Virus record (IMG/VR): IMGVR_UViG_3300048693_000367
Location: 32,001-96,000 of that record
Length of the DNA stretch: 64,000 nucleotides
Reading direction: 5' to 3' (one strand)
From: a virus
Taxonomy: Duplodnaviria; Caudoviricetes
Shown: positions 1 through 64,000 of the stretch, piece after piece
Layout: each line of letters opens with the position of its first letter
Position numbering within the stretch: the first letter of the stretch is position 1
Translations under genes and position numbers: made by a program
The notes under the pieces: model-generated
What the model saw: the letters and a program-made list of their open reading frames with translations, nothing else
Database searches by the model: none
Told to the model about the DNA's origin: nothing

Positions 1-240
1 TTTTTACAGTGGGCCTTTGGATTAGCGGATGGCAAAGCCGATCATGTTGGTTTTATTAATGGAAAAGGATATGAACTTCACCACAAGCGTGTTGGTAAAA
101 CAGATAATAAAAAAATGACCATAGACCTTCTAAAAGAAGTTCTGTGTCTATCTCGTTGTAATCAAATCGTTAATAATATTTCGAATATTCCTTTGGCAAT
201 CAGCTATATGAATCCAGATGTAGAGATTATTACACTATGA
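1..240 (+). CDS. Partial (5'-truncated) probable glycosyltransferase, C-terminus resembling NodZ/fucosyltransferase types
   Basis: Frame 1 is open from the window edge to TGA 238-240: ...IDLLKEVLCLSRCNQIVNNISNIPLAISYMNPDVEIITL. The LSRC-x6-SN pattern resembles fucosyltransferase C-termini. The stop overlaps the next ATG. Confidence 0.4.
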   Translation, partial: FLQWAFGLADGKADHVGFINGKGYELHHKRVGKTDNKKMTIDLLKEVLCLSRCNQIVNNISNIPLAISYMNPDVEIITL

Positions 241-1091
241 ATATACAAGAATTACTACCTCCATCAGCAGAATTTATGAGTCGATACAACACCAATATCG
301 ACTTGGGTAGATCTTTTTTGGCAAATAAAAAAATAGCGATAGTTGGTTTGGCTAGAAACATTGGGGCATCTATATCTAACTCAATCAAAAAATTAAGTAG
401 TTTTGCTCAAAATGCCCAAGAATATAAAATTATTATTTTTGAAAATGATTCAGAGGATAATACTAGAGAAATATTAGAAAGTCTTAAGAAAGATAACCAA
501 AATATTGTCACAATCCACGAACAATACAATAGGCCACAATTTGGACAAGTGCAGGATACAGAAAGAACTAACGCATTAGCTGAATATCGCAATCGTCTTA
601 AAGACTACGTTAAACAACATCTAGCAGACTACGATTTTATAATAGTGTCTGATATGGACTTTGTTGACTTCAGCGATCTAGGGTGTTATAATTCTTTTGG
701 GTGGTTGGCTCGTCATCCAGACACCATTGATGCTGTAGCCGGTAACTCTTTTGAATATAAAAATGTAACATTAGCCAATCAAAAAAGTTTATGGAATTAT
801 GATAGTTGGGCTTTTAGATATACTTGGTGGAATCAGTTGCCTGTTTTAGATTCTATGACTTATAATGGAATGTTATGGTTTGGATTTTTTATTATGCCAG
901 TTGGTTCTCCAATAATACCTGTAAATAGTGCTTTTGGTGGCATGACTATTTATAAAACTAATCAATTTATTCAAGCCACATACGATGGCTATGATTGTGA
1001 GCATGTATGTTTTCATTATAGTTTAAAACAAAACATACCGTCATTTCAGCTTGTATTAAATCCTTCTCAAATAATGTTGTTGGACTCATGA
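237..1091 (+). CDS. GT-A glycosyltransferase, CAP59/GT69 mannosyltransferase-like
   Basis: IAIVGLARN, FENDSEDNT, LAEYRN, DMD (DxD), PVNSAFGGMTIYK and DCEHVCFH motifs. Confidence 0.7.
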   Translation: MNIQELLPPSAEFMSRYNTNIDLGRSFLANKKIAIVGLARNIGASISNSIKKLSSFAQNAQEYKIIIFENDSEDNTREILESLKKDNQNIVTIHEQYNRPQFGQVQDTERTNALAEYRNRLKDYVKQHLADYDFIIVSDMDFVDFSDLGCYNSFGWLARHPDTIDAVAGNSFEYKNVTLANQKSLWNYDSWAFRYTWWNQLPVLDSMTYNGMLWFGFFIMPVGSPIIPVNSAFGGMTIYKTNQFIQATYDGYDCEHVCFHYSLKQNIPSFQLVLNPSQIMLLDS

Positions 1092-1225
1092 AAATTATAT
1101 TAATTATTTCCTGTCTATTAGGTATTTATAAAGGACTATTACAAATACAACAAACCGAAAAAGGATACCTCAAAGGAGTTATGCCATCTAATAGTTTGTT
1201 AGAATTTATTTTTCTGAATAGATAA
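1088..1225 (+). CDS. Small hypothetical protein (45 aa) with hydrophobic N-terminus
   Basis: Translated by hand: MKIILIISCLLGIYKGLLQIQQ...FIFLNR. ATGA overlap with the upstream gene; fills the gap. Confidence 0.5.
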   Translation: MKIILIISCLLGIYKGLLQIQQTEKGYLKGVMPSNSLLEFIFLNR

Positions 1226-1228
1226 TTT

Positions 1229-1762
1229 ATGTATCAAAGACTTAATAATCAAAGAGTTTATTTAGCGGGTGCTATGGACAGAGTAGCAGATCGTGGAAAT
1301 GGATGGCGAGATAATATTACGCCATTTTTAGAAGATTTGGGCATTATTGTTTTTAATCCAATAAAGAAGCCAACGATTGTTGGTCAGGAAGATGAAAAAA
1401 CACATAAACATAAGCTTAAATTAAAAGCAGAAAAAAACTACGATGAACTGTCCGAGCTAATGAAAGTAATTCGTTCTGTTGATCTTAGACTGGTTGATAT
1501 TAGTGATTTTCTTATAGTCAATCTAAATCTAGAGCATTATGCTTGTGGTACATGGGAAGAATTATATCTTTGTAATAGATCGAAAAAGCCAATACTTGTG
1601 CATATTGAACAAGGTAAACAACACATTCCAGATTGGCTATTTGGTACGTTACCTCATGAATGGTTTTTTTCTACTTGGGATGAATTAAAAAAATATTTAC
1701 TTTTAGTAAACTCTGAGAATGATATAGATCTAAAAAATAGATGGAGATTTTTTGATTTATAA
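1229..1762 (+). CDS. Nucleoside 2-deoxyribosyltransferase / dNMP N-glycosidase-like protein
   Basis: VYLAG, VFNP, DLRLVDISDFLIV and GTWEEL motifs. Confidence 0.75.
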   Translation: MYQRLNNQRVYLAGAMDRVADRGNGWRDNITPFLEDLGIIVFNPIKKPTIVGQEDEKTHKHKLKLKAEKNYDELSELMKVIRSVDLRLVDISDFLIVNLNLEHYACGTWEELYLCNRSKKPILVHIEQGKQHIPDWLFGTLPHEWFFSTWDELKKYLLLVNSENDIDLKNRWRFFDL

Positions 1763-1972
1763 TTTATTTGATTTTATTAAATTATCTTTAGCCCATAAAG
1801 GCTGTAAATTGGTATAATGAAAACAAATTTTTTGTTTTATTTTTTTCTCTATATTTTTTTGACAAACTTTACAATAATTATTCAATCCGTCTTTTTTAGT
1901 GATATTTTTACTAAAACTACTATACAATTTAGACTGTTTGCAGCATACGCATAGTTTATAATGTCTTGACAT
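1757..1972 (-). pseudogene. Internally deleted HNH-type homing endonuclease (antisense insertion)
   Basis: A CxxC..CxxC zinc finger is joined directly to the C-terminal CFHYTNLQPLWAKDNLIKSNK motif, with the catalytic middle missing. SD GAAGGAG precedes ATG 1972. Confidence 0.6.
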
Positions 1973-2031
1973 ATAATCTCCTTCGGCTAATATATAGCAC
2001 ACCAAATTCGTCAATAGGCAAAAAAACCAAA

Positions 2032-3132
2032 ATGCAAAAAATAATTAATGAAACCAAATTAGACTTTAATGATGTATTGATCGTTCCACAAAGATCAACA
2101 TTAACTAGCAGATCACAAATAAATCTTAATAGATTATTTTATTTTTATCATTCTCCTAGGGTGTGGACAGGCGTCCCTATAATTTGTGCTAATATGAGTT
2201 TTTGTTCTTTTAAAATAGCCAAAGCCTTAGCGAGTCATAAAATGATAGCTTGCTTGCATAAATATCATTCAATAGATCAACTATCTAATTATTTTATAGA
2301 AAATATCAAAAATTTAGATTATACTTTTGTGTCTATTGGATATAAAAAAAGCGACTTAACACATCTATTACAATTTAAAGATAAAACAGGCATACAGCCG
2401 AATATTTGTATAGATGTACCAAATGGACACATGGATGCTTTTGTCAAATATTGTAAAAGGGTTAGGGATAATTTTCCAGAAAGTATTATTATTGCTGGAA
2501 ATGTTACCAACACCTCATCTACTCAAGAGCTGATTATTTATGGTGGCGTAGATATTGTAAAGTGCGGAATAGGTGGAGGTTCTGCGTGTACAACTCGTTT
2601 TCTTACCGGATGTGGTCTGCCTCAATTATCTTGCTGTTTAGAAAATGCTTATGTCGCACACGGTCTTCAAAATGGAAATAAAAAACTTGGTTTAATGTGC
2701 TCAGACGGAGGACACAAAACTGTTGGTGATGTTTGTAAGGCTATATGTGCGGGTGCGGATTTTGTTATGCTTGGTGGCTATTTCGCAGGTGTTGATGAAA
2801 GTGAAGGAGAGTGGGAATTTGGAGGAGACTATTCTAAAATATTAGGATCAAATGAAAAAACCAAAGGTAGATTCACATACTACGGTATGAGCAGCCACCA
2901 TGCTCAAGAAACTTATGAAGATAATATCAAGAACTACAGAGCTTCTGAAGGAACCAAAATTACTGTTCCATATAAGGGAAGTTTAGATGTTATGGTTCAA
3001 GAGCTATTGGGCGGTATAAGGTCATGCTGCTGCTATATAGGATCAGACTGTATAAAAAATATGAGTAAATGTGGACAGTTTTGTAAAGTTAATCAAATCC
3101 ATTCCAACAAAAATCCAATTTTTGGTGTATAA
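2032..3132 (+). CDS. guaC: GMP reductase
   Basis: LDFNDVLIVP, IDVPNGH, AGNV, GIGGGSACTTR, SDGG, GADFVMLGG, YYGMSS and YRASEG motifs; no CBS domains. Start moved to ATG 2032. Confidence 0.85.
   Translation: MQKIINETKLDFNDVLIVPQRSTLTSRSQINLNRLFYFYHSPRVWTGVPIICANMSFCSFKIAKALASHKMIACLHKYHSIDQLSNYFIENIKNLDYTFVSIGYKKSDLTHLLQFKDKTGIQPNICIDVPNGHMDAFVKYCKRVRDNFPESIIIAGNVTNTSSTQELIIYGGVDIVKCGIGGGSACTTRFLTGCGLPQLSCCLENAYVAHGLQNGNKKLGLMCSDGGHKTVGDVCKAICAGADFVMLGGYFAGVDESEGEWEFGGDYSKILGSNEKTKGRFTYYGMSSHHAQETYEDNIKNYRASEGTKITVPYKGSLDVMVQELLGGIRSCCCYIGSDCIKNMSKCGQFCKVNQIHSNKNPIFGV
3124..3131 (+). promoter_or_regulatory. GGTGTATA motif (putative phage late promoter); copies also at 5531, 11816, 12848 and 29724, variants at 32916 and on the - strand near 2003
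   Basis: Recurs 8-40 nt upstream of start codons at gene boundaries. Confidence 0.6.
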
Positions 3133-3155
3133 ACTATATAAGGAGAAAAAACCTT

Positions 3156-3854
3156 ATGAGGCGTACCATACCTCCAATTGATAAAAAATATAGTCACTAT
3201 ACAGTCATATCTGAATGTTATTTGATTGATAAAACATGGTATGTCGATGTTCAGTGCAAGTGTGGAAAAATAAAAAAACAACCAACAAGTAGTCTAAAAA
3301 GACTCAGCCAATGTAAAAAATGTAATGCCATAGAAAAATATAGAAAATATAAAACTGGAGATAAAAAACATAATTTAACTGTTATTGATTATTTAGATAG
3401 TTGTGGCAATTCTCATAGTCAAATCAAAGTAAAATGCGACTGTGGTAATACCAGTAATATATCAACATATCATTTTGGTAAAACAAAAATGTGCAAAAAA
3501 TGCTTTTTATCTAAAAATGGAATAAACCATCCGTCGTATAAAGGAACAAAAAATATAACAAAAACATATTTTTCTCAAATAAAATTGAATGCAAAAAAAA
3601 GAAATTTAAGTTTTAATCTTACTATAAATGATTTAGATAAAGTATTAAAAAAGCAAAATTTTTACTGTTATTTAAGTGGTCAGATAATTGGAGTACACAA
3701 TAAAACAGCTTCTTTAGATAGAATAGATTCTACTAAAGGATATACAAAAGATAATATAGCATGGATACACAAAGATATTCAACGTATGAAAAGCGATTTT
3801 AATTTAGATTACTTTATTGAGATATGTAAAAAAATTACCTCCCACAACTCCTAA
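3156..3854 (+). CDS. Free-standing HNH-like homing endonuclease (SLDRIDS..GY family)
   Basis: Two CxCG..CxxC repeats and C-terminal CYLSG...ASLDRIDSTKGYTKDNIAWIHKDIQRMK; SD AAGGAG. Confidence 0.8.
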   Translation: MRRTIPPIDKKYSHYTVISECYLIDKTWYVDVQCKCGKIKKQPTSSLKRLSQCKKCNAIEKYRKYKTGDKKHNLTVIDYLDSCGNSHSQIKVKCDCGNTSNISTYHFGKTKMCKKCFLSKNGINHPSYKGTKNITKTYFSQIKLNAKKRNLSFNLTINDLDKVLKKQNFYCYLSGQIIGVHNKTASLDRIDSTKGYTKDNIAWIHKDIQRMKSDFNLDYFIEICKKITSHNS

Positions 3855-3867
3855 TGATATAAAACCT

Positions 3868-4983
3868 ATGAAAAACATTAATCTAAATTGTCCAATTAAT
3901 AGTACCGGATATGGTATAACATCTTGTAATATTTTAAAAAGTCTATTAAAGCAAGATATGAATGTGTCTTTGTTTCCAATAGGTACAAATATAGAATTAA
4001 ATTCAGAACAAGATAAATTATTAATTCAACAGTGTCTAAATAACAGCAATTCTTTTTCATACTCAGCGCCGTGCCTAAAGATTTGGCATCAGCACGATTT
4101 GGCACTGAGGATTGGTAATGGGCATTATTATACGTTTCCGTTCTTTGAAATTGATAAATTAACACCTAGAGAAGTACATCATCTAAATTATTCAGACTAT
4201 ATTTTTGTTGCGTCAAAATGGGGCAAAGAAATATTAATAAATAATGGGGTTACAAAACCCATCTATGTTGCACCATTGGGTGTAGATTCTAGTATTTTTT
4301 ATGATCCAGTAAAAATTAAACTGGAAAAACCCAACTATATATTTTTTCATATCGGTAAATGGGAGCATAGAAAAGCTCAAGACTTTTTACTAAAAGCGTT
4401 TGATACAGCCTTTTCTACCACAGATAATGTAGAATTGTGGCTTTTGCCATTCAACCCATTCCTATCTGAACAAGAGAATAATTATTGGTTTAGTTTGGTA
4501 GATCAATGCAAGCTTAAAGATAAGATTAAAATTTTTGACAGACTGCCAACCCAAAAGCATGTTGCAGAATTTATTTATCATGGAGACTGTGGTGTGTTTG
4601 TCTCAAGAGCAGAAGGTTGGAATAATGAAATTATAGAAAGTATGGCTATGAATAAGCCAGTTATAGTCACAAACTATTCGGCGCATACTGAATATTGTAA
4701 CGATAAAAATTCTTACTTGGTAAGTATTGATGAAATAGAGCCAGCAAATGATGGTAAATGGTTTTTTGGTCAAGGTAATTGGGCAAAATTGGGTCAAAAT
4801 GAACTAGATCAAACTGTTCATTACATGAAATATGTGTATACTAATCGTATAGAAACTAACGAGGCTGGAGTTCAAACAGCACAAGAATATAGCTGGGATC
4901 AAACGGCCAATATTATTACTAAAACTTTTACCAAGAATAATAGCTATTATGCCAATACCAAAGCCAAAACCAAACGAAGATAA
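3868..4983 (+). CDS. GT-B glycosyltransferase (family 4-like)
   Basis: TGYG, PLGVD, GKWEHRK and SRAEGWNNEIIESMAMNKPVIVT (E-x7-E) motifs. Confidence 0.85.
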   Translation: MKNINLNCPINSTGYGITSCNILKSLLKQDMNVSLFPIGTNIELNSEQDKLLIQQCLNNSNSFSYSAPCLKIWHQHDLALRIGNGHYYTFPFFEIDKLTPREVHHLNYSDYIFVASKWGKEILINNGVTKPIYVAPLGVDSSIFYDPVKIKLEKPNYIFFHIGKWEHRKAQDFLLKAFDTAFSTTDNVELWLLPFNPFLSEQENNYWFSLVDQCKLKDKIKIFDRLPTQKHVAEFIYHGDCGVFVSRAEGWNNEIIESMAMNKPVIVTNYSAHTEYCNDKNSYLVSIDEIEPANDGKWFFGQGNWAKLGQNELDQTVHYMKYVYTNRIETNEAGVQTAQEYSWDQTANIITKTFTKNNSYYANTKAKTKRR

Positions 4984-5518
4984 TCAAAAATTCGTTGCTC
5001 GTTGTATGGGTAACGAAACCATGAAAAAAGATTATCCAGACAATAAACAAAGAGTTGCAATTTGTCTAGGACAAACTCGTAAAAAGGGACAAGGCGGTAT
5101 CTTTGGTCAAGTACTAGATATCCTAGGATTATCCTTACAATACGACGAATGTGAAGAATGTGGTTCAGTAGAGGAACTATCGTCTGCTAATTTAGTTATT
5201 CCACAAGAATATGAAGATGCTGGCGAAATATCTGAAGATTACTCGGTTGAGTATCTTTTCGAACATTCCAAATCATCAGAATATCAAGGTAGAAGAGTAA
5301 CACTAAATAAACCATTTAGAACACCAGATGGTCCTAAAAAATTTGCTGTTTATGTCAAGAACGGTAGTGGAAAAGTTGTTATTGTACGATTTGGTGATCC
5401 AAACATGAAGATTAAAAAAAATATTCCAGAACGCAGAAAAAGCTTTAGGGCAAGACATAAATGTGATCAACAGAAAGACAAAACAACTCCCGCATACTGG
5501 AGTTGTAAGATGTGGTAA
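4949..5518 (+). CDS. Conserved phage hypothetical protein built of two short modules
   Basis: N-terminal MPIPKP..KFVARCM..KDYPD.KQR.AIC module and C-terminal EYQGRRVTLNKPFRT...RRKSFRARHKC...YWSCKMW module, both recalled from large-phage proteins. Confidence 0.65.
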   Translation: MPIPKPKPNEDNQKFVARCMGNETMKKDYPDNKQRVAICLGQTRKKGQGGIFGQVLDILGLSLQYDECEECGSVEELSSANLVIPQEYEDAGEISEDYSVEYLFEHSKSSEYQGRRVTLNKPFRTPDGPKKFAVYVKNGSGKVVIVRFGDPNMKIKKNIPERRKSFRARHKCDQQKDKTTPAYWSCKMW

Positions 5519-5559
5519 TCTAACCGTTGTGGTGTATAGTATCACAACGGAGACTCTTT

Positions 5560-6129
5560 ATGTTTAAATTATGCCAAACTTGCAATAAAGACATATCTTC
5601 TAAAAAGAAAAAATCAAAATTTTGTTCTTTATCATGTTCTACAAAGTATAATAGATTATTAGTCTTACAAAAAGATGTTCCAAAATTACATAAAAAATGC
5701 GGCAGATGTTTGGAAATAAAACCCTTCCGTGAATTTAGAAAAAACAAAAACTCAGCTTTTGGCTATTCTTATTTTTGTAGGAAGTGCGATAAGCAAAGAA
5801 CTTATACAAGAGATAAAAGAAAAATTTTATTTAATGCAGCAAAAAAAAGAGCTAAAGATAACAACATAAATTTTAATCTAGAATTAGAGGATATTGTACT
5901 ACCAATTAAATGTCCAATCCTTGGTATGGAATTAGTATTTAATACTGGTAAGGCTAGAGATAATTCATATTCTATAGATAGAATAGATTCCAATTTGGGT
6001 TATATAAAAGGAAATATACAAGTCATAAGCTTTAAAGCTAATACAATAAAAAATAATGCATCGTTATTAGAAATAGAAAAAGTGTATTTATACATGAAAA
6101 ACAATCATTACAATAAGGATTTATTATGA
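5560..6129 (+). CDS. Free-standing HNH-like homing endonuclease (SLDRIDS..GY family)
   Basis: FCSLSC and CxxC fingers, CPILG, SIDRIDSNLGYIKGNIQVISFKANTIK; SD GGAG before ATG 5560. Confidence 0.8.
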   Translation: MFKLCQTCNKDISSKKKKSKFCSLSCSTKYNRLLVLQKDVPKLHKKCGRCLEIKPFREFRKNKNSAFGYSYFCRKCDKQRTYTRDKRKILFNAAKKRAKDNNINFNLELEDIVLPIKCPILGMELVFNTGKARDNSYSIDRIDSNLGYIKGNIQVISFKANTIKNNASLLEIEKVYLYMKNNHYNKDLL

Positions 6130-6725
6130 AACCGATTGAAGATTTAATTAAAGAGCAAGAACAAACACTAGACAATACAAACGAAACAGTTATTGAACCA
6201 GTAGCGATCTCAGAGGAAATCACCACAGAAGAACCAGCCGAGTCACAAGAGGTTGTTAATTATTCATCCGAAGAAGTAATCTCTTTACTAAAGCAATCTT
6301 TAAATGTTCATTGGCAGCAAGCCACAGCATTAACAGCACAAGCCGTGCATCTAGAAAGATGGGGATATAAGAAACTAGCAGAAGTAATTAAAGCAGACGC
6401 TGAACAAGAACACAAACACGCTGCTGAAAACATTAAAAGACTAGAATTTTTTGATGTTGATTATCAACCGCTTGTAGTTTCTCAACCATCATGGACACGA
6501 CACGATATGGTGGCTTTGATTCAATATAATTTAAATTCCGTGAGAGAAGCAGCAGCAGCAGAAAGAGAAACAATTGTTGCAGCAAGAGCTATTGGGGACG
6601 AAATGACAGCCAATATGATGATTCCACTCCTACAAGGAAGTGAGGACGGTATTGTTCTTTATGAGGCTTATTTAAAGTTAATTGAACAAATGGGTCTTGA
6701 TAACTTCTTAAGTATTCAGATCTGA
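6126..6725 (+). CDS. Bacterioferritin-like protein with degenerate ferroxidase centre and acidic N-terminal extension
   Basis: RWGYKKL, EHKHA..I.RL.F and LIEQMGLDNFLSIQI align with Bfr (NWGLKRL, EMKHA..IERILF, LIQKMGLQNYLQAQI). Confidence 0.8.
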   Translation: MKPIEDLIKEQEQTLDNTNETVIEPVAISEEITTEEPAESQEVVNYSSEEVISLLKQSLNVHWQQATALTAQAVHLERWGYKKLAEVIKADAEQEHKHAAENIKRLEFFDVDYQPLVVSQPSWTRHDMVALIQYNLNSVREAAAAERETIVAARAIGDEMTANMMIPLLQGSEDGIVLYEAYLKLIEQMGLDNFLSIQI

Positions 6726-6727
6726 CC

Positions 6728-7150
6728 ATGTTTAAATCACGAGCAGACGAACTATTAGAACAAGTACAAACCAACGTGGAATGCCCACCAGCAACACAAG
6801 ATATTAGTCTAAATTTAGCTAATCGTAAAATTTGTGTTGATAAAGCAAATTATGGTCCTGCTAATCCAGAGTTAGACAGTCCACAATTTTGGCAACAAAA
6901 AGCAGATTTATTTAAGACATCTATAGAAGAAGCACAAACTATGAGATGTTCTAATTGTGCTGCTTTTATTATAAAAGACAAGATGCGTAAATGTATCGAA
7001 AAAGGTATTTGTGAAGAAGATATGAATGAGGCAGGAAAGATTGTTAATTTAGCCAACCTAGGCTATTGTGAACTATTCGATTTCAAATGTGCTGGTGATA
7101 GAACTTGTGATGCTTGGATTACGGGTGGTCCTTTAACTGACGAGGTATAA
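6728..7150 (+). CDS. Conserved Cys-rich phage hypothetical protein
   Basis: CPPATQD..LNL.NR, YGPANP, RCSNCAAF and GYCELFDFKCAGDRTCDAW motifs. Confidence 0.65.
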   Translation: MFKSRADELLEQVQTNVECPPATQDISLNLANRKICVDKANYGPANPELDSPQFWQQKADLFKTSIEEAQTMRCSNCAAFIIKDKMRKCIEKGICEEDMNEAGKIVNLANLGYCELFDFKCAGDRTCDAWITGGPLTDEV

Positions 7151-7153
7151 AAA

Positions 7154-8302
7154 ATGGATCGTATACATGATATTCTTAATTCTGTAAATGAAATATTAGT
7201 CAACGCAGCTCAAAAAACCTATAAGGGCCAAAAGCGTAGCGAACTTAAAGATAGTGACTTTCTATTTCCTGAAACACGATCTTTTCCAATAGTTAGTCCA
7301 CAAGATATTCCAGACGCTATTAGTAATTTTGGACGCATGAAAGGACAAATGAGTTATGATGCTTTCTTAAAAAAGCTATACAATATGGCTAAGCGTAAAG
7401 GTCCAGAGTTTGTTGCTGCTTTACCCGACGCGAGTAAAGAACAATTAGGGCTTAATAAAACAGTAAAAGCTCAAGAAGAAGAAAACGACGAAATATCTGA
7501 AATGGATGATTATAAAGAAAGTTTTTATGATATGAGTGTTGGTTCACTAAAAGCCATAGCGGCGCACGCTCAAGATATCATTAATAATCTAGAAAATGAG
7601 ACTGTAAAAAATAATCTAACAGCACCACATCTACAAGGTATGATAGCTGTTGCTGAGGATCATATGCGCAGTATTCATGATTTTGTAATGTATGTAGAGT
7701 TTGAACAGGAAGATGAAGAAGAGGAGGAAGAAGAAGAGACAGAGGAACCAACGAATGAAGAATCTAAGGTAGAACCAATTGAACAAAAGAAGAAAAAACT
7801 CAAAAGAGTAAGAATTAAAGATCTCCCACACTATACATTTGTTATGCCCGATGCTCCTGCGGAAGCAGATTCTTATAATGATATTAATCAATTTGAACTC
7901 GGTCCATCAACCATGAAAAATCTTGATGATCTATATGGTGATGATGAGGAAAATACTAAGCTTAATGATACTAATGCTATGAAAACCATGATGGAACTAT
8001 ATGCTAATATATATACTATTATAGAGAACATAGCAGACCCGGTTGTAAAAAAGAAGTTGACAGATGCTATGAAAAATGTTAGAATGACCGGCATGGTAGA
8101 AGCAATGAAAAAATTTGAAGATTTTCTAATGTTTTTACCATTGGCTGACGATGATAAAACTATGTTCGCAGCAGAAAAACGTCCCGGCTTATGGGATAAT
8201 ATCCGTAAAAAGAAAGAAAGAATGGGTAAAAATTATCGTCCAGCCAAACGTGGAGATAAAGACAGACCCGATCCTGATCAATGGGAAAAATTAACTAAAT
8301 AA
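7154..8302 (+). CDS. Hypothetical modular acidic protein
   Basis: 382-aa ORF with RSELKDSDFLFPETRSFPI module, poly-Glu tract and C-terminal KRPGLWDNIRKK module. Confidence 0.6.
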   Translation: MDRIHDILNSVNEILVNAAQKTYKGQKRSELKDSDFLFPETRSFPIVSPQDIPDAISNFGRMKGQMSYDAFLKKLYNMAKRKGPEFVAALPDASKEQLGLNKTVKAQEEENDEISEMDDYKESFYDMSVGSLKAIAAHAQDIINNLENETVKNNLTAPHLQGMIAVAEDHMRSIHDFVMYVEFEQEDEEEEEEEETEEPTNEESKVEPIEQKKKKLKRVRIKDLPHYTFVMPDAPAEADSYNDINQFELGPSTMKNLDDLYGDDEENTKLNDTNAMKTMMELYANIYTIIENIADPVVKKKLTDAMKNVRMTGMVEAMKKFEDFLMFLPLADDDKTMFAAEKRPGLWDNIRKKKERMGKNYRPAKRGDKDRPDPDQWEKLTK

Positions 8303-8316
8303 TAAATTGGAATTTT

Positions 8317-8616
8317 GTGATCGGTGATAGGATAAATTTTATAGAGTGGCTAATTAATAGACTTATTTATAAGCATCATTATGCTGAGAATGATTCTATT
8401 ATCGAATCTCTAGCAGACATTAAGTACATACTTAAGTATAAACCAGCTATTGATATTAATGATCAGTGCTTGGATAAGATTATATCTAAGTACTATGTGG
8501 ATTTTTACCTAGACAAGTGCGAAGATATGACGATAGGATTTACAGATGATGAAAGAAAATCATTAAGACAATCTATTAAGAATATAGTAAATGATATTTT
8601 AGGAACTCTTTATTAA
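8317..8616 (+). CDS. Hypothetical protein
   Basis: ORF fills the gap in the co-oriented block; GTG start. Confidence 0.55.
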   Translation: MIGDRINFIEWLINRLIYKHHYAENDSIIESLADIKYILKYKPAIDINDQCLDKIISKYYVDFYLDKCEDMTIGFTDDERKSLRQSIKNIVNDILGTLY

Positions 8617-8627
8617 AAAGGAATATA

Positions 8628-9290
8628 ATGTTATTACAATTAAATGGTATTGGTAATCAAAAAATTGAGTACAAAAACCACAACGATATTCAGTTTGATC
8701 ATTTAAATGAATATATCTTATTAGCTAAAAAATCCATCGCTAAATTTTCTAATAAGTTTTATCATGGTCTATCAACAAAAATGTTAAAAGATGAGGATGC
8801 TATCTCGTCTGTTGCCACCGCTATTATGATGGCTGATTGGCGTTGGGATGCAGACTACAAAAACGATAAAGGCACAAAAAAGACACGCTATTCATATAGA
8901 AATCAATGTGCATTATGGGCTATTCAAACATATGTTTCCAAAGACCACAAAAAGAACAAAAAGTTCAAGAAAAAAGTATATTCTTTAAATCATGTTTTAG
9001 GGGACGAGAATGATTCTGAATCAACACAGTCTTTTACAGAAGATTCAAAAGCACTAAATCCAGAAGAAATTCTCATAGAGAAAGAAAATAAAGAACAGCT
9101 ATCCTCTCTAATAGATAATCTACTATCCCTAGACTGTTTAACATCTAGACAAAAAGACTATATACGACTATATTATTTTGAGTCTTATACTTTTGAAAAG
9201 ATTGGCCAAAAATATGGCATCACACGCGAAGCAGTTAGACAGGGCTTAAATAAAGCCATAGAAATGATTAAGGGTGTTATTAATGTTTAA
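8628..9290 (+). CDS. Phage sigma-70-like factor (region 4 HTH)
   Basis: LTSRQKDYIRLYYFESYTFEKIGQKYGITREAVRQGLNKAIEMIK HTH; region-2-like segment ADWRWD...RYSYRNQCALWAI. Confidence 0.75.
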   Translation: MLLQLNGIGNQKIEYKNHNDIQFDHLNEYILLAKKSIAKFSNKFYHGLSTKMLKDEDAISSVATAIMMADWRWDADYKNDKGTKKTRYSYRNQCALWAIQTYVSKDHKKNKKFKKKVYSLNHVLGDENDSESTQSFTEDSKALNPEEILIEKENKEQLSSLIDNLLSLDCLTSRQKDYIRLYYFESYTFEKIGQKYGITREAVRQGLNKAIEMIKGVINV

Positions 9291-9660
9291 TCTTAAAATA
9301 CATTGTGTAGTATTTTCTACAAATATTAATCTGAATAAAAGATTTGTTTTATCATCAGATCCAAACAATATTGTTTTTCCGTGTTTTGATCTAAGCATAG
9401 AACATCTGAAAGACATTAATCATCAAATTATTGAATTTTTAAAGAGCTTTGTTTTTGTTAGTGATTTAGAGTTACTACCACAAATTATCAATATACATCA
9501 TGGAGATTTATCAGAAAATCCAAATGATATAAATACTGTTTATGGTTTTATTATCAATCACACAGATAGTTTGAATAATGCCCATTGGATAGAATTCGAA
9601 TTACTGAAAGAGCAAAAAATTAGTCCAGTATTATTTGAAGTTATTCAAAAACTAAGATAA
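9283..9660 (+). CDS. Hypothetical protein
   Basis: ORF overlapping the end of the upstream gene. Confidence 0.55.
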   Translation: MFNLKIHCVVFSTNINLNKRFVLSSDPNNIVFPCFDLSIEHLKDINHQIIEFLKSFVFVSDLELLPQIINIHHGDLSENPNDINTVYGFIINHTDSLNNAHWIEFELLKEQKISPVLFEVIQKLR

Positions 9661-9664
9661 TATA

Positions 9665-10051
9665 ATGATATATCAATATATAAAAAACTTGCTTGGATAT
9701 TCAAAGCAAACAAAGCAGAAAGAGCATATAAGTTCAGAAAATCAACTTATTATATCTTGCGATGAGGATGGTCTTGTAAAAGTTAAAATTGCTATTAATC
9801 ATGTTGGAAAACAAGCTTCAACAAATTTTGGTAATATGCTATTTTTAATGAACGAAGGATATTATGTTCAGTCTATACTTGATATCTTCGAAGAAATTAA
9901 AGATTCTAATACCGATCATGCTAAATTTATAGAAGATATTACAAATACATGGTCTATGTGTATGTTACAAATTCAAAAACTAGAGGAAGAAGAAGAAAAT
10001 AATCCTATAGTATCTCCAACATTTTTTGATAAAGGATCGAAAAACCAATGA
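9665..10051 (+). CDS. Hypothetical protein
   Basis: ORF in tightly packed operon. Confidence 0.55.
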   Translation: MIYQYIKNLLGYSKQTKQKEHISSENQLIISCDEDGLVKVKIAINHVGKQASTNFGNMLFLMNEGYYVQSILDIFEEIKDSNTDHAKFIEDITNTWSMCMLQIQKLEEEEENNPIVSPTFFDKGSKNQ

Positions 10052-10473
10052 AACCAATTATAGTGTGGGAAAAATGGATAGATCCGTTTGGAGCAGATAT
10101 GGACGAGGTAAAATGGACCGATTATGATAATAAAATCGATGATCTAGATGAAGATATTGAAAATGAAGATGAAGATGGACCCAAAATTATTCAGAATAGT
10201 AAACCTATAAAGGTTATAGCTTCCCCAATGGGATTAATACCATATAACGAACATACCGCTAGTAGTAAAATTTTTAACTTTTGGCTTGGGCATACTAATT
10301 TTAACATATCTGAAAAAATACAAAAAATTATTGAAACTTGTGATGGCGTAGAAATACTAGACATATTTACACGATATCGCTTTAGAATTGCTATAGGTAA
10401 ATGCTTTAATGACTCAGATACTATGAAAGATATTAATGATAAAGTATACAGAGTTATAAATAATCATGACTAA
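10048..10473 (+). CDS. Hypothetical protein
   Basis: ATGA overlap; WEKWIDPFG and FNFWLGHTNFNI..GVEILDIFTRYRFRIAIGK look like conserved phage motifs. Confidence 0.6.
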   Translation: MKPIIVWEKWIDPFGADMDEVKWTDYDNKIDDLDEDIENEDEDGPKIIQNSKPIKVIASPMGLIPYNEHTASSKIFNFWLGHTNFNISEKIQKIIETCDGVEILDIFTRYRFRIAIGKCFNDSDTMKDINDKVYRVINNHD

Positions 10474-11146
10474 TCATAATCATCATAATAATATTCTTAA
10501 TGATATTCATTCTTATAATATAGATGTTGAAAATAGAGAAATTTATTTACATTCATACTTATCCGACAATGATGAAGAACCCGGTGTAGACTATCGTTCT
10601 GCTATTATCTTTCAAAAAAATATGAGATATCTTAATTTGATATCTTTAGATCCTATTTTGATTCATATGCACATGCCCGGTGGCGATTGGCAAGATTGTC
10701 TCGGAATATACGATGTGATAAAAAATAGTAAAAGCAAAGTTATTATAGTGGCTTATGCAAAGGTGGAGTCTAGTAGTACTGTTTTATTGCAGGCTGCTGA
10801 TCTTAGAATTCTAAGTCCTAATACTAATTTTTTGGTACATTATGGTTCTATTAGCGTAGACAATGAACACAAAGCGGCTCTTAGTATGGTTCAATGGAGC
10901 GAAAAAGAGAGCGAAAAGATGATAGATATATTTACAGAAAAGTGTATGAATAGTAAGATTTGCAAAGAAAAAAATTGGAAAAGATTAATGGCAAGAAAGC
11001 ATATTGTAACACAATTAGCCACTAAAAGAGATTGGATTCTTACAGCAGAAGAGGCCGTGGACTATGGCTTCGCTGATGGTATTCTTGGTACTAAAAGATT
11101 TCCAAATTTAGACTATATTAAGAACGCTATAAAGAAAGCTAAATAA
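10466..11146 (+). CDS. clpP: ClpP-family serine protease
   Basis: REIYL, MPGGD...IYDVI, catalytic Ser (VES), His (LVHYG) and Asp (RDWILTAEEAVDYGFAD) all present. Confidence 0.8.
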   Translation: MTNHNHHNNILNDIHSYNIDVENREIYLHSYLSDNDEEPGVDYRSAIIFQKNMRYLNLISLDPILIHMHMPGGDWQDCLGIYDVIKNSKSKVIIVAYAKVESSSTVLLQAADLRILSPNTNFLVHYGSISVDNEHKAALSMVQWSEKESEKMIDIFTEKCMNSKICKEKNWKRLMARKHIVTQLATKRDWILTAEEAVDYGFADGILGTKRFPNLDYIKNAIKKAK

Positions 11147-11811
11147 TGTATATTGATTTTGCTATAACAGATACGGAAATCAACGAAGCAGAGTCGAAAA
11201 CTCTTGTTAATGAAATACAGCAGTATCCGATAAATAGTATCACACTACCATATTACCTAATTAAATCTGTAAAAAATTTAGTACCAACCGATAAAATTGT
11301 CATTTCTTGTTTGGTCGATTATCCACTTGGTATTTCTGACACCAAAACTAGACGATGCGCTATTGAGCAAGCCTTTAAAGCCGGAGCAAACGCTGTTGAC
11401 ATAGCGATGCCACAAAACTTAGCCGCCAATAGAAAATATGATAAAATTAGAGATGATGTAAAAAGCGTTATGGAATATTGTGCTGAAAGTGGACTTCACG
11501 CTAGATATATCTTAGAATATCGATTTTTTGACCATCATTGTTTAAAGAAAATATGTGAAATTTTTGAAAATTTTAATATCAAATATGTTTATCCGTCCAC
11601 AGGATATTTTCTAGATAATTTAGCCGATAATATCTTGGCATCCATTTTCCTATATGAAAACTCTAAAGATCTCAATATTATTTGTACTGGAAATATTTGG
11701 GCAGAAAAACACTTTAGTACCATGATAAAATCTGGTCTATTTGGCTTTAGAACCACATCAATCCATAGTCTGCGTAATTTTATACAGTTCAATTCGACGC
11801 ATAAAGAGTGA
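11146..11811 (+). CDS. Deoxyribose-phosphate aldolase (DeoC)-like TIM barrel lacking catalytic lysines
   Basis: VDYPLG, AGANAVD, RYILE and YVYPSTGY correspond to DeoC IGFPLG, GADEID, KVIIE and FVKTSTGF. Confidence 0.75.
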   Translation: MYIDFAITDTEINEAESKTLVNEIQQYPINSITLPYYLIKSVKNLVPTDKIVISCLVDYPLGISDTKTRRCAIEQAFKAGANAVDIAMPQNLAANRKYDKIRDDVKSVMEYCAESGLHARYILEYRFFDHHCLKKICEIFENFNIKYVYPSTGYFLDNLADNILASIFLYENSKDLNIICTGNIWAEKHFSTMIKSGLFGFRTTSIHSLRNFIQFNSTHKE

Positions 11812-11863
11812 TGTCGGTGTATATACAAAAGTCTTAAAATTCCCTTTATTACGGAGTATACTA

Positions 11864-12433
11864 ATGGCCACAGCTCAAGTTAACGGTTCAGCCCTAACAG
11901 GCAATGGATTTGGCTCATTTTTAGAAGCCAACAACGCTCACGGAACAATGAAAGCCAATGGTACAGCAACATCGAATGTTTTAGAGAGTGTAACAACACC
12001 AGATCCCAAAGTTGCAGTTTTTGCATCAACAGTTATCCCAGATACTACAACACAGGTTGATTATGCTGGCAAAGCTGTTTCTGCTGGTACATTTGCTCAC
12101 AATAATACAAAGCCAGTTTCAAGTTTAATCACAGATGAACTTGCTGGCGTTGCTAATAGTGCTATCAAAACACCGGGCAATGATGGTGATATAATCCGTA
12201 GCATCAATAAAGTAGAAAGTAATGCTTCTGATCTATTTACTACAGCTCTTAGAGCCAATAAGTACAATAGAACAACTGGCGAATGGGATGTTGGTTATCC
12301 AGCCGCAACAACAATTTCGTTTAGTACAGACGAAGCAGCCACTCCAACAGCAGCAGTTCCTGGCGAACTGACCTATATGAGAGGCGCTAAGACTCCATAT
12401 AACGATAACTACAAGGCTAAAACTAATTATTGA
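11864..12433 (+). CDS. Probable virion structural/decoration protein (Ala/Thr/Gly-rich)
   Basis: Composition; SD GGAG before ATG 11864; upstream GGTGTATA motif and downstream terminator. Confidence 0.5.
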   Translation: MATAQVNGSALTGNGFGSFLEANNAHGTMKANGTATSNVLESVTTPDPKVAVFASTVIPDTTTQVDYAGKAVSAGTFAHNNTKPVSSLITDELAGVANSAIKTPGNDGDIIRSINKVESNASDLFTTALRANKYNRTTGEWDVGYPAATTISFSTDEAATPTAAVPGELTYMRGAKTPYNDNYKAKTNY

Positions 12434-12470
12434 TTAATGAATTTATGTTTATAATCCGAGGCCAATAGGG

Positions 12471-12508
12471 AAAGAGCCATCATACACAGTGTATCGATGG
12501 CTTTTTTT
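12471..12508 (+). terminator. Rho-independent terminator
   Basis: AGCCATC-ATACAC / GTGTAT-C-GATGGCT stem followed by a T run. Confidence 0.8.
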
Positions 12509-12525
12509 CTTGAAGGATAAATATT

Positions 12526-12846
12526 ATGTCAGAAACGATTATTCATTTTTGGGAAAATATAGCTACCACTAGTATCGGTATAATAGTTACTATGGTAGGT
12601 TTTTGGGTTGCAATAGGTCGCAATATGGCTACTAAAAGCGAGGTTGCTCACATGATAGAAACCCAAAGTCCCTACAACGAAGATCGTCAGTTTATAATGG
12701 AACGATTAGCTAGCAACAAAGAGACACAAGCGGCCTTCGCTTCTGCTTTACAGCGAAACACAGAGGTAATGACAGAACTTAAAATTCAAATAGCCACACT
12801 TGGTAAAACTCTGGAAGCTTTAGAAGATAGAATAGAGCGCGCCTAA
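12526..12846 (+). CDS. Single-TM membrane protein with coiled coil (holin/lysis-associated?)
   Basis: N-terminal TM IATTSIGIIVTMVGFWVAI; heptad-like C-terminus. Confidence 0.5.
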   Translation: MSETIIHFWENIATTSIGIIVTMVGFWVAIGRNMATKSEVAHMIETQSPYNEDRQFIMERLASNKETQAAFASALQRNTEVMTELKIQIATLGKTLEALEDRIERA

Positions 12847-12863
12847 TGGTGTATAATCATAAC

Positions 12864-13226
12864 ATGAATACAAAATTAAAGCCAGGATATAAAACTAGTG
12901 AATTTTGGTTTACATTGGTTAGTTTTATTTTTAGTGGACTTTATCTTACCGGATTAATTACAGAGAATTCACATAAAGAAGATCTTATTCAAGAAACCAG
13001 TAGAGGATTAGAGGCTGTTATTTTAATTATTGGACAATTAACTGTTCTATATAGATATGTGAAAGGTAGAACAGAAATTAAGAAAAGTTGGTGGAATAAT
13101 GATGATACAAAAGTAGTACCACCAAAGAAAAAAACCAACACTAAAACTAAACCCAAACCCAAACCAGGGGTAATTTATGACTCCTCAAGAATTAGTAAAA
13201 GTAGAAATAGAAAAACTAATAAATAA
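12864..13226 (+). CDS. Putative holin-like membrane protein
   Basis: KPGYKTSEFW motif, two hydrophobic segments, basic C-terminus. Confidence 0.55.
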   Translation: MNTKLKPGYKTSEFWFTLVSFIFSGLYLTGLITENSHKEDLIQETSRGLEAVILIIGQLTVLYRYVKGRTEIKKSWWNNDDTKVVPPKKKTNTKTKPKPKPGVIYDSSRISKSRNRKTNK

Positions 13227-13602
13227 TACCAAAGATTCTTTGGGTATTGTTAAAAAGGTAGCATTAGCTCAAGCATGGAAAATTTTACAATTAGCAGTAG
13301 CGTCTGTGGTACAGATTATAGAGCAAATTGCTACTGATTTAGCGGGACCGGATAAAAAGGTTATCGCTATGGAAGCATTATCCAAGTTTTATGATAGCGT
13401 TTTTGTAGTAATAGATATACCCTTTGTTCCAAATTTTTTCGAGCCTATTATACATAAGTATGTGAAATCTATTCTCATGATAATGGTCGGTGCTACAATT
13501 GATGCTATGGTAACAACCTTTAGAAATACCGGAGTGTTTATTGATTCGCAGGCCAAGATAAATTCACTAATTGACATTATCCCAAAGACTTCAGATAAAT
13601 AA
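13177..13602 (+). CDS. Hypothetical amphipathic/membrane-associated protein
   Basis: ORF with upstream GGGG SD; amphipathic helices. Confidence 0.55.
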   Translation: MTPQELVKVEIEKLINNTKDSLGIVKKVALAQAWKILQLAVASVVQIIEQIATDLAGPDKKVIAMEALSKFYDSVFVVIDIPFVPNFFEPIIHKYVKSILMIMVGATIDAMVTTFRNTGVFIDSQAKINSLIDIIPKTSDK

Positions 13603-13613
13603 GAGGCTTTACA

Positions 13614-14000
13614 ATGAATTATGTTACTCAAAGTTTTGATGAATTTAGTAGTAGTTTAGCACCAGTGGATATCGCATTATATGCTGGTGTTGGTTTAGTA
13701 TTATGGGTAGTGTTTAAGGATAAACTTAGTCCAGTACAACAACTAGTTAATCCATTGGTTGATAAGCTAAAAAATACGCTTGGTAATAAAACCAGTGTTG
13801 CTGGTATAGTCACTAAACCTGTTACCACAGCACAGATTAATGCTAAGAATGATTTGTTTTTTAGGCTTGTAGAATCTTGGAAACAAACAAGAGACTTGGC
13901 AGAACAAAGTGGTTGTCAGGAAGCCATTAAGGTGGCGGATCAAATGTTTCCTTATCTTAGTCCCAAGGTCTGTGCAGAAGCAAAGGATAATTCGCTATGA
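13614..14000 (+). CDS. Single-TM hypothetical membrane protein
   Basis: TM IALYAGVGLVLWVVF; SD GAGG. Confidence 0.55.
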   Translation: MNYVTQSFDEFSSSLAPVDIALYAGVGLVLWVVFKDKLSPVQQLVNPLVDKLKNTLGNKTSVAGIVTKPVTTAQINAKNDLFFRLVESWKQTRDLAEQSGCQEAIKVADQMFPYLSPKVCAEAKDNSL

Positions 14001-14491
14001 ATAACAAGATACTATTAGCTATTGCTGCTGCTTTGATCTTAGTTGGTTTTTTAAAACCAGACCTATCTTCTATTATTAATAATAACACAAGAGACAGAGT
14101 AGATGTTGTCAATGTTATAAAACCAACAAACAAAGGATTATTAGATGCTTGTTTTGATGTAATAAAGTCATTTAAAAATGGTCCATCGTCTAGAACAGCA
14201 GACGCTAAAAGGCTATCGTCTCTATATTCCGACATTGCTACACTAATTGAATTGGATGGCGAAGACGCAGTAATCAAGACTACTGATGAGGTTAGACAAG
14301 CAAATAGTCTTTCTGGAGTTATGCTAAAGCTAGACATGAAAGGAAAATATAAAGATTTGGCAAGTTCTTGCAATAGTGTTATTCAAGCTGCTATTGGTGA
14401 TGATAGTGTATTATTAGATAAAGATCTAAGAGCTAAAGCCGCAGACGGATTTAAAGCATTAGCATGGGCTTGTAATGAAGGTAGCAAATAA
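13997..14491 (+). CDS. Secreted or membrane-anchored hypothetical protein
   Basis: Signal-like N-terminus MNNKILLAIAAALILVGFL. Confidence 0.55.
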   Translation: MNNKILLAIAAALILVGFLKPDLSSIINNNTRDRVDVVNVIKPTNKGLLDACFDVIKSFKNGPSSRTADAKRLSSLYSDIATLIELDGEDAVIKTTDEVRQANSLSGVMLKLDMKGKYKDLASSCNSVIQAAIGDDSVLLDKDLRAKAADGFKALAWACNEGSK

Positions 14492-15417
14492 TGGCTCGTT
14501 TATCACCACAAGAATTATACAATAATTACCGTAAAGGTTTTTCTGGATGTATTTGGGAACAAAACATCTTTGATCATTTGATGGAAACATCAAAGTATGC
14601 TCTTTTTGGTGATGCTAGTAAAAAAATTAAGAACAGCGGCAAGGGTAAACTTAGTACACCATATAAAAGCGTATTAAAATTTGATAAGAATCCTTATAAT
14701 GAAAGACAGGTAACTGGCGATTGTGTTTCACATGGAACGCGTAATGCATGTGATATAACTAGAGCCGTAGAGATTGATGTTCATGGTGAAAGAGAGGGTT
14801 GGATAGCAAGAGGCGCTACAGAAGCAATTTATGGTGCTCGTGGATGGGCCGGTCAGGGAATGAGTTGTGCTAGAGCAGCAGAATTTGTTAGTACCGTTGG
14901 TGGTATTGTTGTAAGACAAAACTATCCGGGGATTGCCGATTTTACAAAATATAATGGTAATCTTGGCGCGGGGTGGGGCGGTCGTGGATTACCAGATAAG
15001 GTTATTGATCTTGCAAATGATCACCAAATCAAAACTGTTAGTTTGGTTAAAACCATAGAAGAAGCTAGAGATGCGCTTGCTAATGGTTATGGCATAGCCG
15101 TTTGTTCTAATTATGGTTTTAGTAATAAAAGAGACAAAAAAGGATTTGCAGCACAATCTGGTAGTTGGGCTCATTGTATGGCTTGGATAGCCTGTGATGA
15201 TACCGGCGACGAACCAGCATTTTTAGTCCAAAATAGTTGGGGTAAATGGAATGATGGTGGTCATCCAGAATGGGGTACAATTCCAGACGGCTCCTTTCTT
15301 ATCCATGCTGATGTAGCAGAAGGTATGTTAAAGCAAAGTGGCTCTTATGCCTTTAGTCAATTTGATGGTTTTCCATTACAAAAACTACCATCTTATGGTT
15401 TTGAGGATTATCTATGA
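14491..15417 (+). CDS. Papain-like cysteine peptidase (C1 family)
   Basis: Oxyanion Gln and catalytic Cys (RQVTGDCVSHG), His (WAHCM), Asn (VQNSWG). Confidence 0.8.
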   Translation: MARLSPQELYNNYRKGFSGCIWEQNIFDHLMETSKYALFGDASKKIKNSGKGKLSTPYKSVLKFDKNPYNERQVTGDCVSHGTRNACDITRAVEIDVHGEREGWIARGATEAIYGARGWAGQGMSCARAAEFVSTVGGIVVRQNYPGIADFTKYNGNLGAGWGGRGLPDKVIDLANDHQIKTVSLVKTIEEARDALANGYGIAVCSNYGFSNKRDKKGFAAQSGSWAHCMAWIACDDTGDEPAFLVQNSWGKWNDGGHPEWGTIPDGSFLIHADVAEGMLKQSGSYAFSQFDGFPLQKLPSYGFEDYL

Positions 15418-15569
15418 GAATTATTGATAAAATAGCACTTCAAAAACTTATCTCAATGATATTGAATTTTATTATTAAACTAGTTGAAATTTGTGCTCCC
15501 AAACCAGACGGACAACCAGATTCTGATAAAAAGATTTGGTTGCCTCGTATTAGAAGGAAAAAGCAATGA
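15414..15569 (+). CDS. Small hypothetical protein (51 aa)
   Basis: Translated by hand: MRIIDKIALQKLISMILNFIIKLVEICAPKP...RIRRKKQ. ATGA overlaps at both ends. Confidence 0.55.
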   Translation: MRIIDKIALQKLISMILNFIIKLVEICAPKPDGQPDSDKKIWLPRIRRKKQ

Positions 15570-15916
15570 AAACCGCCTTCGCACTATTGTTATTATCGGT
15601 TGTGGTATTTAGTTCATCTCCTTATACTGGTTCCACCAAAGCCGTAGTAACATTGGTTGGTGGTATTATTAAAAATCAACATATAGACAATAATGTCAAA
15701 TTTAAAAGAAAAGACTGTCCTGTATGCAAAGGTAGTGGTAAATATCTCAGTGGCGATGGAATAAAGATGGTGGATTGTGGATACTGTGAACCAGAAACTA
15801 AAGAAGCCCCATTAGGTAGCGGTAGTTCACAGATTATCTCATCCCCAAAACCAGCATGCAATGGTCCAGAATGTACTCATAATAATCAACGCCCAGTTAT
15901 TATAAAGAGATATTAA
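15566..15916 (+). CDS. Secreted protein with DnaJ-like zinc finger
   Basis: Signal peptide; CPVCKGSG...CGYC. Confidence 0.55.
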   Translation: MKTAFALLLLSVVVFSSSPYTGSTKAVVTLVGGIIKNQHIDNNVKFKRKDCPVCKGSGKYLSGDGIKMVDCGYCEPETKEAPLGSGSSQIISSPKPACNGPECTHNNQRPVIIKRY

Positions 15917-15917
15917 T

Positions 15918-16316
15918 ATGAATAAAAAAGTTAATGAGCCATTAAAAAATATTGCTGAAAAAGTTTTAGACAAAGTACCTAATAAAGATCCTGAAAAATT
16001 TGGTAGCGTGATTGCTATTCTCATGGTCATTAGTATCATACTAACCGTTATAAGAGTTATTCAGGAATGTAATAAAAAGAAAATTCAATTATTTAATCGT
16101 AGACAAAAGACAGAATTTTATGGTCAAGAAATTAAAAATCTGAGTCTACGCAGATCGTGGTTTACTAGAATGACTGTAAAAAAAGTTATTCGTAAAGAAC
16201 TATCTCCAGATAATTACAAAGCGTATGGTATTCAACTAATGAATGCCATTCTAGACACAGGAGAAACTCTCACGGAAGATGAAATTAAAACCTTAGTGGA
16301 GGCCGCAAATGTTTAA
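15918..16316 (+). CDS. Single-TM hypothetical protein
   Basis: FGSVIAILMVISIILTVIRVIQEC hydrophobic segment. Confidence 0.55.
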   Translation: MNKKVNEPLKNIAEKVLDKVPNKDPEKFGSVIAILMVISIILTVIRVIQECNKKKIQLFNRRQKTEFYGQEIKNLSLRRSWFTRMTVKKVIRKELSPDNYKAYGIQLMNAILDTGETLTEDEIKTLVEAANV

Positions 16317-16554
16317 TATTATCATATGGTGCGTGTATGGTTTGTTCGTTGGTAGTATAGCAAAAAGTTTAGTTCCAGGAGAAGAAAATTTCGGATTCTG
16401 GAAAACAATAGCACTGGGGGTTGCCGGATCATACTCCGGTGGTATAATAACTTATCTGCTGGGCATGACTGCACTACAACCAGCAGGGATATTAATGGGA
16501 GTTGCTGGAGCAACTTGTTCATTAATCTTTTATAAGAAGTTATTAGAAAAATAA
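16309..16554 (+). CDS. GlsB/YeaQ/YmgE (transglycosylase-associated) membrane protein
   Basis: W.VYGLFVGSIAKSLVPG..GFWKTIALGVAGS..GG pattern, three TMs. Confidence 0.75.
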   Translation: MFNIIIWCVYGLFVGSIAKSLVPGEENFGFWKTIALGVAGSYSGGIITYLLGMTALQPAGILMGVAGATCSLIFYKKLLEK

Positions 16555-16560
16555 AATTTC

Positions 16561-17028
16561 ATGCGGCCAAGTTGGACTGATTATTTTTTAGGACTTGCGA
16601 AAGTCGTTTCGCAACGTAGTCATGATATGCAAACACAACACGGTTGTGTGATCACAGACACCCACAACAGAATACTGGGTGTCGGATATAATGGTTTTCC
16701 AAGAGGTCTAGACGATAAATTACTACCAAATACTAGGCCAGAAAAATATCCGTGGATGATACACGCTGAAAGAAACGCTCTATCAAACTGTGTGGTCAGA
16801 CCAGACAACGGTATTGCATATGTCACAGGACAATGCTGCAACGACTGTATTATGGCTTTATGGCAAGAAGGAATAAACACGGTTATTATGACAAATAATC
16901 ATGGTACACATCTATTTGATGAAAATGCACAAAAAAGATTTGACGCTTTTATACAAATGAGCGGTATTAAAATTTCATATATAGAACCAAATCTTTCTTG
17001 GATCAAAGAACTTGGCGGTGTATTATGA
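16561..17028 (+). CDS. dCMP deaminase
   Basis: RPSWTDYF, RS.D, GYNG, HAERNA and CCNDC zinc motifs. Confidence 0.9.
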   Translation: MRPSWTDYFLGLAKVVSQRSHDMQTQHGCVITDTHNRILGVGYNGFPRGLDDKLLPNTRPEKYPWMIHAERNALSNCVVRPDNGIAYVTGQCCNDCIMALWQEGINTVIMTNNHGTHLFDENAQKRFDAFIQMSGIKISYIEPNLSWIKELGGVL

Positions 17029-17159
17029 ATACATTAGCATTCTATATTAGTTTATTCGTTTATTTTTATTATTTAATCAGTGGTAATACAGAAATGGTTA
17101 ATTTTTCTTTTCATATGACTGTATTACTAGGAATTCTCGCAATTTTAAATAGGAGATAA
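17025..17159 (+). CDS. Small two-TM membrane protein (44 aa)
   Basis: Translated by hand: MNTLAFYISLFVYFYYLISG...VLLGILAILNRR. ATGA overlap; carries the nrdJ SD. Confidence 0.5.
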   Translation: MNTLAFYISLFVYFYYLISGNTEMVNFSFHMTVLLGILAILNRR

Positions 17160-17160
17160 T

Positions 17161-20100
17161 ATGTCCGCGCTTCAAGAACTGCAAAATTATACATTTGTTA
17201 GTAAGTATGCTCGTTGGTTAGAAGATAAAAGCCGTCGTGAAACTTGGAAAGAAGCAGTCGAGCGCGTTAAAAATATGATGCATACTAAGTATGCGGATTT
17301 TGGTATTTCGGAAGAGATAAATTGGGCATATGATATGATGTACAAAAAGAAAGTACTAGGAAGTCAAAGAGCACTTCAATTTGGTGGCGACCCTATTCTT
17401 AAGAGACACGCCAAGATCTATAACTGCACCAGTTCATATTGTGATAGACTAAGATTCTTCCAAGAATGTTTTTGGTTATTATTGTGTGGTAGTGGCACAG
17501 GATTCAGCGTACAAAAACACCATGTTTCTAAACTACCAAATCTAGAACACAACCCACCAGAAGGCGAAGGAACAAAATATACGATAGATGACAGTATTGA
17601 AGGATGGGCTGATGCTCTTGGTGTTTTACTCAGCAGCTATTTTAGTAAACCTGTTGAAGAGTTTAAAAAGTATAAAAATACATACGTCGTTTTTGATTAC
17701 AGCAATATCCGTGCAAAAGGATCATCACTAGCAAGCGGAGTAGGCAAAGCCCCTGGATTTGAACCATTAGCCAATGGCTTAGAGAAGATCAGAGCATTAC
17801 TTGATCGCTGTATTGTTAATGGACAAAAGAAACTACGCCCTATTGACGCTTATGATATTGTGATGCATAGTAGTGATGCTGTATTAAGTGGTGGTGTTCG
17901 TCGTTCTGCTAGTCTTGCACTATTTAGTCCAGATGATGAAGAAATGGCGAAGGCTAAAACTGGCAACTGGTATATTGATAATCCACAAAGAGCGCGTAGT
18001 AATAATTCAGCTCTTTTATTAAAAAACGAAACAACTTTTGAAGAATTCCAAGTCCTTATGGAAAGTGTGAAAGAATTTGGAGAGCCTGGATTTATTTGGA
18101 GCGAATCCACAGAAATGATTTTTAATCCTTGTGTTGTTGACGATTCCACTGTAGTCACTGATCGTGGTTTACAGATGGTATCAGACCTAATCAACAAAGG
18201 TTTTAATGCAATAGTTGATGGAATTTCTTATCCAAGTTACAAAGGGTTTTGGAAAACCGGAACCAAACAAGTTATAGAACTTGAATTTAAATCTGGTAGA
18301 ACATTAAAAGTAACACCAAATCATAAAATTATGACCACTACTGGATGGAAAGAAGCAGGATCTATAAACTTCGGAGAATCTGTTGTTATTAATAATCATA
18401 GATCATATGATTATACAGCTAATATAAATTTTGAATCACAAGACTGGAAAAAGGGCTACTTATTAGGACTATTTTTAGGAGACGGCAACAACTCTAAGTC
18501 AGCCGCTCAGCTAAAGTGGTGGGGGGAATCAAAAGAACAATATAGAAAAGACGCTTATGATATGTTGTCTGATGTTGGATTTATCAATAATCTTCATCAT
18601 GATACACAGAGTACAGTGGCTGTCTATAGCTCAATAGAATCCAAGCAGTTAATGGATTTTGCTATCAGTAAAAATTGTATGGTTGGCACCTCAAAGAAGG
18701 TTACAAAAGAATCTGTTTGTGGTTCATGGAGTTACATCTCAGGATTGGTCGCCGGATATTTTGATGCTGACGGAACAGTTTTAGTAAATAATACAAAAGG
18801 TTCATCACTTAGAATCTCCTCGGTTCAGCTTGAAAATTTACAAAATTTACAAATAGCACTCAATTCCTTTGGTATTTATTCTAAGATTTACAAGAATCGC
18901 AGAATAGAAGGTGAAAGATCAATGCCAGACGGTAGAGGCGGCACAAAAGACTATTTCTGTCAAGCCTCTCATGAACTAGTAATTAGTAATGATAATATTG
19001 TAAGATTTGCGAAGTATATACCAATAAAAAATACTAATAAACTAGAAAAAATTCAAACGATTGTTAGCAACTATAAAAGAATGCCAAATAGAACCAATTT
19101 TACCGATATACTAATTAATAAAGTTGTAGTTGGTGAACTAGACGTTTATGATTGTACAGTAGAGAATATACATGCTTTTGACAATGACGGAGTATATGTT
19201 CATAACTGTGTGGAAATTGGTATGTGGCCAATCGACGAAGAGAGCGGCAAAAGTGGCTGGCAAGGATGCAATCTATCAACCATCAATTGCTCTAGCGTAA
19301 CAGACGAGGAAGATTTTTATGAAAGGTGCAAAGCCGCAGCTATTATAGGCACTTTACAGGCTGGTTTTACTAAGCTTGCTTATCTTGGTGACATTAGTGA
19401 AAAGATTTTTGAAAGAGAAGCTTTATTAGGCGTATCTCTAACGGGTACTATGGAAAAGCACGAATTAGTTCTTACAGAAAAAGTATTAACTAAAGGCGCA
19501 AAAATCGCAGTAGAAACCAACAAATCTATTTCTGAAAAGATTAATATCAATCAGGCTGCTAGAGTAACATGCCTAAAACCAGAAGGCACCAGTAGTAGTA
19601 TGTTGGGTACAAGTTCTGGTATCCACCCACACCATGCTAAACGATATATTCGCCATGTACAGGCAAATATTTTAGAAGCACCATACCAACACTTTAAGAA
19701 ATTAAACCCGCAAGCCTGCGAAAAATCATCGTGGTCGGCAAATAACACCGATGAGGTAATTAAATTTCCCATAGAAGTACCAGATGGTGCCAAACTTAAA
19801 AATCAATTACCAGCAGTAGAAATGCTTTCAGTGGTAAAAGAAACACAAAAAAATTGGGTCAACTCTGGAAAAAATAAAGCATTATGTACTCAGGATTATC
19901 TAAGTCATAATGTGAGCAATACGGTAACAGTAAAACCAGATGAATGGAATGAGGTTACCAAATATATCTATGATAATAGAAAATATTTTGCTGGCATATC
20001 TCTTATTCCACAAAGCGGAGACAAGGATTATCCACAAGCACCATTTACTACTGTTTATACCAGTAGAGAAATTGTTAAAGAATATGGGGATGCTGCTTTG

Positions 20101-20430
20101 TGGTGTTCTGGTTTAATAGAATTAGGATTAAATGCATTTGATAATAATCTTTGGGCAGCATGTGATTATGTAACATTGAATCAGGCGCACAAAGATCATC
20201 CCGAATCAAAGCTTGTGTTTGTTACCAAAATGAAGAATTTTGCTGGCAAATATTTTGATGGAGACGTAAGAAGACTAACTTATTGCATGAAAGATGTTTA
20301 TAATTGGAAGATTTATTGTGATTTATTTAATAGTTTCAAAAAGGTTGATTACACACAACTATCAGAAACAGAGGATAACACAGTCGGGATCGAGGAAATT
20401 AGTTGTGCCGGTGGCGCTTGTCTAATTTAA
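17161..20430 (+). CDS. nrdJ: Class II (B12-dependent) ribonucleotide reductase with intein
   Basis: RRETWKE, IYNC, SGGVRRSA, NP[intein]CVEI, GCNL, KPEGT, YPQAPF and C-terminal CAGGAC; no beta subunit nearby. Confidence 0.85.
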   Translation: MSALQELQNYTFVSKYARWLEDKSRRETWKEAVERVKNMMHTKYADFGISEEINWAYDMMYKKKVLGSQRALQFGGDPILKRHAKIYNCTSSYCDRLRFFQECFWLLLCGSGTGFSVQKHHVSKLPNLEHNPPEGEGTKYTIDDSIEGWADALGVLLSSYFSKPVEEFKKYKNTYVVFDYSNIRAKGSSLASGVGKAPGFEPLANGLEKIRALLDRCIVNGQKKLRPIDAYDIVMHSSDAVLSGGVRRSASLALFSPDDEEMAKAKTGNWYIDNPQRARSNNSALLLKNETTFEEFQVLMESVKEFGEPGFIWSESTEMIFNPCVVDDSTVVTDRGLQMVSDLINKGFNAIVDGISYPSYKGFWKTGTKQVIELEFKSGRTLKVTPNHKIMTTTGWKEAGSINFGESVVINNHRSYDYTANINFESQDWKKGYLLGLFLGDGNNSKSAAQLKWWGESKEQYRKDAYDMLSDVGFINNLHHDTQSTVAVYSSIESKQLMDFAISKNCMVGTSKKVTKESVCGSWSYISGLVAGYFDADGTVLVNNTKGSSLRISSVQLENLQNLQIALNSFGIYSKIYKNRRIEGERSMPDGRGGTKDYFCQASHELVISNDNIVRFAKYIPIKNTNKLEKIQTIVSNYKRMPNRTNFTDILINKVVVGELDVYDCTVENIHAFDNDGVYVHNCVEIGMWPIDEESGKSGWQGCNLSTINCSSVTDEEDFYERCKAAAIIGTLQAGFTKLAYLGDISEKIFEREALLGVSLTGTMEKHELVLTEKVLTKGAKIAVETNKSISEKININQAARVTCLKPEGTSSSMLGTSSGIHPHHAKRYIRHVQANILEAPYQHFKKLNPQACEKSSWSANNTDEVIKFPIEVPDGAKLKNQLPAVEMLSVVKETQKNWVNSGKNKALCTQDYLSHNVSNTVTVKPDEWNEVTKYIYDNRKYFAGISLIPQSGDKDYPQAPFTTVYTSREIVKEYGDAALWCSGLIELGLNAFDNNLWAACDYVTLNQAHKDHPESKLVFVTKMKNFAGKYFDGDVRRLTYCMKDVYNWKIYCDLFNSFKKVDYTQLSETEDNTVGIEEISCAGGACLI
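18130..19206 (+). mobile_element. Class 1 intein with LAGLIDADG endonuclease in NrdJ (359 aa)
   Basis: Begins CVVDD, block B TPNH, LLGLFLGDG and VAGYFDADG motifs, ends YVHN. The +1 residue is the active-site Cys of NPCxE. Confidence 0.9.
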
Positions 20431-20452
20431 CTCTATCCATAAAGGGTATACA

Positions 20453-21184
20453 TTGAGAAAAAAAACCAAAAATGCACAAAAGAAATCTAAAACTATTGAC
20501 CTTACAAACAATATTGTACAATCAGGACCATTCTATAGAAATAGATTAAGACCACGTACAGATAATCAAAAAGATTATATTCGTACCGTTTCAGAAAACC
20601 ATATTACTTTCTGTCAAGGTGTTGCCGGTAGCGGTAAAACACATATAGCAATAGGTATGGCTCTGGAATATCTATTAGAAGAAAAGGTTAAAAAAATAGT
20701 TATTACTAGACCAGTAGTTGAGTCCGGAGAAAAAATTGGTTATTTACCCGGTACAGCAGAAGAAAAGCTACATCCATACCTATTACCTCTCTTAGATGAA
20801 GTGAATCATTTTATAGCACCAGCACAGTATACTAGCTTAAAAACTAATAATAAAGTAGAAATTGTGCCACTAGGACTGATGAGAGGTCGTAATTTTCATG
20901 ATTGTTTTATTGTGGCTGACGAGTGTCAAAATGCTTCGTATGATCAATTAAAAATGTTATTGACAAGACTTGGTAATGGTAGTAAAATGGTATTGACAGG
21001 TGATGTCAGCCAATCAGATCTTCATAAGCATATGCAGGGTGGTTTTTACACCATGACTCAAGTATTAGATGGTGTTGATGGTATAGGTATTTCTTATTTA
21101 GATATGAAAGATATTGTGAGAAATCCTATTATCGGGAAAATTTTAGGACGATTGGACTCATACGAAAATGAACCTAAGTCATAG
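20453..21184 (+). CDS. phoH: PhoH-family ATPase
   Basis: GVAGSGKT, TRPVVE, GYLPG, MRGRNF, DECQN, LTRLG and GDVSQSD motifs. Confidence 0.92.
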   Translation: MRKKTKNAQKKSKTIDLTNNIVQSGPFYRNRLRPRTDNQKDYIRTVSENHITFCQGVAGSGKTHIAIGMALEYLLEEKVKKIVITRPVVESGEKIGYLPGTAEEKLHPYLLPLLDEVNHFIAPAQYTSLKTNNKVEIVPLGLMRGRNFHDCFIVADECQNASYDQLKMLLTRLGNGSKMVLTGDVSQSDLHKHMQGGFYTMTQVLDGVDGIGISYLDMKDIVRNPIIGKILGRLDSYENEPKS

Positions 21185-21749
21185 TAGATGTTTGGTACTT
21201 AATGCTGATTATACTCCTTTGACCATTATTAATTGGAAAAAAGCCTTTATTTGGTCTATGAGATATGAGCACGAAAAAAATAGTGTAGAAATTGTAGACT
21301 TTTATAAAAATGATTATATCATTGGTACTAACAATAAAAAATATCCAATCCCAGCAGTAGCCAAAACAAGAAAATATTTTAGGATCAATCTTCATAGTGT
21401 AAAATTTTCTCGTAAAAATCTATTTATTAGAGATAATCATACTTGTCAATATTGTAATAATATATTTGATACTACAGACTTAACATATGATCATGTGATA
21501 CCAAAATCTTTATGGAAGAGTCAAATAGGAACACCAACATGCTGGACTAATATAGTAACAGCGTGTGTGCATTGTAATAGCAAAAAGGGTAATCGTACAC
21601 CCAAACAGGCTAATATGCCACTTAAGACCATGCCTATTGTTCCACAAAAAAATTGTAAATACTTGCCCGTTACACACCACCTGTTTAAGATAAAGAAAGA
21701 CATTCCACAGGAATGGATGGTTTACCTACCGGAATCTTATTTAATATAA
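21168..21749 (+). CDS. HNH endonuclease (McrA-like)
   Basis: LVLNADY, RDNHTCQYC, TYDHVIP and WTNIVTACVHCNSKKG motifs. Confidence 0.85.
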   Translation: MNLSHSRCLVLNADYTPLTIINWKKAFIWSMRYEHEKNSVEIVDFYKNDYIIGTNNKKYPIPAVAKTRKYFRINLHSVKFSRKNLFIRDNHTCQYCNNIFDTTDLTYDHVIPKSLWKSQIGTPTCWTNIVTACVHCNSKKGNRTPKQANMPLKTMPIVPQKNCKYLPVTHHLFKIKKDIPQEWMVYLPESYLI

Positions 21750-22096
21750 TGCCAACATATTCTTATTTTTGTTCAGAATGTAATATTGATTTTGAATTAT
21801 TTTTTCATATAAAAGACTATACAGATAATCCAGCTTGTATAGACTGTGGTAAAAAAGAAACCCATAGACTATACTGTAAAGATGTTTCCACACAAATGGC
21901 ATCTGTTAAGAAATCTGATAGTGAATTAAAAACCATAGGCGATTTAGCAAATCGTAATCGAGATAGACTCAGCGATGATGAAAAAACATCACTATACGAA
22001 AAGCATAATTCTTATAAAGAACACAAAGAAGAAGCGCCTCTTCCAACGGGAATGTCACGAATGAAAAAAGGAGTCAAGACAATATGGCCGACCTAA
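21749..22096 (+). CDS. FmdB-family zinc ribbon protein
   Basis: MPTYSYFCSEC..FE...CIDCG. Confidence 0.75.
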   Translation: MPTYSYFCSECNIDFELFFHIKDYTDNPACIDCGKKETHRLYCKDVSTQMASVKKSDSELKTIGDLANRNRDRLSDDEKTSLYEKHNSYKEHKEEAPLPTGMSRMKKGVKTIWPT

Positions 22097-22479
22097 AGAA
22101 TGATCAATTTATATTTCATCAACAAAACACACCGCCAATAAATAGAATTAATAGTTATTATACTCTGTTGGGCGAACACGATTTTTTGGATACAGATAAT
22201 AAACCCAGGGCTAATGAAGAAAATAATGCCGTGGTAGCCAAGTCCGTACAAGTAGACAATAAGCCATTAAGATACTATATTAAAGTAGGAACATATGGGA
22301 AAATATATAATCCCATTGGCTTATATAGCGAAGGTCAAAATACAAAGTTCTTATCTAAAATTGGTAGAAAACAATTTGAATTTAAGGAAGTCAATAAACA
22401 AATTTTTGATTTGTATGTCAATTTCTTGGCAACAAAAAACTTAGCATGGTTAAATAATGCAGAAAGAGAGTTGAACTAA
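22084..22479 (+). CDS. Hypothetical protein
   Basis: SD AAGGAG; packed ORF. Confidence 0.6.
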   Translation: MADLKNDQFIFHQQNTPPINRINSYYTLLGEHDFLDTDNKPRANEENNAVVAKSVQVDNKPLRYYIKVGTYGKIYNPIGLYSEGQNTKFLSKIGRKQFEFKEVNKQIFDLYVNFLATKNLAWLNNAERELN

Positions 22480-22805
22480 TGGCCAGACTATCTAAAGACA
22501 CAGAGTATGCTATTAAATATTTACTTGAATCCCAAAAGATGGATCCAAAAGACGTAGCTAAAGAATTAGGAATTAAAATCACCACCGTCAACAAGTTTTT
22601 GCCAAAAGAAGAAACAAAAACAGCACCGGCTAAAACAGATAAGACAAAAGACCTCATGATCAGGCAAACATCAGCTAAAAAGAACAATACTGTTAGCATT
22701 ATGACCGAAGCAGCGTCACAACTATCTGATGAGTTTATGAAAACAGTACACTCTGAACAAGTAAAAAGAACTCAAGGATATATTTTCCGTCCAAAAGCAA
22801 ATTGA
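22479..22805 (+). CDS. Hypothetical protein with N-terminal HTH
   Basis: MDPKDVAKELGIKITTVNKFL. Confidence 0.55.
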   Translation: MARLSKDTEYAIKYLLESQKMDPKDVAKELGIKITTVNKFLPKEETKTAPAKTDKTKDLMIRQTSAKKNNTVSIMTEAASQLSDEFMKTVHSEQVKRTQGYIFRPKAN

Positions 22806-22806
22806 G

Positions 22807-23235
22807 ATGTCTGCTAAAAAATATCCATCGAAATATTCGAATGGCAAAAGTGTAACTTCTGCTCAGTATATCACAGAATTAATTTGTGAAAAATGGGCAA
22901 AAAAGGAAAAGAAAGATTTACACTATAGATTTTGGTTAACTCCAGAGTGGGAAAAATATTATCGTAACCAGATACCTTCTGCAAATGCATTATTAAAAAA
23001 ATACTCTGATACAGCGATTATTAGAGCATTGAATAATCCAAAAACAGAAAGAATATACTCACTGCGAGCACCACACCTTCCCGCTATCATAGAACAAGAG
23101 CAGAGACATATAGAGACAGAGAATCAAACCCTGTCTAAGGTTTATGAAAGACCAGAGAATGTATCATTTGGTCACACGCCACCAATCAAACGTAATATTA
23201 TTTCAAAATTAAAGGATCTAGATAATGAGTCTTAA
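22807..23235 (+). CDS. Hypothetical protein
   Basis: Packed ORF upstream of recA. Confidence 0.6.
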   Translation: MSAKKYPSKYSNGKSVTSAQYITELICEKWAKKEKKDLHYRFWLTPEWEKYYRNQIPSANALLKKYSDTAIIRALNNPKTERIYSLRAPHLPAIIEQEQRHIETENQTLSKVYERPENVSFGHTPPIKRNIISKLKDLDNES

Positions 23236-25261
23236 AGAAGATGTTGTAAAAAACTTTGGCGATGATATTATTCTTACTGGCAATGCTATTGTTGATCGCA
23301 AGAGTATAATTATTCCGGTTAGCCCATCATTAGACATAGTATTAAATGGCGGTATACCAGAAGGTAGTTTCGTTGTACTAACAGGTCAACCAAAATGTGG
23401 TAAAGATTTAGCAATTAGCGAAACAGTTTATACTCCAAACGGTCCAATAAAAATGGGCGATATAAAAGTTGGAGATATTGTATGCAACGCTAGTGGCGGA
23501 ACGTCGAGGGTCATAGGTGTTTATCCTCAAGGCAAAAAAGATGTCTATAAAGTCACCTTTAATGATGGAACAACGTCGTTGTGCGGACTTGAGCATAACT
23601 GGACAGTATCTCGAAATAATAGAAACACAAAATATTTTACCATCACACTACAAGAAATTATAAAAGAAGGATTATATTATAGCGATAGACCAAAATGGAA
23701 AATTCCAATAACTAAACCTGTTTATTTTAAGCAAAAAAATAAGCTATCGATAGATCCTTATATATTAGGATGTCTACTTGGTGATGGTGGCTTAACACAA
23801 AAAACTCCTAGATTTACAACATCAGATAAATTTATAGCTAAAAAATTTCAAAGGTTTTGTCAAAATAGAGGATTGTTTTTTAAGCATATTAGTAAGTATG
23901 ATTATAGTATAAACGGAAATGTCGAATCTAGTACTCTTGTCAAAAACACACTAACAAAAGACCTAAAAAAAATGGGACTTATGGGAAAATCTTCCCACAC
24001 AAAGTTCATACCCACATCATACAAATATGCGTCTATTCAAAATAGATTAAATCTTATCAAAGGACTCATGGACACAGATGGACATAACGATCATGGAAAA
24101 AGAGCAGAATATACCTCTACCTCTACTCGTTTAATAAAAGATGTGAAAGAAGTCTTAGAAAGTTTAGGATACTCTGTTGCCACTAAACAAAGAACAACCC
24201 GATGCAATAATAAATCATTTATATCATATAGATTATATATTCATGGAGATGACATAGATAGGCTTTTTTCGTTGCCCAGAAAAATCAGTGGACATAAAAG
24301 ACAAAAGCCAATATTACATAGAACCATTAAAAATATTGAAAAAATGCAACCAGTATTGACCCAGTGTATAGAATTAGATTCTTGCGATGGATTATTTTTA
24401 ACTAATAATTTTATTGTAACACACAATACAACAACATCTTTAGATTTTGCCGCAACCGCTCAAAGACCAGAGTATCAGGGCGGATTAAAAACTCCACGCG
24501 AAGTGTACTACCTAAACATTGAAGGTAGACTGAAGAAGCGAGACTTAGAAGGAATACCAGGACTTAATCTAGATAGATTTCATGTTATTGGTAGTCAACA
24601 AGGTAAGATTTTACACGCAGAAGAATATTTACAGATTGCAGAAAAAATTATTAATGAAATTCCAGGATCAGTTCTTATCATAGACTCTTATTCCGCTTTG
24701 TGTACAGAAGCAGAAATTACCAGTGAAATGGATAAAATGCAAAGAGCAGATGGTGCTAAGTTGCTTGCCAAGTTTTGTCGTAAGGTTGCTAATGTTATTC
24801 CAGTAAATAAAAATATTGTTATTGGCATCACGCACTTAATGGGTAATCCAACCGGATATGGTGCAGAATTTAAGGAGAAGAGTGGGCAGGCCATTGCTTA
24901 TCAGACAGATATTAAACTTAGAGCAAAAACATTCAAGCCTTGGACTCTTAGTGCCGATAGTACACAAATAGGACAAGAGATCGAGTGGCAAGTTATATGC
25001 TCTGCTTTAGGGCCACCGGGAGGCAATATTACTAGTTATATTCGATATGGTCAGGGTGTTGACAAATACATGGAAGCTATTACACTGGCTTCTGATATGG
25101 GCATCATCCACAAAGGAGGCGCTTGGTATACTCTAACATCTTTAGAAGATAAGCCTAAATTTCAAGGAGCAGAAAAAGTTAGGCAATATCTATTAGAAAA
25201 TACCGATGCTTATAATGGTCTGGTAAAATCGATTAAAGAAACCATGGGCGTTAAATGCTGA
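23225..25261 (+). CDS. recA: RecA/UvsX-like recombinase with intein in Walker A
   Basis: SLDIVLNGGIPEG, GQPKCGK[intein]TT, YLNIEGR, IIDSYSAL and KGGAWY motifs. Confidence 0.85.
   Translation: MSLKEDVVKNFGDDIILTGNAIVDRKSIIIPVSPSLDIVLNGGIPEGSFVVLTGQPKCGKDLAISETVYTPNGPIKMGDIKVGDIVCNASGGTSRVIGVYPQGKKDVYKVTFNDGTTSLCGLEHNWTVSRNNRNTKYFTITLQEIIKEGLYYSDRPKWKIPITKPVYFKQKNKLSIDPYILGCLLGDGGLTQKTPRFTTSDKFIAKKFQRFCQNRGLFFKHISKYDYSINGNVESSTLVKNTLTKDLKKMGLMGKSSHTKFIPTSYKYASIQNRLNLIKGLMDTDGHNDHGKRAEYTSTSTRLIKDVKEVLESLGYSVATKQRTTRCNNKSFISYRLYIHGDDIDRLFSLPRKISGHKRQKPILHRTIKNIEKMQPVLTQCIELDSCDGLFLTNNFIVTHNTTTSLDFAATAQRPEYQGGLKTPREVYYLNIEGRLKKRDLEGIPGLNLDRFHVIGSQQGKILHAEEYLQIAEKIINEIPGSVLIIDSYSALCTEAEITSEMDKMQRADGAKLLAKFCRKVANVIPVNKNIVIGITHLMGNPTGYGAEFKEKSGQAIAYQTDIKLRAKTFKPWTLSADSTQIGQEIEWQVICSALGPPGGNITSYIRYGQGVDKYMEAITLASDMGIIHKGGAWYTLTSLEDKPKFQGAEKVRQYLLENTDAYNGLVKSIKETMGVKC
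23405..24427 (+). mobile_element. Class 3-type intein (Asp start, WCT triplet) with LAGLIDADG endonuclease (341 aa)
   Basis: Starts DLAISETVYTPNG; EHNW (Trp), TQCIEL (Cys), IVTHN (Thr); ILGCLLGDG and IKGLMDTDG motifs; +1 Thr. Confidence 0.85.
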
Positions 25262-25662
25262 TTAAAGATTTAGATGGTAATAGTCATAATTGGTTATTAA
25301 CCGGTAATATGGCTAAAGGAAAAATTGTCAATAGATCATCATATCATTTAGCTGCCAGAGCCGCTATAATTAGTATATTTCCAACACTACAGGTATTAGA
25401 AGAAGTTCCAATTCCACTACGCAAAAGTGAAACGCTGTATCTAGATTTTTATTTGCCGCTAAAAAAGATATGCTTTGAAGTTCATGGGGAACAACATTAT
25501 AAATTTATACCATTCTATCACACTACTGTTTTAAACTTTCTCAAAGCCCAAAAGAGAGATAAAGAAAAACAAGAGTGGTGTGAACTGAATAATATACAAT
25601 ATGTTGCATTGTCTTATAATGAATCCGAAGAAGTATGGAGAGAAAAGATCAATAATGCTTAA
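25255..25662 (+). CDS. Vsr/DUF559-like endonuclease
   Basis: LEEVP, LDFYLP..ICFEVHGEQHY and RD..K..WC motifs. Confidence 0.7.
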   Translation: MLIKDLDGNSHNWLLTGNMAKGKIVNRSSYHLAARAAIISIFPTLQVLEEVPIPLRKSETLYLDFYLPLKKICFEVHGEQHYKFIPFYHTTVLNFLKAQKRDKEKQEWCELNNIQYVALSYNESEEVWREKINNA

Positions 25663-26143
25663 AACATCCAAAGAAGAAATAAAATACTGGGATGATATCC
25701 TTGATGAATATGAGCAATCTGTAGGATTACCATCTTATAAAGATGATAGTATGTCATCAGATGAACTTAATCAATATTTAACTATGAATAGAGATTCAAT
25801 AGAAAAGCTAGGACCAGAAGACTGTGCCCAAATAGCATACCGACTTGCACAGTATTCTTTTCATATTCAAAGAACAATCAATAGAGAAATTGCAAGATAT
25901 AATTGGGCTGATGAAACTATTAAAGAAACTATAGCGGATGAAATTAATAATTATAAGGGTTATGGTTATGTGGAAAAGTCTGGACAGGCTATAAAGCATA
26001 ATGACAAAGCTCAGTCATTGAATAATATAAAAAAGTATGCTAAACAAAGATCGGACAGATTGTCTTATTTAGCTAATGGTATTAAAAATCTATCAGATAT
26101 AATATTATCTGTACAAAAAACAAAGGTGAAACATGGGTCTTGA
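25655..26143 (+). CDS. Helical hypothetical protein (possibly UvsY-like mediator)
   Basis: Coiled-coil character and position between recA and dnaB; function is a guess. Confidence 0.4.
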   Translation: MLKTSKEEIKYWDDILDEYEQSVGLPSYKDDSMSSDELNQYLTMNRDSIEKLGPEDCAQIAYRLAQYSFHIQRTINREIARYNWADETIKETIADEINNYKGYGYVEKSGQAIKHNDKAQSLNNIKKYAKQRSDRLSYLANGIKNLSDIILSVQKTKVKHGS

Positions 26144-26489
26144 TAATGATGATATCAAAGCTCTAATAGCTATTCTACAAAAAGGACTTACTGATGGTGA
26201 AACATCAGAGTCTGGTCCCGTTAAGCGTACTACGAAGCCAAAGGTTACCAAGCCTAAAGTTAGAAAAACAACTAACAAATTTGAAAAAATGGCTGAATTT
26301 AATATGTGTAAAGAGGATGTGGAAATTGATAAAAAAATTAGAAAGCCACCGCCATCTGCTAGAAATAGACCGTTTGATCTTGTAAAAGTACGGTGTCGTA
26401 TTTGTGGAAAAAAAGAAAAAGTTGCACCATCACTGGTTGAATCCCATGATAGATATAAGTGCAACAAGTGTTCAACAGGAGCAGGCTGA
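26133..26489 (+). CDS. Hypothetical protein with C-terminal zinc ribbon
   Basis: CRICG...YKCNKC. Confidence 0.6.
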   Translation: MGLDNDDIKALIAILQKGLTDGETSESGPVKRTTKPKVTKPKVRKTTNKFEKMAEFNMCKEDVEIDKKIRKPPPSARNRPFDLVKVRCRICGKKEKVAPSLVESHDRYKCNKCSTGAG

Positions 26490-27943
26490 TGATTTTGTGT
26501 GATCCCGCCGCAGAAAGAGCGGTATTGGCTGGCATATGTACATACGGCGAAAACGCTTATTTAGATGTGGCTGATATTGTACAAGAAACCTCTTTTACTA
26601 TTGATAGCAATAGTATTATATTTAAGTGTGTAAAAACACTTTGCGAAAACCATCAGAATACTATTGATATAGCGTCAATATATTCTGTGTCTCAAGAGTT
26701 GGGCGTTTCTCATATTCTATCCAAGAAAGAAGAAACACAACATCTTAAGGCTATTATGGATTTTCCAGTTAGCCTTGATAATGTTCGCAAGTTTGCTGCT
26801 AAAATTCGTAAGCTAGAAATAGCTAGATTATTACGTAAACAGTTGGAAACAACTCAGGATAAAATTCTTGAGATCACAGGCAATGAACCAATAGCGTCAA
26901 TTATTGGAATAGCAGAAGATAGTATTTTTAATTTTACGTCTCTGTTAAATGATGCTGATGACAAGCCCGTATCTATAGGATCCGACATAGAAGAATATGT
27001 CAAAAATCTTGAAGAAAATAAAACAGATCAAGTTGGTATTCCAACCGGCTTTCCTATCTATGATCAAGCCATAGGTGGCGGTTTGCGTAAAGGAACAATC
27101 AATGTTATTGGTGCTAGACCAAAAACCGGTAAAACCTTATTGTCAGATAATATGGGTTTCCATATTGCCAATAAATTAGGCTTGCCAGTACTCAATATGG
27201 ATACAGAAATGAACAAGGAAGATCATATAAATAGAGTACTTGCTATGATGACAGAAATAGAAATTAATAGTATTGAAACCGGCAAGTTTGCGGAATCACC
27301 AGATAAAAAGAATAAAATTAATAATGCTGTCAAGTCTTTAAAGGACACAAAATTATTTTATAAAACTATCGCCGGTAAACCATTTGAAGATCAATTAGCA
27401 ATTATGCGACGATGGTTAGTAAAAGAAGTAGGATTAAACGACGATGGTACAGCAAAAGATTGTGTAATATTTTACGACTATTTGAAACTCATGGATAGTG
27501 CTGGTATTAATCAAGATCTAAAAGAATATCAAGTTCTTGGATTTATGATGACCAGTTTACATAATTTTGCAGTTAGGTACAAGGTGCCTATTGTTGCTTT
27601 TATCCAATTAAATCGTGACGGTATCACAAAAGAAAGTACAGACTCGGCAAGCGGATCTGATAGAATTATTTGGTTATGTAGTAATTTTAGTATCTTCAAG
27701 CGTAAAAGCGATGAAGAAATTGCAGAAGATGGTCCAGATAATGGTAATAGAAAACTATTGCCTCTAGTAAGCCGCCACGGCGGAGGTCTTGATGATAACG
27801 ACTATATTAACTGCAACATGAAGGGATGGTGCGCTAAAATCACAGAAGGTAAAACACATCTTGAAATTAAAAACAATTCTAAATCTGAGAGCGAGGGCTT
27901 CGTAATCGATGACGATGACAATGACCAAATCCCATTTGAATGA
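26489..27943 (+). CDS. dnaB: Replicative DNA helicase
   Basis: AERAVL, GIPTGF, GARPKTGKT, DTEM, FYDYLKLM, IQLNR and SGSDRI motifs. Confidence 0.9.
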   Translation: MILCDPAAERAVLAGICTYGENAYLDVADIVQETSFTIDSNSIIFKCVKTLCENHQNTIDIASIYSVSQELGVSHILSKKEETQHLKAIMDFPVSLDNVRKFAAKIRKLEIARLLRKQLETTQDKILEITGNEPIASIIGIAEDSIFNFTSLLNDADDKPVSIGSDIEEYVKNLEENKTDQVGIPTGFPIYDQAIGGGLRKGTINVIGARPKTGKTLLSDNMGFHIANKLGLPVLNMDTEMNKEDHINRVLAMMTEIEINSIETGKFAESPDKKNKINNAVKSLKDTKLFYKTIAGKPFEDQLAIMRRWLVKEVGLNDDGTAKDCVIFYDYLKLMDSAGINQDLKEYQVLGFMMTSLHNFAVRYKVPIVAFIQLNRDGITKESTDSASGSDRIIWLCSNFSIFKRKSDEEIAEDGPDNGNRKLLPLVSRHGGGLDDNDYINCNMKGWCAKITEGKTHLEIKNNSKSESEGFVIDDDDNDQIPFE

Positions 27944-29063
27944 TCAGGCTAAACTAAAAATAGTATGTGATGAGGTGTGTGATAACATCGAAACGTTACT
28001 AGATTCTTTTGGTTTAGACTATAAATTCAATAATAAGATGATCACAATGCCATGTCCAATTCATGGTGGAGATAATGTATCCGCTCTTAATCTATATCCA
28101 GAAGGAGATAGTTATAGAGGAAATTGGAAATGTAGAACACATAATTGCGAAAAGATCTTTAAAGGATCCGTTATAGGTTTTATCAGAGGAGTCATATCTA
28201 ATCAAAAATATAATTGGAAGGAATCTGGCGATGAAACATGCTCCTTCAAAGAAGCTGTAGAATATGCTACATCTTTTATTAACAAAGACCTAAGTAGTAT
28301 TAAAATTAGTCGAAAAGAAAGAGAAAAGAAACAGTTTACTGCTGTGGTAGGTTATCTTAATAAAGATCAAACCACATCATTATCCAAAGTCACTAGACAA
28401 CAAATCATTAAGTCTTTGAATATTCCAGCACAATATTATTTGGATCGTAAATATTCTAAAGATATTTTGATGAAATATGATGTTGGTATGTGCGAAAAAG
28501 AAGGTAAAGAAATGTACAACAGAATAGTTGTGCCTATTTATGATAATGACCATAAATATATGGTAGGTTGTACTGGTCGTAGTATTTATGAAAAATGTCC
28601 ATCATGCAAAGGTTTTCACAATCCGTCTCATAGTTGTCCAAATAAGGATGATGTGTGGAAATTTTCAAAATGGAAGCATAATGCTGATTTTAAAAGCCAA
28701 AACCATCTTTACAACTTCTGGTTTGCTAAAGAACATATACTAAAATCAGGAATTGCTATTATAGTTGAAAGTCCTGGTAATGTATGGAGACTAGAAGAAA
28801 ATGGTATACATAATAGCGTAGCAATGTTCGGATCTTCTCTTAGCGACAGACAGAAAATTTTATTGGATTCTTCTGGCGCTATGAGTCTTATCGTTCTAAC
28901 AGATAATGATGAGGCTGGACGTAAAGCAGCAGATCAAATTAAGCATAAGTGCCAAAATACTTATCGTATATTTATACCACCAATTAGTGCATCAGACGTT
29001 GGAGAGATGACATCAGAACAAATTAATAATGAAATTAAAACCTACTTAGAAAGTATTGTATGA
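27921..29063 (+). CDS. dnaG: DNA primase (CHC2 zinc finger plus TOPRIM)
   Basis: CPIHGGDN..WKCRTHNC, NRIVVPI, GCTGR, IVESPGN and TDNDEAG motifs. Confidence 0.85.
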   Translation: MTKSHLNDQAKLKIVCDEVCDNIETLLDSFGLDYKFNNKMITMPCPIHGGDNVSALNLYPEGDSYRGNWKCRTHNCEKIFKGSVIGFIRGVISNQKYNWKESGDETCSFKEAVEYATSFINKDLSSIKISRKEREKKQFTAVVGYLNKDQTTSLSKVTRQQIIKSLNIPAQYYLDRKYSKDILMKYDVGMCEKEGKEMYNRIVVPIYDNDHKYMVGCTGRSIYEKCPSCKGFHNPSHSCPNKDDVWKFSKWKHNADFKSQNHLYNFWFAKEHILKSGIAIIVESPGNVWRLEENGIHNSVAMFGSSLSDRQKILLDSSGAMSLIVLTDNDEAGRKAADQIKHKCQNTYRIFIPPISASDVGEMTSEQINNEIKTYLESIV

Positions 29064-29701
29064 CAAAAATCTTAGCATTTTCTGGCAGAAAACAATCTGG
29101 AAAAAGTACTTCCGGGGAATTTGTAGAAAACTTTATTAAGCAAAATTTCCTACCAATTTCTTGCAAGCTATATAGTTTTGCTGATCCATTAAAGCAAGAT
29201 ATCTGTATGAATCTGCTAGGATTAACATACGAGCAATGTTATGGTACAGATGACGACAAGAATACATTGACACATATACGTTGGTCTGATATGCCAATAG
29301 AGATTCAGCAAAGACACCATAATGACACGGTGGTTAATGACTACTTAACATCAAGACAGGTTATGGAGGTCGTTGGCACAGAAATCTTTCGTAAAATGTA
29401 TGGTAATATTTGGGTGGACGCTACTATATCGAAAATATACAGAGAGGAATATGATTTAGCTATCATTTTAGATAATCGCTTTCCTAATGAGGTAAATAGC
29501 GTATTAGATAATAATGGAATAGTTATCAGACTAACCAAAGACATATTCAACTCAAACTCTGAACCAGAACGAGCATTAGATCCAGATAATTATGATTGGA
29601 GTAAATTTACTCTGGTATTAGATAACTCTAATATGACGCTCGAACAAAAAAACAACGCAATTCTTACTTTTCTTCAAAATCAAGGAATACTACCATTATA
29701 A
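29060..29701 (+). CDS. Deoxynucleoside monophosphate kinase
   Basis: SGRKQSGKST P-loop, SFADPLK, R..M..VGTEIFR and DNRFPNE motifs. Confidence 0.85.
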   Translation: MTKILAFSGRKQSGKSTSGEFVENFIKQNFLPISCKLYSFADPLKQDICMNLLGLTYEQCYGTDDDKNTLTHIRWSDMPIEIQQRHHNDTVVNDYLTSRQVMEVVGTEIFRKMYGNIWVDATISKIYREEYDLAIILDNRFPNEVNSVLDNNGIVIRLTKDIFNSNSEPERALDPDNYDWSKFTLVLDNSNMTLEQKNNAILTFLQNQGILPL

Positions 29702-29757
29702 ATGATGTGTCTATAATATCTTTGGTGTATATCATATAGAACACAAAAGGATTGTTT

Positions 29758-30276
29758 ATGCAAAAACTCTATGATATATCTAAAGAATATTTAGAAGAAC
29801 ATTATATAAAACAGCAAAAAAGCGCACAACAAATTTGCAACGAACTAAATATTAAATCCAAAACCGTTATCTTAAGACTCCTTAAAAAATATAATATTCC
29901 TTCCAATAGTCAATTCGGCAAACCCAACAAAAACACTAAAAAATTTGGAGATATTCATCAGTCTTATATTTGTACTTTACGACTCAGAGCAAAAAATAAA
30001 AAAATTGACTTTAATTTAGATGGGGACTATTTATGGAAATTATTTTTAAAACAAAAACGTAAATGCGCATTGTCTGGTTTATTATTAGTATTCCCAAAAG
30101 CGTGGGGAATTAAATCAAAAACCAATATCACAGCATCTTTAGACAGAATTGACTCTAAACTTGGCTATGTTAAAGGTAATGTTCAATGGGTACACAAAAC
30201 AATTAACACAATGAAAATGAACATGAGCGATAATGAATTTATTTACTTTTGTAAAAAGGTTGCTGACTATTCATGA
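29758..30276 (+). CDS. Free-standing HNH-like homing endonuclease (SLDRIDS..GY family) with N-terminal HTH
   Basis: KCALSG, ASLDRIDSKLGYVKGNVQWVHKTINTMK. Confidence 0.8.
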   Translation: MQKLYDISKEYLEEHYIKQQKSAQQICNELNIKSKTVILRLLKKYNIPSNSQFGKPNKNTKKFGDIHQSYICTLRLRAKNKKIDFNLDGDYLWKLFLKQKRKCALSGLLLVFPKAWGIKSKTNITASLDRIDSKLGYVKGNVQWVHKTINTMKMNMSDNEFIYFCKKVADYS

Positions 30277-31316
30277 TTATAACCTATCTAAGGAGTTCAA
30301 GTTATGGAACTCATTCTTTTTGTCCAATGCAATATTTTATTGAATATAATTTGGGCATTAGATCTCCCTCAAATAAAAAAGCCGATAAAGGCACTATTTG
30401 TCATAAGGTATTAGAAATTTTAGCTCATATTAAATTATGCACCCAGAATAATCAAAGTATTTATATTGACGATATTATTGGCGATGTTGATATAAATAAG
30501 TATAATTTGACCCATATCATCGAGCAGGTTTACAAATACTATACTGCTCAGTTTAAACACCACGAATGGACGGCCAAAGACTATAAAGACTGCCTCCTAT
30601 GGGTAAATAAAGCAATCACAGACCACAATGGTAACTTTGATCCACGCAACAGAGACATACTACAACCAGAACAACATTTTGATATCGTGATCAATAAGCC
30701 TTGGGCTTATTATAAATATAAAACTAAAACTGAAGATTTAGAAGGTCATTTAGCCATAAAAGGAACAATTGATCTTATTACTAAAGTAAATGATGATACA
30801 ATAGAAATTATAGACTGGAAAACTGGTCGTAGATTAGATTGGGCAACCGGAGAGGAAAAAACTCTCGCCAAGTTGCAAAATGATCCACAATTAAGAATTT
30901 ATCATTATGCTGTTAGCGCATTGTATCCAAATATATCACATATAATTTTTACAATCAATTTTATAAATGATGGTGGGGCTTTCAGTGTTTGTTATGACAA
31001 ATCGGATTTGCCTAAAACAGAAGATATGATTAGGCAAAAGTTCGAAACCATAAAAAGCACCAAAGTTCCTCAGTTGAATAAAAGCTGGAAGTGCAATAAG
31101 CTATGTCATTTTGGAAAAACAACTTTTGAAAATACCCATGTTCTGCCGATACTAGAATATAGAGATGGACAATTATGTAAAGTTGATACGCATATGACCA
31201 AGTGTGAACAGCTTAAGCACGATATCGAACTAAAAGGTATGGATGTGGTGGTTGACGAATACACTTTTCCAGGTTATAGTATTGGTGCCTACAAGGCCCC
31301 AGGATCTGCTGAATAG
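30273..31316 (+). CDS. PD-(D/E)XK RecB/AddB/Cas4-like exonuclease
   Basis: CPMQY, GTICHKVLE, PEQHF, KGTIDL, IIDWKTG, QLRIY and a C-terminal Cys cluster. Confidence 0.8.
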   Translation: MIITYLRSSSYGTHSFCPMQYFIEYNLGIRSPSNKKADKGTICHKVLEILAHIKLCTQNNQSIYIDDIIGDVDINKYNLTHIIEQVYKYYTAQFKHHEWTAKDYKDCLLWVNKAITDHNGNFDPRNRDILQPEQHFDIVINKPWAYYKYKTKTEDLEGHLAIKGTIDLITKVNDDTIEIIDWKTGRRLDWATGEEKTLAKLQNDPQLRIYHYAVSALYPNISHIIFTINFINDGGAFSVCYDKSDLPKTEDMIRQKFETIKSTKVPQLNKSWKCNKLCHFGKTTFENTHVLPILEYRDGQLCKVDTHMTKCEQLKHDIELKGMDVVVDEYTFPGYSIGAYKAPGSAE

Positions 31317-31464
31317 AATTGATAGTTCAAAAGGATACATCCAAAGCAATGTTTGGTGGGTCAAAAAAGATATCAATAAAATGAAACTAGACTTTCCTTT
31401 GCATACGTTTATTGCATTATGTGAAAAGGTCGTAGCCAACAAGGAGAAAATTGGATGGACATGA
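31312..31464 (+). pseudogene. C-terminal remnant of an SLDRIDS..GY-family homing endonuclease
   Basis: NRIDSSKGYIQSNVWWVKKDINKMK..F...FIALCEKV matches the C-termini of 3156, 5560 and 29758. No N-terminal part. Its stop overlaps the dnaE ATG. Confidence 0.75.
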
Positions 31465-32892
31465 GCAATTATATACCGCTTCATGTCCATTCCTAAGTGG
31501 GCCATGTTCTCACTTCTGGATGGACTCTCAAAACCTGAGCAAATTGCAGAGCGTTGTAAAGAGATAGGTGCAAAAGCATGTGCGCTAACTGATCACGGTA
31601 ATATTGCCGGAGCAGTTAAGTTTTATTCGGCCATGAAAAGCGCCGGTGTGAAACCTATTCTTGGTTGCGAACTATATATATGTGATCAAGACCCAACCAT
31701 AAAAGAAAAAGATAACAAAAATCTTAGTCATTTTATAGTGTTGGCCAAAAACTATAATGGATGGAAAGATCTAATTAAGATTGTTTCTGAATCTAATAAG
31801 CCAGAACACTATTATCATAAGCCAAGATTAGATCTTAAAACTATACAATCTTTGAATCGTGGTAATCTTATTGCTGTTACCGGGCATTTAGGATCAACAT
31901 TAGCAGATATTATTCTGGATAATTATAGTCTCAAATCTGATTGGTTGGAATTGGGCAAACAGCATATCTCAACATTAAAGGATATTTTTGGAGATTTTGT
32001 ATTTCTAGAAGCCCAACTAATGGACAAAGACAATCTGCTTGTACAAAATATACTAACAGACGCTATTAGACAGTTGGGGAAAATTACAAACACTAAGGTT
32101 ATTTGCACTCCTGATGCTCACTATTGTCGTAGAGAGGACGCTATTGATCAAAGAATTCTTCTGTGTAATAATCTTAAAATAACATTTCCTGATATTAGTC
32201 GTAAGATTAGTAATGATGAAGACATTCCAATGGGATGTTTTTTCACTTCGGATAATTATCATATTCCATCACAAGAAGAGATGAAAGAGTGGCATACAAA
32301 AGAAGAAATAGAAAATACTAATTTTGTATCAGACTTAATAGAAGAATATGATATACTTAGCAAACCAAAGCTACCACCCTTTGATTGTCCTAATAATTTA
32401 TCTCAAGATGAATATCTCAGAGAATTATGTAGAAAGGGCTGGAAAGATAAGATAGCTAATGTTATACCACAAGATCAGCAACAGCAATATATAGATCGTA
32501 TCAAAAACGAACTAGATGTTTTACAGGGTGCTGGGTTGAGTAGTTATTTTCTAATAGTACAAGACATTGTTAATTATGTTAGAAAAAACGTATGGCTTCC
32601 GGGACCAGGTAGAGGATGTTTTTTACCAGACTCTAGAGTTTTAACTCCAAGTGGTGAACTCATACCTATTGTTAATATGAATATTGGTGATGAAGTTATC
32701 GATGCTTATGGTAATAAGCAAAAAATAACTAATACTTTTCAATACGAGGTCGAAGAAGAAATACTACAATTAGAGCTAGAGAACGGCAAGATTATAAGAT
32801 GCACCAAAGACCATAAATTCTTGACCAAGAATAGAGGGTGGGTAGAAGCGCAATATCTCACAGAACTAGATGATTTGGTTGAAGTTAAATAA
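31461..32892 (+). CDS. dnaE: DNA polymerase III alpha, part 1 (PHP domain) fused to split-intein N half; frame interrupted at 31494-31503
   Basis: MSNYIPLHVHS* (31461-31496), then MFSLLDG, TDHG, GCE, DAHY, ELDVL...SYFLIV.D and GPGRG|CF in the +1 frame. Confidence 0.85.
32617..32892 (+). mobile_element. Split intein N-fragment (91 aa)
   Basis: CFLPDSRVLT...IRCTKDHKFLT..GWVEAQYL..DDLVEVK* (blocks A and B), then a stop. Confidence 0.9.
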
Positions 32893-32942
32893 AAAGAACC
32901 CCGACCAAGACTTTTGGTGTAATCTAGACCAGGAGAATAAAG

Positions 32943-33737
32943 ATGAAATACATTACACAACAATATCTAATCGACAATAATTACTCGACCAAAGGTATAT
33001 CAAATATCTCTTTTAAGGGAAAATGTCAAAAATGTAAAAACAATTTTAAATATTCTAGTTTGAAAAAATTTCTACAAAATAGAAAAGATTTATCTAAAGA
33101 CCAATGGATGTTATGTCAAAAATGTTTTTTGCGATTAAAAACCGCGGATAATCCTGTATGGTTAGAAAAAAATAGACAAGCACAGATTATTGCTCAAAAT
33201 AAACCAGAACAAATACAAAAAAATAAAATAGGAGTTTCCAACTCTTGGTCAAAAGAACGCAAAGCCAAAGCGTCTGAACATCTTAAAAAAAGATGGAATA
33301 ACGATGAACAGTTTAAAAATATCGCTCTACAAAATCTACAGCATAATCCGGATAATTTTATCAAAGGAATAGGTTCTGGTGGCTTAAAAGGAATATACAG
33401 TAATATACCATATCATAGCGCGTTAGAGCTATCTTTTATATTGTGGTGCGAATCAAAAAATATATCTATTAAAAGATACGATCTTGATCCAATAGAATAT
33501 TTAGATGAAAATAAGAACATTAGACAATACTATCCAGACTTCATAATTAACAAAACAACTATAGTAGAAATAAAAGGTAAAGGAATATGGTATCAAAAAA
33601 ATTACGAAAGAAATATATGTAAAATACAAGAAGCAAAAAAACAGTCAAAAAATTATTGCGTATATTATGACATTGATGAACAGACTAAATTATTTTATAA
33701 GAAGGCAAGGAGACTGCATCGTGAGAATCAAAAATAA
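32943..33737 (+). CDS. Free-standing endonuclease (TnsA-N-like PD-(D/E)XK) between the split-intein halves
   Basis: CxxC..CxxC, NUMOD-like basic helices, YHSALE..F, YYPDFII..IVEIKG; SD AGGAG. Confidence 0.75.
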   Translation: MKYITQQYLIDNNYSTKGISNISFKGKCQKCKNNFKYSSLKKFLQNRKDLSKDQWMLCQKCFLRLKTADNPVWLEKNRQAQIIAQNKPEQIQKNKIGVSNSWSKERKAKASEHLKKRWNNDEQFKNIALQNLQHNPDNFIKGIGSGGLKGIYSNIPYHSALELSFILWCESKNISIKRYDLDPIEYLDENKNIRQYYPDFIINKTTIVEIKGKGIWYQKNYERNICKIQEAKKQSKNYCVYYDIDEQTKLFYKKARRLHRENQK

Positions 33738-34572
33738 GAAAATTATTCAATACAAAGGATATGTTCATGATTTATCTGTTCAAAATTCAAAAACATATAA
33801 TATCGAAGGAATAGCGGTTCATAATAGTGCGGCAGGTTGTCTAGTATCATATCTTATTGGTATCACCAGCATAGATCCAATTAAGTATAATCTATTGTTT
33901 CAGAGGTTTTACAACGAAGGAAGAAATACTAAAGACCATATATCCATGCCAGATATTGATGTGGACGTACCGATCAACAAAAGAGAATTAATCATACAAT
34001 ATATTAAGGATAAATATGGTTATGATAAAGTTTCTCAGATGGTAACGTTTAATACCATCAAAGGACGAGGAGCACTAAAAGACGTATTAAGAGTATATGG
34101 TAATATTAGTTTTGAAGAAATGAATACTATCACTAAAAATATACCGGACGAGGCCAAAATTGCGGACGAATTGCAAGAAATGAAAGAAGAAACTGGAGAA
34201 GCATCTATCATAAGATGGGCATTAGAAAATAATGCTGAAAAACTCAAGGATTGGTGTTATATTGACGATAATGGAGAATTGCAGGGGCCTTTGGCAAAAA
34301 GGTTCGAGCAGGCTATTAGATTAGAGGGTACAAAATCCAATCAGTCAAAACACGCAGCCGGTATTGCTATCAGTTCAGAGCCACTAGGAGATTTATGTCC
34401 CATGGTTTACGATAGTAAAAACGAACAACTTATTGCTGGCATGGAGATGCAAGACTTAGAAAATATTGGCATTATCAAGTTCGATATTCTCGGAGTTGCA
34501 ATGTTGGATAAAGTTATGACTATTACAGACCTATTAAAACAAGGAGTAAAAAATGAGCCAAGTACAATTTAA
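33721..34572 (+). CDS. dnaE: Split-intein C half (35 aa) fused to DNA polymerase III alpha, part 2 (palm)
   Basis: SD AGGAG and GTG start; RIKNKKIIQYKGYVHDLSV..TYNIEGIAVHN|SAAGCLVSYLIGITSIDP, MPDIDVD, SKHAAG and KFDILG motifs. Confidence 0.9.
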   Translation: MRIKNKKIIQYKGYVHDLSVQNSKTYNIEGIAVHNSAAGCLVSYLIGITSIDPIKYNLLFQRFYNEGRNTKDHISMPDIDVDVPINKRELIIQYIKDKYGYDKVSQMVTFNTIKGRGALKDVLRVYGNISFEEMNTITKNIPDEAKIADELQEMKEETGEASIIRWALENNAEKLKDWCYIDDNGELQGPLAKRFEQAIRLEGTKSNQSKHAAGIAISSEPLGDLCPMVYDSKNEQLIAGMEMQDLENIGIIKFDILGVAMLDKVMTITDLLKQGVKNEPSTI

Positions 34573-34744
34573 AGATGTTGGTGAAAATACAACGTTTAAA
34601 TCAAATGGTATAGAATACAAAAAGATACCTATGGTTAAAATTAGTTGCTGTCGATCAATAAACGCTGAACAGGTCGACAATCCTGCTCAAAGAACATTCG
34701 TTCCACCAAACACAGAGGTTGAAGTTAATGATCAACAACAATAA
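34553..34744 (+). CDS. Small hypothetical protein
   Basis: SD AAGGAG; 63 aa; overlaps both neighbours. Confidence 0.55.
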   Translation: MSQVQFKDVGENTTFKSNGIEYKKIPMVKISCCRSINAEQVDNPAQRTFVPPNTEVEVNDQQQ

Positions 34745-35426
34745 GATTTGTGTTTTTGATTTTGAGACCGATGGTTCTGATCCGCGATCATGTAGTCCGG
34801 TACAAATTGCTGCTTTAATTATTGACCCTATTAATCTAGAGATCGTAGAAGGATCCGAACTTAATGTGTTTTTTAAACCAGAAGTTTTGGAAAACAATGA
34901 TAATTATACATATGAAACAGATATCCTAGACTTTCATTCCAAAGTAAAAGGATGTTCTAAAGACGATGTTTTAAAGTCCTGGTATAATTATCCAAAACAA
35001 GATCATTCTTGGAAAATGTTTGTTAATTATTTAGATAAATATCATTCTAGAAGTTCTAAAAAGAGTCAGTTTAGTGCTCCTATTGCTGCTGGCTATAATA
35101 TCAACAGATTCGATCTGCATATCGTTGACAGACTAAGCAATAAATATGGTAATCTGAATAAAGAACAAAGAACAAACTTATTCTATCCTAGAGATGTTAT
35201 AGATGCTATGAATTTAGTATTTTATTGGTTTGAACACAACAACGAACTAAAAAGTTACACACTAGATAGTCTAAGAGAATATTTTGGCATATCAAAAGAT
35301 GGTGGTCATGATGCTCTAAAAGACGTTAAAGATACAGCCGCAATTATTATTAGATTTCTAAAATTACACAGAAGCTTGGGACAAAAAGTTAAATTTAAAA
35401 ATTCATTTATAGACAATAATGACTAA
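34728..35426 (+). CDS. DEDDh 3'-5' exonuclease (DnaQ/epsilon-like)
   Basis: VFDFETDG, GYNINRFD and HDALKDV motifs. Confidence 0.85.
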   Translation: MINNNKICVFDFETDGSDPRSCSPVQIAALIIDPINLEIVEGSELNVFFKPEVLENNDNYTYETDILDFHSKVKGCSKDDVLKSWYNYPKQDHSWKMFVNYLDKYHSRSSKKSQFSAPIAAGYNINRFDLHIVDRLSNKYGNLNKEQRTNLFYPRDVIDAMNLVFYWFEHNNELKSYTLDSLREYFGISKDGGHDALKDVKDTAAIIIRFLKLHRSLGQKVKFKNSFIDNND

Positions 35427-37035
35427 AACATATCAGTATTCTTGCGGATGTAGTTTCAATTTGATTAATAATAGTTTAGATCAAGGAGTTATTTTTGATC
35501 CTACTATTGAAAATATTAATCTGGATTGTCAACGAACATGGAATTTGATTTCTGATGGAAATACTAAAGGGTGTTTTCAGTTGGAGTCTCGTCTTGGACG
35601 ATCTATGGCTAAAAAACTAAAGCCAGAAAATATAGAACAGCTTTCTGCTTTAATAGCCATTTTAAGACCAGGAACCTTAGAGGCTATGAGAGATGGAAAA
35701 AGTGTTACTAATCATTATATAGATAAAAAAAATGGTCTAGAATCGGTAGATTATTTTCATCCATCATTAGAACCCATATTAAACAATACATATGGTGAAA
35801 TGGTTTATCAAGAACAGGCTATGGAAATTACAAAGGTAGTAGCGGGGTTTAATTTGCAAGAAGCAGATATGTTAAGAAAAGCCATCGGCAAAAAGAAGCC
35901 CGAAGAAATGGCTAAGGTTAAAAGTAAGTTTTTAGAAGGTGCTAAAAGATTAGGCATAGTTTCACTAGATGAGGCAGAACAAATCTTCGGTTGGATTGAA
36001 AAAAGTCAAAGATATTCATTTAATAAGTCTCATAGTGTTAGCTATGCGATAAATGCGTACCTATCAGCGTATGCTAAGGCACACTTTCCAAGAATATTTT
36101 TTGCATCATATTTAAGGTTTGCCAAAGATAAAATAGATCCTCAAGCAGAAATTAAAGAACTAGTACAAAATGCCAATGAAATGGATGTACTAGTCAAAAC
36201 CCCCGATCTGCGTAATATGAATGAATTCTTTGTATTAAAAAACAATAGTATATACTTTGGTTTAACGGATATTAAAGGTGTTGGCAAATCAGTTTTTGAT
36301 AAGTTGACCAATATATCTAGTACTATAGATCTAAATAAAATAAGTTGGTTGGAATTATTATTTAAAATTCTAAACAATATCAACTCAACTGCTGCTAAAG
36401 CCTTGATCCAGAGTGGGGCGACCAACTTTATTAACAAAACTAGAAATAGTATGCTTTTTGAATATAATCTAATTAGTGGATTAACAAAAAAAGAAATAGA
36501 GCATATCGTTAATAACTTAAATAGTTTCGATACTTTGCAACAATCGTTAGAATATCTGCTAACATTACCAAAGATTAATAAAAATCGTAAAAAAAATATA
36601 GAGGATACGATATATTCGTTGATGAATCCGCCGTATTCATTAGAAGATACTGCCGAATGGCTGGCAGATTCTGAGGATACACTATTAGGCTGTTCGATTA
36701 CATGCTCTAAGCTTGATATGTATGATATTAGTATGACAAACATAACATGCAAAGAACTTAAAACCACACTATCCAAAGACAACCTAATTTTAGGTGGAGA
36801 AATTGATTTTATAAATATTACAAAAACCAAAACCGGTAAAACTAAAGGGGCAGAAATGGCTTTTGTTACCATGACCGACAGCACCGGTACAATAGATTCT
36901 ATTGTCTTTTTTCCCGAAAAGTATAAAGAATATAAAAATCTACTATTTCAAGGAAATATTATTATCGTAAAGGGTGGAAAGTCAAAAAATGGCGATGGAC
37001 TAATTGTAGAAAAAGCATATGTGGCCCGTACTTGA
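35419..37035 (+). CDS. dnaE: DNA polymerase III alpha, part 3 (fingers, HhH, OB fold)
   Basis: GNTKGCFQLES, ILRPG, TYGEMVYQEQ, ADMLRKAIGKK, YSFNKSHSVSY, GLTDIKGVG and MAFVTMTD motifs. Confidence 0.9.
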   Translation: MTKTYQYSCGCSFNLINNSLDQGVIFDPTIENINLDCQRTWNLISDGNTKGCFQLESRLGRSMAKKLKPENIEQLSALIAILRPGTLEAMRDGKSVTNHYIDKKNGLESVDYFHPSLEPILNNTYGEMVYQEQAMEITKVVAGFNLQEADMLRKAIGKKKPEEMAKVKSKFLEGAKRLGIVSLDEAEQIFGWIEKSQRYSFNKSHSVSYAINAYLSAYAKAHFPRIFFASYLRFAKDKIDPQAEIKELVQNANEMDVLVKTPDLRNMNEFFVLKNNSIYFGLTDIKGVGKSVFDKLTNISSTIDLNKISWLELLFKILNNINSTAAKALIQSGATNFINKTRNSMLFEYNLISGLTKKEIEHIVNNLNSFDTLQQSLEYLLTLPKINKNRKKNIEDTIYSLMNPPYSLEDTAEWLADSEDTLLGCSITCSKLDMYDISMTNITCKELKTTLSKDNLILGGEIDFINITKTKTGKTKGAEMAFVTMTDSTGTIDSIVFFPEKYKEYKNLLFQGNIIIVKGGKSKNGDGLIVEKAYVART

Positions 37036-37059
37036 CACAGGACAGCCACATTTTATAAT
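37032..37059 (+). promoter_or_regulatory. Sigma70-type promoter upstream of ssb
   Basis: TTGACA (37032-37037), 16-nt spacer, TATAAT (37054-37059). Confidence 0.75.
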
Positions 37060-37105
37060 ATGGTAGTTTGGTACATTTGGGTTTTTAACTTTTAAAGGAG
37101 CGATT

Positions 37106-37471
37106 ATGAATATTGTAATGCTAAGGGGTAATCTAGCTAGGGATCCTGAACTACGTAAGGTTGGCGACAAGCAAACATCTGTTGTTAATTTTACTGTAGC
37201 AACTTCTAGAGAGTTTACAAAGGCCGATGGATCACAAGATAAGATCACATCTTTTATTCAATGTGAAGCATGGGATAGCGGAGCAGATGCTATTGCTTCG
37301 TCGTTTAAGAAGGGTGATCTTGTGATGGTTGAAGGCTCTTTAAGGAATGACAGCTGGGAAAAGGATGGCGTAAAGCATAGTACTCTTAAGGTAAGAGTCA
37401 ATAACTTTGCCAAGATTCAAAAGACTAAGCGATCCGAAAAGACCGTAGAAGCAGAACCAGTAGCGTTCTAA
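37106..37471 (+). CDS. ssb: Single-stranded DNA-binding protein
   Basis: MNIVMLRGNLARDPELR, FIQCEAW, KKGDLVMVEGSL; SD AAGGAG. Confidence 0.92.
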   Translation: MNIVMLRGNLARDPELRKVGDKQTSVVNFTVATSREFTKADGSQDKITSFIQCEAWDSGADAIASSFKKGDLVMVEGSLRNDSWEKDGVKHSTLKVRVNNFAKIQKTKRSEKTVEAEPVAF

Positions 37472-37483
37472 AGGGAAGTCCAT

Positions 37484-37521
37484 GGGAATCTCTAGTACTA
37501 TAATGGTGCTAGAGATTTTCC
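37484..37521 (+). terminator. Stem-loop / probable terminator after ssb
   Basis: GGGAATCTCTAGTAC...GTGCTAGAGATTTTCC inverted repeat. Confidence 0.65.
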
Positions 37522-37539
37522 TTGGATAATACTCATAAT

Positions 37540-39180
37540 ATGAAAAAAAGAATTTTAGTAGTTAATGATGCTAGCTTTTTAAATACTGGCTATGGTATTT
37601 ATGGTAAAGAATTATTAACAAGACTACATAACAGCGATAAATTTGAAGTAGCAGAATTAGGCTGTTATGCCGACATAACTAATCCTAAAATTAAAAATAT
37701 TCCATGGAAATTCTATCCTAATGCAGTATCATCGAACGACAATAGACTAGAACAATACAAGTCTAATGCTCTAAATCAGTTCGGACTATGGAGATTCAAT
37801 AGGTGTGTTGTGGATTTTAAGCCACACATTGTTTTTGATGTTCGTGACTATTGGATGTTTTCATATCAAGAAACTAGCCCATATAAGAAATATTTTAATT
37901 GGGTTATAATGCCAGCAACAGATTCGGCACCACCAAAAACAGAATGGCTATATACTTTTTGTAATGCTGATATGGTTGTGCCGTATACGGAATGGGCAAA
38001 AAAAACACTAAAACTATCATGTGGAAATCAGATAAATCTATTTCCTAAAATTGCAAATGCTGGTATTAATCCCACAGAATTCTATCCTGTAGATAATAAA
38101 TCAGAACATAAAAAGAAATATTTTGGTCAGGATTTGCATATCATAGGAACGGTTATGCGTAATCAAAGACGTAAACTACTTCCTGACCTAATGATAGCAT
38201 TTAAAAAATATCTAGAAGTTCTAAACCAATCCAATAATAAAGAACTCGCTGATAAAACATATCTCTATTTACATACGTCATACCCAGAAGATAACGGGTG
38301 GGATATTCCATCATTGTTATTGGAATATGGCATCGCTGATAAAACATATTTTACATATCATTGTAGACATTGCCATGAGTGGTTTCCAGCTAAATTTCAG
38401 CAAAGCACTACGGTCTGCAAACATTGCAATAATAAAACTGCGTGTATTGCTAGCCCAGTAAATGGGATCAATACAGAGCAGCTCAATCAAGTATATAATC
38501 TCTTCGATCTTTTTGTGCAATATGCTATATGTGAGGGATTTGGTATGCCCCAAATTGAAGCAGCAGCTTGCGGACTCACTCTTGCTTCTGTAGACTATAG
38601 CGCTATGACTGAGATTATAGATAATTTAGGCGGCTATAAAATTCCAATATCTCGCACATTTAGAGAGATGGAAACTAATGCTGATAGAGTTTATCCAGAT
38701 ATTGATACAACCGTAGCTATTATGTATGATTTCTTTGTCAATTTATCTGATGAAGATCGTGTCGCTAATGGCAGATTAACAAGAGAAAAGTGTGTATCTC
38801 ATTATACGTGGGATAATGTATATAAAGTATGGGAAGAATGTTTTGATAGTATCAATATCAACAATAAACTAGCGTGGGACTCTCCATCCGCACAACAAAC
38901 TAACCATACGGTAAAAGTACCAAAAGAGCTAACAGATAAAGAATTTATACAATTTATTTGTATGAACGTGATAAACGATACAACACTATTAAATACGGCT
39001 CATATTCAGTCGTTGATTAAGGATTCTGTTGGTGGTATGGTTGCTAAACCAGGATCTATAGTTTCTATTAATCGTCATTATTTAGTAGATAAATTAGAAG
39101 CATATCTAAATAATAAAATTATGTGCGAAAAAATGAGAATCGACCCTCAGTTTATTATAAGAGAGGATTTTATTAAATAA
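37540..39180 (+). CDS. GT-B glycosyltransferase (family 4-like) with zinc-finger insert
   Basis: TGYG, RNQRRK, CRHC..CKHC and EGFGMPQIEAAACG motifs. Confidence 0.8.
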   Translation: MKKRILVVNDASFLNTGYGIYGKELLTRLHNSDKFEVAELGCYADITNPKIKNIPWKFYPNAVSSNDNRLEQYKSNALNQFGLWRFNRCVVDFKPHIVFDVRDYWMFSYQETSPYKKYFNWVIMPATDSAPPKTEWLYTFCNADMVVPYTEWAKKTLKLSCGNQINLFPKIANAGINPTEFYPVDNKSEHKKKYFGQDLHIIGTVMRNQRRKLLPDLMIAFKKYLEVLNQSNNKELADKTYLYLHTSYPEDNGWDIPSLLLEYGIADKTYFTYHCRHCHEWFPAKFQQSTTVCKHCNNKTACIASPVNGINTEQLNQVYNLFDLFVQYAICEGFGMPQIEAAACGLTLASVDYSAMTEIIDNLGGYKIPISRTFREMETNADRVYPDIDTTVAIMYDFFVNLSDEDRVANGRLTREKCVSHYTWDNVYKVWEECFDSININNKLAWDSPSAQQTNHTVKVPKELTDKEFIQFICMNVINDTTLLNTAHIQSLIKDSVGGMVAKPGSIVSINRHYLVDKLEAYLNNKIMCEKMRIDPQFIIREDFIK

Positions 39181-39182
39181 TT

Positions 39183-39938
39183 ATGGATCATCAAGTACAT
39201 AGTATTCATACTCCGTGCAAACAGTGTGTTTTTGCTCAATATGAGAATATCACACAAACAGGCTGTCATCTAGACTATATCAGCAAGTATCGTGCATCAG
39301 GAATCGAAATATTAGAAGCTTATGATAACGATAAAGAATTTTATATCATTAACGATAAAAAGTGCATAGGATATAGAGAAAATAAGTGGTTTAATCAATT
39401 TAATTTAGCAGATGCTTCTATTGAAGAGAAAATTCATCACTATAAGCAAAACAATAAGTTACATTATCTAGTTATAGTTAATATGAAAAACTTTTCCACT
39501 ACTCAGCTAGTGGATTTTTTTACAGAATTAACTCGAACCGATATTAGGCCACAAAAGATTATTCTTATAAGATATAGAGATCCATCGTTCAATTTAAGTT
39601 ATGAAAAAATAGAATCTATTATTAATGAATCCAAAATAGGTTGTCCGTGGCGTATTCAAACCATATTAGACGATTCTATGTCTTATGACGATATACTGCA
39701 TAATGCTACAGCTCTTAATCAAAAATATAGATTTATACTGTCTATTTCGGAACCAACATCCGATTTTGCTTATTTAATAGACTATACTAATGATATAGTA
39801 TATGAAAAGCTTGAACAATTTTCTGTAGTATCCAACCCATCTAAAACAGTGCTAATATATAGTGGTGGCGTTTATAGGTTTGGTATTGCCAATAATGAAA
39901 ATATACTACACAAATACGACAAATACGATATATTATGA
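39183..39938 (+). CDS. Hypothetical protein
   Basis: HTPCKQCVFA...GC; packed ORF. Confidence 0.55.
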   Translation: MDHQVHSIHTPCKQCVFAQYENITQTGCHLDYISKYRASGIEILEAYDNDKEFYIINDKKCIGYRENKWFNQFNLADASIEEKIHHYKQNNKLHYLVIVNMKNFSTTQLVDFFTELTRTDIRPQKIILIRYRDPSFNLSYEKIESIINESKIGCPWRIQTILDDSMSYDDILHNATALNQKYRFILSISEPTSDFAYLIDYTNDIVYEKLEQFSVVSNPSKTVLIYSGGVYRFGIANNENILHKYDKYDIL

Positions 39939-40591
39939 ACTGTATTATACTGGGCGATAAATTTCAAAAACGCATGAAATCTAAAGGATGTGTTGGTTTA
40001 ATCAAAGTCAATAATAAAAGCATAATACAAAATCAATATAAGATTATTAAACAAGTATTCCCAAAAGCAAATATAGTTTACGTATATGGTTTTGAAAATA
40101 AAAGATTTCAATCATTTTTATCAAACAAAACGAGTGGCTTAGACAATATTATTAGTATATATAATCATAATTTTGAAAAATATAATAATGCCTATAGTCT
40201 GTCTTTGGTCGATAATTTTTTAAATGATGATTGTATGATATTTTTTGGTGATATTATTTTGTCTAAAAAAACTTTTGATAAATTCACACCATGCAATGGC
40301 TCACAAATATTTATTAGTCAAAAAAATAAACATAGACTTGGTTGTGTTATCAATAATTCTAAGATAGAAAATATAGCTTACGATCTAGATAACTATCTAT
40401 CAGAAGTTTATTTTCTTACTAAAAATCATTCGATTATGATAAAAGATTTATTAAATAATAAAATTAATCATAATTGTTTTATATTTGAAATTATCAATAA
40501 ACTTATAGATATGGATCAAACTATTAGTCCACTATTTTCTGAAAACATATCATCATTAACACTCTTATCAAATAGGATGCAGTATGAATAA
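39935..40591 (+). CDS. Degenerate nucleotidyltransferase (LicC/GlmU-like fold)
   Basis: CIILGDKFQKRMKS..GLIKVNNKSII, YN..F..YNNAYSL and IFFGDII; the LAAG.G.R..PK signature is degenerate. Confidence 0.6.
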   Translation: MNCIILGDKFQKRMKSKGCVGLIKVNNKSIIQNQYKIIKQVFPKANIVYVYGFENKRFQSFLSNKTSGLDNIISIYNHNFEKYNNAYSLSLVDNFLNDDCMIFFGDIILSKKTFDKFTPCNGSQIFISQKNKHRLGCVINNSKIENIAYDLDNYLSEVYFLTKNHSIMIKDLLNNKINHNCFIFEIINKLIDMDQTISPLFSENISSLTLLSNRMQYE

Positions 40592-40925
40592 CTCATTTGG
40601 TATATTCGCAGAAAATCTAGAAGAGAATAAAAATCTCATTTATGAACTAGGTAATCAATGCAAAAAACTAGGAGACACTGTATTATTTACAGACAGCATA
40701 CAAAGTAACGAATTTATCGAGTATGCTATTTTTCCATCTTTTTATATGAGATTTTTTCAGGGTGTTGTTATCTTTCTAAATATAGAAGACCATACTGAGC
40801 ACAAAAATAATATAATAGGTAAGCCCATGCTATATTTAACTGAACAAACACTTAAACACACTAAGATAGATGGATCAATGGTTAATAAATCAGAAATATT
40901 TTCAGCGTCTGGAGGATATTCATGA
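40584..40925 (+). CDS. Hypothetical protein
   Basis: Packed ORF. Confidence 0.5.
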   Translation: MNNSFGIFAENLEENKNLIYELGNQCKKLGDTVLFTDSIQSNEFIEYAIFPSFYMRFFQGVVIFLNIEDHTEHKNNIIGKPMLYLTEQTLKHTKIDGSMVNKSEIFSASGGYS

Positions 40926-41713
40926 ATTACAACGAACTATCTGATAAACAAAAAAAAGAACTATTAATTAATGAATATGAGATTAATAATCATAGCTTTA
41001 GAGAAATAGCCATATCATATGGTACTTATGCTAATAAAATCCGAAGAGATGCTATAAAGTTTAAGATTAATATCAAAAATAAAAGCCAAGCACAAAAAAA
41101 TGCCATATCTAGCGGTAAAGTAGATCATCCAACAAAGGGTAAAAACAGATCCGAAGAAGTAAAAGAAAAAATTGGCTTATCCGTAATGAAAGCATGGGAT
41201 GAACTAGATGAACAAACACTAATCAAACGCAAAGAAAAAGCTCGTCAAAACTGGGAAAGTTTACCAGATGACATCAAAGATAATATCTTAAGAGAAGCTA
41301 ATATAGGAGTAAGACAAGCCAGTAGAACTGGTTCAAAACTAGAAACATTTATTTTGAAAGCGTTATTGAAAGATGGCTATCGTGTGGAGTTTCACAAAGA
41401 ACAAACTCTATCAAATACCAAGTTGCAAATAGACCTATTTCTGCCTACTTTAAATACAGCAATCGAGATTGATGGATTGTCTCACTTTGAGCCGGTGTGG
41501 GGTCACGATACCCTGGCCAGAAATCAAGGATATGACAATAAGAAAACAGGACTCATACTAGGTAAAGGTTTGGTTTTAATTAGAATCAAACAATTAAAAG
41601 ATTTCTCGCCAAGCAGAGCGAAAGTATTGTATAGCGAACTTAAACAGATACTAGAAGATATACAAATAAAATTTCCTGACACAGACCATAGAAATATTAC
41701 AATAGGAGACTGA
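40922..41713 (+). CDS. Vsr/DUF559-like endonuclease with NUMOD3-like repeats
   Basis: KGKNRSEEVKEKIG, SKLE and IDLFLP..AIEIDGLSHF...D motifs. Confidence 0.7.
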   Translation: MNYNELSDKQKKELLINEYEINNHSFREIAISYGTYANKIRRDAIKFKINIKNKSQAQKNAISSGKVDHPTKGKNRSEEVKEKIGLSVMKAWDELDEQTLIKRKEKARQNWESLPDDIKDNILREANIGVRQASRTGSKLETFILKALLKDGYRVEFHKEQTLSNTKLQIDLFLPTLNTAIEIDGLSHFEPVWGHDTLARNQGYDNKKTGLILGKGLVLIRIKQLKDFSPSRAKVLYSELKQILEDIQIKFPDTDHRNITIGD

Positions 41714-41717
41714 TATA

Positions 41718-42455
41718 ATGGGCAGACCAAAGAAGGATACAACAGAGACTGTGAACGAAACCATATCGGTGGAAATCGACACAAATAACAAGCCTGTAAC
41801 ACCTAATGATTTGGAATGGACTGATCATGTGCTTGGATTATTAACTGACGATGAGAAGATCGCTGGTAATCCCACAACAGATGGACTAAGACGTATTTTT
41901 GAAATTGCTTTAGATTGCACCGTTATTAATGCCGAGTCACAAGTTGTTCAATCTCCTTCTGTAGATAATGAAAGACGAGCAACAGTGGTTCATTCATTGT
42001 CATATATGATGAATAATATGGATAATAATGATATGAGAACACTAAGAACTGTTAGTGGCGCTGCGGATGTTTATTGGGGCAATTGCGACAAGGTATATAG
42101 AAACCATCCGGTTGCGGTAGCAGAAACCAGAGCAGAGGGTAGAGCTTTAAGACGAGCACTTAAGCTGCGTAAAGTAGTAGCGGCAGAAGAATTGGCTAAA
42201 GATATTGATACTAGTCATTTAGAAGAGAATAATATTGGTAAAATTAATAGTACTCAAATTAATTTCTTTGAAGTATTTGGTAAACGGCTAAATATTAATA
42301 TTCATAAGCTATTAGAAAAACTTGCTGTGGATCATAAAAATGTCTATAATATATCATATGACGATGCGGTAAAAACAATTACCACACTGTCAAGCTATCA
42401 ACAAACAAACGATATACCTCAAGATATTATTGGGTATGATCCAAACTGGAAATAG
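41718..42455 (+). CDS. Putative Rad52/Sak-like ssDNA-annealing protein
   Basis: DGLRRI, SGAAD and VAVAETRAEGRALRRAL motifs. Confidence 0.55.
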   Translation: MGRPKKDTTETVNETISVEIDTNNKPVTPNDLEWTDHVLGLLTDDEKIAGNPTTDGLRRIFEIALDCTVINAESQVVQSPSVDNERRATVVHSLSYMMNNMDNNDMRTLRTVSGAADVYWGNCDKVYRNHPVAVAETRAEGRALRRALKLRKVVAAEELAKDIDTSHLEENNIGKINSTQINFFEVFGKRLNINIHKLLEKLAVDHKNVYNISYDDAVKTITTLSSYQQTNDIPQDIIGYDPNWK

Positions 42456-42464
42456 GGGTGAGCT

Positions 42465-42794
42465 ATGAAAGTCAAATATAAGGTTGGAGATAAATTAGAG
42501 TTTGAACTAGAGGGTTCTGGTCAAAAAGAAATTTTTAAAGAACTAGCTCTCATACAAGAAATTTTTGCTGAAGAAAAGTGTGGATTGTGTAGTAGCACCA
42601 ACCTTAGATTTGTTGTTCGTAATGTTGAAGGAAACGATTATTACGAATTGCGTTGCGCCGACTGTGGCGCTATACTAGCGTTTGGTCAACACAAAAAAGG
42701 CGGAACATTATTTCCTAAACGAAAAGACGATGATGGTAACTATTTACCAAACAAGGGTTGGCACAAGTGGACTAAAGAATCTAAAGACAAATAA
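42465..42794 (+). CDS. Zinc-ribbon hypothetical protein
   Basis: CGLC...YYELRCADCGA.LAFGQ. Confidence 0.6.
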   Translation: MKVKYKVGDKLEFELEGSGQKEIFKELALIQEIFAEEKCGLCSSTNLRFVVRNVEGNDYYELRCADCGAILAFGQHKKGGTLFPKRKDDDGNYLPNKGWHKWTKESKDK

Positions 42795-43759
42795 TGAGTC
42801 CGATCTATTTACAAGATGGTAAAATTCTTATAAATAATAATAAGATAGCTATCGGTCCTAGTTGTTGCTGTGCTACGACAAGGCTAGAATGTGCCACCTA
42901 TCAATGTCAAGCTCTAATAATGGAGTGTGAGGATGGTACTAAAACATATAAAGGACTATCTCCTTTTACTACTACGTGGCAGATCCTTAAAAAAGGAAAT
43001 ATTGAAATTTTAACTGATCCTAATCCTCCGGGCGCTCCTCCCTACTATTTCGTAGACCCTTATGGAGTATCACACGATCCTTATTCAGAACCAGAATATG
43101 CGGGACTAACGGGCGGGTTTGCTTCGCAAATGTATGGATGTATTTATTTAAGCGATTGTGCGTTCGGCTATCTTGGCTATGAATGGTATATAGATGGAGA
43201 ACCTGTTCCACAATCAGAATGTTGTCCAGATTTTACAACATGTTATGGCTATAATCAATTCGTAGGTGGCACATGGCCGGACGGCTTTGGGGGTACTCCC
43301 CAGGCTGCGGCACCAGGACCAGGATACATGATATTTGGAGTGCCAGACGTTTGGATTCCTGGTAAAATTGAAAATGGAGCTATGATAGGATATGATTGTG
43401 ATAATATCTTTGCAGGTACGAACCTTGCAATGGTTGGAAGTGGCTGTAGTCTTAGTTGTACTCCCATAGTGTCTCCTCCTGTTCCGCCAGAAAGTGTATA
43501 TTATTATTGTATGGGAACTTGTACTCAAGATGATGGAACAGCAACTTTCGAATTTATGGGAGAATGCACCGGAAGATTTGATTTGCTTTATGAGTCCGCG
43601 ACGTGGTTGGGGGGTTATGGACGCTGTTGCGAGCCAACTAGCGATCCCGATGCTGTGCCACCATTTAGATTAAAAGTAGAATGTGACGCTCTTGGTGGCA
43701 CATGGTATAATACTACTTATGCTCAAACATGCAATCAACTAGCTAATCCCTTCCCATGA
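42794..43759 (+). CDS. Cys/Gly/Pro-rich hypothetical protein
   Basis: IYLQDGKIL...SCCC N-terminus; about 20 Cys. Confidence 0.55.
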   Translation: MSPIYLQDGKILINNNKIAIGPSCCCATTRLECATYQCQALIMECEDGTKTYKGLSPFTTTWQILKKGNIEILTDPNPPGAPPYYFVDPYGVSHDPYSEPEYAGLTGGFASQMYGCIYLSDCAFGYLGYEWYIDGEPVPQSECCPDFTTCYGYNQFVGGTWPDGFGGTPQAAAPGPGYMIFGVPDVWIPGKIENGAMIGYDCDNIFAGTNLAMVGSGCSLSCTPIVSPPVPPESVYYYCMGTCTQDDGTATFEFMGECTGRFDLLYESATWLGGYGRCCEPTSDPDAVPPFRLKVECDALGGTWYNTTYAQTCNQLANPFP

Positions 43760-44202
43760 TTACTGCTAAAAAAGTTTTTTTTATAGAACGTTGCAATGAG
43801 CGCGGCTATACTTTGGACCAAGTTAAAGATTGTATAGTTTCAGAAAATGGAGATGATATTACTGTTGATGAAACTCATCCATCATATCCGAAGAAATCTA
43901 AAAACGCCATCTCTTCACCACCTGTTTCTGGTTTGATATCTGTTGATACAGGAGGCACTGGAACAGAATTAAAAAAAATATTAACTAAAATAGGCATAAA
44001 AGCTACTCCAAATTGTTCATGTAATACTAGAGCTAAAATTATGGATGAAAAGGGTGCTGATTGGTGTGAAAACAATATTGATACTATCGTTGGCTGGTTA
44101 AGGGAAGAAGCCGATAAAAGAAATCTTCCGTTTATAGATTATGCTGGTAAATTATTAATCAAACGAGCAATAAAAAACTCTAGAGCAAACAATGTTATAT
44201 AA
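43756..44202 (+). CDS. Conserved phage hypothetical protein
   Basis: ERC.ERGYTL..V..CIV..VDETHPSYP and GTELKKIL..GI...PNCSC..RA..MD..G..WC modules. Confidence 0.6.
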   Translation: MITAKKVFFIERCNERGYTLDQVKDCIVSENGDDITVDETHPSYPKKSKNAISSPPVSGLISVDTGGTGTELKKILTKIGIKATPNCSCNTRAKIMDEKGADWCENNIDTIVGWLREEADKRNLPFIDYAGKLLIKRAIKNSRANNVI

Positions 44203-45829
44203 TATATCTTTTGTTACGGGCATATGGGATTTGGGACGAGATTTGGCCGCTAGTGGGTGGAATAGAACATTTCAGCATTATATAGATAATTTTATTAGAC
44301 TATTAACAGAGATGAAAGACTATAATCTTATAGTCTTCATAGACCCTTCCATAGAACATATAGTATGGGAGCATAGAGACAGGAAAAATACTGTTGTTTA
44401 TCATCATCCTAAAAATAATTTTAAAGGTAATTTTTTTCCATTCTTTGATCAGATACAAAAAATTCGTAATAATTCAGAGTGGTATGGTCAGGCTGGGTGG
44501 TTAAAAAACAGTACGCAAGGATCATTAGAATATTATAATCCTATGGTCATGAGCAAAATGTTCTTGCTCAATAATGCACGACTATTTAATCCTTTTAATA
44601 GCGAATATTATTATTGGATCGATGGTGGCATTACTAACACTCTAAGTCTAGGATATTTCAATAATCCTGTTGTAATAAATAATTTAATCAACTTATCTAA
44701 AAAGTTTTTATTTATATGTTTTCCATATGAAACCAATTCGGAAATTCATGGCTTTAATATACAAGCAATGAAAAAATTTAGCAATAGCGAGGTTGTAAAT
44801 AGGGTGGCTCGTGGTGGATTTTTTGGAGGACACAAAAACTATATTGCTCAAGCGAACGGACTATACTATCAATTATTGCATAATTCTCTAAATGAAGGTT
44901 TCATGGGAACCGAAGAGAGCATTTTTACAATAATGACATATCTACAACCAGAAACGTATCATTATGAAATGATTAATGGAGATGGGTTAATATATGTCTT
45001 TTTCGAAAAATTACAACAAAAAACTTATATGCCGAATAATTCTAAGGCAGTTAATCTGTACATAAATACTTTTCAGTCGCCATCTCAGTTGCAAATGTTA
45101 TTGGATTCATTTGAAAAATATGAGCCATCATTCCTACAATATACAAATAAAATTTTAATCAATAACACCCCCAACACGGATAAAAATACAGAATTATTTA
45201 AAGATTATGATAATATTTGTGAAAAATACCAGTTCACGCAAATAAAAAATGGAAATATGGGTATTTGTGGATCTAGACAATGGTGTGCCGAACACTTCGA
45301 AAACTCAGACTCTGAATATATGTTGTTTTTTGAAGATGATATGTTATTAGATTTTAGTGGTAATTGTCCATTTGGTTTTAATAAAAATGTTGAAAATTTA
45401 TTAGAAACTATCATCCAGATAATGAATAAAGAAAAGTATGATTTTTTAAAGTTAAGTTTTAGCGAATTTTATGGACACAACGGCGAACAGTGGAGTTGGC
45501 ATAATGTGCCACAAAATCAAAAGATACAATATTTTGGTAAATTACTTAATAGGCCACCCACAAAATTCAATAATATCAAATCTTTAAACAACACCCCATA
45601 TGCTGATGGTGAGATTTACTATAGTAACTGGCCACATATTATAAGCAAAGAGGGCAATAAACGTTGCTTTTTGGATACCAAATGGGCTCATCCTTTCGAA
45701 CAAACTTGGATGAGTCATTTATATACTTTGGCTCATAATAACATTATTAAGCCAGCAATACTGCTCGCTAGTCCCATAACACATAATCGTGAACACCACT
45801 ATCTCGCATCAGAACGCAAGGAAAACTAA
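44192..45829 (+). CDS. Fusion of HtrL/YibB(WlaTC)-like domain and GT-A glycosyltransferase
   Basis: N-terminal FVTGIWDLGR, WIDGG, GGFFGG and GTEE; C-terminal GICGSRQ and FFEDDM. Confidence 0.65.
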   Translation: MLYNISFVTGIWDLGRDLAASGWNRTFQHYIDNFIRLLTEMKDYNLIVFIDPSIEHIVWEHRDRKNTVVYHHPKNNFKGNFFPFFDQIQKIRNNSEWYGQAGWLKNSTQGSLEYYNPMVMSKMFLLNNARLFNPFNSEYYYWIDGGITNTLSLGYFNNPVVINNLINLSKKFLFICFPYETNSEIHGFNIQAMKKFSNSEVVNRVARGGFFGGHKNYIAQANGLYYQLLHNSLNEGFMGTEESIFTIMTYLQPETYHYEMINGDGLIYVFFEKLQQKTYMPNNSKAVNLYINTFQSPSQLQMLLDSFEKYEPSFLQYTNKILINNTPNTDKNTELFKDYDNICEKYQFTQIKNGNMGICGSRQWCAEHFENSDSEYMLFFEDDMLLDFSGNCPFGFNKNVENLLETIIQIMNKEKYDFLKLSFSEFYGHNGEQWSWHNVPQNQKIQYFGKLLNRPPTKFNNIKSLNNTPYADGEIYYSNWPHIISKEGNKRCFLDTKWAHPFEQTWMSHLYTLAHNNIIKPAILLASPITHNREHHYLASERKEN

Positions 45830-45838
45830 GGATTAATT

Positions 45839-47104
45839 ATGTCAACCACAGAAAATACTATTTTTATTCAAATAGCTGCTTATAGAGATCCACAGCTTTT
45901 ACCAACCTTACAGGATGCGATAGATAAAGCTCGGTTTCCAGAAAATTTAAGATTCGGTATAGCGTGGCAGCATTGTGATAATGATGATTGGGACAAATTA
46001 GATACCTATAAATTAGATTCAAGATTTAGAATTATAGATATAGACTATCGAGATAGCAAGGGTGTGTGTTGGGCTAGAAATTTAGTACAAAGTCTTTATC
46101 AGGGAGAAACTTACACTTTACAACTAGATAGTCACCATAGATTTGTGGAAAACTGGGACACAACCCTAATAGAAATGCTAAATAATCTACAAAAAGAAGG
46201 ATATCCAAAACCGTTGATTACAGCATATGTACCCAGTTTTGATCCAGACAACGATCCAGAAAAAAGAGTAATAGAACCCTGGAAAATGACATTCGATAGA
46301 TTTATTCCAGAAGGTGCTGTGTTTACATTACCAGCATCATATAATCCACAAATTGATGATATTACTAAACCATTACCCGCAAGATTTTATAGTGCGCATT
46401 TTGCTTTCAGCATAGGGGCCTTTGCAAAAGAAGTACAGCACGATCCAGAATACTATTTTCACGGAGAAGAAATAAATATTGCTGTGCGGGCTTTTACTCA
46501 TGGATATGATTTATTTTATCCAAATACTATAGTATGCTGGCATGAATATACTCGCAAAGGACGAACCAAACAGTGGGATGATGATAAAAATTGGCCAGAA
46601 AAAAATAATCATTGTCATAGTCGTAATCGTAAATTATTTGGCATGGATGGAGAGGTGAAGGATATAGATTTTGGTAAATATGATTTTGGTTCTGTGAGAT
46701 CTCTAAAAGACTACGAAAAATATGCTGGGTTGTGTTTTAGTCAAAGGTGTGTTACTCAAGACGTTATTGATCACAAACCACCACAGATTAAAAATATACT
46801 ATTATCTGATAAAGAATTTGAAGAAAGTTTAATTCCAATATTTAAACATTGTATTGATATATCCTATGCTCAAGTTCCAGAAAAGGACTATGACTTCTGG
46901 TGTGTTGCTTTTAAAGATAAGGACGGAAACGATATTAATAGACAAGATGCAGATGAGTCAGAAATAACAAAAATGATGCAGGATCCGGATGGGTATTGTA
47001 AAGTATGGAGAATTTTTGAAACTAAGATTAAACCACATAGCTGGATAGTATGGCCTCATAGTAAATCAAAGGGTTGGGCGGATCCTATTGCTGGGAATAT
47101 ATGA
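45839..47104 (+). CDS. GT60-like polypeptide N-acetylglucosaminyltransferase
   Basis: TIFIQIAAYRDP, GVCWAR, LQLDSHHRF..NWD (DSH), FHGEE and R.FTHGYD motifs. Confidence 0.8.
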   Translation: MSTTENTIFIQIAAYRDPQLLPTLQDAIDKARFPENLRFGIAWQHCDNDDWDKLDTYKLDSRFRIIDIDYRDSKGVCWARNLVQSLYQGETYTLQLDSHHRFVENWDTTLIEMLNNLQKEGYPKPLITAYVPSFDPDNDPEKRVIEPWKMTFDRFIPEGAVFTLPASYNPQIDDITKPLPARFYSAHFAFSIGAFAKEVQHDPEYYFHGEEINIAVRAFTHGYDLFYPNTIVCWHEYTRKGRTKQWDDDKNWPEKNNHCHSRNRKLFGMDGEVKDIDFGKYDFGSVRSLKDYEKYAGLCFSQRCVTQDVIDHKPPQIKNILLSDKEFEESLIPIFKHCIDISYAQVPEKDYDFWCVAFKDKDGNDINRQDADESEITKMMQDPDGYCKVWRIFETKIKPHSWIVWPHSKSKGWADPIAGNI

Positions 47105-48087
47105 GATTGATTATCAGACACTTATTTAGAGATTTAGGTAACTATTATGTTACTGCATTTTTAAATAGTTTATATTCTAAACTATGTATTAAATACCCAA
47201 ACTATACATTTGATATTCAAAACGATAAACTATATGAAAATAATGGCTATGGTAGTATTTATAGCTGTATGAATTTTTCGATTGTCAATCCTAAGACAGA
47301 AAAATATATATTAGTTTCGTTTTTTGATAATTGGAAATATCTATTTATGAAACATATGGGTTGGAGTCCAGATAAAATGACGCAATTTTTTTATTGTGGT
47401 GGTTTTAATTATATGGACTATTTTCATTGGAAACATTTACAAAAAGAAAACAAAGACGTATGTTTACCATATAATATAGAGACTGTTTATAAAAGTTTTT
47501 TTTATGGACCATATTATGCTAACCAAGACTCTGAGATAGATAAGATATATAATATTAATAATATTAAACGATCTATACCACAATTGTCTTTTCGTGGATA
47601 TATGTGGGATTTTAGAAAAGAGATGCTAGATAATTTAAATGATGAATCTATAACTATTATAGATAAAAACTCAACTAATAATAATCTAAACTATATTGAA
47701 TACTTGCAAGATCTTACAAAATATAGATGCGCACTAAGTTTACCAGGAGGAACAGAAATTTGTAATAGAGATATTGAATGTTTTAGTATTGGTGTTCCAG
47801 TAATTAGACCCAATCTATGTATAAATTATCCAGACCCATTGATTGCTAATTATCATTATATTAGTTGTTATGATAATTGTAAATATTGGGACGGATACCC
47901 CTCATACCTATCATACAAAGACTTTCAAGAATCTTTAAAAGATTGCTGGAGCAAAGTAAAGGACAACCTGGAATATTTGGAATTTATATCTAAAAATGCT
48001 AGAGAATGGTATCTAAAAAATTGTACCATCGAAAATAATATCAAATATATAATGTCTAAAATAGATCTGGGGGCTTTAAATGGTTAA
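47101..48087 (+). CDS. Putative GT-B glycosyltransferase (GT90/exostosin-like C-terminus)
   Basis: LSFRG, Y..YL..L..YRCALSLPG..EICNRDIEC..IGVPVI and ISKNAREWY motifs. Confidence 0.55.
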   Translation: MRLIIRHLFRDLGNYYVTAFLNSLYSKLCIKYPNYTFDIQNDKLYENNGYGSIYSCMNFSIVNPKTEKYILVSFFDNWKYLFMKHMGWSPDKMTQFFYCGGFNYMDYFHWKHLQKENKDVCLPYNIETVYKSFFYGPYYANQDSEIDKIYNINNIKRSIPQLSFRGYMWDFRKEMLDNLNDESITIIDKNSTNNNLNYIEYLQDLTKYRCALSLPGGTEICNRDIECFSIGVPVIRPNLCINYPDPLIANYHYISCYDNCKYWDGYPSYLSYKDFQESLKDCWSKVKDNLEYLEFISKNAREWYLKNCTIENNIKYIMSKIDLGALNG

Positions 48088-48691
48088 TGGTGGTTTTGCA
48101 TATGGCTACTTATTTATGAGTCAACATCCAGATACCCAAAAAATTTTTACAGATTTATTTGATGTGGTAAGACCATGCAGAGTATTGGAAATTGGTACGT
48201 TTCATGGTGGTCTAACATTGATGCTCAGAGACTGTTTAGATAATATGGGTTTGTCCGGCTCGGTTATTAGAACCTACGATGTTTTGGAGCAAGAATTTTT
48301 AAAACCGTTGGTTAAAGACAGATTGGTGGAAGTTTATACAAAAAATCTATTTAATGATAGTTATGCTGGTTTTATAAACAAAGAAGCCGAGAATGAAGTA
48401 GAATCTTTTATTCAGCAAGACGGTACTACGATAGTTCTTTGCGATGGTGGGTGTAAAAAGTGCGAATATGGCATATTAGCACCACTGCTAAAAAATCAAG
48501 ATATTATTATGGCACATGACTACTGTCCCAATCAAGACTATTTTAATAAATACATGAAAGATAAAATCTGGGACTGGTGTGAAATACAAGATGAAGATAT
48601 TAAAGAGTTTAATAAAAAGTATAATTTAGTTCCGTTTTATCAAGACGAGCTGCTTTCGATAGCATGGAACTGTAGGATTAAAAAGATATAA
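48080..48691 (+). CDS. Class I SAM-dependent methyltransferase
   Basis: VLEIGTFHGG, TYD, LCDGG and MAHD motifs. Confidence 0.7.
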   Translation: MVNGGFAYGYLFMSQHPDTQKIFTDLFDVVRPCRVLEIGTFHGGLTLMLRDCLDNMGLSGSVIRTYDVLEQEFLKPLVKDRLVEVYTKNLFNDSYAGFINKEAENEVESFIQQDGTTIVLCDGGCKKCEYGILAPLLKNQDIIMAHDYCPNQDYFNKYMKDKIWDWCEIQDEDIKEFNKKYNLVPFYQDELLSIAWNCRIKKI

Positions 48692-48692
48692 A

Positions 48693-49382
48693 CTATACAC
48701 ACATAGAGTTTGTGGGCGTTACTGTTGGTGTTGTCGTTGGACTATTTGCGGGTGTACCAGTTAAGGTTTGTGTAGGTGTTTGAGTTTGTGTGCTTAATGG
48801 AGTTTTAGTTTGTGTCGGTGTTCTTGGCGGAGTTTGTTGTGGAGTAGATGTGGGTGTGGACGATAATCCTGGGCTGGAAGGCGGAGTGTTTGTTGGTGTA
48901 CTACTTACTGTTTGTGTTGGGGTTCTAGTTGGTGTTTTGGTTGGAGTATTAGTTTTAGTTGGAGTTGGGGTCTGACTTTTTGTTGCTGTTAAGCTAACTG
49001 TAACGGTAGGCGTTCTGGTTGTTGTTGTTGTTGGAGTAATAGTTGGTGTTAATGTTGGCGTTGGCGTTGGACTTGATCCAATGCTTTTGCTTGGAGTAAT
49101 AGTTGGAGTAGGGGTCATTGTCTGAGATATGGCTGGTGTTGTGGTATTAGATGGTGAAACTACAGGCGTATTAACCGGGGTCTCAGCAATAAAATATGGT
49201 GTTGTCCAATAACTATAACCCTGAGCAGATTGAGTAAGGGCTGGTGTGTTAGTTGGTGTTGCTGTTAGTGAGTTGGTAATTGTTGGCGAAGGAGTAGCGG
49301 TTCTTGTAACACTAGCTGTTGGTGCTGGTGTATTAGTGGCAGTTTGGGTTGGGGTTGGTGTTGGAGACAAACATATGGTCAT
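48693..49382 (-). CDS. Thr/Pro/Ser-rich mucin-like protein
   Basis: 229 aa made mostly of TPTPT/TPTxT repeats with varied codons; last gene of the tail operon. Confidence 0.7.
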   Translation of the reverse strand: MTICLSPTPTPTQTATNTPAPTASVTRTATPSPTITNSLTATPTNTPALTQSAQGYSYWTTPYFIAETPVNTPVVSPSNTTTPAISQTMTPTPTITPSKSIGSSPTPTPTLTPTITPTTTTTRTPTVTVSLTATKSQTPTPTKTNTPTKTPTRTPTQTVSSTPTNTPPSSPGLSSTPTSTPQQTPPRTPTQTKTPLSTQTQTPTQTLTGTPANSPTTTPTVTPTNSMCV

Positions 49383-49398
49383 ATTCTATTATTCCTTA

Positions 49399-52056
49399 TT
49401 ATTTTAGTTTTTCCATTTTTATTGCCATAGCCGGTCCTGCGCAATTTGCTGATAGTTTAAGCTTATTTTTAACAGCAACAACTGATCCATTTCTAATACC
49501 ATCATCACAATATTCAATTCCAGCAGCATATTCTACTATCAAATTACCTTCAGTTTCATCTATAGGACTATAAACACCATATATTATTGGTGTTATTGGA
49601 TCAGGACGTCTTTCTAAGACAATATATTTTTCTGTAGAGGTGTCAAAATATGCATAAACTAATTCTCCGACCTGATGCTTTCTACCCAATCTATCTACTA
49701 CATTAATCATTACGGGCGCTCCTCGTTCTGGCTCTTCAGTTGATATTGTAGGACTCGGACTGGGTGTGGGTGTGGGTGTTGGTGTGGGGGTTGTGGTCGC
49801 AGTAGGTGTTGGTGTAGGTGTTCCGGTTGGTGTTGGTGTTGGTGTAGGTGTCTCGGTTTGTGTGGGTGTGGGTGTTGGTGTGACACCACACTCTATAGTT
49901 CCTATGGTTGTAGAGCCAGAACTAATTATTTCAGCAATTTGAATTACAGCATATGTAAATACTAATCCACCACCAGACAGAGTTACTCCAGTAATAACAC
50001 TTGTCGTTAGTGGTGGTGTTGGAGATGGCGTTGGTGTTACTGATGGAACTGTGCACGGACATTCTGCTGCGGAATTATATGGTCCACTAACAGCATTTTC
50101 TGCTCCACGAAACAATGGATCATCTGTACTTTCGCATATAAATGTCATATTACCAAGTTCATCGCTGCCATTGGTAAAACAATACCATTTTATATTGTCT
50201 GATGTGCATGGTGTTATATTGACTAATATCCACTCATATTCTTTTTTATTTAAGCCGTCTTCACAATTTTGAATATCTCCATAATCTGGATTAATCTTAA
50301 CTCCTTCTTTATCAAAGATAGGCTTGCCGTACGGAACTACAACAGCCTTGCCTTCGCTATAACAAAGAACGGGTTCTGTAATTTTTGCAACAACAATTTT
50401 ATAAGACTGAGGACTAACCCACAATCCTCTTTCTCTATCAAATCGTAAATCTATTGGTGCGGCTGGCCAGCTGGCTGGTTTTTTTAACCAGTCTTGTAAA
50501 AATTCATCCTTTAAATATGTATTCTTAAATATACCCTGTTTAGCAGCTTCTTCTGTGTCTGAGGCATTTGGTACTGGTTTTCCATCTAGATCATAACCCC
50601 AACTATGTAATACTATTGGTCCTCTCATTGCAATAAAACGATAGTCATCGGCATATTTATCATTATCATCAGGTCTATACATATTAATAATAATACCGCT
50701 ATTTGGAACTTGATCGCCCTTACCAAGAATATCAATAGCATGACCAGCGCCCGGACCGTTATGATGATGTTCATCGGAATCAAAACTATTCGTTAATGGA
50801 TTAACATATTGCTGAGTAATTTCTAAATTATACTCATTATGAGTCATTGATAAATTGCATTGGCCGGATAGTGAAAATGGTGGCTGTGGAGAAATTGGTG
50901 ATGATTTATGTCCTTCTGGATTAAACTTTGCATATCTTGGCAATCCACCGTCGCCATTTAAAGATACTGGTCCGATTAAACCATCCCAACTCATATATGC
51001 TTTTTTGTCATAGTCAAACGTCATTTCATTAACGCTTCTATTTAAGCTGTTTGTTCCAACCACTGTTCTTTGGCTCTGGTTGTTTTCTGCTCCATCCCAA
51101 TCATACATTTCAGCCACCAAAATTCTTTGTAGCGAAGATTCTGTATTATTACCAGGAAGAGTGTTTGGTGAAGATGGTGTTCTTTTTGTATTTTGTATTT
51201 TGCGACCAATCTTATTTTGAACAATTTGAGATGTTCGTAAAAATTTTAGCTGTTCTTGTCTATTTTTTGATATATCTTTAAACTTATGTATAAAGTGTCT
51301 ATTTAATGAACCGAATTTAGGTGTGTATGTTTTAAAATCATAGGTAGTAGTCACACCGCCAGAACCAAAAGTAAAACTAATATTTGTTAGATTAGGACCA
51401 GCACCACCAACAGTTGTTCCTAAACTATCTAAATCTGGTAATCCTGGTATTGTAACACCACCGGTTTCTGCTCTATTTAGTCCTATAGCAGATGATTCTA
51501 CGATTGATAGTCCAGCAGCATTCATGGCCGCTGTTGAACCAAAAACCCATGGACATAAATCTACATCAACGGCTACAGACGTGCCGCCAGCACTATTACC
51601 AAAATTAGAAGATGCATATGGACCATACATCTTTACGTTGCTACGCATAGGTATTATAGCAGCAGACGGCATGACTGCTGCTGACTGATAGCCCATTTGA
51701 TTGATGCTATGAGAATCAACTGAATTCTGAACTTCTTTTAACCACGATAAATCAGCTCCACATACTGTTTTTGGTTGAAAATTTCTAGAATTCTCTGAAT
51801 TAACATTGCTACCACTAGCATCTTGAGGTTGTAATCCAGTACTAGTAAAAAGCAAAGATCTAATTATGCTTTGATAATCCTCACAAATTGTTTGAAAACA
51901 CGCATCTCCAAATTTAACAACAACATTAGGAGTATTGTTCCAGATATAAATTTTTTCATCTACTTCCGCCTTCATCCATACGCTATCATTAGTGGCTATA
52001 ATTTCTTCGTCAGATAGTTTAGAAATATCAAGTTTTCCACAATCAATGCCAGCCAT
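49399..52056 (-). CDS. Putative tail tip/baseplate protein with (PT)n linker
   Basis: Tail operon position, beta-rich; PT repeats at about 49745-49885 and 50005-50050; SD AAGGA. Confidence 0.55.
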   Translation of the reverse strand: MAGIDCGKLDISKLSDEEIIATNDSVWMKAEVDEKIYIWNNTPNVVVKFGDACFQTICEDYQSIIRSLLFTSTGLQPQDASGSNVNSENSRNFQPKTVCGADLSWLKEVQNSVDSHSINQMGYQSAAVMPSAAIIPMRSNVKMYGPYASSNFGNSAGGTSVAVDVDLCPWVFGSTAAMNAAGLSIVESSAIGLNRAETGGVTIPGLPDLDSLGTTVGGAGPNLTNISFTFGSGGVTTTYDFKTYTPKFGSLNRHFIHKFKDISKNRQEQLKFLRTSQIVQNKIGRKIQNTKRTPSSPNTLPGNNTESSLQRILVAEMYDWDGAENNQSQRTVVGTNSLNRSVNEMTFDYDKKAYMSWDGLIGPVSLNGDGGLPRYAKFNPEGHKSSPISPQPPFSLSGQCNLSMTHNEYNLEITQQYVNPLTNSFDSDEHHHNGPGAGHAIDILGKGDQVPNSGIIINMYRPDDNDKYADDYRFIAMRGPIVLHSWGYDLDGKPVPNASDTEEAAKQGIFKNTYLKDEFLQDWLKKPASWPAAPIDLRFDRERGLWVSPQSYKIVVAKITEPVLCYSEGKAVVVPYGKPIFDKEGVKINPDYGDIQNCEDGLNKKEYEWILVNITPCTSDNIKWYCFTNGSDELGNMTFICESTDDPLFRGAENAVSGPYNSAAECPCTVPSVTPTPSPTPPLTTSVITGVTLSGGGLVFTYAVIQIAEIISSGSTTIGTIECGVTPTPTPTQTETPTPTPTPTGTPTPTPTATTTPTPTPTPTPSPSPTISTEEPERGAPVMINVVDRLGRKHQVGELVYAYFDTSTEKYIVLERRPDPITPIIYGVYSPIDETEGNLIVEYAAGIEYCDDGIRNGSVVAVKNKLKLSANCAGPAMAIKMEKLK
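49745..49885 (-). repeat. Coding (Pro-Thr)n low-complexity repeat
   Basis: GGTGT(T/G/A) hexamer array on the + strand. Confidence 0.85.
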
Positions 52057-52069
52057 ATTAGTGTCCTTC

Positions 52070-53653
52070 TTATGCTATTGGATTCGGTGGAGGATTAATG
52101 TCGCCTTGAAAACCATAAAAGGATTGACCTTCGGTATCTGGACCGTATGGTACACTACCGTCTATATTAAACAGCGCAAAACACGTTATCCTACCATCAT
52201 CCTCTCTGAATAATCCTAATTCGGGATCTGTTAAGCCCAATACAGAAATTCCCTCATCTACCCAACCACCAGCATTAGTAGGAACATCAGTAAATATTTT
52301 TTCTGCAACAGCAGAATCAGGATTTTGATAATAACAAATTAATTGATTAAGTGGAGTAATAAATTGTTTACCATAAAAGGTGTCTCCAAGATTTTTTATA
52401 AATGCCCATATCTTTTCCAGATCTTCTAACACTTCAGGTTTATTAGCTTCCATATTAGCGCGATTAGGCTGATTCATAGCGTCATTAACGCCACGAGGTT
52501 TTTGTATTTCTCCTTTTAGGGCTCTTTTTGCTTGATCGTCTACTACTTTTGGCCAGTTGTTTCTTATTGCTTCATTCAAAGTTCCAGCGCCACCTATTTG
52601 AGGATTCATAACTCTTTTTTTCCAAATATCTTGAGAAGCCATAGCAGCCCGAATATCTAGCTCATGAATAGTATATGGTCCATTAGTAGGAAAAGGAGTT
52701 GTTAGTGTTAAATTAAGAGTATCAATTGTTTTACTAATCCAAAAACCACACTCGTCATATTTATATGGTGTCACGGGGACATAAGTTCCACCTATAAAAT
52801 CTTCACCAAAAAAGTGATTAAATTTAGTAACTTTACTTAGATAGTGTTGTTTTTCTCCAAACAATACGCTTTTTGTGGTTTCATTTCTCAGTTCTTGTCC
52901 ATATGAGATGTCTGTAGCAATTCCATCATATGCTGATATAATATTAGCAAAACTACCAGGTTGAGATCTTAAGTTTATTAATCCAATAGTAATAATATTT
53001 CCAGAAACCAACGAAACAAAAAACTCATAACCTAAAACATCACAAACGTCTTGTAATATCTGTAATAAGCTAATTGATGGTCCAGCAACCCTATAATATT
53101 CTGGTAAGCCCTGCGGAAAAGACGAAAAATCAATAGTATATTGATATCCTGTTGGAGAATAAATAGTTGGGTTCATACCAGTAAGAGCTTGAACAATTTT
53201 TTGATATGGCATACCCTTCTCGTTACCACGAGACGATCCAAAAACATTACAGTTTCCCTGTAATACTTGACTCTCATAATATGCATAAGCATTAAAATAA
53301 TTAATAGCTTGTACAGGATTACCTAGATATGAATCTACTATCACTACTGTATTCTCTAGAAGTTGTCTTGGATCAACAATCTTTGCATTATAGGTACGTC
53401 CAGAACTACCTTGACTATAAGACCATCCTGTGAGAACGCCTCCAAAACTAAAGTCTCCGGCTTGTAAATAAACTGGGGCGCCAACTATTACGCTACCATC
53501 TTTTGGTAAAAAATAATCTGGTGGACTAGCCTCACAATCTTCCACAAGATCAACATTGAGACTACTCTCTGTTGCTCCTAATCCCAGAGAGGAATTAAAA
53601 GACACTACTGTGGCTCCTAAAAATTTTATTGGCTGAGTAATGATATCTGACAT
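52070..53653 (-). CDS. Putative baseplate hub / tail protein
   Basis: FLGATVVSF..SLG, FSFGGVL..W..VDPRQLL and SLLQILQDVCD; tail operon position. Confidence 0.5.
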   Translation of the reverse strand: MSDIITQPIKFLGATVVSFNSSLGLGATESSLNVDLVEDCEASPPDYFLPKDGSVIVGAPVYLQAGDFSFGGVLTGWSYSQGSSGRTYNAKIVDPRQLLENTVVIVDSYLGNPVQAINYFNAYAYYESQVLQGNCNVFGSSRGNEKGMPYQKIVQALTGMNPTIYSPTGYQYTIDFSSFPQGLPEYYRVAGPSISLLQILQDVCDVLGYEFFVSLVSGNIITIGLINLRSQPGSFANIISAYDGIATDISYGQELRNETTKSVLFGEKQHYLSKVTKFNHFFGEDFIGGTYVPVTPYKYDECGFWISKTIDTLNLTLTTPFPTNGPYTIHELDIRAAMASQDIWKKRVMNPQIGGAGTLNEAIRNNWPKVVDDQAKRALKGEIQKPRGVNDAMNQPNRANMEANKPEVLEDLEKIWAFIKNLGDTFYGKQFITPLNQLICYYQNPDSAVAEKIFTDVPTNAGGWVDEGISVLGLTDPELGLFREDDGRITCFALFNIDGSVPYGPDTEGQSFYGFQGDINPPPNPIA

Positions 53654-53662
53654 ATTAATTCC

Positions 53663-55489
53663 TTAAGAGCATCCTGATGTGCCACAAATATATGTTAAGT
53701 TAACAGTAAAAGTTCCATCTATTGGATTTTTAGTATATTGTTGTTGTGTTAAAATGTGGTTGTCACCAACGTTAGGTAATGGTATGGGCAAGTATCCTGT
53801 TGAAAAACATCCTGGGTTAGCATTAGCAAGTTCCGTAGCCAAAGATAGCGTGGTTGGTTGTCCAGTTTCGCTCTCATCTCTTCCTGATATTGTAACAGAT
53901 ACTGTTTTAGCAGTAAAAGTTCCCAGTTCTTGAATAATAGGGCAAGAACCACTATTTGGTCTATTAAATGTTGCGATAACTTTTGTTGGATTAGTTGTTT
54001 GAATACTAATTTCATTATATTTTTTGCCACAAGACGCATTACTACTATATTCTATAGAATAATTAATAGTACCCCCAATATAGTCGTGTGTCAAGTTAAA
54101 AGAAACGGGGTGAGGAGGATCTGGCACAGGATCATCCATAGATGGTGGTGCATCTAATTCGTCTGTTGTTAGGCCAATAGCGCTTTTAAATGCCGGTTTT
54201 AAATCTCTTTTACCTCCACTACCAATCCCACTATTATAATCACTACTATTATAAATTTTATCTAATACAATTTTAGCATTATCATATTTTGTTAATCCAC
54301 TACTATTAGATATTAAAAAAGAACCTTTCGATGGTAGTTGAAGAGGAATATTACTTTGTATAATACCACCCTCTATCATGCCTTCTAGAGTACCATTTAT
54401 ACTAATATTAGTAATAGGAGTATCACCATCATAAGACTTATTAATACTTTTATTTACTGTATGTTTAACTCCATCTCCTGTCCAAAAATTGTGTCCTTTT
54501 GTTGTCATCACTACGGCATTGTATGTGGCCGAAAAAGTTCCATCAGATTCCGATGCTTCGCAACTTATAATTTCATTATATATTTTATAATTAGCATCGC
54601 CTAAATTAGATAATAAACCACCAGAACTACTACCAGGAATATTTATATTAGATAAATTATCGCTACTGGTACAACCGTTTGCGTATGTATTTTTTAACAC
54701 GCCGTTTAACAAATTTGTCACTTGCTCGTATAGTCGATATTGTACAAAATTTTTAGCCTGTTCCCATGCTGGTAATAAGCTTGAGACTCCTGTTTCTTCA
54801 TCTGTATAATCAAAAAAATGTTTGCCGGTTGCTGAGATTGAATATTGAATATTAAAACTATGATTGTTAATATTCATATTAGTACCCAAATCATTATTTT
54901 TTAGCATATCGTATGGTGTGGTATCATCAAAAGAAATATTCCAGCTATCTTCGAAATTTTTGATTTTAAATTTATTAATATCCACAATACCCGCAGTACC
55001 GGGTGTGTGTGTTGTAGAATCAAGAAATAAAGACCCACAATCTTCTGTTGAGGATCCAAAATCTATTAAATTAAATTCGATTGTTGCTGTAAACGAGGCA
55101 TAATCTCGCCAATTATTAGGAGATTCATCAAAACTTAATGATCTTAATAAGCCGCCTTTTGCTTTAAGAATAATATCTTCCGTATCACCATGAACCACCT
55201 GTAATATATTACCATTTTGAGTTAGTATTTTACGAAGTTTATGAATATGATCAGCTACTGCGCCTAATCCGTATGGTTGGTTTGTGGGTATAGGATCTCC
55301 ATAATTTAAATCTCTTAAATCTAATGCTGTTATAGTGCCTGTTAATGTAACAATATATGAATAACCAATAATTGTATCGTTACTATATTGATATTCTAGG
55401 CGAATAGACATATCCGGTGCTGGTACTAGTCTATGATCAGCATCTATTGGGCCATAGTACATTTTTACATCTGGTGAATAAGTACTCAT
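53663..55489 (-). CDS. Putative tail protein, paralog of 55492-57222
   Basis: Shares collinear motifs with its neighbour (ISATGK, PAWEQAKNFVQ.RL, CEASES.GTFS). Confidence 0.6.
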   Translation of the reverse strand: MSTYSPDVKMYYGPIDADHRLVPAPDMSIRLEYQYSNDTIIGYSYIVTLTGTITALDLRDLNYGDPIPTNQPYGLGAVADHIHKLRKILTQNGNILQVVHGDTEDIILKAKGGLLRSLSFDESPNNWRDYASFTATIEFNLIDFGSSTEDCGSLFLDSTTHTPGTAGIVDINKFKIKNFEDSWNISFDDTTPYDMLKNNDLGTNMNINNHSFNIQYSISATGKHFFDYTDEETGVSSLLPAWEQAKNFVQYRLYEQVTNLLNGVLKNTYANGCTSSDNLSNINIPGSSSGGLLSNLGDANYKIYNEIISCEASESDGTFSATYNAVVMTTKGHNFWTGDGVKHTVNKSINKSYDGDTPITNISINGTLEGMIEGGIIQSNIPLQLPSKGSFLISNSSGLTKYDNAKIVLDKIYNSSDYNSGIGSGGKRDLKPAFKSAIGLTTDELDAPPSMDDPVPDPPHPVSFNLTHDYIGGTINYSIEYSSNASCGKKYNEISIQTTNPTKVIATFNRPNSGSCPIIQELGTFTAKTVSVTISGRDESETGQPTTLSLATELANANPGCFSTGYLPIPLPNVGDNHILTQQQYTKNPIDGTFTVNLTYICGTSGCS

Positions 55490-55491
55490 AT

Positions 55492-57222
55492 TTATCCTTT
55501 AGCAGTATACTCTAGTGAAATACTGAACGATCCGTCAATCTTATTTGAAGTATAGTCTTCTCTGGTTTTAATATAAGACGCACTTTCCGCTAATAAAGCA
55601 TCAAATTGAGGAATATTGAATACTGGTAAAGCATCACATATTGATGGTGGTACACAAGATTTGTTATCTTTTGATCGACCGTCTATTGTGATACTGATTG
55701 TGCGTGCTGTTTTCATGTTTAATTTTTGGATAATCGGCCCATTTAGTCTTCCTGGCACAACAAATTCTTGAATTATATCTACAGGATCATTTCTTACAAT
55801 AGAAATATTCGTATACCCTAACTCTCTTGCTCTTGTGTTTGATGTTTCGTATATTGCGGTATATGTGATACTACCTTCATTATAATTATGCTCTATAACA
55901 TAAGATGATGGTAGTGGAAAACCAGACGCGCCTTTAATAAGCAACTCGGCTTTTGATAAAGAAACTTGGGTTTTAAAACTACCAAGTAAATCGCTGGTAC
56001 TACCAATCGATGTTGTAAAATAAGATAAAGCATTACTATATTTAGTTTCGCCACCATCTGCTGCTGTGATAAAAGACCCACTATCTGGTAATATAAAATT
56101 ATTGCCTTTAAATTGCAAAAAACCACCTCTAATCAATCCTTGAACTGTTCCTTTGATGGTAATTGTGGTATTAGTTTTGGTGTCATTAGTAATATTAATA
56201 TCTTTAGTATATGTATGTGTAGCCGCATTTGCTACTGGAGATAGTGCTAGATTGTTTTTTTTCACAATCGCAGTATATGTTAAAGAAAATGATCCTTCTG
56301 ATTCTGATGCATTACATGTTATTTGTTCGTTATAAACATTATAATATATACCAACACCATTCGTATTGCCATCTTTAAATCCTGCTAATAAACCACCGCT
56401 AGAATCTACGTCATGAATGGTCGCTAAATCTTTGGTAGCATCACACGCACTGTCATTATTGGTCTCTATTTGTAAACACCCATTAACTAAACTCAAAACC
56501 TGGTCGTGTAATCGTTTTTGTACAAATAATTTGGCTTGTTGCCATGCTGGTACTAAATTATTATTTACATAATAGTTTTTACCGGTTGCTGATATTGTAT
56601 ATGAGACTTCAAAGATATTGTTATATGTTGTATTATAATTATCATAAATTCTATTATCAATAGTAAATGACCATTTATCACTAAATTCTTTAATTTTATG
56701 ATCAGTTATGTCTATTAAATTATCACTAATAATTATCTGAGATGCGCCCTGATGGAAAATACTACTAGAGCATGAGATCATCGCATTATTATCGCATCCT
56801 ATAAAATCAACCTCATTAAATTCAATCTCTATAACAAATGGAGCGTAATTAACCCAATGATTATTTGATACATTAAACTCTATATTCTTTATCGTGGCGC
56901 CTTTAGCCTTAATAATAGTAGTACCATCCTGTTTTATATAAAGATCTCCACCATTAAAACTAAAAATTTCTCTAATATCACCCATATGTTCAACGGTTGG
57001 TTCTAATCCATAATCAACAGAGCCAACATTTACTTCTTTGCGCAGAGCATTGGCGTATCCATTGAGAGTTACAGTATATGTATATCCAATTGGATTATCA
57101 TTACTATAATAAATTTCTGGACTAATAGTAACATTAGGGGCCGGAGCAATTCTATCTGATGATGTTGGCGAAGCATTACCCTTACAGTAATAAACTTCGG
57201 TTGTTGCTAAATATCCTGGCAT
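55492..57222 (-). CDS. Putative tail (distal tail-like) protein, paralog of 53663-55489
   Basis: Directly downstream of the TMP; ISATGK, PAWQQAKLFVQ.RL and CNASES.GSFS motifs. Confidence 0.6.
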   Translation of the reverse strand: MPGYLATTEVYYCKGNASPTSSDRIAPAPNVTISPEIYYSNDNPIGYTYTVTLNGYANALRKEVNVGSVDYGLEPTVEHMGDIREIFSFNGGDLYIKQDGTTIIKAKGATIKNIEFNVSNNHWVNYAPFVIEIEFNEVDFIGCDNNAMISCSSSIFHQGASQIIISDNLIDITDHKIKEFSDKWSFTIDNRIYDNYNTTYNNIFEVSYTISATGKNYYVNNNLVPAWQQAKLFVQKRLHDQVLSLVNGCLQIETNNDSACDATKDLATIHDVDSSGGLLAGFKDGNTNGVGIYYNVYNEQITCNASESEGSFSLTYTAIVKKNNLALSPVANAATHTYTKDINITNDTKTNTTITIKGTVQGLIRGGFLQFKGNNFILPDSGSFITAADGGETKYSNALSYFTTSIGSTSDLLGSFKTQVSLSKAELLIKGASGFPLPSSYVIEHNYNEGSITYTAIYETSNTRARELGYTNISIVRNDPVDIIQEFVVPGRLNGPIIQKLNMKTARTISITIDGRSKDNKSCVPPSICDALPVFNIPQFDALLAESASYIKTREDYTSNKIDGSFSISLEYTAKG

Positions 57223-57233
57223 AATATTTTCCT

Positions 57234-60200
57234 TTATTCTCCTTGTGAGCTAGTTGCTCCACTAGAAGGTGAACCCATACTAGCGCTTGATTTTACTTGT
57301 CCTCCTGTTATGGCAGACACTTCATCTCTCAATGCTGCTAGTTTAGGTTCTACTAGTGATACTGCTAGTTCTTTCATGCGTTTTTCTAGAGCCTCAAATG
57401 CTGCCGCGCCACTAATTTGAACATCTAATACATAACTACCAGTAAGTTCAATTTTAGGAGGTATAGTAGCCGCTACTGCTGATAGCTTATCTATATAAGT
57501 GTTGAAAGTACTAAAGGTAGATGATAACGAATCTAAAAATGCTTGAGCATTTGGGTCTAGTTGAATTTGGAAACCATTTCCTCCTGTTGGTCCACCTGTA
57601 GTGGGTATTACTTGGTTACCAGTTTGTGGTGGCGCTACTGTGGATGGAACCACCTGTGGTGTTCCAGACGGTGTTTGTGTCACTGAGGTTGTTGGAGTAT
57701 TCTCTGATATTTTATACAAATCAGAAAACATTCTGCGGGCCACTTCTGGTCGATATCTTGATGCTGCTGCTTGACGGCGAGATAATTTTGATTGTTGATA
57801 TTGGGTTAATGGCTTACTCTCACTCTTTACTTGTGGTGCATTTGCCAATTCGTCCGCTAATCCTGATTCTCTTTCTGCTTGTGTAAATAAGCGTTTTCTT
57901 GTTAATGGATTTTGGCTTAATAAATAATCTTTACGTTTTTGAGCTTTTTCTGCTTGAGCAATATTTTGTAATTCAAAACTACTAGCACTAATAACACTAT
58001 CATCTGTTGGTAGTTTTTGTCCTAGTCTTTGTCGTTTTCTGGCTGCTATTAATTCTTGTTGAACAAAAGCTTTACGTTCTGCTGTTGGGGCATATTGTTT
58101 TTCGGCTCTGGTAATATAGTTTTCACCTTCCACAAAGGTTTGTTTAGTGTTTACTGCCTGAGCGGCTTGTGCATTGGCTTGTACTACAGCTTGGGCGGTA
58201 ACGCCTTGAATGGCTCTATTTGGCTTTTGGGCTTCTTGCGTGTTTATCATTTTCTCTTCGGTTTGTTTTTGTATAGAGAGCCTTTGTGCTTCTAATTGTG
58301 CTCTTTCAGCATTTAATCTATCTAATACTCCGCCAGTTCCTGGTGCCGGTGGTGCTGGTAAAGTATTATTAAATGCTTCAGCAAAAGCTCGTCCTCGACG
58401 TAAATCTTTAAGTTCTCCCTGCTCATTATCTTGTAATGTACCAGCTTTGTCTTTTGCCTCTAATTCTGCTAGCCTCTGTTCTTCTTTTGCTGCAAAGTCT
58501 CGTAAGGCTTGTTGTTCCCTAACATTTAGTGGTGCGGGACCGGCGCCAGCAACGGGTTTAGGAGCCGCACCAGCAGCAGCAGCGGCAGCAGGAGCAGCGA
58601 CGGCTGGCGGCGCAGCAACACCGGGAGCAGGAACTGCTACGGGTAAATTCTTAGGATTAGCAGCATTAGCATCAGTAACGGCGTCTCTTAATGCTTGAGT
58701 TAAAATATTTGGAAAATCTTTAGCTAAAAATACTTGTAAATCTATCATTGATTCTTGAATAATTAAAGCTTGTTGTTTATTGAGTAATCCTAGAATTTCA
58801 TTAGCTTTAATTTGTTCATTAACCGCTTCTCTATAAGCTATAACATTAGGATCTTCTTCTGATACTCTGCCACGAATTCTTTCCATTGCTTTTTCTAATG
58901 TCATACCAAGTTTTGGTACAAAATCTTGTCCCTGGAATCCTTGAGATTCATAAAACTTAGTTAAAAGATCAGCGCGTATATTTGCAAATTCTTGTGGACT
59001 GTATAGTTCTCGTTGAGCTTCCAAACCAGCAAAGGCTAATTGTCTATTTTCAACATTTCTCATGAATTCTGGTCCACTCTCTCTAGCAGCAGCCAGAGCG
59101 GAACTCTCACGATTCATTTGAAAAAGCTGATCAAAGTCTGCCGTAGCAATCTTTTGTAAGAAATTACCAAAACCTTCAACCTTTTGTTGTTCTTCTTGAA
59201 TTTTAGCTAATGCATTTGCTGCTTTTGTTCCATCATTAGCTAATTTTTCTAATGCTTGACGGCCTTCGTCTAATGCTAGCTTATTTTTACCTAACGCTGC
59301 CACATTGTTGAGATTAGCAGCGGCTAATTCTGCTCGTTGTCTATTGCCTGCCTCATCAGCGCCCAACCCACTAGCTTTTTCAAGATTAGCCGCATTTTCA
59401 GCTTCTAATCTAGCATTTTCTTTACTAGTTCTCATCATGGCTAATCCAATAGCAGCAGGATCCATAGCTTGATTTGCTGTTAATCCACCAACATCACGCA
59501 GTCCTCTAGTAAGATCTTTAATTTCAAACTCAAAAGGCTCGTTAAGTTGTTGTAGTGTGGGACTATTTCCTAAAGCCTTAGCCAGATCTAATTCAGCATT
59601 TAATCTAATTACTCCAGCTTTACGCATATATTCATTGGATCTACCCATCGCTTCATTATATTGGTTTTGTAGATTAATACTTTCTTGTAAAGTATCGTTA
59701 TAGGTTTTGGCTAGTTTTTGCAGGAGTTGTGAGCCTTCTTGAGCTGTTTTAGATAATTCACTAATAACAGTATCTTCTAATTCCTTAGTTAATTTATCAA
59801 CATCAGTATCGCTCGCAGATTTTTCTAATCTATTACCAACATCATTTAGAACCTTAGCAATTTCTGGAGTTTCAATATTGATACCCTGTGCTTGAAATAG
59901 TCCAGTTAAATTATCTTTGATCTGATTTCTATTTGTAATATCTGTACTCTTCACAAGAGCCGGTAATTGATCAGCTAAAATTTTTGATGCTACCGCTTGA
60001 TCTGCTAATGCTTTGGCCTCGGGACTACCACCAGCCAATCCAGCAACGCCGCCAGCAGCAGCTCTAACTTCTTTAAAAGAAAATGCTGATAGATTTCCTA
60101 ATACTTCTTCATTTTTTCTATCAATGTCTTGAACTTTTGGAGCATTACTAAAATCATTAGTTCTAGCATCTGTGGCTTTGATTAGTCTTTCTAAACTAGC

Positions 60201-63200
60201 AGCATACTTATCAGCATAGGCGTTGGCTCGACGATAAATATCCAGGGTTTTATCAATTTCTTTAACAATCTTTGCCGCTTCGTCAGCCCTTCGTTTTTCT
60301 ATAGTCTCGTTTTCTTTAGCGGCTAGGGCTACGCGAGAGTATTTCATTCTAATATCATCTAATTCAGCATTAAGAGCCTTTTGTCTTTCTGGATCTGTTT
60401 CATTCGCTAACTCTTGCCATTTAGCAATATATTCTGGACTAACTTGAGCTATTTGTTGTGTTAATATTCTGAATGTTTTAGGATCTATACTAGCAGACAC
60501 TTCATCAAGTGTTTTGCCTGTTTTACCCATTGCTGCTTCTAAAATACGTGTAGCAGATTCTGATCCAGCCTTTTGAGTGGTCACAATTTCTGTTGCGGTC
60601 TTTGTTCTTAACGATTCTTTGGAAAGATTTTTCTCTGCTTCTTGGGCTGCCAATGTCTTTAACTCTGTAAAAATCTCAGCCATACCAACATTAAGATCTT
60701 GTGTATTGGCCTCTGGATTTTTTAAGAATTGATCTAATTGTGTAGATATTGACTCGCTAGATTTTTCAATCTTAGCCTGTCTTGTTTTTTCAGCAAATTC
60801 TTCTGCTGCCTTTTGAGCCTTAAAAAAACCAGTTGTTAGTCCTACTAAAGCGCCAGCCGCTCCTCCGATAGCAGTACCCCACGGACCAAAAAATGAACCT
60901 ATTGTGGCTCCTATACTACCATAATTGAGAGCATCTCCACCCATATTACTAATCATCCTACCGGATGTAGTAGATTCTCCACCACGCAATGAAGAAGCAC
61001 CTTCTATAGCCGCACCACCAGCTGTTAATGCAACAAAACCACCCAACCCACCCATGCCTCCGCGACCACCCATTCTATTTCTAAATGCTTGGCCACTCAA
61101 TCCTTCTGCTCTAGCAGCCCGTGCTTGTCTCATTAAATTACGCCCAGCAGATCCTGATGGAATTAATCCTGTTTGTTGAACATTTCTAGAAGCAGTAGTT
61201 AAATTCCTAGTAACGCCAGTAATATTTGTACCAAGTTTGGTTACTGTGCTACTTAAAGCAGTAAAAGCTTTGACTAATACTGGTCCAAGTCGTGTTAAAC
61301 CAGCAACCACACCACCAACAAAAAACTTCTGAACTCCACCACCATTAGCGAATGTTTGTAATCCATCAACCATACCACCCTTATTAAATCCTTGTACTTT
61401 GTCAGCTCTATTTAATTGATGTAATCTTGACGATCCTATTCTCTGAGCAGCTTTTTTATTAATAACAAACTCACCGGGAGTTAATAGTGCTGGAACCGTG
61501 TCCTCTACACTACCTCCACTATTAAAGTATTGGAGTGCTGATGGCGAACTAATAGCTATGGCTTTGGAAATAGCATTAGCAATATTTTCAGGAGTGGGAG
61601 ATACCTTAAATTCATTTGGCGTCACAAATCTACCTCCAAATAGCGGTCCTAATACCTCCTTGTTGCCAGCACCAGTAAAATCAAAAATTGCGTCTGTTGT
61701 GTCATTATCTGATAATAGATTTTGACTAGCTCTTCTAATAAAGGCTTCAAAAAAATAGCCCTTTATCGCTTGTTTGGCAGAGGAGCTTATTAGTTGATCT
61801 GTTGATACTTGCCCTCTTCCGGGTCTTAGTGGCTCTGGCAAAACGGCTACTGCATTATCAAATAGATCTGGTAATCCATTCATAATTTGTCTATCAAAAA
61901 TATCTTTACCTCCTGGAGATAAAGTACTACTTTTACCATCTGTTGTTATTCTAGCTCCTCTAGCCTTTTGTTTATTCCCGATAAATGCCCTAAGCTTGTC
62001 TACGCCAGTAGCATTACCTCTAGCCAATACATCGCTTATGGTAGCAGAGATATCTGGTACTCCACCCTCTAAAAATGAAACGCCGAATGTTTTAGATAGC
62101 TTTATTCCATTAATAATTTCGTCTGATTGCGCGCCACCTAATGCTTTACGAGACTTAAGTTGGGATAATCTAGATTGTTTATCGGATGTAAATGCTCTTA
62201 GTTTTTGTCCCGAGTCTTGCCATCTTTTTTCTAGACTAAGCAAGCCAGATAGTTCGGATTGTTCTTCTGGAGTTAATGGCTTAACAGTACCAGATCTGTA
62301 CGAACCAGTCCCCTTTTGTGCAAATCTTTGTACCAGTCCGCCAAGAGCAAATCTAGAGACCCTGTTTGCTCTTGGACCCTTAGACCTAATAGCATCCATA
62401 GCGGGCTGCTTATCTCCGCCTTGAGTAAATACCATATTTTGAACTGGGATGCCAAAAAGTTGACTTAAATATTCTGGAACGCCTCGTGTTCTACGAGACT
62501 TACTAATAATGCTTAAGGTTTTGGGATCTAGTTTTTTAGACTTTATAGACTCTAATAATTCTTTACCAAAAGCTGTTAGTGGTGAAGATTGTATATCCTC
62601 TAGTCTTTGTTGATCGTTTCTAAAATAGCGAGACAATACTTGGTTTTTAGCGTCTCCTGATTTTGCGCTGGAATAAGCTTTATCTCCAAGTGTTCTTTTT
62701 AGTGTTCTGTCAACATCAACAGCTCCTCCTCCAGCATTAATGAGGGCTTGAATAGCATCCGATGGTTTTGGTAATATGCTTCCAGAAGCTTGTAGAATAT
62801 CATCAACTAGTGGAGCTTTGGCCAATCCTCCCGTAGCAAATCTTTTTATGAACCCACCCGAATTTTTTAGCATACTTCTCATTGAGGTGGTGATTTTTTT
62901 TCTATCCGGCTGTCCTTCTACTTTGTAAGCGCTTACTTGCTCAAAACCTTTGATTAAAGTTTGTGCTTTAATAGCATCTTGATCTAAAACCTGTTCTATT
63001 GATTTCTTAAGCGAACCTGGCAGTATTGCGTCAACGTCAGGATCTGTATCGAAAAACTTATTTTTAGTAATCTTTTTTGATAATACAGATCTAATTTCTT
63101 CGTGATTATCTCCTAGTATAGCTGCTTCGGGAGATTTGGAGCGTCCAGTGAATCTATAAATTCTATTAGATTGTTTCAGTGTTTTAAAAACATCCTTTTT

Positions 63201-64000
63201 TTTAATGTAATTTGATACTATATCTGAGTATGCTCCATAATTATCTTTTTTGTGAATAGCCCAATTTCTATTCCAGGTTTTAGGTAAATCTAATCCCATA
63301 TTTGTATATAGTCTTGATATTTGTCCAATATTATTTGATTTAGCCCACTGTTGTAATTTTTTTGGAATAACTGGAGAGCTTAGTGATATATGGGTGAATT
63401 CTGTGGGTCCGGATTCAGGTAAATTAGTTGGTTTTTGAGCACTCTTCTTTTTAGCTGTGCCTCCTCCAGCATATCTATTCATTTTATGAAGATTATTCAC
63501 TCCAATAGCTGAAACTGCTTTTTTTCTAATTACAAACTCTCCGGGGGTTAGCATTGCTGATACAGTATCTCTATTACCGGATCCCGGTACTAAACCACCA
63601 CTAGCAAATCTTCTTCCACCGCCTAATCTTTGACCTAATCCTCTCGCTCCGCCAGCAGCACCAAATGCTCCAGCAAAACCAGTACCAAACTCTATTAAGG
63701 CAGATAATCCTCTGATTGTTGCAAGAGCTGTTAATGCTGGTAGTACGATCTTAGCAGCATCTGCGAGTTTGATAAGTGCGCTTGCTAGTTGTAATGATAG
63801 ACTTACGAAACTTCTAAAACTATCACTTTCACCAATACTACGAACGAGCGCCGTGAACTCTTCTCTCACTTTAGCTATTTGATTAGCAATAGAAAGTTGT
63901 GCTGTGGCAGCATCTTTACTTAATGATGCTTGTCCTGTTTGAGCGGTTTTTAAAGCTTGTTGAGCAACGGCGAACTGTTGGATAAGAGGAATAACCTTAC
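57234..64000 (-). CDS. Tail tape measure protein (5' part outside the window)
   Basis: The frame stays open beyond 63869 to the window edge (KVIPLIQQFAVAQQAL...). More than 2250 aa, Ala/Gln-rich helices, Gly-rich hydrophobic segment, repeated FAxGG and DTVPAxLTPGEFV motifs. Confidence 0.8.
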   Translation of the reverse strand, partial: KVIPLIQQFAVAQQALKTAQTGQASLSKDAATAQLSIANQIAKVREEFTALVRSIGESDSFRSFVSLSLQLASALIKLADAAKIVLPALTALATIRGLSALIEFGTGFAGAFGAAGGARGLGQRLGGGRRFASGGLVPGSGNRDTVSAMLTPGEFVIRKKAVSAIGVNNLHKMNRYAGGGTAKKKSAQKPTNLPESGPTEFTHISLSSPVIPKKLQQWAKSNNIGQISRLYTNMGLDLPKTWNRNWAIHKKDNYGAYSDIVSNYIKKKDVFKTLKQSNRIYRFTGRSKSPEAAILGDNHEEIRSVLSKKITKNKFFDTDPDVDAILPGSLKKSIEQVLDQDAIKAQTLIKGFEQVSAYKVEGQPDRKKITTSMRSMLKNSGGFIKRFATGGLAKAPLVDDILQASGSILPKPSDAIQALINAGGGAVDVDRTLKRTLGDKAYSSAKSGDAKNQVLSRYFRNDQQRLEDIQSSPLTAFGKELLESIKSKKLDPKTLSIISKSRRTRGVPEYLSQLFGIPVQNMVFTQGGDKQPAMDAIRSKGPRANRVSRFALGGLVQRFAQKGTGSYRSGTVKPLTPEEQSELSGLLSLEKRWQDSGQKLRAFTSDKQSRLSQLKSRKALGGAQSDEIINGIKLSKTFGVSFLEGGVPDISATISDVLARGNATGVDKLRAFIGNKQKARGARITTDGKSSTLSPGGKDIFDRQIMNGLPDLFDNAVAVLPEPLRPGRGQVSTDQLISSSAKQAIKGYFFEAFIRRASQNLLSDNDTTDAIFDFTGAGNKEVLGPLFGGRFVTPNEFKVSPTPENIANAISKAIAISSPSALQYFNSGGSVEDTVPALLTPGEFVINKKAAQRIGSSRLHQLNRADKVQGFNKGGMVDGLQTFANGGGVQKFFVGGVVAGLTRLGPVLVKAFTALSSTVTKLGTNITGVTRNLTTASRNVQQTGLIPSGSAGRNLMRQARAARAEGLSGQAFRNRMGGRGGMGGLGGFVALTAGGAAIEGASSLRGGESTTSGRMISNMGGDALNYGSIGATIGSFFGPWGTAIGGAAGALVGLTTGFFKAQKAAEEFAEKTRQAKIEKSSESISTQLDQFLKNPEANTQDLNVGMAEIFTELKTLAAQEAEKNLSKESLRTKTATEIVTTQKAGSESATRILEAAMGKTGKTLDEVSASIDPKTFRILTQQIAQVSPEYIAKWQELANETDPERQKALNAELDDIRMKYSRVALAAKENETIEKRRADEAAKIVKEIDKTLDIYRRANAYADKYAASLERLIKATDARTNDFSNAPKVQDIDRKNEEVLGNLSAFSFKEVRAAAGGVAGLAGGSPEAKALADQAVASKILADQLPALVKSTDITNRNQIKDNLTGLFQAQGINIETPEIAKVLNDVGNRLEKSASDTDVDKLTKELEDTVISELSKTAQEGSQLLQKLAKTYNDTLQESINLQNQYNEAMGRSNEYMRKAGVIRLNAELDLAKALGNSPTLQQLNEPFEFEIKDLTRGLRDVGGLTANQAMDPAAIGLAMMRTSKENARLEAENAANLEKASGLGADEAGNRQRAELAAANLNNVAALGKNKLALDEGRQALEKLANDGTKAANALAKIQEEQQKVEGFGNFLQKIATADFDQLFQMNRESSALAAARESGPEFMRNVENRQLAFAGLEAQRELYSPQEFANIRADLLTKFYESQGFQGQDFVPKLGMTLEKAMERIRGRVSEEDPNVIAYREAVNEQIKANEILGLLNKQQALIIQESMIDLQVFLAKDFPNILTQALRDAVTDANAANPKNLPVAVPAPGVAAPPAVAAPAAAAAAGAAPKPVAGAGPAPLNVREQQALRDFAAKEEQRLAELEAKDKAGTLQDNEQGELKDLRRGRAFAEAFNNTLPAPPAPGTGGVLDRLNAERAQLEAQRLSIQKQTEEKMINTQEAQKPNRAIQGVTAQAVVQANAQAAQAVNTKQTFVEGENYITRAEKQYAPTAERKAFVQQELIAARKRQRLGQKLPTDDSVISASSFELQNIAQAEKAQKRKDYLLSQNPLTRKRLFTQAERESGLADELANAPQVKSESKPLTQYQQSKLSRRQAAASRYRPEVARRMFSDLYKISENTPTTSVTQTPSGTPQVVPSTVAPPQTGNQVIPTTGGPTGGNGFQIQLDPNAQAFLDSLSSTFSTFNTYIDKLSAVAATIPPKIELTGSYVLDVQISGAAAFEALEKRMKELAVSLVEPKLAALRDEVSAITGGQVKSSASMGSPSSGATSSQGE

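Follow-up and report, generated by a model that had tools for sequence, protein, structure and literature searches.

A recurrent stop-first coding gap in the PHP motif of phage dnaE, linked to homing endonuclease DNA and a candidate for ribosomal hopping

The dnaE gene of an uncultured freshwater phage raises the question of how a polymerase can be translated when its conserved PHP motif is broken by a stop codon and a change of reading frame. We analyzed a 64,000-nt stretch (the window, to which all positions refer) of the 122-kb record IMGVR_UViG_3300048693_000367, and compared its dnaE 5' end with those of related phages.

A stop-first gap inside the PHP motif

The mini-ORF MDMSNYIPLHVHS stops at TAA 31494-31496, and MFSLLDG reopens 10 nt on in the +1 frame. 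The window reads ATG 31461 AGC AAT TAT ATA CCG CTT CAT GTC CAT TCC TAA and continues in the +1 frame from ATG 31504 with TTC TCA CTT CTG GAT GGA. A sequence-only reading of the window had described this TAA-first, 10-nt gap splitting the DnaE motif, and re-reading of the sequence confirmed it; deletion of 31494-31503 (TAAGTGGGCC) indeed gives L-H-V-H-S-M-F-S-L-L-D-G, the canonical PHP motif of DnaE. The same reading placed the start at ATG 31461, which is in frame, but the mini-ORF is more likely MDMSNYIPLHVHS because the in-frame ATG 31455 comes 8 nt after AAGGAG. The tail AAGGAGA...ATGG[AG]C is common to gap-bearing loci. The features of the dnaE 5' end are as follows.

31441-31446, + strand: Shine-Dalgarno AAGGAG, within the endonuclease stump (read from the sequence)
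31455-31493, + strand: dnaE coding segment 1, MDMSNYIPLHVHS, with the PHP His-x-His motif (sequence and alignment)
31491-31493, + strand: proposed take-off codon UCC (Ser); TCY in 47/47 haplotypes, the stop always next
31494-31503, + strand: coding gap TAAGTGGGCC, opening with the stop codon; 8-12 nt in homologous loci
31501-31503, + strand: proposed near-cognate landing triplet GCC, the last triplet of the gap
31504-32616, + strand: dnaE coding segment 2, MFSLLDG..., PHP domain and palm start, to GPGRG (Pfam PHP, E 2e-32)

When the protein was aligned with Taq DnaE (2HPI), the F of MFSLLDG fell on F16 and the TDH, E, H and DxH ligand positions were all present, in agreement with the earlier statement that the other PHP metal ligands are intact. 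The dnaE segment is the sole PHP match in the record, where neither PolA nor PolB was detected and DnaE is the only polymerase found. The window dnaE is further interrupted by a split intein and divided into several genes. A blastn search of 31200-32900 against cultured phages gave no match and tblastn identity was at most 35%, so that there was no cultured relative to compare. The only hint of a host is that the contig was binned with a Chitinophagia MAG.

The gap is genuine and recurrent

Contigs of three independent runs from different samples showed 0 differences over 31052-32000 and keep the identical 10 nt, which answers the concern of an assembly error. The same codon boundary is occupied by an insert in about 80 loci, drawn from dozens of samples; pattern scans counted stop-first inserts at this identical position in 81 phage loci, representing 47 haplotypes. 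Chance can be ruled out for this recurrence because 25 of 28 loose-pattern matches were dnaE 5' ends. The downstream ORF of ~610 aa is intact at every gap locus with enough sequence. We conclude that the gap is genuine and recurrent. No report of a coding gap in dnaE came up in our literature searches.

Among the 47 haplotypes, the gap is 8 nt long in 3, 9 nt in 10, 10 nt in 13, 11 nt in 19 and 12 nt in 2, and therefore all three frames are represented; sister lineages can differ in length, such as locus L101 (11 nt) and locus L110 (12 nt). The first codon of the gap is TAA in 26/47, TAG in 20/47 and TGA in 1/47, and it is preceded by TCY in every haplotype. The last triplet is UCN in 33/47, so that a UCY take-off codon is matched there by a UCN landing site, and each of the remaining triplets (ACU in 8, GCY in 5 including the window, UUU in 1) is one base away from UCU or UCC. 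These 14 haplotypes thus offer a near-cognate last triplet only; the window pair is UCC/GCC, and GCC is not cognate to tRNA-Ser.

Across 51 haplotypes, the encoded upstream residues Y, P, L, H, V, H and S never change although their synonymous sites do (the upstream Leu uses 5 codons), and the downstream [HM]-[YF]-S-L-L-D-G-L-S is likewise invariant at the protein level with synonymous variation. Because amino acids are kept while synonymous sites vary, this substitution pattern shows the gap to be flanked on both sides by codons that are translated and selected. The joined parts HVHS-MFSLLDG are collinear with uninterrupted relatives, and rare gapless alleles with the same flanks also exist (L169, L170, L171). 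On a quick IQ-TREE tree of DnaE, gap and gap-free alleles interleave, and well-supported branches force at least 4 changes between the two states.

Endonuclease DNA upstream of the gap

The region immediately upstream of dnaE contains two genes.

30273-31316, + strand: PD-(D/E)XK nuclease gene, the conserved upstream neighbour (Pfam PDDEXK_1, E 1e-19)
31309-31464, + strand: 3' stump (51 codons) of a decayed HNH-like homing endonuclease (phrog_3322 endonuclease, E 4e-10; phrog_3118 HNH, E 3e-6)

In gap-free relatives, the stop of the PD-(D/E)XK nuclease gene overlaps the dnaE start, and of 31 uninterrupted loci, 20 have 11 nt between this stop and the Pro codon. Extra upstream DNA of at least 24 nt was found in all 75 gap loci screened, 12 of which keep the full C-terminal domain of the endonuclease, several with the whole ~240-aa gene, and two of which keep stumps. 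Full-length homologues of ~240 aa occupy the same position in L103, L058, L050, L080, L113, L134 and L075; that of L103 matches phrog_3322 endonuclease (6e-20) and phrog_374 HNH endonuclease (2.5e-18). A Pfam search of the endonuclease gave no model above threshold, and its HNH-type motif reads DRID, not DH. The stump in the window lacks a start codon, at its 5' end it is joined out of frame to the end of the nuclease gene, and in an alignment it covers residues 23-79 of the 80-aa C-terminal domain. Its TGA 31462-31464 overlaps ATG 31461. The remnant that the sequence-only reading saw ending on this ATG is, judged by the phrog_3322 match, that of a homing endonuclease.

An endonuclease between the nuclease gene and dnaE was seen only in gap alleles and in L011/L012, and its carriers are interleaved on the DnaE tree. 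The comparison of dnaE 5' ends that had been proposed as a check therefore shows both that the insertion recurs in relatives and that upstream endonuclease DNA co-occurs with it; at the level of sequence comparison, the gap is linked to endonuclease DNA and sporadic on the DnaE tree. By analogy with T4 mobA/gene 60, we infer that the gap would split the endonuclease target in the conserved PHP-coding sequence and may in this way protect the genome that carries it.

A 50-nt bypass with a mobA homing endonuclease cassette has been described for T4 gene 60 and Topo2L homologues (Bonocora et al. 2011; Manning & Atkins, bioRxiv 10.1101/2022.08.31.505936). The dnaE gap resembles the T4 system in that the stop lies immediately 3' of the take-off codon, the gap interrupts a conserved motif for metal binding in an essential replication enzyme, the ORF of a free-standing HNH-type endonuclease lies upstream and overlaps the new N-terminal piece out of frame, the endonuclease decays progressively while the gap stays, and the phylogenetic distribution is sporadic. 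As differences, the target is another one (dnaE PHP here, the topoisomerase Toprim domain in T4), the gap is 8-12 nt with single-base length variation instead of 20-50 nt, and a gap-bridging helix is predicted in place of a universal take-off stem-loop. Also unlike gene 60, ~30% of the dnaE-gap haplotypes have only a near-cognate landing triplet, and no long nascent-peptide signal is possible because the take-off site lies 13-15 codons from the start. A tblastn search of the L103 endonuclease against T4 2961-3790 (the mobA/60.1 region) found no similarity (best E 0.06). On these comparisons, the dnaE-gap element is an analogue, not a member, of the T4 MobA/gene 60 element. The earlier proposal of a small gene 60/mobA analogue, in which a stop gap, a decayed homing endonuclease and recoding come together, is thus supported by the recurrence, the endonuclease linkage, the selected flanks and the intact downstream ORFs.

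Natural coding gaps beyond T4 include candidate bypassing in the terminase genes of Streptomyces phage phiHau3 (PMC10732093) and the byp elements of Magnusiomyces mitochondria (Lang et al. 2014, via PMC10732093). They differ from the dnaE gap in having a rare UUA codon and not a stop, or inserts of 27-55 nt; neither is endonuclease-linked, and the genes and hosts are unrelated.

Decoding of the gap

Three decodings had been offered for the window: hopping, a +1 frameshift at UCC_UAA and RNA excision. We favour the first, and consider it probable that the locus is a mobile cassette of endonuclease and coding gap whose decoding relies on ribosomes hopping from UCY to the last gap triplet. Such a cassette would consist of a free-standing HNH-like homing endonuclease gene, decayed in the window to its 51-codon stump; a replacement dnaE 5' end (Shine-Dalgarno, start codon and MDxxxY[IV]PLHVHS) overlapping the 3' end of the endonuclease; and a stop-first gap of 8-12 nt between the His-x-His-Ser and x-[FY]-S-L-L-D-G codons. 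The ribosome would stall with peptidyl-tRNA-Ser on UCY and the stop in the A site, the tRNA would unpair, the mRNA would slide by 8-12 nt, and the tRNA would re-pair at the last gap triplet, UCN in most alleles and GCC here. Decoding would then continue from ATG 31504 to give a single DnaE chain.

In E. coli, tRNAs are reported to make short hops of low efficiency past a stop or slow codon (Weiss et al. 1987; O'Connor et al. 1989, via bioRxiv 10.1101/2022.08.31.505936), and the introduction of that preprint treats short unassisted hops as low-efficiency events. As summarized there, these hops resemble the proposed one in distance and in the frame-independent re-pairing of peptidyl-tRNA at a similar codon, but are unprogrammed or synthetic, whereas the dnaE gap occurs naturally, and is conserved, in an essential gene. 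Two other landing schemes were rejected: landing at the downstream Ser (the S of x-Y-S) would skip two codons that keep encoding H/M and Y/F through synonymous change, and a hop from CAU to a post-gap CAY would delete two residues and is unworkable in ATG-type alleles. The window contains no tRNA genes.

Two predicted RNA structures surround the gap.

31482-31506, + strand: local hairpin CAUGUCCAUU / CCUA / AGUGGG(C)CAUG, with the take-off codon and stop at its tip (RNAfold, -8.2 kcal/mol)
31485-31492, + strand: 5' strand GUCCAUUC of the gap-bridging helix (RNAalifold)
31518-31525, + strand: 3' strand GGAUGGAC of the gap-bridging helix, in the codons L-D-G-L (RNAalifold)

The local hairpin had been noticed in the sequence-only reading, and in the window it does fold at the energy given (-6.8 kcal/mol for the core alone), but it is strong only in window-type alleles; the other gap types give 0 to -3.7 kcal/mol, some being unstructured, and no take-off hairpin common to all alleles was found. 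The 8-bp gap-bridging helix was predicted in 50/50 and 39/39 sequences. Gap alleles keep 7-8 of its 8 pairs, uninterrupted alleles 3-6, and the third-position entropies of its 3'-strand codons are 0, 0 and 0.36 in gap alleles vs 1.33, 0.56 and 1.41 in uninterrupted ones. In HCHS-type alleles, a U-A pair is replaced by G-C or G.U. The invariance of GTCCATTC at gap lengths other than 10 nt is partly due to the search pattern, and a relaxed pattern search found four other 5' strands besides it. A co-conversion tract was rejected as the only explanation for the frozen YTG GAT GGA codons, since the four codons nearer the gap vary freely. These models make the helix and, in some lineages, the local take-off hairpin candidate stimulators of the hop, although the helix is incompatible with a ribosome on the take-off site and would suit an RNA-level process equally well.

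It is unlikely that no recoding takes place, with the mini-ORF a leader or relic and DnaE beginning after the gap (Met 31504 here) and working without its His-x-His strand. ATG is the first post-gap codon in the window and in 13/51 haplotypes, and a GTG in frame is common within the gaps of the 8-, 9- and 12-nt classes; the window sequence taken alone is compatible with such a restart or with a +1 shift. However, no ATG, GTG or TTG lies in the resume frame past the preceding stop in most 11-nt and several 8-, 9- and 10-nt haplotypes; L054, L051, L046, L107, L160 and L113, like most 11-nt haplotypes, have no start before the H-Y-S-L-L-D-G codons; the gap of L054 has TAG and then TGA without a start codon. 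Moreover, the mini-ORF residues Y-x-P-L-H-V-H-S are conserved despite synonymous change, the remaining PHP ligands are retained, and the post-gap ATG is ancestral (the M of uninterrupted MFSLLDG alleles) and not made by the cassette.

We regard as rather improbable a recoding specific to each length class, i.e. a +1 shift at UCC_UAA for 10 nt (giving HVHS-KWA-MF here), a -1/+2 shift for 8 and 11 nt, and readthrough for 9 and 12 nt. The +1 frame of the window is open through the gap (AAG TGG GCC) directly up to the ATG, and the resume frame is open across the gap in 33/47 haplotypes, but such a scheme requires three mechanisms for one homologous element whose length differs between sister lineages, and the residues that would be inserted vary (KWA, RES, RWA). 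A single +1 frameshift is not the common mechanism, because 14 of the 47 haplotypes have a resume-frame stop in the gap and many lack a post-gap start; even among 10-nt alleles, the +1 frame has TGA in two haplotypes (L048/L050/L062 and L054). Programmed +1 frameshifting in prfB (RF2) needs a fixed +1 geometry and a Shine-Dalgarno sequence 3 nt upstream. The dnaE site resembles that of prfB in adjoining an in-frame stop, but its gaps occur in all three frames with +1-frame stops in some alleles, no Shine-Dalgarno lies 3 nt upstream, and re-pairing from UCC to CCU would be poor. The frameshift proposed for the window is therefore disfavoured as a general decoding.

Removal of the 8-12 nt from the mRNA in the manner of a micro-intron, where the helix GUCCAUUC/GGAUGGAC would keep the two coding parts together while host enzymes cleave and religate the mRNA, seems very unlikely. 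It would be independent of frame, and the helix is specific to gap alleles, shows the U-A replacement and has the gap within the loop that it closes. On the other hand, the boundaries would be asymmetric, one being 1 nt and the other 14 nt away from the helix, and a stop-first gap ending in a Ser-like triplet is predicted by a hop and not by splicing. The group-I-like argument made earlier for excision found no support: 31000-32000 has no Rfam match at E<=1, and neither RtcB nor an RNA ligase was found in the record. The locus was present in DNA runs only, and the one metatranscriptome from the same study had no sequence there. We know of no mechanism for a 10-nt RNA excision in bacteria or phages, and if true it would be a type of mRNA processing without precedent there. 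Finally, an assembly error or a dnaE pseudogene is hardly conceivable, even with the split intein and the division into several genes, given identical independent assemblies, 81 loci with ~610-aa ORFs intact wherever sequence suffices, codon-periodic conservation, and DnaE as the only polymerase detected in the record.

To our knowledge, efficient programmed bypassing is confined to essentially one natural phage lineage, T4 gene 60 with its topoisomerase homologues. If the hop is real, the dnaE gap would be a second bypass lineage with no detectable sequence relation to it, in another essential gene and with another endonuclease, and a coding gap as homing-endonuclease self-immunity would be a general strategy to invade conserved coding sequence. 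Dozens of natural variants would then also be available for studies of landing-site choice by ribosomes, with gaps of 8-12 nt, cognate or near-cognate landing triplets, the take-off hairpin present or absent, and the gap-bridging helix. Such dnaE genes are now labelled truncated or split in annotation. One of the variants, the gap of L054, includes AGGUGAUC, which is complementary to the 16S 3' end, and might act as a Shine-Dalgarno-like element.

The split PHP motif and its recurrence

The window is a portion of a 122-kb uncultured virus record (IMG/VR) whose DNA is present in freshwater and lake metagenomes from 11 studies. The sequence-only reading held that the PHP motif of dnaE is cut by a stop and resumes in the +1 frame, and both points are borne out: CAT GTC CAT TCC is followed by TAA (31494) and, ten bases on, ATG TTC TCA CTT CTG GAT GGA enters the PHP domain (Pfam, E 2e-32). 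The 10-nt gap (31494-31503) withstood a check of its reality, as three runs of different samples yielded contigs with no difference at the site. Because the in-frame ATG at 31455 stands 8 nt after the end of AAGGAG, MDMSNYIPLHVHS is the probable first coding piece. When aligned to Taq DnaE, the F of MFSLLDG falls on residue 16; of the PHP ligands further on, the TDH, E, H and DxH positions are present. The part absent from the long ORF is exactly the His-x-His strand, which is encoded by the first segment (31455..31493, hereafter mini-ORF).

Of the 41 closest viral loci, 39 carry uninterrupted M-N-Y-I-P-L-H-x-H-S-x-F-S-L-L-D-G directly behind a PD-(D/E)XK nuclease gene, and two (L036 and L037; L-numbers denote related phage loci) have another 10-nt stop-first insert at the identical codon boundary. 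Three pattern scans, leaving free the Val codon, the gap length and downstream strand, or the upstream strand, together with one genome scan brought the tally to 81 loci with a gap, in 47 haplotypes. The gap is 8 nt long in 3 haplotypes, 9 in 10, 10 in 13, 11 in 19 and 12 in 2; TAA, TAG or TGA opens every one, immediately 3' of TCY, and an open frame of ~610 aa, the normal size for the family's first dnaE gene, lies downstream wherever the sequence suffices.

Gap alleles were also seen in more distant dnaE lineages of the H-C-H-S type (L165, L166, L168, L175-L186), where the upstream neighbours differ (methyltransferase or unknown genes) and some gaps open with TGA, so that the element extends beyond the window's phage group. 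The sole indication of its host is a hint: the gap allele TAAGTGAACT (L174:1285-1323) comes from an 8-kb contig that was binned with a Chitinophagia MAG, and the binning of phage contigs is unreliable.

Proposed decoding across the gap

Upstream of the gap, Y, P, L, H, V, H and S are constant as amino acids with two Pro, five Leu and two His codons in use, and downstream [HM]-[YF]-S-L-L-D-G-L-S is likewise kept as protein with synonymous variation, while amino acids in the five codons closer to the mini-ORF start are free to change. This codon-periodic conservation in both flanks excludes a pseudogene or relic leader. A dispensable gene is excluded by DnaE being the sole polymerase found in the record; no other was detected there. 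Restart is excluded in most 11-nt haplotypes and several others, where the resume frame has no ATG, GTG or TTG after its preceding stop until the conserved codons are reached. A single kind of frameshift is excluded since all three frame relations occur, at times in sister lineages, and the +1 frameshift offered earlier as one way of decoding fails as a general one, a resume-frame stop being found within the gap in 14 haplotypes. One of these is L054, whose TCC TAG G TGA TCT CAC also lacks a start codon. Frame-independent skipping therefore remains, by a ribosomal hop or by removal from the RNA. Judged from the compared alleles, the need for such decoding is well supported.

A ribosomal hop is unproven, and we consider it, with some reserve, the likeliest mechanism. 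The gap's last triplet, the presumed landing site, is a Ser codon (UCU, UCC or UCA) in 33 of the 47 haplotypes, agreeing with the UCY take-off codon. The others are ACU (8, all with take-off UCC), GCY (5, among them the window's GCC, 31501-31503) and UUU (1), every one of them one base off a Ser codon. Some near-cognate triplets look like single-base U deletions, such as that of L056, with GGGCT against GGGTCT in L103 behind a common mini-ORF. The pattern thus agrees imperfectly with the prediction of a hop, and this imperfect match is the chief weakness of the hop reading for the window itself.

Many gaps contain a stretch similar to the complement of the 16S rRNA 3' end (UAAGGAGGUGAUC): AGGUGAUC in L054 (5145-5186), GGUGA or AGUGA in others. 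These may be a candidate internal SD-like element, which would resemble the mini-SD of gene 60.

The local hairpin proposed from the sequence is strong in the window's own lineage, but not in other lineages. Third positions of L-D-G after the gap have entropies of 0, 0 and 0.36 in gap alleles versus 1.33, 0.56 and 1.41 in uninterrupted ones, and the four codons between gap and L-D-G are variable. In every sequence RNAalifold predicts pairing between GGAUGGAC and GUCCAUUC, the latter made up of the Val and His codons plus two leading bases of the take-off codon, and 7-8 of 8 pairs can form in gap alleles versus only 3-6 in uninterrupted ones. In 11 divergent H-C-H-S gap alleles, G replaces the U of a U-A pair, and the partner base (third base of the Gly codon) is C in 5, U in 3, A in 2 and G in 1, whereas it is A in 47 of 50 GUC-type sequences (Fisher p 6e-7, uncorrected for relatedness); the comparison with uninterrupted H-C-H-S alleles was not significant (p 0.18). 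The predicted helix is likely to be real and, given its G.U pairs, to be an RNA-level feature; it and a ribosome on the take-off codon cannot coexist.

A probable endonuclease-linked cassette

Nuclease stop and dnaE start overlap wherever dnaE is uninterrupted. Gap and endonuclease DNA are linked, with 24 to about 1,090 extra bases at this place in all 75 gap loci screened. Twelve of them have a complete C-terminal domain, and several of these carry the gene in full (~240 aa), its product combining an HTH region with Cys pairs and an HNH-like domain (phrog_3322, 6e-20; phrog_374 HNH endonuclease, 2.5e-18); the window retains 51 codons (E 4e-10). Most of the remaining gap loci keep only the endonuclease tail, from which the mini-ORF takes its SD and start codon; the end of the endonuclease ORF overlaps the mini-ORF out of frame. 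Gap-bearing and gap-free genes are interleaved on the DnaE tree, with at least four changes forced by well-supported branches, yet all gap alleles have TCN at both Ser positions, where uninterrupted alleles often have AGY; a short tract around the gap therefore has its own ancestry. A cassette that spreads by homing, with co-conversion of its flanks, would be expected to leave this pattern, and a cassette of endonuclease and gap is well supported by these comparisons.

In T4 gene 60/mobA and its homologues, a stop directly follows the take-off codon, the gap lies inside a conserved metal-binding motif, the endonuclease overlaps the new N-terminal piece, and the endonuclease decays while the gap is kept (bioRxiv 10.1101/2022.08.31.505936). 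The dnaE cassette parallels all four traits but differs in gene, endonuclease, gap length and signals; its endonuclease and the T4 mobA region share no similarity, and we found no published description of a dnaE coding gap in the literature.

Rare gapless dnaE alleles have the cassette-type flanks GTCCATTCT...TTGGATGGAC (L169:396-424, L171:5244-5272, L170:2126-2154) and may represent natural targets of the endonuclease, or alleles that have reverted precisely. In L169 and L171 the N-terminus, MGAKLNY, is likewise of the long cassette style. Between the nuclease gene and an uninterrupted dnaE, L011/L012 (L012:2732-2974) carry a C-terminal fragment (80 aa) from this endonuclease family, with no gap, and L006 has an unrelated 192-aa HNH-type ORF, about 600 nt before dnaE. 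The 5' end of dnaE looks like a hotspot of endonuclease genes.

Further interruptions of dnaE

Features where dnaE is interrupted in the window
32617-33825: split intein in the first dnaE gene
End of ORF1: N-intein CFLPDS...VEVK, then a stop
32943-33737: free-standing endonuclease-like ORF (phrog_945, 3e-5)
Start of ORF3: C-intein ...IAVHN, then SAAGCLVSY
34719-35426: DEDDh exonuclease gene (phrog_192 polymerase exonuclease subunit, 9e-23)
35419-37035: fingers/HHH/OB gene, after the exonuclease gene

Relatives have GPGRG-SAAGCLVSY uninterrupted, and the split intein resembles a 'fractured gene' arrangement, in which protein trans-splicing would be required. Pol III alpha is split once more behind the palm (34572-37035). 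The first dnaE ORFs of relatives also stop at about 610 aa, and the post-palm split is therefore a family trait.
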